Shown here piece after piece: positions 1-64,000 of a stretch of DNA of 64,000 bases. A program made the position numbers and the translations under genes. Position 1 is the first letter of the stretch, and the number at the start of each line of letters is the position of its first letter. This DNA is from Dendrobates tinctorius (lineage: Eukaryota): assembly GCF_039654945.1 (NCBI RefSeq), contig NW_027361974.1, positions 1,302,001-1,366,000 of the forward strand, written 5' to 3'. The notes beneath the pieces are model-generated. The model was not told the DNA's origin, did not search any database, and saw only the letters and a program-made list of their open reading frames with translations.

Positions 1-1320
1 GACAGGGACCACCAGAAACAAGAGACCCCAGAGACAGGGACCATCAGAAACAAGGGACCCCAGAGACAGGGACCACCAGAAACAAGGCCCTCAGAGACAG
101 GGACCACCAGAAACAAGAGACCCCAGAGACAGGGACCACCAGAAACAAGAGACCCCAGAGACAGGGACCACCAGAAACAAGAGACCCCAGAGACAAGAGA
201 CCCCAGAGACAGTGCCACCAGAAACAAGGCCCTCAGAGACAGGGACCACCAGAAACAAGAGACCCCAGAAACAATGCCCTCAGAGACAGGGACCATCAGA
301 AACAAGGCCCTCAGAGACAGGGACCACCAGAAACAAGAGACCCCAGAGACAGTGCCACCAGAAACAAGGCCCTCAGAGACAGGGACCATCAGAAACAAGA
401 GACCCCAGAGACAGGGACCACCAGAAACAAGAGACCCCAGAGACAAGAGACCCCAGAGACAGTGCCACCAGAAACAAGCCTCTCAGAGACAGGGACCACC
501 AGAAACAAGAGACCCCAGAGACAGGGACCACCAGAAACAAGAGACCCCAGAGACAGTGCCACCAGAAACAAGGCCCTCAGAGACAGGGACCACCAGAAAC
601 AAGAGACCCCAGAGACAGGGACCACCAGAAACAAGAGACCCCAGAGACAGGGACCACCAGAAACAAGGGACCCCCCAGAAACAAGGACCCCCAGAGACAA
701 GAACCTCAGAAACAAGGAGCCCCCAGAAACAAGGACCCCCAGAGACAAGGACCTCAGAAACAAGGAGCCCCCAGAAACAAGGACCCCCAGAGACAAGGAC
801 CTCAGAAACAAAGGACCCCTGAGACAAGGACCCCAGAAACAAGGAACCCCCAGAGACAAGAACCTTAGAAACAAGGAGCCCCCAGAAACAAGGACCCCCA
901 GAGACAAGAACCTCAGAAACAAGGGACCCAGGAAACAAGGGACTCCGGAGAGAGAGACCACCAGAAACAAGGAACCCCGGGGACAAGGACCACTAGAAAC
1001 AAGGGACCCCAGAGACAAGGACCCCTAGAGACAGGGACCTCAGAAATAAGGAACCCCAGAGACAAGCACCCCGGAAACAGGGATCCCTGAGATAGGGACC
1101 CCCAGAGACAAGAACCCCGGAAACAGGGACCCCCAGAGACAAGGACCCTGGAGAGAGGGACCCCCAGAAACAAGGAACCCCCAGAGACCTGGACCTCAGA
1201 GACAGTGACCTCCAGAGACAAGGACCCCGGGGACTGGAAACCCTCAAGACAGGGACAATACCCACGGAAACAGGACCCCAGAGACAAGATCCCCCGGAGA
1301 CAGGGCCCAAGAGACGGAAA
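1..1320. repeat. Minisatellite, ~32-bp unit (GAGACAGGGACCACCAGAAACAAGAGACCCCA), degenerating 3'
   Basis: Tandem units visible directly; overlapping repetitive ORFs on both strands. Confidence 0.9.
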
Positions 1321-1335
1321 CTTAGCGATAATAAT

Positions 1336-3240
1336 GTGTCATCCACAGATCCCCCGTAACAGTGCGTCATCCACAGATCCCCATAACAGCGCGTCATCCA
1401 CAGATCCCCCATAAAAGCGCGTCATCCACAGATCCCCCGTAAAAGCGCGTCATCCACAGATCCCCCATAAAAGCGCGTCATCCACAGATCCCCGTAACAG
1501 CGCATCATCCACAGATCCCCCGTAACAGCGCGTCACCCACAGATCCTCCATAACAGCGCGTCATCCACAGATCCCCCATAACAGTGCGTCATCCACAGAT
1601 CCCCATAACAGTGCGTCATCCACAGATCCCCATAACAGTGCGTCATCCACAGATCCCCCATAACAGCGTGTCATCCACAGATCCCACATAACAGCGCGTC
1701 ATCCACAGATACCCCATAACAGTGCCTCACCCACAGATCCCCCATAACAGCGCATCATCCACAGATCCCCCATAACAGTGCATCATCCACAGATCCCCAT
1801 ATCAGTGCGTCATCAAACAGATCTCCCATAACAGTGTGTCATCTAGAGATCCCCCATAACAGTGCGTCATCCGCATATCCCCCATAACAGAGCATCACCC
1901 ACAGCTCCCACATAATGGAGCGTTATCCACAGATCCCCCATCATCCACAGATCCCCTGTAAGTAACAGCGCATCATCCACAGATCCACATAACAGAGCGT
2001 CATCCTCATATCCCCCGTAAAAGTGCGTCATCCACAGATCCCCCGTAACAGCGCATCATCCACAGATCCCCCGTAACAGCGCATCATCCACAGATCCCCC
2101 GTAACAGTGCGTCATCCACAGATCCCCCGTAAGTGCGTCATCCACAGATCCCCCCATAACAGAGCGTCATCCACAGATCCCCCGTAAGTGCGTCATCCAC
2201 AGATCCCCCGTAAGTGCGTCATCCACAGATCCCCCATAAAAGTGCGTCATCCACAGATCCCCCATTACAGCGCGTCGACAGATCCCCCGTAACAGTGCGT
2301 CATCCACAGATCCCCATAACAGTGCGTCACCCACAGATCCCCAATAACAGCGTGTCACCCACAGATCCCCCATAACGGTGCGTCATCCACAGATCCCCCG
2401 TAAGTGCGTCATCCACAGATCCCCCATAACAGAGCGTCATCCACAGATCCCCCATAACAGAGCGTCATCCACAGATCCCCCATAAAAGTGCGTCATCCAC
2501 AGATCCCCCATTACAGCACGTCGACAGATCCCCCCGTAACAGTGCGTCATCCACAGATCCCCCATAACAGTGCGTCACCCACAGATCCCCAATAACAGCG
2601 TGTCACCCACAGATCCCCCATAACGGTGTGTCATCCACAGATCCCCCATAACGGTGCCTCACCCACAGATCCCCCATAACGGTGCCAGATCCCCCATAGC
2701 AGCGTCACCCACAGATCCCCCATAACAGCGTCACCCACAGATCCTCCATAACGGAGCGTCACCCACAGCTCCCCCATAACGGAGCGTCACCCACAGATCC
2801 CCCATAACGGAGCGTCACCCACAGATCCCCCATAACAGCGTCACCCGCAGATCCCCCATAACAGCGTCACCCACAGATCCTCCATAACGGAGCGTCACCC
2901 ACAGCTCCCCCATAACAGAGCGTCATCCACAGATCCCCCATAACAGCTTCATCCACAAATCCCCCATAACAGTGCGTCACCCACAGATCCCCCATAACAG
3001 TGCGTCACCCACAGATCCCCCATAACGGTGTGTCATCCACAGATCCCCCATAACGGTGCCAGATCCCCCATAGCAGCGTCACCCGCAGATCCCCCATAAC
3101 AGCGTCACACGCAGATCCCCCATAACAGTGCGTCATCCACAGATCCCCCATAACAGCTTCATCCACAAATCCCCCATAATGACACGTCACCCACAGCTCC
3201 CCCATAACGGAGCGTCATCCCCTGACCCCCCATAACAGTG
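1336..3240. repeat. Minisatellite, ~28-bp unit (CGTCATCCACAGATCCCCCATAACAGTG)
   Basis: Tandem units visible directly. Confidence 0.92.
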
Positions 3241-3248
3241 TTGTGTGA

Positions 3249-3472
3249 TGATTGGCTGGTGTTGAGCATTGGTGACTGTACAATCTGCTCCCTGATCTCA
3301 GGCTCTGGCTGTGCAGGTTTCTATGTAACAGCCTCATAAATGGATCCCTGATGCGGAATCTCTGGAGTCTCCGCGATCTGCTGGTGATGTCTGCAGAGTA
3401 GATGAGCGCGGTGACGTCACACGCAGACGGTAACGGGGGAGGCTCAAGCGGGCTGTGTCGGGTGTCAGCAGG
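3249..3472 (+). promoter_or_regulatory. PDCD5 proximal promoter / 5' UTR
   Basis: Reverse CCAAT (ATTGG, 3251), palindromic CRE TGACGTCA 3412-3419, CpG-rich, directly upstream of ATG 3473. Confidence 0.5.
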
Positions 3473-3538
3473 ATGGCGGACCCGGAGCTGGAAGCGATCA
3501 GGAAGCAGCGGCTGGCGGAGCTACAGGGCCGGCAAGGG
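3473..3538 (+). CDS. PDCD5: PDCD5 exon 1 (coding)
   Basis: ATG...GGG|gtgagg. Confidence 0.93.
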
Positions 3539-6500
3539 GTGAGGGACGCCGGCATCACTGTGCGTGAGGGGCGGGAGCAGCGAGGGGGTCAGTTTGCGCC
3601 CCCAATCCATGTGTGTGATGCCCACCCGTGTATGTCCCCCCCTCCTCGTGTGTCCCTCCGCCGTCCCCCCCTCCTCCTCGTGTGTGTGTGTGTGTGTGTG
3701 TCCCTCCGCCGTCCCCCCTCCTCCTCGTGTGTGTCCCTCCGCCGTCCCCCCCTCCTCCTCGTGTGTGTCCCTCCGCCGTCCCCCCCTCCTCCTCGTGTGT
3801 GTCCCTCCGCCGTCCCCCCCTCCTCCTCGTGTGTGTCCCTCCGCCGTCCCCCCCCTCCTCCTCGTGTGTGTCCCTCCGCCGTCCCCCCCCTCCTCCTCGT
3901 GTGTGTCCCTCCGCCGTCCCCCCCCTCCTCCTCGTGTGTGTGTTCCTCCGCCGTCCCCCCCTCCTCCTCGTGTGTGTGTGTCCCTCCGCCGTCCCCCCTC
4001 CTCCTCGTGTGTGTGTGTCCCTCCGCCGTCCCCCCCTCCTCCTCGTGTGTGTGTGTCTCTCCGCCGTCCCCCCCTCCTCCTCGTGTGTGTGTCTCTCCGC
4101 CGTCCCCCCCTCCTCCTCGTGTGTGTGTCCCTCCGCCGTCCCCCCCTCCTCCTCGTGTGTGTGTCCCTCCGCCGTCCCCCCCTCCTCCTCGTGTGTGTGT
4201 CCCTCCGCCGTCCCCCCCTCCTCCTCGTGTGTGTGTCCCTCCGCCGTCCCCCCCTCCTCCTCGTGTGTGTGTCCCTCCGCCGTCCCCCCCTCCTCCTCGT
4301 GTGTGTGTCCCTCCGCCGTCCCCCCCTCCTCCTCGTGTGTGTGTCCCTCCGCCGTCCCCCCCTCCTCCTCGTGTGTGTGTCCCTCCGCCGTCCCCCCCTC
4401 CTCCTCGTGTGTGTGTCCCTCCGCCGTCCCCCCCTCCTCCTCGTGTGTGTGTCCCTCCGCCGTCCCCCCCTCCTCCTCGTGTGTGTCCCTCCGCCGTCCC
4501 CCCCCCTCCTCGTGTGTGTCCCTCCGCCGTCCCCCCCCTCCTCCTCGTGTGTGTCTCTCCGCCGTCCCCCCCTCCTCCTCGTGTGTGTCTCTCCGCCGTC
4601 CCCCCTCCTCCTCGTGTGTGTCTCTCCGCCGTCCCCCCCTCCTCCTCGTGTGTGTGTCTCTCCGCCGTCCCCCCCTCCTCCTCGTGTGTGTGTCTCTCCG
4701 CCGTCCCCCCCTCCTCCTCGTGTGTGTGTCTCTCCGCCGTCCCCCCCTCCTCCTCGTGTGTGTGTCTCTCCGCCGTCCCCCCCTCCTCCTCGTGTGTGTG
4801 TCTCTCCGCCGTCCCCCCCTCCTCCTCGTGTGTGTGTCTCTCCGCCGTCCCCCCCTCCTCCTCGTGTGTGTGTCTCTCCGCCGTCCCCCCACCTCCTCGT
4901 GTGTGTGTCTCTCCGCCGTCCCCCCCTCCTCCTCGTGTGTGTGTCTCTCCGCCGTCCCCCCCTCCTCCTCGTGTGTGTGTCTCTCCGCCGTCCCCCCCTC
5001 CTCCTCGTGTGTGTGTCTCTCCGCCGTCCCCCCCTCCTCCTCGTGTGTGTGTCTCTCCGCCGTCCCCCCCTCCTCCTCGTGTGTGTGTCTCTCCGCCGTC
5101 CCCCCCTCCTCCTCGTGTGTGTGTCTCTCCGCCGTCCCCCCCTCCTCCTCGTGTGTGTGTCTCTCCGCCGTCCCCCCCTCCTCCTCGTGTGTGTGTCTCT
5201 CCGCCGTCCCCCCCTCCTCCTCGTGTGTGTGTCTCTCCGCCGTCCCCCCCTCCTCCTCGTGTGTGTGTCTCTCCGCCGTCCCCCCCTCCTCCTCGTGTGT
5301 GTGTCTCTCCGCCGTCCCCCCCTCCTCCTCGTGTGTGTCCCTCCGCCGTCCCCCCCTCCTCCTCGTGTGTGTGTCTCTCCGCCGTCCCCCCCTCCTCCTC
5401 GTGTGTGTGTCTCTCCGCCGTCCCCCCCCCTCCTCCTCGTGTGTGTGTCTCTCCGCCGTCCCCCCCCTCCTCCTCGTGTGTGTGTCTCTCCGCCGTCCCC
5501 CCCCCTCCTCGTGTGTGTGTCTCTCCGCCGTCCCCCCCTCCTCCTCGTGTGTGTGTCTCTCCGCCGTCCCCCCCTCCTCCTCGTGTGTGTGTCTCTCCGC
5601 CGTCCCCCCCTCCTCCTCGTGTGTGTGTCTCTCCGCCGTCCCCCCCTCCTCCTCGTGTGTGTGTCTCTCCGCCGTCCCCCCCTCCTCCTCGTGTGTGTGT
5701 CTCTCCGCCGTCCCCCCCTCCTCCTCGTGTGTGTGTCTCTCCGCCGTCCCCCCCTCCTCCTCGTGTGTGTGTCTCTCCGCCGTCCCCCCCCCTCCTCCTC
5801 GTGTGTGTGTCTCTCCGCCGTCCCCCCCTCCTCCTCGTGTGTGTGTCTCTCCGCCGTCCCCCCCTCCTCCTCGTGTGTGTGTCTCTCCGCCGTCCCCCCC
5901 TCCTCCTCGTGTGTGTGTGTCTCTCCGCCGTCCCCCCCTCCTCCTCGTGTGTGTGTCTCTCCGCCGTCCCCCCCTCCTCCTCGTGTGTGTGTCTCTCCGC
6001 CGTCCCCCCCTTCTCCTCGTGTGTGTGTGTCTCTCCGCCGTCCCCCCCTCCTCCTCGTGTGTGTGTGTCTCTCCGCCGTCCCCCCCTCCTCCTCGTGTGT
6101 GTGTGTGTGTGTGTCTCTCCGCCGTCCCCCCCCTCCTCGTGTGTGTCTCTCCGCCGTCCCCCCCCCCTCCTCGTGTGTGTGTCTCTCCGCCGTCCCCCCC
6201 CCTCCTCCTCGTGTGTGTGTCTCTCCGCCGTCCCCCCCCCCTCCTCCTCGTGTGTGTGTGTCCCTCCGCCGTCCCCCCCTCCTCGTGTGTGTGTCCCTCC
6301 GCCGTCCCCCCTCCCCCACATCTGCTAGTTGTACAGTGTCCCGCTGTCTGTCGCTGACACATGTTGTCTTTCTGTCCTCAGGACGGGGGGAGCGAGCAGG
6401 CTCAGCAAGAGGCCAAACAGAGGTAATATCACCTGGAGGTACCTCAGCCCCCAGCAGGAGTCTGTGCCCCCGCAGCAGTGTTGTTGGCCGCTGCCATTGG

Positions 6501-7805
6501 TCTCTTTTTTCCCTCTTCCGTTAGATGAGCGGTCTTGAGCTCGTTGATTTCGATGGGGTCGGCCGACCGTGGACCATGTCCTGGGCTGCCCACATTGGCT
6601 GCAGACCCCTCCTGGGATAAGCCCCCGGAAAATGAGCCTCACAGCGGCTAGTGAGAGCATGGGCCCTGGACAGGAGCGGTGCTGCCCGGTCATTAGATGT
6701 GGCCGCGTTCAGACTGAGCCTTGCTGGGGGCTCTGGGCTGCGGACCCTCTAACCTTCTGCTCTCATTACAGGGAGGATGAAATGAGGAACAGCATCTTAT
6801 CTCAGGTCCTGAGCCAGGCTGCCCGGGCCAGACGTGAGTATCCCCCCGCTCAGGGATTGTGGTGGTCCCGGGGGGAGGGGCAGTTACCATGGGAAGTAAA
6901 TGGAGTAAAATAATGAAACTTTTTTTCCCCCCCCAGTGAATAATTTGGCGCTAGTGAAGCCGGAAAAAGCCAAAGCTGTGGAGAACTACCTGATCCAGAT
7001 GGCGAGATTTGGGCAACTAGGTGGCAAGGCGAGTGTCTGCTGATCCCACACGGTACTACAACCCCCAAGCTCCGTCCACGGCTGGGGGTGCATGGAACTT
7101 TCATCTGATCAGCGCTTTTACTATTTGTGAAAACATAGAAACCATCAACAAGCAGGGGGTGTCTGCAATGTATTGGCCCCCCGGTAACGCCCTCTCCTTC
7201 CTTTCCTCAGCTCTCTGAACAAGGACTAATAGAAATTTTGGAGAAGGTCAGTCAGCAGACAGAAAAGAAGACGACGGTGACGGTAAGAGGTGGCAGGGTT
7301 GTGGGTGCAAGTGTGTATATGTGTGTGTGTATAAATTTTTTTTTTTTTCTTGGAGGTAGGTTACTAGTAGTATAAAGTATGGTGGTCAGACATCCTGAGT
7401 GGTCTTTCTAATGGAAGGATATTACATAGTTCACAGGCGCTGCGGTGTTATTTTCACATTGCAAAAAAAAAACCCAGTGAAGACCCCCGTAGCTGCCCCT
7501 CCACCATTTCTTTAATTCTTAAGCTATGGCAAAACTGAAACCCTTTGCAGATGACGTTATCCATACTTTCTGGCCGCAGGGCGAGAGTACCACCACTTAA
7601 CTCCCGGCCGCTGCAGCTCTTCTTTTTGATGGTTGGTTCTCAGAGCTCTCGTCTCACGGCCGATGGATCGATCGGCACCAGTTGTCTTTCCGCCGTGCCC
7701 CGCGATCAGGTTTTGGCAATGTCGCCGCCTTTCTGAGATCATTTGCTTCTTTTCTTGCAGTTTAACAGAAGGCGAGTGATGGACTCTGACGAGGACGATG
7801 ACTGA
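3473..7805 (+). CDS. PDCD5: Programmed cell death protein 5, whole gene span (6 exons, 378 nt CDS, 125 aa)
   Basis: Spliced product [125 protein letters not shown]; matches vertebrate PDCD5; synteny with ANKRD27/RGS9BP. Confidence 0.96.
3633..6317. repeat. Minisatellite, ~36-bp unit (GTGTGTGTGTCYCTCCGCCGTCCCCCCCTCCTCCTC), filling PDCD5 intron 1
   Basis: Tandem units; nearly A-free on the + strand. Confidence 0.95.
6382..6422 (+). CDS. PDCD5: PDCD5 exon 2
   Basis: ctcag|GAC...CAG AG|gtaata; [13 protein letters not shown]. Confidence 0.92.
6772..6833 (+). CDS. PDCD5: PDCD5 exon 3
   Basis: tacag|G...AGA C|gtgagt; [20 protein letters not shown]. Confidence 0.93.
6937..7028 (+). CDS. PDCD5: PDCD5 exon 4 (GC donor)
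   Basis: cccag|TG AAT...GGC AAG|gcgagt; [30 protein letters not shown]. Confidence 0.9.
7211..7282 (+). CDS. PDCD5: PDCD5 exon 5
   Basis: ctcag|CTC...ACG|gtaaga; [24 protein letters not shown]. Confidence 0.93.
7761..7805 (+). CDS. PDCD5: PDCD5 exon 6 (coding part)
   Basis: tgcag|TTT...GAC TGA; [14 protein letters not shown]. Confidence 0.93.
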   Translation, partial: FNRRRVMDSDEDDD

Positions 7806-8113
7806 GGCTCGGCCCCCACCCTGCACCCCGAGCACTTGCTTTACATTTTTCCTCACTGAGGGTCTCGTAGTCCTGGGGTTTTTTTGGTTATTTTTTTTGT
7901 CAAATAATTGAGCAGCCGCCTCCAGTAAGGACGGACCACGCTGCGTGATAACGGCAGCATCTGATGTTACACCCCACCGTTCCTCAATTATTACCCCCCG
8001 CCCCTTTTAAACTTCTAAATTATTTGGACACTTCAATCACCTGAAACTTTTTGTACCATGAGGGGGTGGATATGTCTGTGACCGGCGGGTCATGGTTTTC
8101 TCCTGATGTGAAG

Positions 8114-8119
8114 AATAAA
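8114..8119 (+). terminator. Putative PDCD5 polyadenylation signal
   Basis: First AATAAA after the stop, followed by T/GT-rich sequence. Confidence 0.65.
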
Positions 8120-8166
8120 GTTCTTTTGTGCTGTACATCTATGGTGGAGTGCTATATTAACAATCA

Positions 8167-8337
8167 GGCCAGGATCACACATGTGAGAAACACGGCCGAG
8201 TCTCGTCTATAAATACCCGGCACTGCGGCTCCAGGCATTGCCGTGCAGTCACACGCTCCTGAGTCCCAGCGGCAGTGCCGGGTATTCACATGCGAGACTC
8301 GGCCGTGTTTCTCGCATGTGTGACCCCCCCCCCAGCC
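8167..8337. mobile_element. Hairpin MITE (PIF/Harbinger-like)
   Basis: Long inverted arms TCACACATGTGAGAAACACGGCCGAGTCTCG / CGAGACTCGGCCGTGTTTCTCGCATGTGTGA; flanked by TCA/TAA. Confidence 0.65.
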
Positions 8338-11300
8338 TAAAAGTGTACCTTCATCACCATCGTTTAAGCGCCTAAAGTAGGAACAATGACCACAGTTCAC
8401 AATTCATCTGCAGAACAATGCCTCGCCATGGTAACAGACAACAAACAAGCCCGGTGTAGTCTGACCTCATTTTCTTGGTATTTGAGGTGGAGAACAGATG
8501 GGAATATTACTGGTGGGGGTAATCAGACTACATGGGGTTTGCAGTCTGTTACCATAGAGACATAGGTCTCTAAGAGCTGTATATACCAAACGGTAGAGCT
8601 TAACCCCTTTCTGACATTTGATGTAAGAGTACGCTGATGTCGGATTCCCCCTGTTTAGGTGCTGGCTCCAGCGCCGAGTCTGCACCTTCCTGGGCACATA
8701 TCAGCTAATCTATACAGCTGATGTTTGCATGCCACAGCTGTGGGTGATATCACAATCCACCCACAGCTGTAAAATTCTGCTGTCAGTTTGACAACGGCAT
8801 TTAACTCGCGCTTACCGGAAGCGTGTCACTAATCTTGCCCATCGGTGACCCCTGTCACATTAACGCAGGTCACCATGACAACCAGAGGGCTCCAGCAGAC
8901 TTATGGTTGTGATTGTCGGATTGCTTTGAGCGCCACCCCGTGGTGGTGTTTAACCCCTTTCTGCCAGCAGACGTACTATCCCGTCCATGTGCCCTGGGAC
9001 TTAATTCCCAGGGACGGGATAGTACGTCATAGCGATCAGCTGCGCCCACGTGGTGAGCGCCGCTGATCGCGGCCGGGTGTCAGCTGATTATCACAGCTGA
9101 CACCTGGCACAATGTGTCAGGGGCGGTGACGGACCGCCCCCGACACGTTAACCCCTTGTACACCACAATCAAACACGATCGCAGTGTACCGGGGGTTAAA
9201 GGGAAGCATCGGCAGGGAGGTGGTTCCCTCCTTTCTTCCCTAAGCCCCCCATGGCAGCGCAATGTGCAACGCTGCTGCGGGGGGCTCTTTCCCTACAGGC
9301 CCCCGAATCCAAGATGGCGACGGGGGCCTGTAGGGAGCTGACTTCCTCACTGCCTGCAAAGCGCAGGCATGAGAGAGTCTGCAGCAGTGCCTGTGACAGA
9401 TCGCTGATCTGTCACAGGACAGTGATGTCCCACCTGGTACAATGCAATAAAGTTTAAAAAAAAAAAGTGTAAAAATAATTTAACCCCTTTCTGACATCAG
9501 ACTTACTATCCCGTCCATGGGACACGGGCCCCTATGCCCATGGACGGGATAGTACGTCTAGCGCGATCAGCGGCGTCCACGTGGTGAGCGCCGCTGATCG
9601 CGGCCGGGTGTCAGCTGATTATCACAGCTGACACCAGGCACAATGTGTCAGGGGCGGTCACGGACAAACATGATCGCGGTGTACCGGGGGTTAAAGGGAA
9701 GCATCGGCAGGGAGGGGGCTCCCTCCGTGCTTCAGTGAGCCCCCCACGGCAGCGCAATGTGCAGCGCTGCAGCGGGGGGCTCCTTTCCTGCAGGCCCCCG
9801 AATCCAAGATGGCGACGGGGGCCTGCAGGGAGCTGGCTTCCTCAGTGCCTGCAAAGCGCAGGCATGAGGAAGTCTGCAGTAGTGTCTGTGACAGGTCGCT
9901 GATCTGTCACAGTGATCTGTGATGTGACAGATCAGCGATCTGTCACAGGACAGTGATGTCCCACCTGGGACTATGTAATAAAGTTAAAAAAAAAAAAAAA
10001 GTGTTAAAATAATTTTTAAAAAATCGCCAAATTAGAAAAAAAAAAATAAAAGTACACATATTAGGTATCACCGCGTCCGTAACGACCCGCCCTATAAAAC
10101 TGTCCCATTAGTTAACCCCTTTAGCGAACCCTTAAAAAATAAAAATAAACTAAGCAAAAAATAATTTATCATACCGCCAAACAAAAAGTGCAATAACGCG
10201 CGATCAAAAAGGCGCATATAAATATCCATGGTATCGCTGAAAACGTCATCTTGTCCCGCAAAAAACGAGCCGCCACACAGCATCATCAGCGAAAAAATAA
10301 AATAGTTATAGCTCGCAGAATAAAGCGATGCAAAAATAATTATTTTTTATATAAAATAGTTTTCATTGCATAAAACCGACAAAACATAAAAAAACGACCT
10401 AAATGAGGTATCGCTGTAACCGTACCGACCCGAAGAATAAAACCGCCTTATCAATTTTACTGCCCGCGGAACGGTGTAAACGCACTCCCCCAAAAGAAAT
10501 TCATGAAACGCTGGTTTTTGTTCATTCTGCGTCCCAAAAATCGGAATAAAAAGTGATCAAAAAATGTCACGTGCCCCAAAATGGTAGCAATAAAAACATC
10601 AACTCGTCCCGCAAAAAATAAGACCTCACTTGACTCGGTGGGTCAAAATACGGAAAAATTATAGCTCTCAATATGTGGTGATGCAAAAACTATTTTTACA
10701 ATAAAAAGCGTCTTTTAGCGTGTGACAGCTGCCAAACATAAAAACCCACATAAATAGTAAATCAAACCCCCCGTTATCACCCCCTTAGTTAGGGAAAAAT
10801 AATAAAATTAAAAGAAAATGTATTTATTTCCATTTTCCCATTAGGGTTAGGGGTGTGTTGGGGTTAGGGTTGGAGTTATAATTGGGGGGTTTCCACTGTT
10901 TGGGCACATCAGGGGCTCTCCAAACGTGACATGGTGTCTGATCTCAATTCCAGCCAGTTCTGAGTTGAAAAAGTCAAATGGTGCTCCTTCCCTTCCAAGC
11001 TCTGCCATGCGCCCAAACAGTGTTTCTCGTTCGCCTTATTGGGGGACACAGAGACCATGGGTGTATGCTGCTGCCACTAGGAGGCTGACACTATGCACAA
11101 AAAAAGGTTAGCTCCTCCTCCGCAGTGTACACCCCACCGACCGGCAGGAAGTTCCTCAGTTTAGCTTAGTGTCAGTAGGAAGTGGACACGGGTCTTTTAT
11201 TAGACCCCTATCTACCTCGTCGTGCATCGTTCCTTTACAGGTTTCGGAGGGATACGGAGTGAACAGTCACATCCGTACTCCCACAAAGAGACTATGAGTA

Positions 11301-12311
11301 CGGCGTGTACTGCCACCCCGTATCCTCATAGGTCTCCGCGGCAGGACCAGGAGCCTCGCACAGGTGCGTGCCAGCTTCACGGACGGTCCTTGCCCCCCGC
11401 CTCCCACCATCTCGCCTACCAGAGTCTGAAGGTTGGACGAGGCGTGGATTCCATAAAGACGACAGACAGCGTGGGATTCTCAGGTACCTTTATTGTGGCC
11501 CCCGGCCTGGGTGAGTATGCGGTCTAGCGGTCCCCCGGCGTTTTCATCCTAAGGCGGTCGCCAGGGGACCACGGTAGGGCCTGCGCGCCCGCTTCTCCCC
11601 ACGGTCGCCGCATCCATGAAGGCCCCTGTTCTTTCGGGCCTTGTTCTGCACCACCCAACCCCCCGCCCTTCATCACGGCAGGGGTAAACAGGGGTTGGGC
11701 TGTGGGAAGCAGGGACGCGGCCCGGGGTTGCGGCCCGGTGTTGCGGCGCGTTTTCCGCGCCGACCCCTTGCTGACAGGCGGCCGGCGCTATTAATTTAGG
11801 ACCCGGCTTCATCTCGGGCCTACCGCTGCGTCGCGGCCACGCCCCCTGCCCCTTTCTTCTAAGCGGGCTTCTCTCCCGCCCGTCCTAGGCCTTCCCAGCC
11901 CCCTTGCCTCACACCAGCCTGCTATTGGACAGCGGGCGGTGCTAAGGGGATCTCTGCAGCGAGCTCCGCCCTTCTCCCTCTGGCAGCGCGCCCTTTCCTT
12001 GGTGGTCGCCATCTTTCAGCCTGCCAGCCGGACCTCATTCCCTGCCGGATTTCGGTCGCTGGGCCTTTTTTCAGCCAGATTGGCCTGGCCTCATGCTGCA
12101 GCCAGATCAGAGAGCGTCGCCCTTGGGGACACCGGACCGTGAGTAGCTCTGCACCTGCAGACTGACACCCTTCTCTGCCTTCTGTCCCCAAACCGGCCGG
12201 CACTGCCTCTCTTTTCACTATGTCCAACGCTAAGTCTGATCGTACCCGCTCTGCGTCCAGCCCGACGCCGCTCAGGAGCCATCCATAGCCCCAGGGGCGA
12301 GTGAGCCCCCC

Positions 12312-13592
12312 ATGCCGGGTTGGGCCTCCTCTCAATCACAGTCAGTGGCAGACCTCATCAAGGTGTCTCAGTCCCTAGTAGCCGTTCTGGACAAGTTGTC
12401 CTTGGGAGCTTCGGCGGGACCCAGCACGTCTCAGGACGTCCCATCTGAGCCAGCCAGCGGCAGTCGCAAGAGGCCCAGGCAGGACCTCCAGGCGGAGTCC
12501 TCCCCTCGTCCTACCTCACCCCATGGTCCCCAGCAGTCTCCCTCTCGGGCCTCCTCCCCCGAGTCAGGCGAAGCGCTTTTGGAATCGGAAGGGGTCTTAG
12601 AGCTGGATTCGGACCAGGATGCGAACATGAAGGTTACGGTGCAAAACCTCATTGCCGCGATTCACCATACCTTTGACATCGCTGACGCCCCTGCGAAATC
12701 CTCAGATCAGGAGGTTTCGTCCAGACGGGCGGAAACACCATCCAGGGTGTTTCCCTTCCATTCTGAGTTTGGAAAGATTTTTACAAAGGAGAGAGAAGAT
12801 CCGACCAGACGCTTTCAAAGAGGAAAGCGTCTCGGCGTGCTGTACCCGTTTGCTAAAGAGCTCACGGACAACTGGGCCGCTTCTCCCTCGGTGGACCCTC
12901 CCGTGTCCAGACTTTCTAATAATACGGTCCTTCCGCTGTCAGGTGTGGCGTCGCTAAAAGATTCTAATGATAGGATCATAGAATCTCTAGCAAAATCTGC
13001 CTTCGAAGCGGCATCAGCAGCGGTATGTCCAGTCTTTGTTTCTTCTTGGGCAGCAAAGGCCATATCCACTTGGGCAGATGACCTTCGGCAGGGCATTCTG
13101 GATAAGGCACGACCAGAGCATTTGGCCGATCTCGCCAATCAGATTTCCCATGCGGGGGATTATCTGCTTTCTGCCTCCTTGGATGCCGCATCTTGCGCAG
13201 TTCAGGCGTCAAGTAACATCGTGGCAATCCGACGTACAATTTGGCTCAAGGCCTGGCAGGCGGACTTGTCCTCTAAAAAGTCTCTGACCAATCTGCCTTT
13301 TCAGGGAGTGCGTCTCTTCGGATCACAATTGGATCAGATTATTAAGGACGCTACCGGAGGTACGAGTTCTCTTCTCCCCTCCAAGCCTCGCAGACCTCCT
13401 CCAAGGCGTCAGTTTCGTCCCTTTCGGACTTTCCGCCGTTTCAATACGGCGGAAAACCCTTCCAACCAGCAAAGGCCACAGGCACGTCGGGAAAGAAAGA
13501 AGGTTTCCTTCAGGCCCACTCCGTCCTGGCGGTCCCACTCTTCCCAGGGAAGACCGTCCAGATCTAGATCTGGACGGTCTACGTCCGCATGA
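12312..13592 (+). CDS. DIRS ORF1 (gag-like)
   Basis: 426-aa ORF with [10 protein letters not shown] / RRTIWLKAW / LPFQG..LFG motifs typical of vertebrate DIRS ORF1; true start probably upstream. Confidence 0.7.
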   Translation: MPGWASSQSQSVADLIKVSQSLVAVLDKLSLGASAGPSTSQDVPSEPASGSRKRPRQDLQAESSPRPTSPHGPQQSPSRASSPESGEALLESEGVLELDSDQDANMKVTVQNLIAAIHHTFDIADAPAKSSDQEVSSRRAETPSRVFPFHSEFGKIFTKEREDPTRRFQRGKRLGVLYPFAKELTDNWAASPSVDPPVSRLSNNTVLPLSGVASLKDSNDRIIESLAKSAFEAASAAVCPVFVSSWAAKAISTWADDLRQGILDKARPEHLADLANQISHAGDYLLSASLDAASCAVQASSNIVAIRRTIWLKAWQADLSSKKSLTNLPFQGVRLFGSQLDQIIKDATGGTSSLLPSKPRRPPPRRQFRPFRTFRRFNTAENPSNQQRPQARRERKKVSFRPTPSWRSHSSQGRPSRSRSGRSTSA

Positions 13593-13608
13593 CTACCATC
13601 GGTCTCCC

Positions 13609-15352
13609 GTGGGTCCCTTCCAATTGGGAGGTCGACTTCTCTTCTTCAGCGACGTCTGGCTCGCCTCAGTAGAGGACGCTTGGGTCAGAGAGGTATCAAC
13701 AGGATACAAAATAGAGTTCATTTCTCTTCCACGGGATCGTTTCTTACAATCCCGTCCGCCGAGGGATCCGGCCTTGGTCCCGGGGTTCGGTTCGGCCATC
13801 GCCTCGCTTCTCAGTTCCGGGGTGATTGTGCCCGTTCCCGAATCGGAACGCTTCACAGGGTTTTATTCAAACCTGTTTGTGGTGCCGAAAAAGGACGGGA
13901 CAGTTCGACCCATCTTGGATCTCAAGTTACTCAACAAGAGAGTTCGCCTTCGCCACTTCTGGATGGAGTCAGTTCGCTCGGTAATTGCTTCCATGGAGGA
14001 GCAGGAATTCATGGGTTCCATAGACATCCAAGATGCCTATCTACATGTGCCCATATTTCCCGGACATCAGAAGTTCCTGCAGTTTGCGATTCTTCACGAA
14101 CATTACCAGTTAGTCGCGCTTCCTTTTGGGCTCGCCACCGCTCCCAGAGTCTTCACGAAGATTATGGCGGCGTTGATGGCCTTGTTGAGGATCAGAGGTC
14201 TCGTTCTTTTTCCGTACCTCGACGATATCCTGATCAAGGCCCCCCTTCCTTTCAACAGGCCTGCCTAAGTGTGGCGATCGTTCTAGACACCCTGGCCAGT
14301 TTTGGGTGGATCGTCAACCGGGAAAAGTCCTGTCTGGTCCTTAACGCCTTGTGTTTCTGGGCCTTCTGTTCGACACTCGTCGGTCAAGGGTATTTCTCCC
14401 ACAAGACAAGATTCTTTCCCTGCAGCAGGGCGTGCGATCATTACAGATCACACGATTTCCATCCCTCAGGACAGCCATGAGGGTCCTGGGGAAGATGGTG
14501 GCGGCGATAGAGGCAGTTCCCTTTGCCCAATTTCACGCCAGGCCACTCCAGCAGGCCATTTTGTCCAGGTGGAACAGGTCGGCTCTGTCTCTGGATCGTC
14601 CGATTCGCCTTTCCTGCCGGATCAGGCGGTCTGTCAACTGGTGGTTGACGTCTCCCCTCATTCTCTTGGGGCGGTCTTTTCTTCCCGTTCACTGGCAGAT
14701 TGTCACTACGGACGACAGCCTCATCGGCTGGGGTGCAGTGTTCCGCAATCACACTGTTCAGGGTCGATGGTCGACTCAGTAATCAGCTCTGCAGATCAAT
14801 GTCCTAGAGATACGGGCGATCCATCTAGCTCTCGTCCACTGGGAAAGGCGCCTCAAGGGCCTGCCTGTCAGGATTCAGACAGACAATGCCACAGCGGTGG
14901 CGTATATCAACCGCCAAGGGGGGACACGGAGTGTCTCAGCCCTGGCGGAAGTGTCCAGAATTCTTCAATGGGCAGAGACCTTTGTTCCATCGGTTTCCGC
15001 GGTTCACATTTCCGGCGTGGACAACTGGGCCGCCGATTTCCTCAGCCGCGAGGGTCTCGCGGCAGGGGAATGGTCCCTACATCCGGAGGTGTTTCATCTG
15101 CTCTGCCGTCGGTGGGGAACCCCGGATGTAGACCGCATGGCATCTCGCCTCAACAGGAAAGTCCCACAATTCGTGTACATGTCTCGGGACCCTCTGGCAG
15201 TGGGCGCCGACGCTCTGGCCGTCCCTTGGTCACAGTTCGTGCTCCCCTACCTGTTCCCTCCTCTGTCTCTTCTTCCCAAGTTGTTGAAGAAAATCAAAGC
15301 AGAGGGGATTCCAGTCATCCTCATCGCCCCGAATTGGCCCAGAAGGTCTTGA
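13609..15352 (+). pseudogene. DIRS RT/RNase H/methyltransferase-like ORF, frameshifted
   Basis: [30 protein letters not shown]; frameshifts near 14240-14350; in-frame TAA at 14780; later TTD.S..GWG, TDN.TA.AYIN and YLFPP motifs. Confidence 0.85.
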
Positions 15353-15362
15353 TTCGCAGACA

Positions 15363-16492
15363 TTGTCAACCTTCTCGCGGACGCCCCCTGGAAGCTTCCC
15401 GACGGGCAGATCTGCTGTCTCAAGGCCCGATTTGCCACTCCAATTCTCGGTCGCTCAATTTAACGGCGTGGCTGCTGAGACCGAGATTTTGAGACGGGCA
15501 GGATTCTCTGATCGGGTAATTCATACCATGATCCGCGCCAGAAAGCCTCCTCCTTCGAAGATCTATTACCGTACTTGGAAAGCCTATTTCTCCTGGTGTG
15601 AGGCCAATGACATCGCGCCCTTGGTTTTTTCACTCCCTTCTATTCTGGCGTTTCTTCAGGCAGGGCTGGATGCGGGGCTTGCTCTCAGTTCCTTGAAGGG
15701 TCAAGTTTCGGCACTGTCCATTTTATTTCAGAAAACGCTGGCCTCCCGGCCTTAGGTCAAAACCTTCCTCCAGGGTGTGGCTCACACGGTTCCTCCGTAC
15801 CGAGCTCCCGTGGATCCTTGGGATCTTAATTTGGTTCTTCAGGTTCTGCAGGGTCCTCCTTTTGAACCTCTCAGGGACGTTTCCCTTTCCCTCCTTTCTT
15901 GGAAAGTGGCCTTTTTGGTGGCCATTACCTCCATCCGGCGCGTGTTGGAATTAGCGGTACTTTCTTGCCGCTCTCCTTTTTTGGTCCTTCATCAGGACAA
16001 GGTAGTTCTGCGGCCTCCGCCCTCTTTTCTTCCGAAGATGATATCTTCGTTTCACCTCAATGAGGACATTGTTCTGCCATCCTTCTGCCCAAGCCCAGCT
16101 CACCCTCGGGAGCGGTCTTTGGACAAGCTGGACCTAGTCAGGGCATTGAGAGTCTATCTAGCCCGGACGACTTCCTTGCGGAAGTCAGACTCTCTGTTCA
16201 TCACCCAGCCTCAAAGGCCACTATTGCGCGCTGGATCAGATCGGCAATTTTGGAGGCATACCGGGTCAAGCATCGAGTGGCCCCTCCAGGGATCAGAGCG
16301 CACTCTACCCGGGCGGTGGGTGCCTCCTGGGCGGTGCGCCACAGAGCTTCCGCGCTGCAGCTTTGCAAGGCTGCAACGTGGTCATCGGTTCACACCTTTG
16401 TGAAATTCTACAGGGTCCACACCTATGCTTCGGCGGACGCCAGCCTAGGTAGAAGGATTCTGCAGGCTGCGGTGGCGAGTCCACTGGCCTGA
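15363..16492 (+). pseudogene. DIRS tyrosine recombinase, disrupted
   Basis: ITSIRRV..L and AHSTRAVGASWA..ATWSS.HTFVKFY split across ORFs by a stop (15753) and a deletion/frameshift (~16205). Confidence 0.82.
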
Positions 16493-19392
16493 TGGAAGTT
16501 TGTTTCCCACCCCAGGGACTGCTTTGGGACGTCCCATGGTCTCTGTGTCCCCCAATAAGGCGAACGAGAAAACAGGATTTTTTGGGTTGCTTACCGTAAA
16601 ATCTGTTTCTCGGAGCCTTCATTGGGGGACACAGCACCCTCCCATGTTCTACAACTCCTGTTCTTATGTTTGTCGGTTTGTTACAGTTGAGTTGTTTGTT
16701 CTGCTTTCAATCTATTCTGTTACTTCTCCTACTGCTTTCTCACTAACTGAGGAACTTCCTGCCGGTCGGTGGGGTGTACACTGCGGAGGAGGAGCTAACC
16801 ATTTTTTGTGCATAGTGTCAGCCTCCTAGTGGCAGCAGCATACACCCATGGTCTCTGTGTCCCCCAATGAAGGCTCCGAGAAACAGATTTTACGGTAAGC
16901 AACCCAAAAAATCCTGTTTTTACCCCCATATATAGGGTATCAGCCTACTCAGGACAAATTGCAAAACAACTTTTGGGGTCCAATTTCTCCTGTTACCCTT
17001 AGGAAAATAAAAAATTGGCAAAAATATCTTTTGTGGAAATAAATGATTTTTTTATTTTCACGTCCGGGCGTTATAAACTTCTGTGAAGCACTTGGGGGTT
17101 CAAAGTTCTCACCACACATCTAGATAAGTTCCTTAGGGGGTCTAGTTTTCAAAATGGGGTCACTTGTGGGGAGTTTGAATAGTTTAGGTACATCAGGGGC
17201 TCTCCAAACGCACATGACACATGCAGACCATTCCATCAAAGTCTGCATTCCAAAACGTCACTGCTTCCCTTCCGAGACCCGACGTGTGCCCATACAGTAG
17301 TTTTCTCCCACATATGGGGTGTCAGCGTACTCAGGACAAATTGGACAACAACTTTTGGGGTCCAATTTCTCCTGGTACCCTTGGGAAAATAAAAAAATTG
17401 GAGACTAATTGATCATGTTTGTGGAAAAAATACGATTTTTTTATTTTCATGCCTGGGCATTATAAACTTCTGTGAAGCCCTTGTGGGTTCAAAGTTCTCA
17501 CCACACATCTAGATAAGTTCCTTGGGGGGGGTCTAGTTTCCAAAATGGTGTCATTTGTGGGGGGTTTCCACTGTTTTGGTACATCAGGGGCTTTCCAAAC
17601 GCGACATGGTGTCCGATCTCAATTCCAGCCAAAAACGTCAAATGGCGCTGCTTCCATTCCGAGCTCTGCCATGCGCCCATATAGTGGTTTACCCCCACAT
17701 GTGGGGTATCAGCGTATTCAGGACAAATTGCACAATAACTTTTAGGGTCCTGTTACCCTTGGAAAAATAAAAAATTGGGGGTGAAAAGATCATTTTTGTG
17801 GAAAAAATATGAGTTTTTAATTGTACCGCTGTACTTTATAAACTTCTGTGAAGCCCTTGTGGGTTCAAAGTTCTCACCACATATCTAGATAAGTTCCTTG
17901 GGGGGTCTAGTTTCCAAAACGGGGTCACTTGTGGGGGGTTTCCACTGTTTAGGTACATCAGGGGCTCTCCAAACGCGACATGGCGTCAGATCTGAATTCT
18001 AGCCTATTTTGCATTGAAAAAGTCAAACGGCGCTCCTTCCATTCTGAGCTCTGTCATGTGCGGAAACAGTGGTTCCCCCCACATATCAGGTAACAGCGTA
18101 CTCAGGATAAATTGCACAATAACTTTTGCAGTCCAATTTCTCCTGTTACCCTTGATAAAATAAAAAAAATTGAACCTGAAGTATTTTTTTTGTGAAAAAG
18201 TTAAATGTTCATCTTTTTTTAAATATTCAAAAAAATTCCTGTGTAGCACCTGAAGGGTTAATAAACTCCTTGAATGTGGTTTTGAGCACCTTAAGGGGTG
18301 CAGTTTTTAGAATGGTGTCACTTTTAGGTATTTTCTATCATATAGACCCTTCAAAGTGACTTCAAATGTGATGTGGTCCTAAAAATAAAATGGTGTTGCA
18401 AAAATGAGAAAAAGCTGGTCAACTTTTTAACCCTTAACAAAAAAATTTTGGTTCCAAAATTGTGCTGATCTAAAGTAAACGTGGGAAATGTTACTTATCA
18501 AGTTTTGTGTGCCGTATCTCTGATTTAAGGGCATAAAAATTCAAATTTGGAAAATTGCGAAGTGTCAATTTTCGCCAATTTTCCGTTTTTTTCACAAATA
18601 AACGCAAGTTATATGAATTAAATTTTACCACTAACATGAAGTACAATATGTCACGAGAAAACATTGTCAGAATCACCGGGATTCATGGAAGCGTTCCAGA
18701 GTTATGACCTCAGAAAGGGACAGTGGTCAGAATTGTAAAAATTGGCCCGGTCATGAACGTGCAAACCACCCTTGGGGGTGAAGGGGTTAAAAGAAATCGC
18801 TAAATAAATTGGCAAAAAAAAACAAAAGTACACATTTGGTATCGCCGCGTCCATAACGACCCGCCCTATAAAACTGTCCCATTAGTTAACCCCTTTAACA
18901 AAGCCCTTAAAAAAAAAATAAAAAAACTAAGCAATTTTTTGCGATTCCGCCGCGGAAAAAAGCGCAGCATTAGCACAGCATGTGCGGAATGCATGGGGGG
19001 GGGCGTTCTGTACACGATTTTTAAACGTTTTCGCGCCGAAAATCGCTTTAAAATCGCTGCGTGGGCACACAGCCTCACAGAAGTTTATAACTCAGAGCCG
19101 TGAAAACAAAAAAAAAAAAAAACTTTTTTTCACAAAAAATTTTTTTTTAGCCCCCAATTTTTTTATTTTCCCAAGGGTAACAGGAGAAATTAGATTCCCA
19201 AAGTTGTTGTGCAATTTTTCCTGAGTACGCTGATACCCCATATGTGGGGGTAAACCACTGTTTGGGCACACGTCAGGGCTCGGAATGGAGAGTGCTGTTT
19301 GACATTTTGAACGCAAAATTGGCTGGAATAAATCGTGGCGCCATGTCGCGTTCGGAGACCCCGTGATGTGCCTAAACAGTGGAAACCCCCCA

Positions 19393-20195
19393 ATTCTAAC
19401 TCCAACTCTAACCCCAACACACCCCTAACCAAACCCAAATAATAACCCTAACCACAACCCTAACGCCAACACACCCCTAACACTAATTCCAGCCCTAACA
19501 CTAACCCTAATTTTACCCCTAATTCCAACCCTAAGGCCGGCGTCACACTAACCTGCGCAAAATACTGTCAGTATTTTACATGCGTAATACGGATGAATGA
19601 CCCCTAAACAGTGCTCCGTATGTCATCCGTAATCAAGGTGTGGTCGCGTATTTTGCGCATGTAAGCATCCGTATGGCGAGATTTTCTCGCAGGCTTGCAA
19701 AATGGACATATAATGGAGCCCTATGACAGGGTTTCTATCAGAAATGAAATAGATAGAGAATACATATATATATTCTCTATGTGTCTATATCTATTCTTTC
19801 TTTATTAAAACTGTCAGTGTGAGTTTACTGTATCGCGCACTGAATTGCCGGCTTTGCTAAAAGACACCGGGTGCGTATTGCTCGCAAGTCACATGTGTGG
19901 TCCGTGTGTAATCTGTATTTTTTGCGCACCCATAGACTTGCATTGGCGTATTACGGGTGTAGTACGCTGACAGTCGCAGCATGCTGCAAGTGGCACGGAG
20001 CGTAGGATACGGATGAGACATATACGCCTGGTGCGAGGGACCCCATAGAGAATCATTGGTCCGTGTCTAATGCGTGCTTTTAGTGCCTCTCACTCGCCCG
20101 TATTCCTCGCCAGTGTGACCCCGGCCTAACCCTAATTTTAGCCCAAACCCTATCTGTAACCCTAATTCCAACCCTAACCTTAGTTTGAACCCTAA
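19393..20195. repeat. Degenerate telomere-like (CCCTAA)n tract interrupted by a MITE
   Basis: CCCTAA variants at 19393-19534 and 20127-20195; reverse TTAGGG variants at ~10841-10878. Confidence 0.6.
19535..20126. mobile_element. PIF/Harbinger-like MITE
   Basis: TIRs GGCCGGCGTCACACT / AGTGTGACCCCGGCC; TAA TSD on both sides. Confidence 0.78.
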
Positions 20196-21316
20196 ATGGA
20201 AAAAAAATTTTTATATTATTTGCGCCTGGCTATGGGGGTGATAAAAGGGGGGTGTATTTGCTTTTTTTTTTCATTTTGATCACTGTGAGAGTGTATCACA
20301 GTGATCAAAATGAAAAATGAACGGGCAACCGGCAAATTCATGGGCGCCGCCATCTTGGACAATGACGGCGCCCATGATCCGGACGCTGGGAGCCACGGCG
20401 GGACACCGGGAGCACCATCGGAGGTCCCGGGGGGATCGGAAGGTGGGAGGGAGCAGATGACAGCGGCAACCGATCGCCGCCGTCCATCGGTGGCGGGGGC
20501 CAATCAGCCCCACCAGTCGTGTGTGTGTGTGTGTGTGTGTGGGGTCAGGTGTCAGTGTCCAGCCATGTCCGATGCTATTGCAGCATCGGCCATGGCTGGA
20601 TTGTAATATTTCACCAAATTTCATTGGTGAAATACTACAAATCGCTCTGATTGGCTGTTTCACTTTTAACAGCCAATCAGAGTGATCGTAGGCACGTGGG
20701 GGCTAAGCCACGCCCCCTGGGATTAACTGTAGAGTCCTCTGTGTGCGGGTCGGGTGACCTTTCAGTGACCCCGGTCACCCGACCCGCATGGGGGCTATTT
20801 ATAGCATGACGCCTACGTAGGCGTCATGGGTCGTGAAGGGGTTAAGTGGTGAGTTTTTTTCACCACTTATAGAACCTAGACCTGTTTGGTGTCTATGAAC
20901 TCGTAATGACCTGGAGAATCATAATGGCAGGGCAGTTTAAGCATTTAGTGAACATAGTAAAAAGACTGAAATGACACATTTTTGCAATTTTACCACACTT
21001 GGAACTTTTTTTTCCCCATTTTCCAGTACACGGTATGTTAAGACTGATGGTGAAGTTCAATAGTACAACTCGTCCTGCAATAAACAAGGCCTCACACAGC
21101 CATAATGACGGGGGGAGGGGGGGGAAAAGTTATGGCTCTGCAAAGAATGGGAGCAAAAAACGAAAATGCATTTGGTCTAGTTGACCCCTAGCAGTATACG
21201 CTGCATCTGAGTTTTCTATCCGCCATCGCTTGGAAGCAGAAGTACCTACAACAACTTCTTCTTCCTGGAGTACAACCCCCAACATCCCCAGTAAAGCAGC
21301 AGATTCTGTCACGTCT

Positions 21317-21322
21317 TTTATT
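21317..21322 (-). terminator. Putative ANKRD27 polyadenylation signal
   Basis: AATAAA on the minus strand ~1.2 kb after the stop. Confidence 0.45.
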
Positions 21323-22504
21323 GTGTTTAGTATTTGGCACAGGTGAAAGGCACGTCAGAAAAACTCCGCATCCATAAATTATGTAGAAAAATAGACATTT
21401 CATCCACTAGTGAACGGGACCAACCCAGGAACTCTCCAATCCTGTGCCCATAGGAGGAAGTGACGGGGAGATTGGTAGGGAATCAGTCCACATCATACAA
21501 CACTTCACCAGATCAGTTGTTAAAAATTGCGGCAATACCATAAAGCATGGGCAACATCAATGTGACAAGTGGCACGGAGATGAGAAGCACTGAAGGATAA
21601 AGTCTGCCCCAGCGGGGATGAGTAGGAGCTGGCACAGAGCTACGAGTGATCTGCAAAGTCTGGTCTGTTGCTCCACCACTTGTATGTCTAATTCATTCCT
21701 GTGATTGTGATCAATGTGAATAGATCTATAACACACATATAAGCCAGCGACAGTATGGCTCCACCGCCACCGTCCACTACACACACAGCCTAGCCGGCAG
21801 TAGTACGGCTTCACCGTCACTGCACAGCCCAACCAGCGATGGTACGGCTCCACCCTTACTGTCCGTTGCATGCAGCCTGACCGGCGATGGTACGGCTCCA
21901 CCATTATAGACGTTGCACGGCCGCTGAAGCATCAGTAGTAACTAGTGGACTTTCTAGCAAGACCCCCTATAATGGATGAAAGCAGCAGCCCATCCCACAT
22001 CCTTAAAAGGTTATAAAAAAAAAAAAAAGTGAAATTGTATTAAACGCCTGGAAACCTCTTACAATGATCCCATCACTGCCGACAATAAGGAACTTCCTGC
22101 CCAATTACCAAATTGTGTGATTGCACCCTGGGTGTGATACCAGTGATAAATTAATGTGGAAAGAATTGGGCTATGGGGAGGGGGGATAAAAGTGACTATG
22201 GCGACAGGTGATTTTTCGTTTTGGAGGAATTATAAACTACAGGGAAACTCCGATTAAGGGAAAAATAAAACACCCTGCAAAAAGGGAGAATGCTGAGAGT
22301 ATCGGAGCAAGGCCCGACCTGGCTGGAGTCAGCGGTCCTCACGTTTCTGATCTTTCGCTTCCGTCGGGTGGGGGTGCGCGTACACTGACCGCTCTGTGAC
22401 CGGTGTGTGGTAGAGTGACACATTCACTGGACGATGTCACATACAGCAGAGGGGTCCCGATCGCTCGGCTCAGACCCCACAACACATAGCAGCTATGATC
22501 TCCG

Positions 22505-22969
22505 TTAAGCCCGACCAGTACCGACAGCAGCGGGGTCTTCCTGTCCTGAAGTGTCACAGCGGCCCGGGCTGCAAGAGTCAATCACAGACCACGATGACTC
22601 CACGACCAGAGTGCAGGCTACACAAGAGCAGTCCGGACCCCCGGAGCAGTCCAGGTCCTCCAGCTTCGCGGTATCGGGGGCAGCGGCTGCACCTTTCAGG
22701 CAGTGGATTTCAGACAGCTCCTCTTCCCTTTCCAGGTCGCAGGTTTTGGAGAGCGGAGAGCCAATATCTGTCCTGTTCGGAGAGTCGCTGATGTCGCTTA
22801 CGCTCTCGTCAGTGTCCGTTCCGCACGCTACGTGCAGGCTGTGCCTCCTGGCGGAGTATACGGCCCTTAGAGCGGAGCCCAACTCATCTTTTCCACCTCC
22901 TATGAATTCGGCGCAACTCCGGGTGCCATCTGGATTCAGAGTCCCGTCCTCCCGTCTTTGGATGGAGAG
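22505..22969 (-). CDS. ANKRD27: ANKRD27 exon 29 (last, coding part)
   Basis: cgcag|CTC TCC ATC..., open to TAA at 22505; phase 0 matches exon 28. Confidence 0.75.
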   Translation of the reverse strand, partial: LSIQRREDGTLNPDGTRSCAEFIGGGKDELGSALRAVYSARRHSLHVACGTDTDESVSDISDSPNRTDIGSPLSKTCDLEREEELSEIHCLKGAAAAPDTAKLEDLDCSGGPDCSCVACTLVVESSWSVIDSCSPGRCDTSGQEDPAAVGTGRA

Positions 22970-25900
22970 CTGCGAGGACAGAAAGACAGACAGTGAGAGG
23001 TTAACTCTAACAATGCTGCGGATGTGAGAAACAGCGCCACAGTGTGGGCCAAACTGTCAAGACAAAAATGGAACCCAGCTGCAATACCGAACACAGCCTA
23101 TGGACAAGGGTGGCGCTGTTCTGGGGTGTGGAGATGAAGAATCCTAGAACATAACCCTCCGAGGTTGCAGGATGTAGGTGCTGTGCCCTCTATATATTCA
23201 GCTAACATGACGCCCTACCTAAAATTCTTTTTCCTGTTGAACAACCCCTTTAAGGCTCATTAACCCCTTAACGACCAGGGGTATTTTTGGTTTTATATTT
23301 TCATTTTTCCCCTCCCCTTCTTTCCAGAGCCATAATTTTTTTATTTTTCCTTTTATATGGCCATGTGAGGGCTTATTTTTTGCAGGACAAGTTGAACTTT
23401 TAAAGGATACCATTGGTTTTACTATATCGTGTACTCGAAAACGGGAAAAAAATTCCAAGTGCGGTGAAGTTGCAAAAAAAGTGCAATCCCACACTTGTTT
23501 TTTGCTTGGCTTTTTTGTTAGGTTCACTAGATGCTAAATCTGACCTGCCATTATGATTCTCCAGGTCATTACGAGTTCATAGACACCAAACATGTCTATG
23601 GCCTCTTTTATCTAAGTGGTGAAAAAAAATTCCAAAGTTTGCTTAAAAAAAAAATAAAAAATTGCGCAATTTTCCCGAGACCCGTAGCGTCTCCATTTTT
23701 CATGATCTGGGGTCGGGTGAGGGCTTATTTTTTCCGTGCCGGACTGACGTTTTTAATGATACCATGTTTGTGCAGATACATTCTTTTGATCGCCCGTTAT
23801 TGCATTTTAATGCAATGTCTTGGTGACCAAAAAAACGTAATTCTGGCGTTTTGAATTTTTTTCTCGCTACGCCGTTTAGTGATCGGGTTAATGCTTTTTT
23901 TTATTGATCGGGCGATTCTGAACGTGGCGATACCTAATATGTGTATGTGGGATTTTTTTTTTACTGTTTTATTTTGATTGGGGCGAAAGGGGGGTGATTT
24001 GAACTTTTAGTTTTTTTAATTTTTTTTTATTTTTAAACTTTTTTTTTTTTTTTTTTTTACTTTTGGCATGCTTCAATAGCCTCCATAGGAGGCTAGAAGC
24101 TTGCGCAACCCGATCGGCTCTGCTACATATGGGCGATTAGCAGATCGTCCATATGTAGCAGATTTACTGCTGTGCTTTCAGCGCCGACCACCGGGTGGCG
24201 CTGAAAGCCATATGCCTGGAACAACCATAGAGGTCTGATAGAGACCTCTGGTTGTCCAGGCAACATGACGCCGACCCCCGATCACGTGATGGGGGTCGGC
24301 GATGACGTCATTTCCGGCTCGGCGGCCGGAAATGCTATTTAAATGCCCGCTGTCAGCGTTTGACAGCGGCATTTAACTAGTTAATAGGAGCGGGCGGACG
24401 GCGATTCCGCTAGCGCCTATTGCGGGCACATGTCAGCTGTTCATAACAGCTGACATGTCCCGGCTTTGATGCGGGCTCAGCGCCGGAGCCCTCATCAAAG
24501 CAGGGGAAATGTCTGATGACGGACTGTGTCCGTCATTGGACATTAAGGGGTTAAAGAAATACACACCTGATTGATAAAAGCATCATCAAAGTTAGGCATA
24601 CTCTGATCTCTTCTTATTATCTTCTCAGTTGTGGATCTGAAAGAAAAACTTAAATTAAGAGATGAGAGAAGAATAAAAAGGGACGGTCCACTTCAGACAA
24701 TCCCTTTATGACTAATGGCGGAGGGTCCCGTGCACTGAGAGGGGCTCGCACCGACCTCAGCGCTACCAGCTGCTTACTATGGCTTCTGCAACAACTAAAG
24801 CCGGGGATATCCCTCTAATTATAGTAAATGCAAAAAAAAGAAAATCACCAAATCTGCTTTACTCCTCACGTAGGAGGCAGCAGCAGAAGCAGAAGCCATC
24901 TGCCAGAGCTGAAAGCCACGACTATCACTCCCACTAAGGATAATGCACAAATCCTGAGACTGCAGCAACTCAACAAATCTCCTGAGCCTGAACTACTAGG
25001 AGAAAGGAGAGGCGTACCCAGGGCGAGAAGCGGGCCCAGAGGCGTACCCAGGGCGAGAAGCGGGCCCAGAGGCGCACACAGGGCGAGAAGCGGGCCCAGA
25101 GGCGCACACAGGGCGAGAAGCGGGCCCAGAGGCGCACACAGGGCGAGAAGCGGGCCCAGAGGCGCACACAGGGCGAGAAGCGGGCCCAGAGGCGCACACA
25201 GGGCGAGAAGCGGGCCCAGAGGCGCACACAGGGCGAGAAGCGGGCCCAGGGCGAGAAGCGGGCCCAGAGGCGCACCCAGGGCGAGAAGCGGGCCCAGAGG
25301 CGCACACAGGGCGAGAAGGAAGGAGCGACAACAAGAAGACAGCAGAATAGTGAGTACAGCTCTGGAGTAGAATACAGGATGTAACTCAGGATCAGTAAAG
25401 TAATGTATGTACACAGTGACTGCACCAGCAGAATAGTGAGTGCAGCTCTGGAGTAGAATACAGGATATAACTCAGGATCAGTAATGTATGTACACAGTGA
25501 CTGCACCAGCAGAATAGTGAGTGCAGCTCTGGGGTATAATACAGGAGGTAACTCAGGATCAGTAATGTAATGTATGTACACAGTGACTGCACCAGCAGAA
25601 TAGTGAGTGCAGCTCTGGAGTATAATACAGGATGTAACTCAGGATCAGTAATGTAATGTATGTACACAGTGACTGCACCAGCAGAATAGTGAGTGCAGCT
25701 CTGGAGTATAATACAGGATGTAACTCAGGATCAGTAATGTAATGTATGTACACAGTGACTGCACCAGCAGAATAGTGAGTGCAGCTCTGGAGTAGAATAC
25801 AGGATGTAACTCAGGATCAGTAATGTAATGTATGTACACAGTGACTGCACCAGCAGAATAGTGAGTGCAGCTCTGGAGTAGAATACAGGTGGTAACTCAG

Positions 25901-27234
25901 GATCAGTAATGTATGTACACAGTGACTGCACCAGCAGAATAGTGAGTGCAGCTCTGGAGTATAATACAGGTGGTAACTCAGGATCAGTAATGTATGTACA
26001 CAGTGACTGCTCCAGCAGAATAGTGAGTGCAGCTCTGGAGTATAATACAGGTGGTAACTCAGGATCAGTAATGTATGTACACAGTGACTGCACCAGCAGA
26101 ATAGTGAGTGCAGCTCTGGAGTATAATACAGGTGGTAACTCAGGATCAGTAATGTAATGTATGTACACAGTGACTGCACCAGCAGAATAGTGAGTGCAGC
26201 TCTGGAGTATAATACAGGATGTAACTCAGGATCAGTAATGTATGTATACAGTGACTGCACCAGCAGAATAGTGAGTGCAGCTCTGGGGTATAATACAGGA
26301 TGTAACTCAGGATCAGTAATGTATGTACACAGTGACTGCACCAGCAGAATAGTGAGTGCAGCTCTGGAGTATAATACAGGAGGTAACTCAGGATCAGTAA
26401 TATAATGTATGTACACAGTGACTGCACCAGCAGAATAGTGAGTGCAGCTCTGGAGTATAATACAGGATGTAACTCAGGATCAGTAATGTATGTATACAGT
26501 GACTGCACCAGCAGAATACTGAGTGCAGCTCTGGGGTATAATACAGGATGTAACTCAGGATCAGTAATGTAATGTATGTACACAGTGACTGCACCAGCAG
26601 AATAGTGAGCGCAGCTCTGGGGTATAATACAGGATGTAACTCAGGATCAGTAATGTATGTACACAGTGACTGCACCAGCAGAAGAGGGAGTGCAGCTCTG
26701 GGGTATCATACAGTTATGTAACTCATACGTATCCTATACTGATCCTAAGTATTTTAGATAAAACTTACTTGGATGGTGGAACATCGGCTTTCCCGGGAGT
26801 GACAGGAGCTCCTGAGACGGTTGGACTAGAGGTCGATGCTGAAAGCGATAAAAGCATTTTAGTTGACTCTTATTATTACATTATCGCAGATGAATGTTGC
26901 AGACGCAGCGATAAAGAAATAGAAAAGACAGGATTATAGGGGATGAAGCTTCTTCTCACACTTTTTCCGGATGCGGCCAGGCTGCTCCTCGGACGTCGCT
27001 GCCCCGCCGTCCGTCGTCGTTTGGTTGGAGGCAGAGAGCAGGTGTTGGATTCGGAAGTTCTGTGATCAATAAAACATCATTTTAGACGTTTTGGGTCAAT
27101 TGAAAAACCTCCAACAGAGTGTTCGCTCTGCGGCGGTAATCTCTTACCATGTGTGGAGGGGTTCAAAAGGCCCCTTAGAAATTGATGAAGGTACTAATTG
27201 ACCATTTTATATATTTTTGAAGTCATCATATTTC

Positions 27235-27270
<36 letters not shown>

Positions 27271-30200
27271 AGAGAGCTCTATGTTTCCAGCATGGACTTG
27301 GAAAAAATAAAAAACAATAAAAATTAAAAAGATATAAAAAAAATATATATATAATAATACAAAGTCTGTATCCGCCACCAGAGGGAGCTCTCTGTATACT
27401 GCTTTATATTACAGTACACTGCATAGCTCATATTCAGCCAGCTCCACCTAGTGGTGAGAAGTCAATAATACAAATACTTACCTCCTTTGCAAAATCCAGC
27501 GGGGAGTATTGTCGCTTGTTCCTCACGTCCGCCGAGGCCCCGTACAATAAAAGCAGCTTGACTAAACCCTCGTGATTCCTGCGGACGGCCTCGTGGAGAG
27601 CGGTGTTCCCTTTTACATTGCCGAGATTTACAGACGCTCCATGCTGGAGACGGGGAAAAAAGAAATGAGGGGGCGGTAGAGGATTATAAAGCAGAGATCT
27701 TCCACGATCGGTGACTTTTTTGCACCTCCAGTAATTGAGTCGCCATCTCTAGGTGGCCGGCCACGCAGGCGTATATTAGTGGCGTGTTCCCATTCGCGTC
27801 CTTCTTGTCCTTTCCTGCGCTGATCTCCATCAGGATCTTTACCACCTGGAAAATACATTAACTTTACACCCAATTTTTGCCTCCCCTTTTTCCAAAAGCC
27901 ACAACCTCCAATGAAGCCCACCAAAGGCAGGGGATGACAGATGGCAGAAAGCGAGTCTCCCAAAAGGACCCTCAACATATCTGCACTCCATCATCAAGTC
28001 ATAGGGGCCAAAGGGCGCCCCACTAAAATGGTGATCGACGCTGGTACCCCCGTGTAAGAGTCAGGTTCGGCTACCAAGACCCTCCTTACAAGCCCACCTG
28101 ATGTAGGACGCCCGCACACAACTCACCTCGAGATGGCCCTTGTGGCAGGCCAAGTGCAGAGGAAGAGCCCGGTTTCCGTTCTTGGCATCCACGTGAGCCC
28201 CGTGTTTCAGGAGCAGATTCACGAGGACGTAATGACCGTGCAGGGCTGCGATGTGTAGGGGGGTGAACCCATCCCGGCTGCTCATGTTGACCCCAAGACC
28301 ACTGCTGGGAATCCTGCTCAGCTTCTGCAAACGCAAAGCCAACTTCGCCAATCAGCAATGCCCATAGGAATGACTGGGCATTGCTGGGTACCCAATTAGA
28401 AAGTCACTTGAAATTTAAAAGGGTGGTTCCTATAAGGACTGACCTTCTGAACAGGGCCACACGTGCGACACTGGCACAGGGGATGACAAAACTCCATGTT
28501 CCCAACCAAACAGTCCTCTGGTTCATCATCGTAGTCATCATCCACCCACTCCAGGAGGTAGCGGACCTGCGGGCAGAGAAAACAGCCTATGGGATAGATG
28601 ATACTACACACTGCAATGACAGGAGTGGTGGTCCTCTGAAACAGATATCCAGACAACTTCTGCCCATATGTCCCTTAGGTGCTTTGCTCAGCCTGCAAGC
28701 CAGAAAGAGACATTCCCTTCCGGGGGCACTGGACAAGTCCTCGTATTACATGGACGACCCCTCAACGGAACGGTCGAAGTGTAATGCAAAATATGCCGAG
28801 CAGCAAAAATCATCACAGTGCTGCCATTATCTCGCCACCATGATCTCCCAGGCTTCGTTTGTATGTTGTAAATCGTGCTCACTGGAACCTTCAGTAGTTT
28901 AGAAATTCTAATGTAACCAATGCCATCAGTATGATTTGCAACAATAAGGTTGCAAAGGTCATGAGACGGCTCACAGGTTTTACCCATCATGATATGTTGC
29001 TTGTGTGAGGAGATGCCTTTTTATAGGCCATCAGTTGAACCAGCTGATATTTGTCACTAAGTGGCAAAATTACTTTCTAATATGGATATATGTCAGCCGA
29101 TGTCATGGAGTTTCTATGGCCTTTTTGCAACTCTCTTCCTTCATGTGTTCAAGGAAATAGGGAAAAAGTATTGATCAATATTACACATGATTTATGGACA
29201 TCTATGGTGATTTCTTTGCCTGTGTGGATTGGATGGGTACCCACATCTGGTGAGAATTTCATGTCGATGGCACCTTTAGAAGTAGATTCACTTACAAAAT
29301 TGGTGACGTGCGCAATACTTATTTCGCCTGCTGTGTATTTCTAAGTGGCTGTGATTTTTTTTCCTTACAGACATTGACAGCAGCATTTAAGTGGTTCAAC
29401 AGCAGCATTTGGAGCTGGCTCTGATCTCTGCTGCTGGCGGCATGTGCCGGCTGTACGACACCAATCCCGAGATCGCCCCATACACCTGCATCATTTTTCC
29501 AAAGTGCCGTACCATTTCCAGGTCCCCATCGGAGACGGCTCGTAAGAGTTTCTCCACCTAAAAGAATACATATGTATTAATCATTAATGGAAGGAGTGCG
29601 GATGTAATGAGCCACCCCTTAATCTATGGGGTGGGAAGCCAACCCCCATCATCTGCTGCCACTGGGAAAACACCAGGGTGGTCTAGGTTGGACGATTATC
29701 GCCCTCTATCACTGGATCAGCAGTGTCGGGGATATTATGGCCGCTTATCGCTCCCTACGGGAATGATGACGTTACCTCCTTGTATTTGCTTCTGACGTCA
29801 TCTTGCCTGGTGGAAGGCGAGGAAAGGCTGGAGTCAGAGGAATCTCTGCTGATGGTGTCCGCCGACCGAGGAGGGGACTGGCTGAGAGACTGCACCGAAA
29901 CCCACCGTAAAGAGACAAGGGGGGGGGGGGGGGGGGGGTGACGTGAATAGACAGAAAGCAGATCTGGTGTCTAGTCTACGGCTCCGTCGCCACGTCTTAC
30001 CTCTGAATTACTCGGCCTCCTGGTGTCCCCCACTTGGGCAGACTCCATGATGGACAGAATCTAGGAGAGAAAGTGAGAACGATGTGCTAATCAGAAGTAC
30101 TGGTTTTGGGTTGGTCAGCAGCGATGGTTCGCTACAATGTGTCATATATATTTCCCCGCAGAGGATTAGATGGGATGCAATTGTAGCAAACCCTCAGCTC

Positions 30201-33200
30201 TTGGCAGTGTTCCACTAATGTCTAGGACGCGGCGGCATTACCTTGGAGTTGAGCGCGCAGTGCAGCGGCGTCTCCTTCCTCCTGTTGGCTTTGTTTGTGT
30301 CGGCTCCGTTCTGTAGCAGCACCTCAATAATGGGCTGATAGCCCCAGCGGGCGGCGATGTGCAGCGCGGAGTCGCCCTTCTCATTCCCACAATCCAGTCT
30401 ACAAGAGGTGACATCGTAATAGACTAAAGCCTTCACACACTGGAAGAAGAGGGTACAGGTAATCGGTGCTGGCACCGCATCCAGAGGGGCACCCAGAGAA
30501 AGCCAACATCCCACCGCGGCCAGAATATCCCACCCTGAGAACGCCACCGACCCCCCCGAATATACCACCCTGATAAAGCCACTGTCCCACCGCATCACAT
30601 ATCCCACCTCGAGAAAGCCAACGTCCCACCCCCCCCGAATATCCCACCCCGATAAAGCCACCGTCCCACCACCTCAAATATTCCACCATGAGAAAGCCAA
30701 CGTCCCACCCCCCGAATATCCCGCCCAGAGAAAGCCAACGTCCCACCCCCCAATATCCCGCCCAGAGAAAGCCACTGTCCCACGCCCCCGAATATCCCAC
30801 CCAGAGAAAGCCACCGTCCCACATATTCCACCTGAGAAACCCACCTCCCCTCTACAAATTATCCCACCCAGAAAAAAAAACACAATCTCAAATCCCCCCC
30901 CAAATATCCCACCCCAAGATAGCCAAGGTCCCCCCTCCCCCCCCCAAATATCCCACCCCGAGAAAGCCAACGTTCCACCCTGAGAAACCTGGGCAACTAT
31001 GGCCGGCCAGAGGCGGCGCCGGACAGCCCAGCCCCTCGAAGCGCTATCGCACCCTTGCGTGTACTCACATCTTCATGTCCGTGCGTGCAGGCCAGGTGCA
31101 GCGGGGTGTTCCCATTGTTATCCTGGATGTCTCGGCTCGCCTTGTAATGTAACAAGAGCAGCTAAAAATTCAAGAAAAAAAAAAAAAATCAAAAATAAAT
31201 AAAAAAAAAAAAATTCAGGAAAAACCTTCGGACGCACGATAAACCGGCCATTCAATTCTCCAAGTCTCCTGCTGCCATATATGACGACCTGGTGTTAGAA
31301 AAGGGTGAACTGTAGTGTCTGCTTACAATGGAAGGAGGGAGGCTCCGCAGCAGCACAGAGCCTTTCAGGAGGGGAGTGTGCGGATTTTAGAAGAGCTAGC
31401 GACATTTATACTAATGAGGTAGTGTAAATAATGGGGTCTTTTAGCAGCACAGAGTGTTTCAGGACCCCGGGGAGCACCATGTGTGCGCGCTCGGCCTCCG
31501 CTGACTCACCGCGATCTTCTGGTGTCCTTTCTGGCAGGCGAGGTGAAGCGGCGTGGAGCCGTGGTAATCGGTGGCGTTCACCACTGCGCCTTTACAGATC
31601 AGGAGATCGATAAACTGAGACTGGCCTAGAAAAAGAAGGACGACGTGAAGGTGTGAACAGCGGGATAACGTCTCTGCGCCCTGTATACGAGGGGGGGGGG
31701 TCTCAAATCTCCGCCTGCGATCCTGCGCCAGCGGGAGGCCTCAGACAGAACGCGTCAGTGTGAACGAGGCCAACGGCCGGGCGCAGCAATCCGAAAAGGG
31801 CAAGTAATAAGGGGGCTTACCGCAAATCGCTGCGATGTGAAGGGGGGTGTAACCCCGATCATCTCGAGAAAGCGGAGTCACGATAGAAGTGTCATTTAAC
31901 TTCCTAAGAAAGAAATAAAGGAGGGAAAAAAAAATTAGTGCTGTAAAATGTCGATCGTCCACCTCCCGAGAGATGGAGGATGAGAGACTGCGCATGTGCG
32001 ACCACTCGGCACATCAGGTGGACGTGTGCATGGATATACACCATGAACACCAGGTGGCGCCATATTACAAATGTCAGATCTCTGCACCGGTCGCAGGTGA
32101 AGGGCAACATTCCCTGTCAATGTGATACTGATCGACAGAACTTCCCCTTTAAGAAGCCTTTACCCAGACGCCAGCTTGTCGCAGCTGTCGCAGGAGCAGA
32201 GCGGGTGACACATCTTCTGCACGACTTCCTCATCCGCATCTCCTTGGTTCAGCATCTTCTCCACCTCTTCTTTGTTGCCAGAGGCAATGTGCTGCATGGT
32301 AGAAAGTGAAACAGAGGTACCAGAGGTCCCAGCAATCCCAGCACTGTACAGGTGGGCGACTACTGGGTACAGGACTGCGCCGACGCCACTCACCTGGAAT
32401 AAACAGTCGATGGGGGCAGAGGAGGTCCTGGACAGCAGGTTCAGTCTCTGCCAGAGCGGGGATTTATCGCTTCCATCGGGATCCTAAGAGAATGTATAGA
32501 AAATCCCTTTAAACTGGAAAAGTAAAAAGACCCGACCGATATCCATCTTACTCACGGCTGCGGCCTGGGTCAGGTGTCCCTGTCGGATATATTCGATGGC
32601 CGCCTCCACGGACGTCAGGCAGTAACCCAGCTCATCCTTGGCCGTGCTGCAGAAGCGGAAATTTTTGATGTAACTCAGGTTTGCCATCCTGGAAAAGCAA
32701 AAAAAAAAAAAAAAAAAAGGGCTGCTTTAGCTTAGCGCCACCCCTGTCCACAGGTGGTCTGTGGTACTGCATTCATTTTAATAGGAGATGAGCACCCGAC
32801 GACGGACACTACCACGGGGTGCCAATCTGGCTCTGTACATGGGGCATCTCCAGCTGCTGTGCCCTGATCACCACCAATCTAATATTGCACATCTATCCGA
32901 ACCTGAAGGGCCTGGACAACCCCTTTAATCCAGTCAGTGACTACCTACCAGTTTGGAATCTCTGTTTTCACAAGCAGGTAGAGCAGCACGGACAGAAGGT
33001 CGTCGGCGCACATCGTCTCCATGTTCACTGCAACCGATAGGAGGAAAAAAAAAAAAAAAAAGTTAAAATTTGGTTGAAATGGCGCAAAATAAGAAATTGT
33101 GATACCAAAAAAGATAAGAAAAATATTAAAAAGATAGTTTTGTCATTAACATTTTCTTAGACACTGGAAGGACCGGTGCGGGGTGACATTAGGGGTCTCC

Positions 33201-36200
33201 TATAAGGTCCAGCACCAAAATGGCGACATGGGGCCCCCGGCAGCCATGATAACTTATGGGCCCACACACTGCCACCATTTAAACGCCGCCGCTAGCAAAG
33301 ACACGCTGTCACCTGTAGATGGCCTGCTCCGTCCTGCACAGATAGACATTCGCACCCAACATAGGACAGACGTGGGTTAATCCGAGATGGCAGCCTTGCT
33401 CCGGGGCGGACCCCGCTTACCTCTCTGGCTGGGAGAATGCATGATGGTCTGCACCACTTTCTTCAGGCACAGCAGCTTCTGCTGGGGGGACGTGCAGCGG
33501 TTCAGGTGGCCGAGGACTCGCTTAGCGCGAGGAATGTTAATGCTGCAAGAGACACCGACAGTTAAAATGTCTCCATGGCCCCAATGATCCAATCACCGAG
33601 ACTGGAGAGATGAGATCTCTAACATACCGGGGGCGTGCAGACCTTTGCAACCTCTCGATCTCATCTGATCCATATCCCCGGTCACCTTGCGGCTCCTCCT
33701 TACCTGAACTCGGTCTTAACGCCGATATCCTTCTGTTGCAGGTCCTGAAGACTCCTCGTAATCTTGTTAAAGGCAGCATCCTGGCAATTAGATCCAGACT
33801 GATAATTAGTGAGAGATCGAGCGGGCCGGCAGACGGAGAAGAATGGCACCAAATGCCTGGTAATACGGATTACAGAGACCGCCGCCTGCGATACAAGTGC
33901 AGATGCAGCATAGACGAGGCCACCACACAGCAGGGCCGCCACGCTACAGGGCCTACACGCAGCAGGGCACAGGACGCCACGCAGCGGGGTACAGGATGCC
34001 ACAAAGCAGGGCAGAGGACGCCATGCAGCAGAGGACGCCACGCAGCAGGGCAGAGGACGCCATGCAGCAGAGGACGCCACGCAGCAGGCCAGACGCCGCC
34101 ACACAGTGGGGTACAAGACGGCACGCAGAAGAGGACGCCACGCAGCAGGGCAAAGGACGCCACGCAGCTGGGCACAGGACGCCACAAAGCAGGGCAGAGG
34201 ACGCCACAAAGCAGGGCAGAGGACGCCATGCAGCAAGCCAGACGCCGCCACACAGTGGGGTACAAGACGCCATGCAGCAGAGGACGCCACGCAGCTGGGC
34301 ACAGGACGCCACGCAGCTGGGCACAGGACGCCACAAAGCAGGGCAGAGAACGCCATGCAGCAGAGGACGCCATGCAGCAGGCCAGACGCCGCCACACAAT
34401 GGGGTACAAGACGCCACGCAGAAGAGGACGCCACGCAGCAAGCCAGACGCCGCCACACAGTGGGGTACAAGACGCCATGCAGCAGAGGACGCCATGCAGC
34501 AGGCCAGACGCCGCCACACAATGGGGTACAAGACGCCACGCAGAAGAGGACGCCACGCAGCAAGCCAGATGCCGCCACACAGTGGGGTACAAGACGCCAT
34601 GCAGCAGAGGACGCCACGCAGCAGGGCACAGGACGCCACGCAGCTGGGCACAGGACGCCACAAAGCAGAGCCAACACGCAGCAGGGCACAGGACGCTACA
34701 AAGCAGGGCAGAGGACGCCACAAAGCAGGGCAGAGGACACCATGCAGCAGAGGACGCCATGCAGCAGGCCAGACGCCGCCACACAGTGGGGTACAAGACG
34801 CCACGCAGCAGAGGACGCCACGCAGCAGGCCAGACGCCGCCACACAGTGGGGTACAAGACGCCACGCAGCAGAGGACGCCACGCAGCAGGCCAGACGCCG
34901 CCACACAGTGGGGTACAATACGCCATGCAGCAGAGGACGCCACGCAGCAGGCCAGACGCCGCCACACAGTGGGGTACAAGACGCCATGCAGCAGAGGACA
35001 CCAGGCAGCAGGCCAGACGCAGCCACACAGTGGGGTACAAGACGCCATGCAGCAGAGGACGCCACGCAGCAGGCCAGACGCCGCCACACAGTGGGGTACA
35101 AGACGCCATGCAGCAGAGGACACCACGCAGCAGAGGACGCCACGCAGCAGGCCAGACGCCACCACGCAGCGGGGTAGAGGACGCAGCCACGGAGCAGATC
35201 TCTCAATAAAGCTCTCCATCTGCTGCAAACCATACAAGATACAGAGACACAGATACGGAAAGTCTATACACGCATCTAGTCGGGTGGTTTTTCTGCTCGG
35301 ACAGCGGTCCTGGTCATGGGTCTCCGCTCTAAGACCTCATTAAACTTGTGCAACAAACCATCAGCATTTCATTCGCTTGGATTAAAAGCTTGTAATAAGT
35401 GGAGAACATGGTAAGATTGTGTCGGCGGCCACCACTAGGGGGAGCTCCCTGTATACAGACATACATGATAAGATCCTGCCTGCAGCCACCACTAGGGGGA
35501 GCTCCCTGTATAAATAGATACAAGATAAGATCCTGCCTGCAGCCACCACTAGGGGGAGCTCCCTGTATACAGAGATACACGATAAGATCCTGTCTGCAGC
35601 CACCACTAGGGGGAGCTCCCTGTATACAGAGATACATGACAAGACCCTGTCTGCGGCCACCACTAGGGGGAGTTGATATTATACCAGGGAACAGAGCACA
35701 GCTTCCCGGGGTGGGCTTATGATTCCAGCCCTGTATCTCATCACCCACCTCACTTGCTTCCAGGGTCCCCACTTGCTTGAAGATCAGGTCGTAAATGCCG
35801 TGGTGGACGTACATCTGCGCAGAAAGAGACAGACGGTGACGATGGCTGAGCACGTACCTGTGATGACCCGGCTCAGGAGTCACCCCGGTACCTCCACTGC
35901 TTGCTTCATCAGATTCATCTGTGTTTCTTGCTTTGCGATGGTTCTCTGGAACAGAAGACGTGACAGTGATCATACGTGCAGTATACGGGACGGGCGGCCA
36001 TATTGGCCTGTGCGTTATTAGCTGCTGTGTGTCCGCTACATTCTTACCAGATGGGAATCCCGCAGTAAATGCTGCAGACATTTTGTATATAGAGTGTTCA
36101 CCGAGTCCTGTGAGAGGAAAGGGGAAAAAGTCAGAGGAGATACAAGTGCGGAAGCAGAGACTAAGCCTGTGCTTGGTTTGACCGGTCATTCTCTGCTAAA

Positions 36201-39200
36201 ACCTATCCAAAACGAGAAACACAACTTGGGGTATGTTCACATGCAGCAGAGCTCAGCCGGAAAAATGCAAGGTTTAAGGAAAAACAAAACCCAAAATGTG
36301 AGGGTGTGGACTCACTATGTAGTGTCGCAGGTTCTTCCTCTCGTGCACCTTGAAGGCGCTGCGGAAGGACGCGACGCTCTTGTCGAACTTCTCCACGTTC
36401 TTCCCCAAGAATTCCTTCACGTCGTCTAGGTTCTTTAAAGTGCAAGAGGCGGACGGGGCGGATACGTCGTCTAAAAGACAGGAGTGAGACACGCAGGGGG
36501 GGATACGCAGGGGTCAGAGGCAGCCAGGACTCCTGCAGGGGGCGCTGCCCTCGTACCTGGGTTCTCGTCCTTCTCGATAGGTCGGGAGATGCACAAGATG
36601 CTGAAGCTTTCTTCCTTCTCGTTGTAGAACGTCTCCTCAAACAGAACGGACACGGAGAGCGAATATCCGAAACCGCCTCCGAGCTTAACCAGATTCCCCT
36701 GAATGAAAACCTCCTGGAACAGATAAAGGAGCAGATACAACCCACCATGCTTTACACTGCAGCTCTGCTTCTTCACGTGTTGCAAAGAGCAGGCGGCCAA
36801 GCTCCAATAAAGGCATTTTATCTAACATACTCACCCGGCCATTCTCAGTCAGAAACCCCCCATCATTGGGTTTGAGGACATAGGAGTCCAGGGCACAGGT
36901 GGAGAACAAGCTGCTCGTCAGACTTCCTTTACACGGTACCAGGACCTTTATAAGGAGGAGACAGAAGAAGATATGGAATAACATAGGTACGCAGGAGGCG
37001 CCGGTATAATATGGGTACGCAGGAGGCGCCGGTATAATATGGGTACGCAGGAGGCGCCGGTATAATATGGGTACGCAGGAGGCACCGGTATAATATGGGT
37101 ACGCAGGAGGCACCGGTATAATATGGGTACGCAGGAGGCACCGGTATAATATGGGTACGCAGGAGGCACCGGTATAATACGCCTTGTCCTACATTACACC
37201 AGTCTAGCAGGACAATCGTCAGCTCTCGGAATTGGCCCTCGGCAGCTGTTCATCCTACACTGCTCAAAAAAAAAAATAAAGGGAACACTTAAACAACAGA
37301 ATATAACTCCAAGTAAATCAAACTTCTGTGAAATCAAACTGTCCACTTAGGAAGCAACACTGATTGACAATCAATTTCTCATGCTGTTGTGCAAATGGAA
37401 TAGACAACAGATGGAAATTATTGGCAATCATCAAGACACACTCAAAGGAGTGGTTCTGCAGGTGGGGACCACAGAACACATCTCAGTACCAATGCTTCTG
37501 GCTGATGTTTTGGTCGTTTTTGAATGTTGGTTGTGCTTTCATACTCGTGGTAGCATGAAACGGACTCTACAACCCACACAAGTGGCTCAGGTAGTGCAGC
37601 TCATCCAGGATGGCACATCAATGCGAGCTGTGGCAAGAAGGTTTGCTGTGTCTGTCAGCGTAGTGTCCAGAGGCTGGAGGCACTACCAGGAGACAAGCCA
37701 GTAGACGTGGAGGGGGCCGTAGGAGGGCAACAACCCAGCAGCAGGAACACTATCTCAGCCTTTGTGCAAGGAGGTACAGGAGGAGCACTGCCAGAGCCCT
37801 GCAAAATGACCTCCAGCAGGCTACAAATATGCATGTGTCTGCACAAACAGTTAGAAACTGACTCCATGAGGATGGTCTGAGGGCCCGACGTCCACAGATG
37901 GGGGTTGTGCTCACAGCCCAACACTCTGTGGCCCTCCAAAGAAATGCCACCCCACACCATTACTGACCCACTGCCAGACTGGTCATGCTGAAGGATTTTG
38001 CAGGCAGCAGATCGCTCTCCACGGCATCTCCAGACTCTGTCACATGTGCTTAGTGTGAACCTGCTTTCATCTGTGAAGAGCACAGGGAGCCAGTGGTGAA
38101 TTTGCCAATCCTGGTGTTCTGTGACAAATGCCAAGCGTCCTGCACGGTGTTGGGCTGTGGGCACAACTCCCATCTGTGGACGTCAGGCCCTCAGACCATC
38201 CTCATGGAGTCGGTTTCTAACCGTTTGTGCAGACACATGCACATTTGTGGCCTGCTGGAGGTCATTTTGCAGGGCTCTGACAGTTGCTGCTCCTGATCCT
38301 CCTTGCACAAAGGCTGAAGTAGCGGTCCTGCTGCTGGTTTGTTGCCCTCCTACAGCCCCTCCACGTCTCCTGGTGTACTGGCCTGTCTCCTGGTAGCGCC
38401 TCCAGCCTCTGGACACAACGCTGACAGACACAGCAAACCTTCTTGCCACAGCTCGCATTGATGTGCCATCCTGGATGAGCTGCACTACCTGAGCCACTTG
38501 TGTGGGTTCTAGAGTCCGTCTCATGCTACCACGAGTGTGAAAGCACAACCAACATTCAAAAGTGACCAAAACATCAGCCAGAAAGCATTGGTACTGAGAG
38601 GTGGTCTGTGGTCCCCACCTGCAGAACCACTCCTTTATTGAGGGGGGTCTTGATAATTGCCAATAATTTCCATCTGTTGTCTATTCCATTTGCACAACAG
38701 CATGTGAAATTGATTGTCAGTCAGTGTTGCTTCCTAAGTGGATAGTATGATTGCACAGAAGTTTGGTTTACGTGGAGTTATATTCTGTTGTTTAAGTGTT
38801 CCCGTTATTTTTATGAGCAGTGTATAATGACCCCAGAATGGAGCAGATGTCACGCCGTGTTTGAAGCCTCTGGTGGGATAATAAGATACACGGAAAAGCC
38901 AAGAAATTGCGAATGAATAGCGACATCGGTCACATGACCTCGGGACTGAGCTATGGGCACAAGATGGAGACGGTTCAGGCGGATACACAAGCTGGTGTAA
39001 ACCTTCTGCTACAGATCATCAGACGCTGGATCTAGGAATTCTCTACAGTTATCAGGAGGAGCGAAGACGCGAGAAGCCATGATCACTGTCTGCAGGGAGA
39101 ACAGAGGCGGCCTCAGGCTGGGGTCATCATCTGCACCACACAACGGTCACAGGACGAACCACAAGACCAGACTGGTTTTGCCCCCGTCACTGCACGGCCT

Positions 39201-42200
39201 CTGGGGGGAAAGGAAGGAGGGAGACAACCTCTACGGGAAAGTCACAGGGATCTACAAGAGATTACTGTTCAAAAAAAGTCAAAATACCAGAAAAAAAAAA
39301 ATATTACATTACTGATCAGTGACTGATCCTGAGTTGCATCCTGTATTATACCCCAGAGCTGCACTCAGTATTCTGCTGGTGCAGTCACTGTATACATACA
39401 TTACTGATCCTGAGTTACCTCCTGTATTATACCCCAGAGCTGCACTCAGTATTCTGCTGGTGCAGTCATTGTGTACATACATTACTGATCCTGAGTTACA
39501 TTCTGTATTATACTCCAGAGCTGCACTCACTATTCTGCTGGTGCAGTCACTGTGTACATACATTACATTACTGATCCTGAGTTACATCCTGTATTATACC
39601 CCAGAGCTGCACTCACTGTTCTGACGAATGTACTACATTTGAGGTCTGCTGACTAATTATTCTATTCCTTTCTTGCACTAATTGTAGAAATGTTATTATT
39701 ACCAGGATGTCATTGTTCAGTGTCACACGGCTCATCCAGCTCTGCAGTAAACTGAGGCAGTGGGGAGGGTGGGGGGGGTAGTTAATGAACAAGCACATTG
39801 CCAGTAATTAACATTGTAGGTGGTAAAGAGGGGCAGGAGGTGAAAGTGACTAAGTATAAAGGTCAGAGGAGAAGTCAGTGATCGCCTCACTGCACCCAGT
39901 GTGTACAGGAATCATAATGTAAATGATGTGGGCGAGTGTGCAGGAGGCAGGACTACACCCACCGCGGGAGGAAGACTGGCGGCAAATCTACTGGAGCGAG
40001 AATTTCGCTTCCACGTCTTATTTAAAAAATAAAGAATGTGCGCAGACAATAGCAAATGTTAGAGTAAGGCTGTGTTCACACGTAGCTTTTTTTTTTGTGT
40101 GTTTTCGCGGCGGTTTTTAGCGCACGATTTTGCCGCGAAACATGGATTTTTGTGAGTACTCACCGTAAAATTCTTTTCTCCGAGACGCTCATTGGGGGAC
40201 ACAGGTACTGTGGGGTGTATGCTACCGCCATCTGGAGGCTGACACTAGGCAAACAACACAAGGTTAGCTCCTCCCCCGCCCTGAATGCGGGCGGAAACCA
40301 GTTTAGTGCAAAAGCAGTAGGAGAACAATAACAATCAGCCTTAATGCAGAAAAACAAATGTGTCTGGCAAAGGACCACCCTGACATTCACAAAAGAACAT
40401 ATAATAATTAGATATACGAGAGCCAAAAGTGGCTATCAGGGTGGGTGCTGTGTCCCCCAATGAGCGTCTCGGAGAAAAGGATTTTACGGAGAGTACTCAC
40501 AAAAATCCATGTTTGTCCTTCGTCTCATTGGGGGACACAGGTACTGTGGGATGTCATAAAGCATTCCCTGGGTGGGAGATTGACTCACCAATCCAAGCTG
40601 CATGCACCTCTTCGTTCAAAGGTGCGCCACTGCTGCTTGGAGAATCCTTCTACCCAGGCTCGCATCCGCCGAAGCCGGAGTATGGATATTGTAATGTTTA
40701 GTAAATGTGTGCAGGCTGGACCAGGTCGCTGCCTTGCATACCTGTTCCGCCAAGGCCTGATGCCGAAGCGCCCATTGCCCGAGTAGAGTGCGCTTTGATC
40801 CCTGATGGAACTGGCGCACCACTGATGTGATAGGCCTCCTGAAAAGTTAAACGGATCGATCTGGCTATGGTCGCTTTTGAGGCCGGGAGTCCCCTTCTGC
40901 GCCCCTCAGAAAGCACGAACAGCGTATCAGTCTGGCGAAAAGGTGCCGTCCGCGACACATACCTCCTGAGTGCTCTCACCAGGTCTAAGGTGTGAAGAGC
41001 TTTCTCCACGCGATGCACCGTTGCCAGACAGAACGAAGGCAAGACAATATCCTCATTGATGTGGAAGGAGGACACCACCTTCGGAAGAAAGGGGGGAGCT
41101 GGTCTAAGCACCACCTGATCCTTGTGGAAAACGAGAAAAGGTGCTCGGCAAGATAGGGCCGCCATCTCCGAAATTCGCCTAACGGAAGTGATGGCTACCA
41201 AAAATACCACCTTCCAAGAGAGGAACAAGGAAAATATCCTGCAGCGGCTCAAAAGGCGCTTCCTGCAGAACGCTCAGCACCAGGTTGAGATCCCAGGTGC
41301 CCATCGGCACCTTATAGTGGGGTACTAGATGAGACACTCCCTGGATGAAGGTCTTTACCTGCATATTAGTAGCAATCTTTCGCTGGAACAGGACGGACAG
41401 CGCCGATATCTGTCTCCTAAGGGAGCTCGGGGCCAGCCCCGAGTCTAGGCCTGATTGAAGAAAGGCCAAGATGTTGGGAATAGAGAATGTCAGGGGCGAA
41501 TGCCCCCGCTCTCGACACCAAGTGAAGAAAATTTCCCAGATGTGATGGTAAATTGTCGCTGAGGTCGGTTTCCTAGCGCTAACCATTGTGGCGACCACCT
41601 CACGCCCAAAATCTGCTTGAGTTAGAATCCAAGATTCAACGGCCATGCCGTCAAACACAGGGCCCCCGAGTTTGGGTGGAAGATCGGTCCCTGGTGCAGT
41701 AGATCTGGGCGCTCTGGTAGTCGCCATGGGACGCCGGTGAGCAGCCGCACAAGATATGCGTACCATGCCCGTCGGGGCCAGTCTGGTGCCAGCAGAATTG
41801 CTGGGACCCCCTCTGCTTTGATCTTCCTGACGACCCTCGGAAGCAATGGGAGAAACAGGTATGGAAGGCGAAACTGGTTCCATGGTAAGACCAACGCATC
41901 CACCCTGAACGCTCGTGGGTGTCATGACCGAGCGATGAACACAGGCACCTTGGCGTTCATTCAGGACGCCATCAGGTCCACATCCGGTGTTCCCCACCGT
42001 TGGCAAATTTGCTGTAAGACCTCGTGGTGCAGGGACCATTCCCCAGCCACGACGTCTTGTCGGCTGAGGAAGTCCGCCGCCCAATTTTCTACGCCTGGGA
42101 TGTAGACTGCCGAAATTATCGACTGGTTCTTCTCGGCCCAATGAAGCACATGTGCTATCTCGCGCATGGTTGCCCTGCTGCGCGTGCCCCCCCTGATGAT

Positions 42201-45200
42201 TTACGTAAGCCACAGCCGTGGCATTGTCTGACTGTATCCGAATGGGCCGTCCTGCTAGGAGGTACTGGAAATGCTGCAGCGCCTGCCAGATCGCTCGTAT
42301 TTCCAACAAGTTTATCGGAAGACGGGCTTCCTGTTGCGACCACTGGCCTTGTGCCGTGTGGTGGCGAAAGACTGCTCCCCAGCCGAGGAGACTGGCATCG
42401 GTCGTGACCACTAGCCAGTGGTCTGGGGGAAACGACTACCCCTGAAGAAGGGAGGATCTGGTCGTCCACCACTCCAGCGATTGTCAGACCTGAGAGGATA
42501 GCCGGCACCGCTGATTGAGGGTGAACGGATTCTTCAGGCTGACAAGAGAGCGTGCTGTAGGGGTCAAAGATGAAATTGAGCAAACGGAATTGCTTCCATT
42601 GCTGCCACCATTTTCCCCAGTATCCTCATCCCAAACCGAATGGTGTGAGGGACCGGCTGCTGGAGCTTCAGGACTCCCTGTCGAAGCGCTAGGGCCTTGT
42701 TTTGAGGGAGACTTATCAACCCTTGGGAGGTGTCGAAGACCATTCCTAGAGAAACAATCCGCCGAGCTGGGACCAGCGACGATTTCTTCCTGTTGACCAA
42801 CCAACCTAAGAGGGAGAGTGTATCCAGTGTAATGCTGACATTCTCCTTGCACGCCCGAAACGAGGGACCCTTCACCAAGAGGTCGTCTAAATATGGCAAG
42901 ACGACTATGCCCCGCGAGTGTAAGACTGCCATCAAGACTGCCATTACCTTCGTGAACACTCTGGGGGCGGTGGCTATCCCGAATGGGAGTGCTGCGAATT
43001 GAAAATGTCGCCCATTGATGGCGAACCGAAGAAACTTTTGATGCGGAGGAAAAATGTGAACGTGCAGGTAGGCATCCTGAATGTCGATCGAGGCTAAGTA
43101 CTCTCCCTGCTCCATGGCTGATATAACAGAACGGAGAGATTCCATCCTGAAATGTTTGACTCTGATGAACCTGTTTAGGAGCTTCAGGTCCAAAACTGGT
43201 CTGACTGTCCCGTCTTTTTTGGGGACCGCGAACAGATTGGAATAAAAACCTTGAGCTTTTTCGTGCTCTGGTACGGGAACAATAACTCAGTTGTCTTGGA
43301 GTGAATCGATGGCCCCTAGCAGTGCTTTCGCCCGAGACTCCACTTTGGGAAGTCGGGAGAGAAAAAACCGTGTTGGAGAGTACCTGATGAACTCTATCAT
43401 GTACCCTGAAGTCACCAGTTCTACCACCCATAAGTCGTGTGTTACCTCGGCCCAGATATGACAAAAAAAAAAGAGTAGGCAGCCCCCCCACCCTGCTGCT
43501 GTCACCTACCAAAGGCTCCGAGTCATTTGGCTGAGGGTCTCTGGGTCCTGGCTCCTCTCGACCTGGTCTGGCGAGCACGTATCCTTCCCACCGGAATGGG
43601 TCTGTATGAGACCTGTCGCTCCCTATCCTGGTTGAAGCGAGGTGGGCCGGTCGAACTGGCTGCTGCCATCCATCCGGTGTTGCGAAAAGCTCGAAACCAT
43701 GTCAGGACCTGACGAAAAGGCTGTTTCGCCTTTTGCTGCGGGAGGAAGCCACTTTTCCCTCCTGTCGCATCGGAGATGAGCCTATCCAACTTCTCCCCAA
43801 ACAGGCGGCCTTCCCTGATAGGGCAAGGAAGTCAAGGACTTCTTGGAAATTGAATCGGCTCGCCAAGTTCTCAACCAGAGGGCTCTCCTAATGGCTATGG
43901 CGTTAGCGGCCGCAAATGCTGCACAATTAGCCACATCCAAAGACGCGTTAATTAAGTAGTCTCCAGCCATAGCAATCTGACTTGCGACCTCAGACACCTC
44001 CGCAGGTAGTCCTCTATCCTGCAAGACGTTATTCAAAGACACTGACCATGACATCATGGCCTTGGCTACCCACGTCGCCGCGAACGAAGGGGCGAGCGCC
44101 GAACCTGATGCCTCAAAAACTGATCGCGCCAAACCCTCTATGAGCCGATCCGTGGGGTCCTTAATGGACGAGCCGCTAGGCACCGACAACAAGGATTTCG
44201 AGGCCAGGCGTGACACTGGCGGGTCCACCACTGGAGATTCTGCCCATTTCTTACAGAGTTCCGGGGCAAATGGGTATCTTGCCTCTATAAGCTTCTGACC
44301 CGAGAAGCACTTGTCTGGGCGTTCTCTGTGGCGCTGCACTATATCCTCAAATTCTGGGTGAGTGCCAAACACTCTACGCGGGTTTGGCCCGCTTAAAGGC
44401 TACCTTATGGCTCGCGGCCAAGGTAGCATCATCCTCAATCCCCAGGGTTTGATTGACAGCTTCAATGAGGCTGTCCACTGTCTCCCGACATCCCGGGGTA
44501 TCTAGATCAAGTGGCTCGTCAGAGTCACGATCCAAACTCTGCCAGCTCCCACTCGCTGGTGAAAGGGAGCGTGATGCTGGACTCCCCGATGCCGAGGCAC
44601 CGGATAAGCCGGGAGACCTCGTATGGGTTCGTTTCCTTCACCTCTGTCTGGCATGGGAACGGCCCCTGCAGGCCAAAGGTTCCTGTGAGGTGGAGGACCC
44701 GTCCCAGATAAACGAGCCACTATCCCTGCCTCCCTTTGGGGCGTGAAGGGACTCGATCGCCTTTGTAAGCAAAGCCATAGACTGGGACAACGATAGCGCC
44801 CTTTCCGTAGGATTCGGCTCTCTGGATTCAGCCGAGGGAGGCTCCTGGGGGCATTCGCAGTCGCAGGCCTCGCACACTTTGGTGCTCTTCGCTCGTGGAA
44901 ACGGGGCCTTACAAGAAGTTCATGCAGCGTAGAGAAAAGTGTGCGTCTTCCCTTTTCNNNNNNNNNNNNNNNNNNNNNNNNNNNNNNNNNNNNNNNNNNN
45001 NNNNNNNNNNNNNNNNNNNNNNNNNNNNNNNNNNNNNNNNNNNNNNNNNNNNNNNNNNNNNNNNNNNNNNNNNNNNNNNNNNNNNNNNNNNNNNNNNNNN
45101 NNNNNNNNNNNNNNNNNNNNNNNNTTTTTCCCCCCCTCTCCTCAGTGTGAGGGGAGGGGGAGGGGGAGGGAGGCCCCCTTTGCTGTTTTAGCGGCCTCCG

Positions 45201-48200
45201 CAGCCTGCACTTACCCAGCCTGTGTCCCCCGACTGCGTGCCCGGCCTTCTGTGCCTCCGTGAGGTAAACCGACCTCTTTCCTGGTCGCGGCCTACCCCGC
45301 ACTGAAGCCAGGGTCTGGATTTATCCGGCGCCCGCCCAGCGGTCCAAGGGGCGGGCCGCCGGAAGAGACGCCTCGCACCGAGGGCGGTACTCCCGCCGCG
45401 GCCTACACCGTCCAAAAGCCGGGAGCTCAATTTTCCCCAACGCCTCAATTATTGTCCACCGCCCGCGGCGCCGCGCGAAGCAGCGGCGGCGATGGTGTGC
45501 CGTGGCCTAAGTGGCCAAAAACTGGGGGCTAAATTTTCCTCCACCGATCACGGCGCCATGCAATGCTGCAGTGGTGACGGTGGCGCCGGCGGTGCCAACA
45601 GCCAGAAAACGCCGCTACTCTCCCTGGATACGAGGAGGCCCTAGGGAGACGCACACCGCTGCAGCCCAGGAGCCCCCCGCACCCGTACTTTAAATGCGCT
45701 GTAACCAGGATACAGGTAGGCCCTTTAGGGCGAACACCAACCAGGGGTGGGGGGTGGTGTGGGGATCCTGGACGGTGCAGGCACCCTAACTCCGTCCAGC
45801 TTTAGCCGAGGAGAGGGACCGTCCGCCTCCTTGCAGCACCTTCGTCTTGCGTTGGTGGAGCAGTGGGGGCCGCGTGAACGTCTTGTGCCTCTGAATAGCC
45901 CATGGTTTCCTACCTAGGGGTGGTCAGGGCTAGGTCCGGCATCATGTCCCACGTCGCGGGAAAGGATACGTGGAGACGACACTCGCATGTGATCGCCCAT
46001 TGATGGTTTGGGGAAATCGGACCCTTTCAATAGGATCCGTTGCCCCTGTCTCATCTTCATGGGAAAAAAAAAAAAAAAAAAAAAAAAGAAGAAGTCTTGA
46101 GAAAAAAGACCAGACGTGTGCCTCCATAGACAATAAGCAAAAAACTGGTTTCCGCCAGCATTCAGGACGAGGGTGTATACGGCGGGGGAGGAGCTAACCC
46201 TGTGTTCTTTGCCTAGTGTCAGCCTCCAGATGGCGGTAGCATACATCCCATAGTACCTGTGTCCCCCAATGAGACGAAGGAGAAAACGCAAAAAAAAAAA
46301 AGCATCCCATGCAATCCTATGGCATTCCGCACATGTTGTGCTAATGCTGCAGATTTTTCCGCGGCAAAATAGGCAGCATGCTCATTCTTTGTGTGGAATT
46401 GCGGGAATTCCGCCCACATATCAATGCATTGTTCTGCTTAGGGTGAGTGCACATGCTGCGGATTTTTCCGTGCAGATTTGTCAAAATCCGCAGGTAAATT
46501 TCAGGTCAAAAGACATGCGGTCTACCTGCGGATTAGCCTGCGCTTTGACACCTGTACAATGGAGCAGGTGGGAAACCTCTGCGGATTCCGCACCAAGAAT
46601 TGACATGCTGCAGATCTGAAACCGCAGAAAAATCCACAGCATGTGCACAGCGGTTTTTGAAACTGCTGCGGATCCACAGGGCCAAATCCGCAGCGTGTGC
46701 ACATACCCTCACTTTCTGCATATGGCTATGCCTACCATGCGCAAAGTAAGCGGAAAAAATGCGGATAGTAGCCAGGGTCTGGAGGAGAGGAGATTCTCCT
46801 CCAGGCTGTGGGTACCATAACCCTGTAAAAATAATTAAAATAAAAAAATTGTGATAATCTCACCTTCCGGCGTCCCCCTCAGCGTTACCAATCCTCGCGA
46901 TGCTCCCGGCAAGTCCTGCTCCCAGAGATAAGTTGGACAATGACCTTTGATGACGTCGCGGTCTCGACATCGCGAGGATCGGAGACGCTGCGCGGGACGC
47001 CGGAAGATGAGAATAACACCATCTTTTATTTTTTTTATTATTTGTAACATTAGGTCTTTTTACTACTGATGCCGCATAGGCAGCCTCAATAGTAAAAAGT
47101 TGGTCACACACGTCAAACACTATGTTAAGTGTGACCAACCTGTCAATCAGTTTTCCAAGCGATGCTACAGATCACTTGGAAAACGCTAGTTAAAAAGCGG
47201 GAATTACACATGTGGAATTCTAGTGTCTTTCCCGCGGCAGGGAGTTGCGGAATTCCTGCGGAAATTTCCGCGGAAATTCCACGATGTGTGCATGTAGCCT
47301 AATACTTGGAGTACAGAATTTAGCAAACAGTATTTCCACTTTATTGTCATATTCCCTATCAAATATATCTACTATAATACTGCCCCCCATGTACAAGAAT
47401 ATAACTGCTATAATACTGCCCCCTATGTACAAGAATATACCTACTATAATACTGCTCCTATGTACAAGAGTATAACTACTATAATACTGCCCCCTATGTA
47501 CAAGAGTATAACTACTATAATACTGCCCCCTATGTACAAGAGTATAACTACTATAATACTGCTCCCTATGTACAAGAATATTACTATAATACTGCCCCTA
47601 TGTACAAGAATATAACTACTATAATACTGCTCCTATGTACAAGAATATAACTACTATAATACTACTCCTATGTACAAGAATATAACTACTATAATACTGC
47701 CCCTATGTACAAGAATATAACTACTATAATACTGCTCCTATGTACAAGAATATAACTACTATAATACTACTCCTATGTACAAGAATATAACTACTATAAT
47801 ACTGCCCCTATGTACAAGAATATAACTACTATAATACTGCCCCTATGTACAAGAATATAACTACTATAATACTGCTCCTATGTACAAGAATATAACTACT
47901 ATAATACTGCCACCTATGTAGAAGAATATAACTACTATAATACTGCTCCTATGTACAAGAATATAACTACTATAATACTGCTCCTAGGTACAAGAATATA
48001 ACTACTATAATACTGCTCCTATGTACAAGAATATAACTACTATAATACTACTCCTATGTACAAGAATATAACTACTATAATACTGCTCCTAGGTACAAGA
48101 ATATAACTACTATAATACTGCTCTCTTCGTACTAGGATTCTCCTTTTGAGGATCTTTTCGGCCTTTGGATAGATTTTCGTGGTCGCCTTATTTTCAGAGC

Positions 48201-48317
48201 CCCTGGATTACTCACAATGCCGTGCACCTCTGCAGCTTTACTGATCAGGTCGGGCCTCTGCTTCTGGATCGCCAGGTAGAACGCGTTGTTCAGGATGTCC
48301 TCATCATACAAAGCCAT
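22505..48317 (-). CDS. ANKRD27: Ankyrin repeat domain-containing protein 27 (VARP), coding span (28 coding exons, 3351 nt, 1116 aa)
   Basis: Starts [19 protein letters not shown]; VPS9 domain ([28 protein letters not shown]); two ankyrin blocks; two CHPLCxCxxC zinc motifs; all exons GT-AG with consistent phases. Confidence 0.95.
23264..24550. mobile_element. Non-autonomous piggyBac-type element in the last ANKRD27 intron
   Basis: TTAA-CCCCTTAACGACC...GGACATTAAGGGG-TTAA; ends 16 bp from the exon 28 donor. Confidence 0.8.
24567..24636 (-). CDS. ANKRD27: ANKRD27 exon 28
   Basis: [23 protein letters not shown]; ag/gt. Confidence 0.82.
25010..25320. repeat. Minisatellite, 30-bp unit (GGGCGAGAAGCGGGCCCAGAGGCGCACACA)
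   Basis: Tandem units. Confidence 0.9.
25340..26725 (+). repeat. Tandem repeat, 81-86-bp unit (CAGCAGAATAGTGAGTGCAGCTCTGGAGTATAATACAGG...)
   Basis: ~16 units; same family in opposite orientation at 39305-39617. Confidence 0.92.
26769..26838 (-). CDS. ANKRD27: ANKRD27 exon 27
   Basis: ttcag|CATCG...CCAA|gtaagt; phases 1/2 bridge exons 26 and 28; sequence divergent. Confidence 0.7.
26960..27059 (-). CDS. ANKRD27: ANKRD27 exon 26
   Basis: NFRIQHLL...RIRKK; ag/gt. Confidence 0.8.
27482..27643 (-). CDS. ANKRD27: ANKRD27 exon 25
   Basis: [20 protein letters not shown]... Confidence 0.92.
27726..27845 (-). CDS. ANKRD27: ANKRD27 exon 24
   Basis: [27 protein letters not shown]... Confidence 0.92.
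28127..28324 (-). CDS. ANKRD27: ANKRD27 exon 23
   Basis: [13 protein letters not shown]...[13 protein letters not shown]... Confidence 0.93.
28444..28566 (-). CDS. ANKRD27: ANKRD27 exon 22
   Basis: VRYLLEW...[11 protein letters not shown]. Confidence 0.93.
28860..29333 (-). mobile_element. Tc1/mariner remnant (5' TIR plus transposase N-terminus)
   Basis: [39 protein letters not shown] resembles the Tc1 paired-like HTH; CAG...AAATAAGTATT end. Confidence 0.7.
29513..29557 (-). CDS. ANKRD27: ANKRD27 exon 21
   Basis: [15 protein letters not shown]. Confidence 0.92.
29776..29889 (-). CDS. ANKRD27: ANKRD27 exon 20
   Basis: [18 protein letters not shown]...KYKE. Confidence 0.85.
30001..30060 (-). 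CDS. ANKRD27: ANKRD27 exon 19
   Basis: [20 protein letters not shown]. Confidence 0.87.
30242..30439 (-). CDS. ANKRD27: ANKRD27 exon 18
   Basis: CVKALVYYD...[10 protein letters not shown]...ALNSK. Confidence 0.94.
30490..30985. repeat. Degenerate minisatellite (~38-40 bp, GAGAAAGCCAACGTCCCACCCCCCGAATATCCCACCC-like)
   Basis: Tandem units. Confidence 0.75.
31069..31161 (-). CDS. ANKRD27: ANKRD27 exon 17
   Basis: [31 protein letters not shown]. Confidence 0.94.
31510..31625 (-). CDS. ANKRD27: ANKRD27 exon 16
   Basis: [38 protein letters not shown]. Confidence 0.94.
31821..31903 (-). CDS. ANKRD27: ANKRD27 exon 15
   Basis: [27 protein letters not shown]. Confidence 0.94.
32164..32291 (-). CDS. 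ANKRD27: ANKRD27 exon 14
   Basis: [11 protein letters not shown]...[11 protein letters not shown]. Confidence 0.94.
32394..32483 (-). CDS. ANKRD27: ANKRD27 exon 13
   Basis: [30 protein letters not shown]. Confidence 0.9.
32556..32688 (-). CDS. ANKRD27: ANKRD27 exon 12
   Basis: [12 protein letters not shown]...[17 protein letters not shown]. Confidence 0.94.
32949..33027 (-). CDS. ANKRD27: ANKRD27 exon 11
   Basis: [25 protein letters not shown]. Confidence 0.94.
33421..33542 (-). CDS. ANKRD27: ANKRD27 exon 10
   Basis: [23 protein letters not shown]... Confidence 0.94.
33704..33780 (-). CDS. ANKRD27: ANKRD27 exon 9
   Basis: [25 protein letters not shown]. Confidence 0.94.
33940..35190. repeat. 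Compound GC-rich minisatellite (~61-bp higher-order unit built from GGACGCCACGCAGCA subunits)
   Basis: Tandem units in ANKRD27 intron 8. Confidence 0.88.
35410..35675 (+). repeat. 57-bp tandem repeat x5, each unit with CCACTAGGGGGAG
   Basis: Motif at 35432, 35489, 35546, 35603 and 35660. Confidence 0.88.
35749..35814 (-). CDS. ANKRD27: ANKRD27 exon 8
   Basis: [22 protein letters not shown]. Confidence 0.93.
35892..35945 (-). CDS. ANKRD27: ANKRD27 exon 7
   Basis: [18 protein letters not shown]. Confidence 0.93.
36048..36107 (-). CDS. ANKRD27: ANKRD27 exon 6
   Basis: [20 protein letters not shown]. Confidence 0.93.
36316..36470 (-). CDS. ANKRD27: ANKRD27 exon 5
   Basis: ...[13 protein letters not shown]...KNLRHYI. 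Confidence 0.92.
36557..36713 (-). CDS. ANKRD27: ANKRD27 exon 4
   Basis: EVFIQGN...[19 protein letters not shown]. Confidence 0.94.
36835..36945 (-). CDS. ANKRD27: ANKRD27 exon 3
   Basis: [12 protein letters not shown]...TENGR. Confidence 0.93.
36985..37178. repeat. 28-bp tandem repeat (GGGTACGCAGGAGGCRCCGGTATAATAT) x7
   Basis: Tandem units. Confidence 0.88.
37258..38822. mobile_element. Fold-back (palindromic) Tc1 element made of two inverted 5' halves
   Basis: TA-CACTGCTCA...TGAGCAGTG-TA; transposase N-terminus [28 protein letters not shown] on both strands; VLFTDESRF and GSVMVWGGI only on the minus arm. Confidence 0.88.
39305..39617 (-). repeat. 81-86-bp tandem repeat, reverse complement of the 25340-26725 array
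   Basis: ACTGATCCTGAGTTACATCCTGTATTATACCCCAGAGCTGCACTCA units. Confidence 0.9.
41622..43290 (-). pseudogene. DIRS RT/RNase H/MT-like ORF, frameshifted
   Basis: [29 protein letters not shown]; split over several ORFs. Confidence 0.82.
44958..45124. other. Assembly gap (N run)
   Basis: Run of n characters. Confidence 0.99.
46441..46708. mobile_element. Hairpin MITE (Harbinger-like)
   Basis: TIRs GGGTGAGTGCACATGCTGCGGAT / ATCCGCAGCGTGTGCACATACCC; TTA/TCA flanks. Confidence 0.72.
47365..48121. repeat. 35-bp AT-rich minisatellite (TATAACTACTATAATACTGCYCCTATGTACAAGAA)
   Basis: Tandem units. Confidence 0.93.
48216..48317 (-). CDS. ANKRD27: ANKRD27 exon 2, first coding exon (exon extends as 5' UTR to 48417)
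   Basis: [34 protein letters not shown]|gtgagt; polypyrimidine acceptor at 48418. Confidence 0.94.
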
Positions 48318-48429
48318 ATGGGCTGTCAGTTCCTTTCGGATAGCAGGGATCGGATCTCTATCATGTCTGCTCCCCCATTTCTTCTCGGTAACAGAGTGAG
48401 CCTTCGGGGAACCTCGTCTGCGCCAAAAA

Positions 48430-48462
<33 letters not shown>

Positions 48463-48779
48463 TAAAGAACATTGTCAGTTTAAAGCAGCTCCTGATATAC
48501 CGATATACAGCAGAAGGAGGTGACGCTCGGCCGTGAGGCGCAAGCAAATCTGTGTGTGGATGTGAGCGTTTCAGAGCTTAGCAGGAGGCAAACAACAAGA
48601 ACTATTGATCTCTCTGCCCGGGGTTTCCCCCGATGTCCCGGTTAGTCCTAGATACTTTGCCAAATTTTTAAACATTTTCTAGAAACAGCTGCAACAGCCG
48701 AAAGGTAAAGTCAGAGAACGCTGCGACCTCCGCCTCCGAGCAATCAGTGGAGCGCATCATAATCCGTGCAGAACAGGAC

Positions 48780-49450
48780 AGCCCCCTCCCCCTAATGCAA
48801 CCGCACCGCAGGCAGCCCCCTCCACCAACGCAACCGCGACACAGGCAGCCCCCTCCCCCAACGCAACAGCGTCGCAGGCAGCCCCCTCCCCCAACGCAAC
48901 CACACTGCAAGCAGCCCCCTCCCCCCAACGCAACAGCACCGCAGGCAGCCCCTTCCCCCAACGCAACAGCGCCGCAGGCAGCCCCTTCCCCCAACGCAAC
49001 AGCGCCGCAGGCAGCCCTTTCCCCCAACGCAACAGCGCCGCAGGCAGCCCTTTCCCCCAACGCAACAGCGCCGCAGGCAGCCCCCACCCCCCAACGCAAC
49101 AGCAACGCAGGCAGCCCCCTCCGCCAATGCAACTGTGCTGCAGGCAGCCCCCGACGCAACCACGTTGCAGGCAGCTCCCTCCCCCAACACACCCGTGCCA
49201 CAGGCAGCTCCCTCCCCCAACACACCCGTGCCACAGGCAGCTCCCTCCCCCAACACAACCGTGCCACAGGCAGCTCCCTCCCCCAACACAACCGTGCCAC
49301 AGGCAGCTCCCTCCCCCAACACAACCGTGCCACAGGCAGCTCCCTCCCCCAACGCAAGCACCCAGCAGCGCCCCCCCTCCCCCAATGTAACCGCCTCAGA
49401 GGCAGCCCCTCCCCCAATGCAGCCACGCCACAGGCAGCCTCCTCCCCCAA
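48780..49450. repeat. ~33-bp minisatellite (CAACGCAACAGCGCCGCAGGCAGCCCCTCCCC-like)
   Basis: Tandem units. Confidence 0.85.
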
Positions 49451-51711
49451 TGTAAATGATCTGTTAACATAGGGAGATCAGTGCCCTGCCCAACTGAGAA
49501 TCTGCCTCCAGAGATTATTGTAAATGACAGGGGGAGTTGCCAGTGTGACATGTAATGACTGACAGTCTGCTCTCCTGATCTACACGACTTTTACTTACAA
49601 TAATCTCTGGAGGCAGGTTCTCGGGGAGATCTATGTCCGGCCCATAGATCTTAACACCTCATTTACATGTTAAGAAAAACAAATTAATTTCTCAGGAATA
49701 AACACATCAGATCGCAGATATCAAGGAATCATTTTATTCAGCTTCCCATGTCCTACACGCCCACATAGAGGAGTTAGGAGGGCTAATCCTACTGACCGAT
49801 TTTCTTTAAGACAAGTGGCGCCTGTTCCGCTGTGTAATGACTCTAATGGAGAGCTTACTCTGCAGATCAGCGGCTCATTGCCCACACCGCACAGAGAATG
49901 TTTGGTGTCCCTCCCAGCATGCACTGCAGCGGCCCCTCTAGCAGTTGGGACTAAGCGATTTACGTATTGGACTGATCATTGATTGTCTTTTTTTTTCTTG
50001 CTGTGTTTGCAAAGAGTAAAACAAATTTATTAAAGTTCTTGGTCAACAAGATCTACTCTGAAATTCCAGAGCTGTGCAGTTAAAGGAAACTTCTTATCAG
50101 GCAAGTGCTCTATTGGGAATAACTATGCCCAATAAGTGGCCTCTGAGAGCCGAGCAGGAGGACAAAAAGATAGAAAAGTGAGCCCCATCTGTATACTCCA
50201 GGTAAAAGTATTATTCTACTAGACTGGCTCCTAGTGGGAGGGGCATTTAAAGCAAACCAATTTCAAGCATTCTGATTGGTCAGATTTAAAATAACAGTCC
50301 GTAAACTTAGAATAGAAGGCTGTGGGGAAAAGTTTAGGGATACTTTAATTACACACGCACTGGCCACCATGCTTTACACTGCAGCTGAGAGAGAGAGACA
50401 CAGAGAGAGACACAGAGTTTATTGACGACCAATTTGTGTGCTAAACATCCTATTTCACAAATTCCTAGATGATAACGTGTGATTGCTGGTGGTCGGACGG
50501 CTTCAAACCATATAAGGAAAAAAAAAAAATTTCAAAAATTATGCAGAAGTATTTTAAAGGGTCTAATCGAAAATGGATTGATGCCAAGAAGGTAAATGTA
50601 ACCTCTAGCCAAAGCATCCGATTCACAGGAATGACATTCACAAAGGAAATCTCTAATAATGATCCACTATTAAAAAAAAAAAAAAAAAGCTGCGGAGTGA
50701 CGCCGCTTCCTTGTGCCTGCCACAGACCAGATGGCCGGAGGGAAGTAGGTTATTTGGTTGATCGGCCTTTTTGTTTTTGGGGAGGGGGTAGGAGATTTCA
50801 CATGGCAAATAACTAGCTGTAAGCCTCTTACTGCCGGCACGAGCGCAGCGGTCACAGAATGGGGACAATTTCTAGCCACTATGACCCCAATTAACAGAGA
50901 CCCAAAAAGCATTGTTTTTTTCTATTGTCAATGGGACTTGATTCCATCCCAGAAACCAAAGGGTTAACCGTCACAAGTCATTTCGATAGATGGACGGAAG
51001 AAAAGCTTCCATCCGCGGAGATCACCTAAGTTTGAGACTTAAGAATTCCACAGAAAAAGAGAAGCATTTGTCGGGGCTCGGGGGGAGGAGGAGAACGGCC
51101 AGTAGGGATTTTTCTTTTTTTTATTTTTAATTAAAAGCTGTGAAAAAAAAAAAAATGTATTTTTCATCCAGAGAAAGCAGAAGAGGTAACCCTGCAATCA
51201 TGTAGTGCTTGAGAACATACGAGCCGACATGCTGGGAGTTGTAGTCTCGGGAGACGCACGGAGTGCAGACCTGCTGTCATTGGATCCAGGATCCTCCTAG
51301 TATGCTACAATGTATCAGTGTGGAGTCAAGAAGATACAATTGGGGAGAAGCTTCTCCTGCCACAAACAAGCAGCATCTTCACCACCAGCATTCATCAGCA
51401 CTGGAATTAGTGGGCAGGCTTCCCCGCGGCCTGACATGCCCCCTCCTCAAGAAGTTGTCGGAGCCGGCCGGGACTGGTGTACAAATGGTAAAAGCTGCAG
51501 CACCTTAGAGCCAGGGAAACATTCTGCTACATTTCAACTATTTGATGAATCAGGGCGGAATATATCAGAAAGTTGCAGAACTTTATATTACTTTCTGAAA
51601 TTGCTGTCACTTCCCAGTTTGGTGGTTTCTTAGGCCATTGTCCAATAGCATGTCTGCCCAGAAATAAAAGCCAATCTCTCTGTTCAGCCTGTATAGAGAC
51701 TGGAAAGCAGG

Positions 51712-51828
51712 ATAATAATTTATTTTTATATAGCGCTAACATATTCCGCAGCGCTTTACAGGTTGCACACATTATCATCACCGTCCCCGATGGGGCTCAC
51801 AATCTAAATTCCCTATCTGTATGTCTTT
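51712..51828 (-). mobile_element. 3' fragment of a SINE/L2-tailed retroposon
   Basis: Minus strand TGTAAAGCGCTGCGGAATATGTTAGCGCTATATAAAAATAAA followed by TTA repeats, typical of an L2-type 3' end (recognised from memory). Confidence 0.55.
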
Positions 51829-51944
51829 TAGGATAAAAAAGATCGAGCCCTCGCTCCCTCAACTTCCAGCATCAGTGCGACCGATCCCCTAATGCTCCTT
51901 CTGATACAAACACCGATTCACCCCTCCCCCCAACCTCTGGTAAA

Positions 51945-52745
51945 TACACTGATCCACCCCCCACAACCCGTCTTACGGTACAGACACTGATCCACCCCCC
52001 ACAACCCGTCTTACGGTACAGACACTGATCCATCCATCCCCCCCCATCTTCCGATACAGACACTGATCCACCCCCCCCCCCATCTTCCGGTACAGACACT
52101 GATCCCCCCCCCCCCCCATCTTCCGGTACAGACACTGATCCCACCCCCCCCCCCATCTTCCGGTACAGACTCTGATCCATCCCCCCCATCTTCCGGTACA
52201 GACTCTGATCCATCCCCCCCATCTTCCGGTACAGACTCTGATCCATCCCCCCCATCTTCCGGTACAGACTCTGATCCATCCCCCCCCCCCCCATCTTCCG
52301 GTACAGACTCTGATCCATCCCCCCCCCCCCCATCTTCCGGTACAGACTCTGATCCATTCCCCCCCCCCCCCATCTTCCGGTACAGACTCTGATCCATCCC
52401 CCCCCCCCCCCCCCATCTTCCGGTACAGACTCTGATCCATCCCCCCCCCCCCCCCATCTTCCGGTACAGACTCTGATCCATCCCCCCCCCCCCCCATCTT
52501 CCGGTACAGACTCTGATCCATCCCCCCCCCCCCCCATCTTCCGGTACAGACTCTGATCCATCCCCCCCCCCCCCCCCATCTTCCGGTACAGACTCTGATC
52601 CATCCCCCCCCCCCCCCCCCCCCCCATCTTCCGGTACAGACTCTGATCCATCCCCCCCCATCTTCCGGTACAGAGTCTGTTCCATCCCCCCCATCTTCCG
52701 GTACAGAGTCTGTTCCATCTCTCCATCTTCCGGTACAGACACTGA
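51945..52745. repeat. Minisatellite CATCTTCCGGTACAGACTCTGATCCAT plus a variable poly-C tract
   Basis: Tandem units. Confidence 0.9.
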
Positions 52746-53279
52746 CCCCCTACCCAGCTGCAGATCCCATGTACTAAAGCCTTACGGTCAGGATACATGT
52801 AATTCGCAGGCAGACATCCTACGCGTGCACCACGTAGATGAGCCACGCTGGCTGCGCTGACCCATTAAAGGCTGCACTTCAATGGCGCTTCCCTTGGCGC
52901 AACACAAAGGATAAATTATTTACACCCCTGAACTCCCATAATCCCCTGCGCCACTGACCCATTTGACAGAGAGGAAAAAAAATGACTTTCACAAGCTAAA
53001 TATTTTACGCCTCCAGTCAAAAATAGAAGAGTGAAAAGAGGGCAAAGAAAAAAAAAAAAAAAAAAAGGGAGAGAAGGCGAAACCGTGTTATGAGGAAGAG
53101 CCAGGATGCCGTACACCGACGCCATTACATTTCTTTTTTGCCCCAGAGCATAATAATTCAGGAACAGAATGCCAGAACGGCAGTGTAGACCGACACATGG
53201 AAAATTACACAAGGCGTCCATGGGGCACTGTATGGTGCAGTATATGGGTGCTACAATGCTCTATGTATATAACATTGCA

Positions 53280-55815
53280 TAATAACGGGGCACAGCATGG
53301 CCCCATCTACTGTACAGGGTAATAACGGGGCACAGCACGGCCCCATCTACTGTACAGGGTAATAACGGGGCACAGCACGGCCCCATCCACTGCACGACGC
53401 GGGGTAATAACGGGGCACAGCACGGCCCCAGCCACTGTACGGCGCGGGGTAATAACGGGGCACAGCACGGCCCCAGCCACTGTACGGCGCGGGGTAATAA
53501 CGGGGCACAGCACGGCCCCAGCCACTGTACAGGGTAATAACGGGGCACAGCACGGCCCCAGCCACTGTACGGCGCGGGGTAATAACGGGGCACAGCACGG
53601 CCCCAGCCACTGTACGGCGCGGGGTAATAACGGGGCACAGCACGGCCCCAGCCACTGTACGGCGCGGGGTAATAACGGGGCACAGCACGGCCCCAGCCAC
53701 TGTACGGCGCGGGGTAATAACGGGGCACAGCACGGCCCCAGCCACTGTACGGCGCGGGGTAATAACGGGGCACAGCACGGCCCCAGCCACTGTACGGCGC
53801 GGGGTAATAACGGGGCACAGTACGGCCCCAGCCACTGTACGGCGCGGGGTAATAACGGGGCACAGTACGGCCCCAGCCACTGTACGGCGCGGGGTAATAA
53901 CGGGGCACAGTACGGCCCCAGCCACTGTACGGAGCGGGGTAATAACGGGGCACAGTACGGCCCCAGCCACTGTACGGCGCGGGGTAATAACGGGGCACAG
54001 TACGGCCCCAGCCACTGTACGGCGCGGGGTAATAACGGGGCACAGTACGGCCCCAGCCACTGTACGGCGCGGGGTAATAACGGGGCACAGTACGGCCCCA
54101 GCCACTGTACGGCGCGGGGTAATAACGGGGCACAGTACGGCCCCATCCACTGTACGGTGCGGGGTAATAACGGGGCACAGCACGGCCCCAGCCACTGTAC
54201 GGCGCGGGGTAATAACGGGGCACAGCACGGCTCCATCCACTGTACGGCGCGGGGTAATAACGGGGCACAGCACGGCCCCATCCACTGTACGGCGCGGGGT
54301 AATAACGGGGCACAGCACGGCCCCAGCCACTGTACGGCGCGGGGTAATAACGGGGCGGGGTAATAACGGGGCACAGCACGGCCCCAGCCACTGTACGGCG
54401 CGGGGTAATAACGGGGCACAGTACGGCCCCAGCCACTGTACGGCGCGGGGTAATAACGGGGCACAGTACGGCCCCAGCCACTGTACGGCGCGGGGTAATA
54501 ACGGGGCACAGTACGGCCCCAGCCACTGTACGGCGCGGGGTAATAACGGGGCACAGTACGGCCCCAGCCACTGTACGGCGCGGGGTAATAACGGGGCACA
54601 GTACGGCCCCAGCCACTGTACGGCGCGGGGTAATAACGGGGCACAGTACGGCCCCAGCCACTGTACGGCGCGGGGTAATAACGGGGCACAGCACGGCCCC
54701 AGCCACTGTACGGCGCGGGGTAATAACGGGGCACAGCACGGCCCCAGCCACTGTACGGTGCGGGGTAATAACGGGGCACAGCACGGCTCCATCCACTGTA
54801 CGGCGCGGGGTAATAACGGGGCACAGCACGGCTCCATCCACTGTACGGCGCGGGGTAATAACGGGGCACAGCACGGCCCCATCCACTGTACGGCGCGGGG
54901 TAATAACGGGGCACAGTACGGCCCCAGCCACTGTACGGCGCGGGGTAATAACGGGGCACAGCACGGCCCCATCCACTGTACGGCGCGGGGTAATAACGGG
55001 GCACAGTACGGCCCCAGCCACTGTACGGCGCGGGGTAATAACGGGGCACAGCACGGCCCCAGCCACTGTACGGCGCGGGGTAATAACGGGGCACAGCACG
55101 GCTCCATCCACTGTACGGCGCGGGGTAATAACGGGGCACAGTACGGCTCCATCCACTGTACGGCGCGGGGTAATAACGGGGCACAGTACGGCCCCATCCA
55201 CTGTACGGCGCGGGGTAATAACGGGGCACAGTACGGCCCCAGCCACTGTACGGCGCGGGGTAATAACGGGGCACAGCACGGCCCCAGCCACTGTACGGCG
55301 CGGGGTAATAACGGGGCACAGTACGGCCCCAGCCACTGTACGGTGCGGGGTAATAACGGGGCACAGTACGGCTCCAGCCACTGTACGGCGCGGGGTAATA
55401 ACGGGGCACAGCACGGCTCCATCCACTGTACGGCGCGGGGTAATAACGGGGCACAGTACGGCCCCAGCCACTGTACGGCGCGGGGTAATAACGGGGCACA
55501 GTACGGCCCCAGCCACTGTACGGCGCGGGGTAATAACGGGGCACAGTACGGCTCCAGCCACTGTACGGCGCGGGGTAATAACGGGGCACAGCACGGCTCC
55601 ATCCACTGTACGGCGCGGGGTAATAACGGGGCACAGTACGGCCCCAGCCACTGTACGGTGCGGGGTAATAACGGGGCACAGTACGGCTCCATCCACTGTA
55701 CGGCGCGGGGTAATAACGGGGCACAGTACGGCTCCATCCACTGTACGGCGCGGGGTAATAACGGGGCACAGCACAGCCCCAGCCACTGTACGGTGTGGGG
55801 TAATAACAGGGCACA
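53280..55815. repeat. 45-bp CpG-rich minisatellite (GGGGTAATAACGGGGCACAGYACGGCCCCAGCCACTGTACGGCGC), ~56 units, ANKRD27 intron 1
   Basis: Tandem units. Confidence 0.95.
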
Positions 55816-56205
55816 GAGGCAGCACTCTACAGTAGATGGGGCCACACTGTGCCTGCACCCTCCTGACAATTAGCCCATGGGGTTAAGCAGCCATTATCAC
55901 GGCTAGCTTCGCTGTGAACGGGTTAAGAAAGCGGTATTCCCCCCTCACTTATGCGGCTCTTTCCATTCACTTCCATGGTTGTGGCACAGCTACAACTAGC
56001 AGGACCAGAGAACTAAATGTCTGTGCATGCTGGGAGCTGTAGTGCTAAAACGCCACAGAGCCCTTGACCCCGCCCTTGGGACACCCTCTAGCACTGGGAC
56101 CACTTTGAATTTTGCTCCGTCACATGACCCTTAAAGTAACAGGTCACAAGCAGCCTAGAACAAAACAACAACCATTATCTAGAGAAGGAAAGTTCCCGTA
56201 CTCAC

Positions 56206-56290
56206 TCAGCACGGACACAACCCGGCGGCCGCTCCTCAGGACGAGCCGCTCTCCTCTCTACCCGGTCCCAAGAGCAGCACAGCACCGAGC
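56206..56290 (-). other. ANKRD27: Putative non-coding exon 1 of ANKRD27
   Basis: Strong donor (|gtgagtac at 56205) in CpG-rich sequence just downstream of promoter motifs; TSS approximate. Confidence 0.6.
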
Positions 56291-56309
56291 AGAGAGGACA
56301 ACACTGCCG

Positions 56310-56460
56310 ACAGCCAATCACTACGCGTCTCAACTTAACTGACACTCCTCTTATCCAATCAAAATGCGACAGGGGCGGTTCCGTCAAAATGCTGAGCCGT
56401 TTGAGGGCGTTAACGCAGTGACGTCACTGACACGCAAGTGAGGGCGGCCATCTTTGACTC
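56310..56460. promoter_or_regulatory. Candidate bidirectional promoter ANKRD27/RGS9BP
   Basis: CCAAT at 56314 and 56355; GC box 56372; CRE within the palindrome CAGTGACGTCACTG 56416-56429; YY1-like GCGGCCATCTTT 56444. Confidence 0.65.
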
Positions 56461-57148
56461 TGGAAAACGGATTTTTTTTATTTTGTAATAAAATAGGTTA
56501 AAATGAAGTATTTTCTCATGTATTTATGATGAGAGGAGTATTTATCATGGACAAAGTCAGATATAAGAATAGTGTATTATTTCAGTAGTCATTCTCACAA
56601 TCTGAGAGTAGGAGAGTAATAATTAAATCACTACTAAAAACTAAATGGAAGGGTGTTAGGAAAGGTATGCATTTGTATACATGCTTCAAGTGAAAAGTTG
56701 ACAGTGAGCCATTTTGCCCACAACAAAGATGGCGGCTGCAGCGTTATTCTGAGGCCTCATGCTCCCTCCTCTCTGGTGAGTGTTGTCCTCACGTGACTCC
56801 TGCAGGTGGTGACTATTCCAGGCTGTGCAGAGCTGAGAGCAGGATGTGTGGACAGCTCCAGGAGGATGCAAGAATGAAGATCTGTGGGATGGATGCAGTG
56901 GTAGACTTACGCCCTATTTAAAAGGAGATTATTGAGATTTGGAAATTTGCATCTGGAGATTTTTGTAGAACCAAAAAATAGCACTGACTATTGGATGCCC
57001 TGCAGACAGACCATTTTGTCCCTCCACTGCCAAAAGATGCAGAACTTCCAGGACATTCCCATAAATATCCTCTGGACGGAGTCCCATCCCCTCCTACGTG
57101 TTTGAGGGTTCCTCCGGTTTCCTCATCGCTTGGGATTGCAGGGTTGAG

Positions 57149-57865
57149 ATGTTGAAGGAGGAGGGCAAGGCGTTACTGGATGCTCTGAATAGGGTGACGG
57201 CATGCTACAGACATCTGGTCCTCACCATCGGTGGCACCTCCGACTCCCAAAACCTACGGGAAGAGCTGAAGAAGACTCGGCAGAAAGCCCAGGAGTTGGC
57301 GGTGGCCAATAGGAACAATCTGACCAGCACCCTCAAAGACACCAGTCTCAGCAAAGAGGACAAGGCTGAGTTTGAGAGGCTGTGGGTCATCTTCTCAACA
57401 TGCATGGACCTCCTAGAGACGGACATGAGACGAGCTCTGGAACTTGGGCATGAGTTCCCGTTAAACATCCCCAAAAAGCACCTCATACAGTCCGGCATGA
57501 GTGGTGGCACCTCAGGGGTGGCCGCCAGAGCCATGAGCGTCCAGACCATGAAATACGATGGGGATCACAACATAGATGTGATGGACCTCAAGGACCTGGA
57601 GAACGAGATCCGACTGGTGGATGAGATGATGCACGAGATGGAAATGAAAGTTGGGGTTCCTCAATGGACAGTGGAAGCCAAGCAGAACCCAGGGGCTGAA
57701 CTCAGGTGTGCGACCAGTGGCGGCGGGGCCTTGTCACCTGGCACCATATCTACAGACGAGCACAAGGCGATTTGTGATCTGAGTAGACTTTTGGCCGGGG
57801 TGGTCTTCAGTGCCGTCCTAATTATTGCCATCGTACTGGCCGTCTGTGTGGTCAAACTTTCATGA
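57149..57865 (+). CDS. RGS9BP: Regulator of G-protein signaling 9-binding protein (R9AP), 238 aa, intronless CDS
   Basis: [52 protein letters not shown]...EFERLWV...[14 protein letters not shown]...C-terminal [12 protein letters not shown]; synteny. Confidence 0.95.
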
Positions 57866-58896
57866 GCCCAGATGATGTCGCCATGGATTTTTATTGACTT
57901 ATTTATTTTGCATTTAGCCAAAAATGTGATGATTCCCCCTGCCATTGGTCACAGACCCCGGCACCGCGACCAGTCATTGGGTAACATTACTGCATTTCGT
58001 GCTTTGACAGATTCTGGAACCTGCTGCTGATGGAGCCGACCTTTTAATCCAGATTTATCATCCCATCTGCCAACTCCATGGGAGGATCCGAGTTCCTTTT
58101 CCCATTTCTTTTGCTTTCGGCAAATATTAACCCTTTCCTACTTTTTTTATTTATTTTTTTTTACGTTTAGCTTGTGCATGACTTTTTAGGTTTGGAAGAT
58201 TGCTTGATAGGTAGATTTCTTACCAAATGAAATGTCATCTTTCCTTTTGCACTAGCACCACTAAAATCCTTAAAACCGCAGTGTTAACCATTTCATTGCA
58301 AGGCATATACTGACCCCCAACAGGCAACTAAAGGGTCTGAGCCCATCTTCATGCATGCTGTGTTGTTTGTGCATTACCTAGTTCCCAGCCATGCATGGTA
58401 TTTACTGCAGATGACTATATTCTCATGGTTAATGAGTTGGGACCTTACAATAACCTTGGAATAACAGTCTTCCATCTAACACAAGCACGGCACTGATCTA
58501 GGAGAAGCCTGCGGGCCTTGTTATATAAGAATGAGATGGCTTCCCAGAGATATTGTGCAAGTGCTGAATAATTGCAATACTCCACAGTACACGGAGCAAT
58601 GTAAGCGAGATGGAAAATATTCCATTCTTTTCCGCCCTAACGGATAGCAATAGCATTTTCTGCATCCTCACCACTCCTGTGCTTTAATAGTAGATAGAAA
58701 ATACAGTAATATAGCAAACCACTAAAAAGAGGGATTCCTGTTCCCCTTCTAAAATATTTGTTCATTTAACGCTAACGTTATAATATGTCAAAATATATTT
58801 ATATAGAAGTGAGTGGAATACCCTCTTAAATATTGATGTTTCCACCTCCGACTGATGTGACTCCATAGAACACATTTATCGTCTGTTGTGACTGTA

Positions 58897-58902
58897 AATA
58901 AA
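58897..58902 (+). terminator. Putative RGS9BP polyadenylation signal
   Basis: AATAAA ~1 kb after the stop, followed by GT-rich sequence. Confidence 0.5.
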
Positions 58903-59307
58903 TCGAACACGCTGCTGTTTTGTAAATGTAGGAAGTTCTTCCGATTTAGAAACTGGGGGTCATGAACTGGGCACAGTTAGTTTTCTCGCTTTCTAATATA
59001 CAGTTTGTCAAAAATTTGTTCCCCAAGTTCTGATTTTGGAGGGTTGTGTGGGTGGGGGGTATGTTGTTGTTTTAACATGAGGCTCACTTGAGCTGTAGCC
59101 ACCCATATTTCAACATAAATGTTTTAGATATTTAATACGTCACTCACTATGTACCTTATATTTTTTAAAAGAGTCCTTTTTTTTTTTACAACTGTTTTCA
59201 ATTGCTTACATAGACATTCCCCTCCTGGGTTTCGGCACCAATTTTGTGAGGCCGTGCACAGGGGGTATCTAAATTAGTAATCCTTTGTTAACTCCCAAAT
59301 GCATTAA

Positions 59308-61828
59308 CCCTCCGTCAGGCGCAATAGATCTGACAGGCACACAGTAATTAGTTTCACTTCTCTCTCCTTGCCCACTTATCAGAAAACCCCACCCCTCCTA
59401 GTTATCTCCTGACTCTACAGGCTCTGTGAAACCTGATATCACAGTGACTCAGCAGACCTTCTAGTGAGCAGATATCAACACTTTGGCTTCTCAGGCACAT
59501 TGCGCCTGATTTCAACACAAATTGAAAGGTTAGTATTTTCTTTTTTTATTCATCACGATTGTGTATTTAGCTTGTTTTATGAAGGATTAATGCTAAGTTA
59601 GTGTACATAAGTACTGTTTTCTTAGACAAAAGGAGGGTGGCTTCTAAGGCACATTGCGCCCTAACACATACTCTTTCTCTCTTGCTTCAGATTTTCTGCT
59701 GCAATGGCCAGAAAACAGTATGATTCATCTAAACCCCTTCATTTAGAAGAAATGAAGATTTTTTTGTTAGAAGATGATGAGGAAGAACCAGCAGTAACTG
59801 AGGATTTAGAGGAATCTAGTGACATTTCATCTGAAGATGAGGTAGCAGAATGTAACACTGATTCTGGAACAGAGCAGGATGGTGATGACACTGATACAGA
59901 GGAAACAGACACAGATCTAGCTTATTATTTGGGCAAAGATAAAAATACAAAGTGGAACAAAAAGGCACCCAAGAACAAACAGCGCAGAGAATCCCACAAT
60001 ATTATTACACACCTTCCTGGAGTTATTGGAAGTGCTAGAAAAGCTAAAACTGCAGTAGAATGTTGGAGTAATCTAATTACAGATAGCATGTTGGAAACTA
60101 TTGTTCGGTTCACTAACCAGTATATTGACACAATCAAAGAGCAATTCTCCAGAGAGAGGGACATCAAAAACACTGATGTGATTGAACTCAAGGCATTTAT
60201 TGGCTTGTTATACCTAGCTGGTGCTTTCAGAGCAAATAGGCAAAGTTTGGAGGAGCTGTGGGGGACAGACGGTGATGGCATCGAAAAATTCAGCCTTGTG
60301 ATGAATCTGAAACGATTCAAAGTCCTGATCCGTTGCCTCCGTTTCGATGATCGAAGTACCCGGACAGAACGAAAAGGTTATGACCGGCTTGCACCAATTC
60401 AGGACATATTTCAACAATTTATTATGAATTGTCAAAAAAGCTATTGCCCGGGGCAAAACCTCACTATTGATGAGATGCTTCCAGGTTTCCGTGGAAGATG
60501 TGGTTTTCGGCAATATATACCATCAAAGCCAAACAAATATGGAATTAAAATTTTTGCCATGGTTGATGCAAGGATGATGTACACTATGAACATGGAAGTT
60601 TATTGTGGAAGACAGCCACCAGGTCCTTTCAATGTGAGCAACAAGCCTAGTGATGTGGTAAAGAGAATTGCTGAGCCAATGTTTGGATCTGGTCGAAATA
60701 TCACTGCTGACAACTGGTTTACTGACTTTGATCTGATTGATTTTTTAAAAACGAAAAAGCTGTCATATGTGGGAACTGTTAGAAAAAACAAAAGGCAGTT
60801 GCCGCCAGATTTTCTATATACAAAAGGCAAACAACAGTATAGCACTATGTTTGGGTTCAGTAATGGAAAGATTTTAGTTTCTTACATCCCACGCGAGAGG
60901 AAAAATGTGATTTTGGTCTCTTCATTACATAATGATTACACCATTGATCCAGAGTCTGGGGAGCTAAGGAAACCAGAAATCATAACTTTTTATAATTTGA
61001 CCAAAAGCGGCGTTGACACTGCTGACCAAATGTGTGGCAATTTCAATGTAAGTCGAAATACCAAACGCTGGCCGATGGTAATCTTCTTTACAATGCTGAA
61101 TGTGGGTGGCATCAACTCACAAGTAATTTACCTTGGTAATGAACTTAAACAAATGCGCAGAAGAATGTACCTAAAACAATTGGCTAATGAACTGGTGAGT
61201 GGAGAGCTAAGCCTAAGAAGTACAAAGACGGTTGGAATGCCCCTTGCCCTGCAACACCGGTTGAAGAGATATCGTCCCAAGGACGTTCCAGAACAAACAC
61301 CGACTCTACCACCTTCTAAAAGACGCAGTTGTACTACCTGCTCATTTGTATCTGGTTTTAGAAGGCTTTCTAAATATGACTGCAAAATATGTAAAGAATC
61401 AATCTGCCTTTCCCATGCAACTTTCGTCTGCCAGCCTTGCTTTTCTAAGTGTACCTGTGCTGCTTCTGCTGCAATTGAAACCACTGAAGATGAGTAGAAA
61501 ATAATTAAGTAACATCTAAGTGCAATATCCTTTAAGTTTTTTCCATAATTTTATATTTAAGCAATAGTTAAGTAAAGATAACTGGAGCCTATTTGGCGGT
61601 ACTACCGAAAAGTGGTACTTTTAGTTTTAATAAGTTTATGGTTAATAAATTTTTTTTTTTGCATCTGATTTGGTGTAATCTCTTTTAATACATTCCTATG
61701 AAGGTCACTGACTACTTCTATAGTCCTGAAATTGAAATATGTAGCTACTATAGGTGGTTTTCTGACCTGTGCTTGTCAGGCACATTGCGCATGAACTGAG
61801 GAGAATCTATATTGCGCCTGACGGAGGG
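59308..61828 (+). mobile_element. Full-length autonomous-type piggyBac transposon (2,521 bp)
   Basis: TTAA TSDs 59304-59307 and 61829-61832; perfect 19-bp TIR CCCTCCGTCAGGCGCAATA; subterminal inverted repeat CTGACARGCACA; single intact ORF. Confidence 0.95.
59704..61497 (+). CDS. piggyBac transposase (DDD), 597 aa, intact
   Basis: Acidic N-terminus; TIDEM..FRGRC.FRQYIPSKPNKYGIK, TADNWFT and YN.TK.GVDTADQ catalytic motifs; C-terminal CxxC...CxxC-x4-CxxH-x4-CxxC domain. Confidence 0.95.
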   Translation: MARKQYDSSKPLHLEEMKIFLLEDDEEEPAVTEDLEESSDISSEDEVAECNTDSGTEQDGDDTDTEETDTDLAYYLGKDKNTKWNKKAPKNKQRRESHNIITHLPGVIGSARKAKTAVECWSNLITDSMLETIVRFTNQYIDTIKEQFSRERDIKNTDVIELKAFIGLLYLAGAFRANRQSLEELWGTDGDGIEKFSLVMNLKRFKVLIRCLRFDDRSTRTERKGYDRLAPIQDIFQQFIMNCQKSYCPGQNLTIDEMLPGFRGRCGFRQYIPSKPNKYGIKIFAMVDARMMYTMNMEVYCGRQPPGPFNVSNKPSDVVKRIAEPMFGSGRNITADNWFTDFDLIDFLKTKKLSYVGTVRKNKRQLPPDFLYTKGKQQYSTMFGFSNGKILVSYIPRERKNVILVSSLHNDYTIDPESGELRKPEIITFYNLTKSGVDTADQMCGNFNVSRNTKRWPMVIFFTMLNVGGINSQVIYLGNELKQMRRRMYLKQLANELVSGELSLRSTKTVGMPLALQHRLKRYRPKDVPEQTPTLPPSKRRSCTTCSFVSGFRRLSKYDCKICKESICLSHATFVCQPCFSKCTCAASAAIETTEDE

Positions 61829-61873
61829 TTAAAAACGTATACGTTATAGAGAAATTGAAACCTACTTTTTTTA

Positions 61874-62041
61874 GAGTTCTTACAGACAGTCGTGAAACTT
61901 GGTCACAGACTGTCTGCGGGTTTCTTGATCTCTGCAGCTTCATAGATGCCAATTTGCTGTGAAGTTTGGGTTGGGAGATCGGACAGTCCGTGCATTGCGA
62001 TCAAGGTTTAGATCAAGTTTCACGGGCATCTGTAGAAGCCC
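61874..62041. mobile_element. Short hairpin MITE-like element
   Basis: Imperfect inverted arms TACAGA..CGTGAAACTTG / CAAGTTTCACG..TCTGTA; TTA flanks. Confidence 0.45.
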
Positions 62042-62839
62042 TTACTTTTAAATATGTCTCCAATTGAGAATAATGGAGATGGGGAAAAAAAAAGTATACA
62101 GCTGCTATATGTTAATTTTTCCAGGGGCGTAGAGTGTGTTCAGCGTCGCTTTTTTATATGTTCCAAAAGAAGCCAATATGATGTAAACCTCATAAAACCT
62201 TGTCAGAAGAACTTTTTTTTAAAAATTTCTTATGTCTTGCCTATCTTAGTTAATGAATACACTGCAATGTCTGCATAAACTTTTTGCAGTTCAGGTGTAA
62301 ACTTTCAGCGGAATGCACCGTATAAATGTGAACCCAGCCTTCGTTTGCCATGTCAAATCGGTTTCCGTGGCGCCCAGCGGACCCCGATGGGGTCTATTGG
62401 GTTATATTGAGATGCAGCATTTTGCCATTAAAAATAGTACTGCACGCTGCGGTATATTTCCCCTAAAATATGGCATATTCCCCCCACACCCAGGTATGTC
62501 TCTCTCTAACTATCTATCTATATACAGTAAGAGGCAAAGCTAAAAGGAGTCACAAAAAGCGCCAAAAATACTATCGCTGTGCATCATTCTTTGCTGCAGA
62601 ATATTGATGTGAATGACACCGGCGGTGAGGTGATGTAGGGAAATTTACCATTCTTCGGGCACCATTTTGATAATTTTAGATCTGCTCAGTTATTTGAACA
62701 ACATTTACTAAATCCTGGAGAAGCCCTTATAATCTTATCCTAGTGGTTGTAGCCATTTGTTTTGGGACTGATCTCCGAGAATACGGCCTTGTCGAAAATA
62801 GCAAACCGTTTTATTTTAGGAAAAAAAATATGGAGGATC

Positions 62840-64000
62840 ATCACTGGTTGCTATGGCAACAAGACCTCATCTTTGATTGCTGCAGAAGTAAGGCCTCATC
62901 TTGTTTGCTATGAGAGCAAGGCCCCATCTCTTGTTGCTATGGGAGCAAAGACTTATTTTTGGTTGCTTTGAGAGCAAGGCATCCTCTCTGGTTGTACTGG
63001 AGCAAGGCGTAATCTCTGGTTGCTATGGATGCAAAGCCTCATCTCTGGCTGCTATGAAAACAGGGTCTCGTCTGGTTGCTATGTGATCAGGGCCACGTGT
63101 CTGGTTGCTATGTGAGCAAGGCCTCGTGTCTGGTTGCTATGTGAGCAAGGCCTAGAGTCTAGTTGCTATGTGAGCAAGGCCTCGTGTCTGGTTGCTATGT
63201 GAGCAGGACCTCGTGTCTGGTTGCTATGTGAGCAGGGCCTCCTGTCTGGTTGCTAGGTGAGCAAGGCCTCGTGTCTGGTTGCTATGTGAGCAGGATCTCG
63301 TGTCTGGTTGCTATGTGAGTAGGACCTCGTGTCTGGTTGCTATGTGAGGAAGGCCTCGTGTCTGGTTGCTATGTGAGCAGGGCCTCGTGTCTGGTTGCTA
63401 TGTGAGCAGGACCTCGTGTCTGGTTGCTATGTGAGTAGGACCTCGTGTCTGGTTGCTATGTGAGCAGGGCCTCCTGTCTGGTTGCTAGGTGAGCAAGGCC
63501 TCGTGTCTGGTTGCTATGTGAGCAGGATCTCGTGTCTGGTTGCTATGTGAGTAGGACCTCGTGTCTGGTTGCTATGTGAGGAAGGCCTCGTGTCTGGTTG
63601 CTATGTGAGCAGGGCCTCGTGTCTGGTTGCTATGTGAGCAGGACCTCGTGTCTGGTTGCTATGTGAGCAGGACCTCGTGTCTGGTTGCTATGTGAGCAGG
63701 GCCTCGTGTCTGGTTGCTATGTGAGCAGGACCTCGTGTCTGGTTGCTATGTGAGCAGGACCTCGTGTCTGGTTGCTATGTGAGCAAGGCCTCGTGTCTGG
63801 TTGCTATGTGAGCAAGACCTCGTGTCTGGTTGATATGTGAGCAGGACCTCGTGTCTGATTGATATGTGAGCAGGACCTCGTGTCTGGTTGCTATGTGAGC
63901 AGGACCTCGTGTCTGGTTGCTATGTGAGGAAGGCCTTGTGTCTGGTTGCTATGTGAGCAGGATCTCGTGTCTGGTTGCTATGTGAGTAGGACCTCGTGTC
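62840..64000. repeat. 29-bp minisatellite (CTCGTGTCTGGTTGCTATGTGAGCAGGAC), runs off the window end
   Basis: Tandem units, degenerate at the left and homogeneous at the right. Confidence 0.93.

What the first reader, a model, noticed from the sequence alone, without database searches (positions are those of the whole stretch)
59304..61832. Apparently intact, potentially active piggyBac transposon in a vertebrate genome
Seen: TTAA on both sides, mismatch-free 19-bp TIRs, and a 597-aa ORF with no stops or frameshifts, whereas the other coding elements here (DIRS, Tc1) are all broken. The three catalytic Asp motifs (TIDE, TADNWF, GVDTAD) and the complete Cys/His C-terminal domain are present. A subterminal inverted repeat (CTGACAGGCACA 59330-59341 / TGTGCTTGTCAG 61768-61779) lies 3 bp from the left TIR and 30 bp from the right TIR. 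Further AGGCACATTGCGC sites occur at ~59493, ~59647 and ~61778. Known: T. ni piggyBac has the same asymmetric layout (3- and 31-bp spacers), and few active vertebrate piggyBacs are described. Inference: a recent, competent element and a candidate new gene-transfer tool.
Basis: partly seen in the sequence, partly recalled or inferred. Interest (0 to 1): 0.82.

Follow-up and report, generated by a model that had tools for sequence, protein, structure and literature searches.

The report
Young, expressed piggyBac transposon family in poison frog
This is a complete copy of a very young cut-and-paste "jumping gene" of the piggyBac type that has multiplied to hundreds of near-identical copies in a poison-frog genome, is transcribed, and is one of the better candidates for a still-mobile vertebrate DNA transposon, although this copy carries one change at an invariant residue of its enzyme.

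Summary
These are TTAA on both sides, perfect 19-bp terminal repeats, an open 597-aa piggyBac transposase with its catalytic Asp triad and Cys/His domain, asymmetric subterminal repeats, and three copies of a 13-mer.

The genome is almost certainly Dendrobates tinctorius. It holds about 270 ORF-bearing copies, of which at least 67 have an uninterrupted frame. It also holds about 500 dispersed copies of one 1.21-kb internal-deletion derivative. All 15 fetched derivative or disrupted copies had TTAA duplications and different flanks. The youngest full-length copies differ by 0.3% on average.

A related species (coded B) has this locus empty with a single TTAA, so the insertion is lineage-specific. 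Presumed RNA contigs show a spliced 5'-UTR intron and host-exon-to-transposase chimeras. The end architecture, intron and binding-site-like motifs sit at the same positions in relatives only 65-67% identical, from a grasshopper, a marine metagenome and an unidentified sample. Ranitomeya imitator and three coded organisms carry 99.4-99.9% identical elements, which suggests recent horizontal spread.

One caveat: this copy has a private R233Q change at an Arg invariant in 32 homologues, equivalent to T. ni R245.

Verdict: a real family, probably recently active, and a new member of a known kind. No paper describing it was found. The scan noted a probable second copy elsewhere in this genome (s1-369606).

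The parts
59304..59307 (+). Left TTAA target-site duplication
   Evidence: The empty orthologous site in organism B has a single TTAA.
59308..59326 (+). Left 19-bp terminal inverted repeat (CCC... tip)
   Evidence: With TTAA attached, 1215 exact ends occur in the genome against 0 for the reversed control. A nearly identical repeat is found in relatives from a grasshopper, a marine metagenome and an unidentified sample.
59330..59341 (+). Left subterminal repeat CTGACAGGCACA, 3 bp inside the terminal repeat
   Evidence: It is conserved at the same position in relatives 65-67% identical.
59351..59382 (+). Pyrimidine tract ending in CAG; putative upstream splice acceptor or start of the transcribed part (inferred)
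   Evidence: Presumed RNA contigs of X15 do not cover 59304-59381. One contig carries 29 foreign letters just before 59382. Relatives have a similar Y-tract plus CAG here. The evidence is weak.
59383..59528 (+). Non-coding 5' exon
   Evidence: An X15 contig covers 59382-59526 and then joins to the coding exon.
59486..59509 (+). Internal motif copy 1. It contains a 19-bp near-palindrome (59491-59509) and an inverted copy of the inner 11 nt of the terminal repeat. Candidate transposase (CRD) binding site.
   Evidence: The core is at element position 196 in the frog, marine and grasshopper elements, and about 197 in L079.
59529..59690 (+). 5'-UTR intron (GT..AG, 162 nt)
   Evidence: The joint 59526->59689 (cut +2) skips 162 nt in X15 contigs. 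The donor and acceptor are conserved in relatives.
59640..59663 (+). Internal motif copy 2, inside the intron
   Evidence: The position (about 349) is conserved in the grasshopper element and L079.
59704..61497 (+). Transposase ORF, 597 aa plus stop
   Evidence: The AlphaFold model (pLDDT 79.9) has 6x67 as its best PDB match, E 2e-36, TM 0.81.
60400..60402 (+). Codon 233, CAG (Gln). This is a private change: CGG (Arg) in all other copies examined.
   Evidence: It aligns with T. ni R245.
60469..61017 (+). Span holding the catalytic Asp codons D256 (60469-71), D336 (60709-11) and D438 (61015-17)
61330..61440 (+). Cys-rich C-terminal domain (C543, C546, C560, C563, C568, H571, C576, C579)
   Evidence: All eight residues are invariant in 33 sequences. 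The domain aligns with the T. ni CRD.
61644..61649 (+). AATAAA, likely polyadenylation signal (inferred)
   Evidence: Sequence. An X17 contig ends at 61650, but X15 contigs run on to 61828.
61768..61794 (+). Right subterminal block: inverted repeat 61768-61779 overlapping motif copy 3 (61771-61794). It is a shifted second copy of left-end bp 8-34.
   Evidence: The two [AG]TTGCGC cores lie 48 and 21 nt from the right end in the frog, marine and grasshopper elements.
61810..61828 (-). Right 19-bp terminal inverted repeat
61829..61832 (+). Right TTAA target-site duplication

Best explanation
The stretch is a full-length autonomous member of a very young piggyBac-superfamily DNA transposon family in a dendrobatid frog genome, almost certainly Dendrobates tinctorius.

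Shown: the element has perfect ends and a TTAA duplication. The family has about 270 ORF-bearing copies, at least 67 with open frames. About 500 copies of one identical deletion derivative are dispersed across the genome. This locus is empty in a related species. The element is transcribed, and its 5'-UTR intron is spliced.

Inferred mechanism: a DDD (RNase-H-fold) transposase dimer binds the terminal repeats. Its Cys-rich domain binds the repeated motif TCAGGC(A/G)C(A)ATTGCGC, which occurs once next to the left tip, twice at the right end, and twice further inside the left end. The element is then cut out and re-inserted at TTAA, as in T. ni piggyBac. Expression comes from a short non-coding exon spliced to the ORF exon, and also from host exons spliced onto the acceptor 13 nt before the ATG (exon trapping).

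The family transposed within roughly the last 1-2 million years and is probably still mobile. This copy can be moved in trans, but its own enzyme carries R233Q at an invariant Arg and may integrate poorly.
For: Anatomy. The model's fold matches the piggyBac transposase structure 6x67.

Census:
- 1215 exact 23-nt ends against 0 for the control.
- 269 copies of a 38-mer around the second Asp.
- 67 of 73 scored copies have an uninterrupted 597-aa frame.
- 27 of the 30 best copies have an intact ORF; at least 25 of the 28 with both exact terminal repeats have TTAA on both sides, and all but one pair have distinct flanks.
- Mean pairwise divergence of those copies is 0.30%.

Trans-mobilisation: the junction 34-mer of the 1.21-kb derivative occurs 503 times. 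All 15 fetched derivative or disrupted copies have a TTAA duplication and different flanks.

Lineage-specific insertion: both flanks are single-copy in the genome. A depth-8 contig from organism B joins 59303 to 61829 through one TTAA, with flanks about 3% diverged.

Transcription: a GT..AG joint skips 162 nt, and neither the element tip nor the intron is covered in X15. A 255-nt foreign sequence abuts exon 2 at 59691, and derivative junctions also appear in X15. An NCBI model for a D. tinctorius copy begins MK-FSAA-MARKQ, which is a host exon fused in frame through the acceptor.

Functional ends: terminal repeat, subterminal repeat, motif positions, donor and acceptor are conserved in elements whose transposases are only 65-67% identical.

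Neutral decay: changes are equally dense in ORF and non-coding parts (3.0% against 3.3% of sites), and nonsynonymous to synonymous changes run about 3:1. This is what transposon copies show and a host gene does not.
Against: No transposition was observed directly. I have no insertion-polymorphism data within the species, because the single read-laying run went on other runs. No excision footprint or excision assay is available. In a sample of 20 copies outside the best-matching set, only 4 had intact ORFs and identity was 99.0-99.6%, so much of the family is already decaying. The RNA status of the runs is a guess by the tool, and it rests on the spliced joint. Host silencing such as piRNA was not examined. 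The binding-site assignment is by analogy with T. ni piggyBac and by conservation, not by experiment. The effect of R233Q is inferred from a different protein.
Confidence: 0.85

Rival explanations
1. The family amplified recently but is now immobile. Copies look intact only because they are young. Host silencing, or loss of a fully active source copy, has ended transposition.
For: Older copies are mostly broken: 16 of 20 in an unselected sample. The window copy itself has a change at an invariant Arg. No polymorphism or de novo event was shown.
Against: At least 67 open frames remain. Pairs of copies are as little as 0.00% apart. Spliced mRNA is present in presumed RNA contigs from several studies. 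The ends are perfect at about 1200 sites.
Confidence: 0.3
2. The near-identity between genera reflects vertical descent from the common ancestor of Dendrobates and Ranitomeya, with slow evolution, rather than horizontal transfer or introgression.
For: The frog lineages of this clade group together in the protein tree. R. imitator copies carry their own shared substitutions. Frog substitution rates are low.
Against: Organism B's dominant element sequence differs from the D. tinctorius majority at about 1 site in roughly 2400 nt, while the orthologous flanks differ by about 3.2%. R. imitator copies are 99.4% identical to the window copy, yet 800 bp of their unique flank has no match in this genome. 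Copies show no purifying selection that could hold non-coding parts constant.
Confidence: 0.2
3. It is a domesticated piggyBac-derived host gene, as the NCBI label 'PGBD4-like' suggests.
For: Open frame; expression; the NCBI label.
Against: There are hundreds of copies with terminal repeats and TTAA duplications at unrelated loci. The locus is empty in a related species. The substitution pattern is neutral.
Confidence: 0.01
4. It is an assembly artefact or contamination, for example a vector piggyBac.
For: None specific.
Against: It is only 36% identical to T. ni piggyBac. Each copy has unique frog flanks. It is present in independent runs from 8 studies and in a second assembly, GCA_032444005.1.
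Confidence: 0.01

Closest known systems
Trichoplusia ni piggyBac (PDB 6x67/6x68; Chen et al. 2020, PMC7351741)
   Same: TTAA target. CCC/GGG-tipped terminal repeats. DDD triad at aligned positions. Cross-brace Cys/His C-terminal domain. Asymmetric ends: a subterminal repeat 3 bp from the left terminal repeat and about 30 bp from the right one, with the right end carrying a shifted second copy of the left end's inner segment. A 19-bp near-palindromic internal repeat.
   Different: Only 36% protein identity. A 19-bp rather than 13-bp terminal repeat. Further motif copies about 190 and 345 bp inside the left end. A spliced 5'-UTR intron with an acceptor just before the ATG, which the insect element lacks to my knowledge. 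The host is a vertebrate.
piggyBat of Myotis lucifugus (PDB 9c0f; PMC11707139)
   Same: A young, multi-copy piggyBac family in a tetrapod with intact transposase and non-autonomous derivatives.
   Different: A distant lineage: 23% identity in the fold alignment and E 5e-36 by sequence. piggyBat activity has been shown experimentally; here it has not.
Xenopus TxpB/Uribo2 piggyBac elements (Hikosaka et al. 2007; named from my own knowledge, and the name occurs in PMC5381638 and PMC2533014, which I did not read)
   Same: An amphibian piggyBac family with intact copies and signs of recent mobility.
   Different: The terminal-repeat sequence differs as far as I recall. I could not compare sequences directly.
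PGBD3 in the human CSB gene as a natural exon trap (Newman et al. 2008; from my own knowledge)
   Same: A 3' splice site immediately upstream of the piggyBac ORF lets upstream host exons splice in frame to the transposase. Here this is seen in the SERAC1-labelled NCBI model and in an X15 chimera.
   Different: PGBD3 is an old, fixed, domesticated copy. Here the acceptor belongs to a young, mobile family and is conserved in relatives from other phyla.

Membership tests
piggyBac superfamily (autonomous element) | Duplication of a TTAA target on insertion | tested here: met
   TTAA is on both sides here. It is on both sides of at least 25 of the 28 best copies with both exact terminal repeats and of 15 of 15 fetched derivative or disrupted copies. 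The empty orthologous site has a single TTAA. A minority use CTAA, TTTA, TTAG or CTAG.
piggyBac superfamily (autonomous element) | Terminal inverted repeats starting CCC...GGG | tested here: met
   Perfect 19-bp terminal repeat.
piggyBac superfamily (autonomous element) | DDE_Tnp_1_7 transposase with the catalytic Asp triad | tested here: met
   PF13843 at E 6e-75. D256, D336 and D438 align with D268, D346 and D447 and are conserved in 32-33 of 33 sequences. The best fold match is 6x67.
piggyBac superfamily (autonomous element) | C-terminal Cys-rich (cross-brace zinc) domain | tested here: met
   Seven Cys and one His are invariant in 33 sequences. The domain aligns with the T. ni CRD to its last residue. 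Model confidence there is only moderate.
piggyBac superfamily (autonomous element) | Asymmetric ends with internal repeats | tested here: met
   Spacers of 3 bp and 30 bp. The right end repeats left-end bp 8-34 (21 of 27 by eye). The layout is conserved across phyla.
piggyBac superfamily (autonomous element) | Demonstrated excision and integration (mobility) | not testable with these tools
   The evidence is indirect only: 503 dispersed copies of one deletion derivative, 0.3% divergence, and an empty site in a related species.
Domesticated PGBD-type host gene | Single-copy, orthologous position across species, no functional ends, purifying selection | tested here: not met
   About 270 ORF-bearing copies. 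The locus is empty in organism B. The ends are perfect. The substitution pattern is neutral.
A characterised or named family (Repbase, Dfam, literature) | Sequence match to a described element | tested here: inconclusive
   No paper on a dendrobatid piggyBac family was found. Repbase and Dfam are not available here. NCBI carries only automatic labels.

The most novel reading that the evidence does not exclude
A piggyBac lineage is still mobile in poison frogs and has spread horizontally between dendrobatid genera within about the last million years. It is expressed through a built-in, phylum-spanning 'exon-trap' module: a non-coding exon, an intron holding a transposase-binding-like motif, and a splice acceptor 13 nt before the ATG. 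If so, its natural Arg-233 transposase and ends would work as a vertebrate-native gene-transfer system.
Probability: 0.35. Interest if true: 0.72.

Novelty: new member of a known kind. Interest (0 to 1): 0.58.

Why it matters
DNA transposons that are demonstrably or plausibly still mobile are rare in tetrapods, and few vertebrate piggyBacs are known to be active (piggyBat, Uribo2, medaka Teratorn).

This family offers dozens of open-frame copies, a mass-amplified non-autonomous partner, and a conserved end architecture that points to the required cis-sequences. That makes excision and integration assays straightforward to design.

The near-identity of the element between frog genera whose unique DNA is 3% or more diverged gives a clean test case for horizontal transfer among vertebrates. 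It fits earlier evidence that poison-frog genomes grow by repeated invasion of new transposons (PMC6278860).

The conserved intron and acceptor suggest how piggyBac ORFs become fused to host genes, which is the route to domestication. It also explains a current mis-annotation, in which copies are labelled as a SERAC1 isoform.

Tried and rejected
- **Literature hits:** several poison-frog papers that seemed to mention piggyBac only contain the word 'piggyback'.
- **Viral vector lead:** neither the protein profile nor the terminal-repeat pattern matched IMG/VR viral contigs. That collection is mostly phage, so this says little.
- **Terminal-repeat pattern in JGI metagenomes:** no exact match.
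- **Rfam on 56-64 kb:** nothing.
- **Junction test:** one R. imitator insertion junction (CTAG-flanked copy L031) is absent from this genome. This is consistent with the window's genome being a different species.
- **R. imitator flanks (L031):** they proved to be other high-copy repeats, so they are useless for orthology.
- **R. imitator flanks (L084):** no orthologue was found, so I could not measure host divergence between the two genera or find an empty site there.
- **Second batch of unselected copies:** The intact-ORF fraction therefore rests.
- **First MAFFT run:** timed out and was repeated with faster settings.
- **Rejected readings:** domestication and artefact (see the rival explanations).
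Full report
**Observation.** The element occupies 59304-61832 (2529 bp).
- TTAA lies on both sides. The 23-nt arms, which include TTAA, are 100% complementary.
- The 19-mer terminal repeat occurs nowhere else in the 64-kb window, against 0 expected.
- ORF 59704-61497 is open for 597 codons.
- The 13-mer AGGCACATTGCGC is at 59493, 59647 and 61778, all on the + strand, against 0.07 expected.

**Protein.**
- Pfam gives DDE_Tnp_1_7 at E 6e-75.
- Against solved structures, the best match is T. ni piggyBac transposase (6x67, E 6e-90), followed by piggyBat.
- In that alignment D256, D336 and D438 lie opposite the catalytic D268, D346 and D447. The alignment runs to the last residue of the Cys-rich domain.
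- Across 33 homologues of 43-70% identity, the second Asp, D441 and all eight Cys/His residues are invariant. The other two catalytic Asp are present in 32 of 33.
- An AlphaFold model (pLDDT 79.9) has 6x67 as its best PDB match (E 2e-36, TM 0.81, 36% identity), then piggyBat, then Tn5.

**Whose genome.**
- The cluster of the closest proteins holds Ranitomeya imitator entries and two Dendrobates tinctorius entries labelled 'SERAC1 isoform X2/X3'.
- The D. tinctorius protein XP_073417112.1 matches the window's genome at 100%, and its record is withheld from look-up.
- The genome size of 6.36 Gb equals the figure given for D. tinctorius in PMC12822217.
- I take the genome to be D. tinctorius. This is an inference, not a given.

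**Family census in this genome.**
- The 23-nt end occurs 1215 times (596 forward, 619 reverse; reversed control 0).
- A 38-mer around the second Asp occurs 269 times.
- Of the 73 best protein matches, 67 have an uninterrupted 597-aa frame and 6 have one stop.
- Among the 30 best DNA matches, 27 have intact ORFs. At least 25 of the 28 with both exact terminal repeats have TTAA on both sides. All but one pair have distinct flanks; that pair is probably a haplotig or duplication.
- From the first 100 listed ends I paired 37 elements by hand: 8 were about 2530 bp, 18 about 1.2 kb, 5 about 1.4 kb and 6 other sizes.
- The 1.21-kb form is element 1-649 plus GA plus 1970-2529. Its junction 34-mer occurs 503 times across the genome.
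- All 15 fetched derivative or disrupted copies have TTAA duplications and different flanks.
- A single deletion derivative at about 500 unrelated TTAA sites can only arise by repeated mobilisation in trans. This is the strongest indirect evidence that the family's transposase worked in this lineage.

**Age and selection.**
- The 30 best copies differ pairwise by 0.30% on average (range 0-0.63%). The window copy is 0.24-0.44% from the others.
- A sample of 20 ORF-bearing copies outside that set is 99.0-99.6% identical to the window copy, and only 4 are intact. The family therefore has an age spread, and the window copy belongs to its youngest layer.
- At 1e-9 substitutions per site per year (the rate used for poison frogs in PMC6278860), 0.30% corresponds to about 1.5 million years. 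The window copy's two private substitutions correspond to roughly 0.8 million years. Both figures have wide error.
- Variable sites are as dense in the ORF as outside it (3.0% against 3.3%). Nonsynonymous to synonymous changes are 25:8 among singletons and 13:6 (plus one stop) among shared variants. This is neutral decay of copies, not a conserved host gene.

**Empty site and other species.**
- Both flanks of the window copy are single-copy in the genome.
- In run X10 (coded organism B), a 1482-nt contig of depth 8 covers both flanks and joins 59303 to 61829, skipping 2525 nt through a shared 4-nt TTAA. It has 22 substitutions in about 700 flank bases, or roughly 3.2%. This is the orthologous site, empty, in a related species.
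- The same run carries the element at depth of about 1270. Its dominant sequence differs from the D. tinctorius majority at about one site in 2400 nt. The other differences from the window are places where the window copy is the odd one out.
- Organism C (DNA) and organism D carry it at 99% or more.
- In R. imitator (GCA_032444005.1), two copies with perfect terminal repeats and TTAA are 99.4% identical to the window copy. Yet 800 bp of their unique flank finds nothing in this genome.
- An element far more alike than the surrounding DNA, with no selection acting on copies, points to recent horizontal transfer or introgression among dendrobatids. I rate this likely but unproven, because I could not measure host divergence properly or name organisms B, C and D.

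**Expression.**
- X15 comes from the same organism as the window; the tool guesses it is RNA. It has no contig over 59304-59381 or over 59572-59683. One contig joins 59526 to 59689 with GT..AG ends (cut +2), which removes intron 59529-59690.
- That splice shows the contigs are RNA and that the element is transcribed.
- The junctions of the 1.21-kb and 1.42-kb derivatives are also present in X15 contigs.
- Another contig carries 255 foreign letters directly before 59691, the first base after the acceptor.
- The NCBI model XP_073417111.1 starts MK-FSAA-MARKQ. This is a host exon fused in frame, through that acceptor, to the 13 nt before the ATG.
- The ORF is therefore reached both from the element's own 5' exon and from upstream host exons. 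Earlier notes of this scan (s1-389177, s1-369555) prompted me to look for this.
- A pyrimidine tract ending in CAG at 59382, with 29 foreign letters before it in one contig, may be a second acceptor. That evidence is weak.

**Ends and mechanism.** I compared the element with relatives whose transposases are only 65-67% identical. These came from Schistocerca nitens, a Tara Oceans marine metagenome and an unidentified Logan sample.
- They share almost the same terminal repeat (TTAA CCCTCCGTC[A/G]GGCGCAA).
- They share the same left subterminal CTGACAGGCACA.
- The [AG]TTGCGC core is at element position 196 (about 197 in the Logan contig). It is also at about 349 in the grasshopper and Logan elements but not the marine one, and 48 and 21 nt from the right end in the grasshopper and marine elements.
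- They share the same splice donor and the same acceptor 12-13 nt before the ATG.
- A 70%-identical paralogue in R. imitator keeps the motifs and splice sites.
- Conservation of non-coding positions at this protein distance argues that they are functional.
- By eye, the right end repeats left-end bp 8-34 (21 of 27) shifted 27 bp inward. This is the same logic as T. ni, where right-end bp 34-63 nearly equal left-end bp 7-35 and a Cys-rich-domain dimer binds a 19-bp palindrome-like repeat (PMC7351741).
- Here 59491-59509 is a 19-bp near-palindrome (16 of 19 by eye) that contains an inverted copy of the inner 11 nt of the terminal repeat.
- I infer the T. ni mechanism: an asymmetric synaptic complex, hairpin excision, and TTAA-specific integration.

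**The window copy itself.**
- Relative to the family majority, it has two private substitutions. One is synonymous (61359). The other turns codon 233 from CGG to CAG (60401).
- Arg is present at this position in the 29 other copies, in the contigs of organisms B, C and D, in all R. imitator and D. tinctorius proteins, and in 32 of 32 distant homologues.
- The position aligns with T. ni R245. PMC8642419 lists position 245 among those chosen to reduce target-DNA binding.
- The copy is therefore cis-competent, but its own enzyme may be impaired. Many other copies could supply transposase.

**Relatives and novelty.**
- In a quick maximum-likelihood tree, the family groups with a second dendrobatid clade (Ranitomeya, Phyllobates) and the grasshopper element. 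Hydra, orthopteran, beetle and marine sequences lie nearby, and the branching is unresolved.
- Outside dendrobatids, nothing exceeds 67% identity.
- No paper on this family was found. Repbase and Dfam could not be searched.
- It is a new member of a known kind. Three features merit follow-up: many intact copies, cross-genus near-identity, and the conserved exon-trap module.
- The scan's note s1-369606 (2531 letters, same genome) very probably describes another copy.

**Limits.**
- No direct mobility data and no within-species polymorphism.
- Organism names are coded.
- Contigs, not reads, were laid, so transcript ends and expression levels are unknown.

Noticed in passing
window 51921-52717 and 53280-55816: Two minisatellite arrays. 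One has a 33-40-bp C-rich unit in about 20 copies. The other has a 45-bp (135-bp higher-order) unit in about 56 copies at 92-94% match. The second gives stop-free ORFs of about 840 aa in all three minus-strand frames.
   Followed up: partly
L031:1760-2595 and L031:5128-5940 (R. imitator) against G000: The Tc1-like repeats flanking one R. imitator piggyBac copy match thousands of places in the window's genome at 97-99% identity. This is a second transposon family shared almost unchanged between the two genera.
   Followed up: no
G000:C309:3065355-3067145 (P0125, P0128): NCBI labels a copy of this transposase 'protein SERAC1 isoform X2/X3 [Dendrobates tinctorius]'. The X2 model begins with a host exon spliced in frame to the element's acceptor. 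This is a mis-annotation caused by exon trapping.
   Followed up: partly
L016, L062, L069, L074, L071, L075, L070, L031: A minority of copies are flanked by non-TTAA tetranucleotides. Four have both sides identical and visible: L062 and L069 (CTAA/CTAA), L074 (TTTA/TTTA) and L016 (TTAG/TTAG). L071 and L075 show CTAG and L070 ATAA on the right side only. L031 shows CTAG on both sides. This suggests occasional non-canonical target use.
   Followed up: partly
L084 and L085 (R. imitator CM064359.1, 26 kb apart): Two full-length copies share identical flanks (99.7% over 4.2 kb). This is a local segmental duplication that contains the element, not two insertions.
   Followed up: partly
window 57098-57865: A 255-aa ORF with a weak Syntaxin_2 hit below the cut-off (E 1e-4, 22.7 bits against 26.5). 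It is probably not meaningful.
   Followed up: no
L053, L054, L055: Copies of the family are interrupted by 1.4-6.9 kb of other sequence, that is, nested insertions of other repeats into the piggyBac. This shows later activity of other elements.
   Followed up: no
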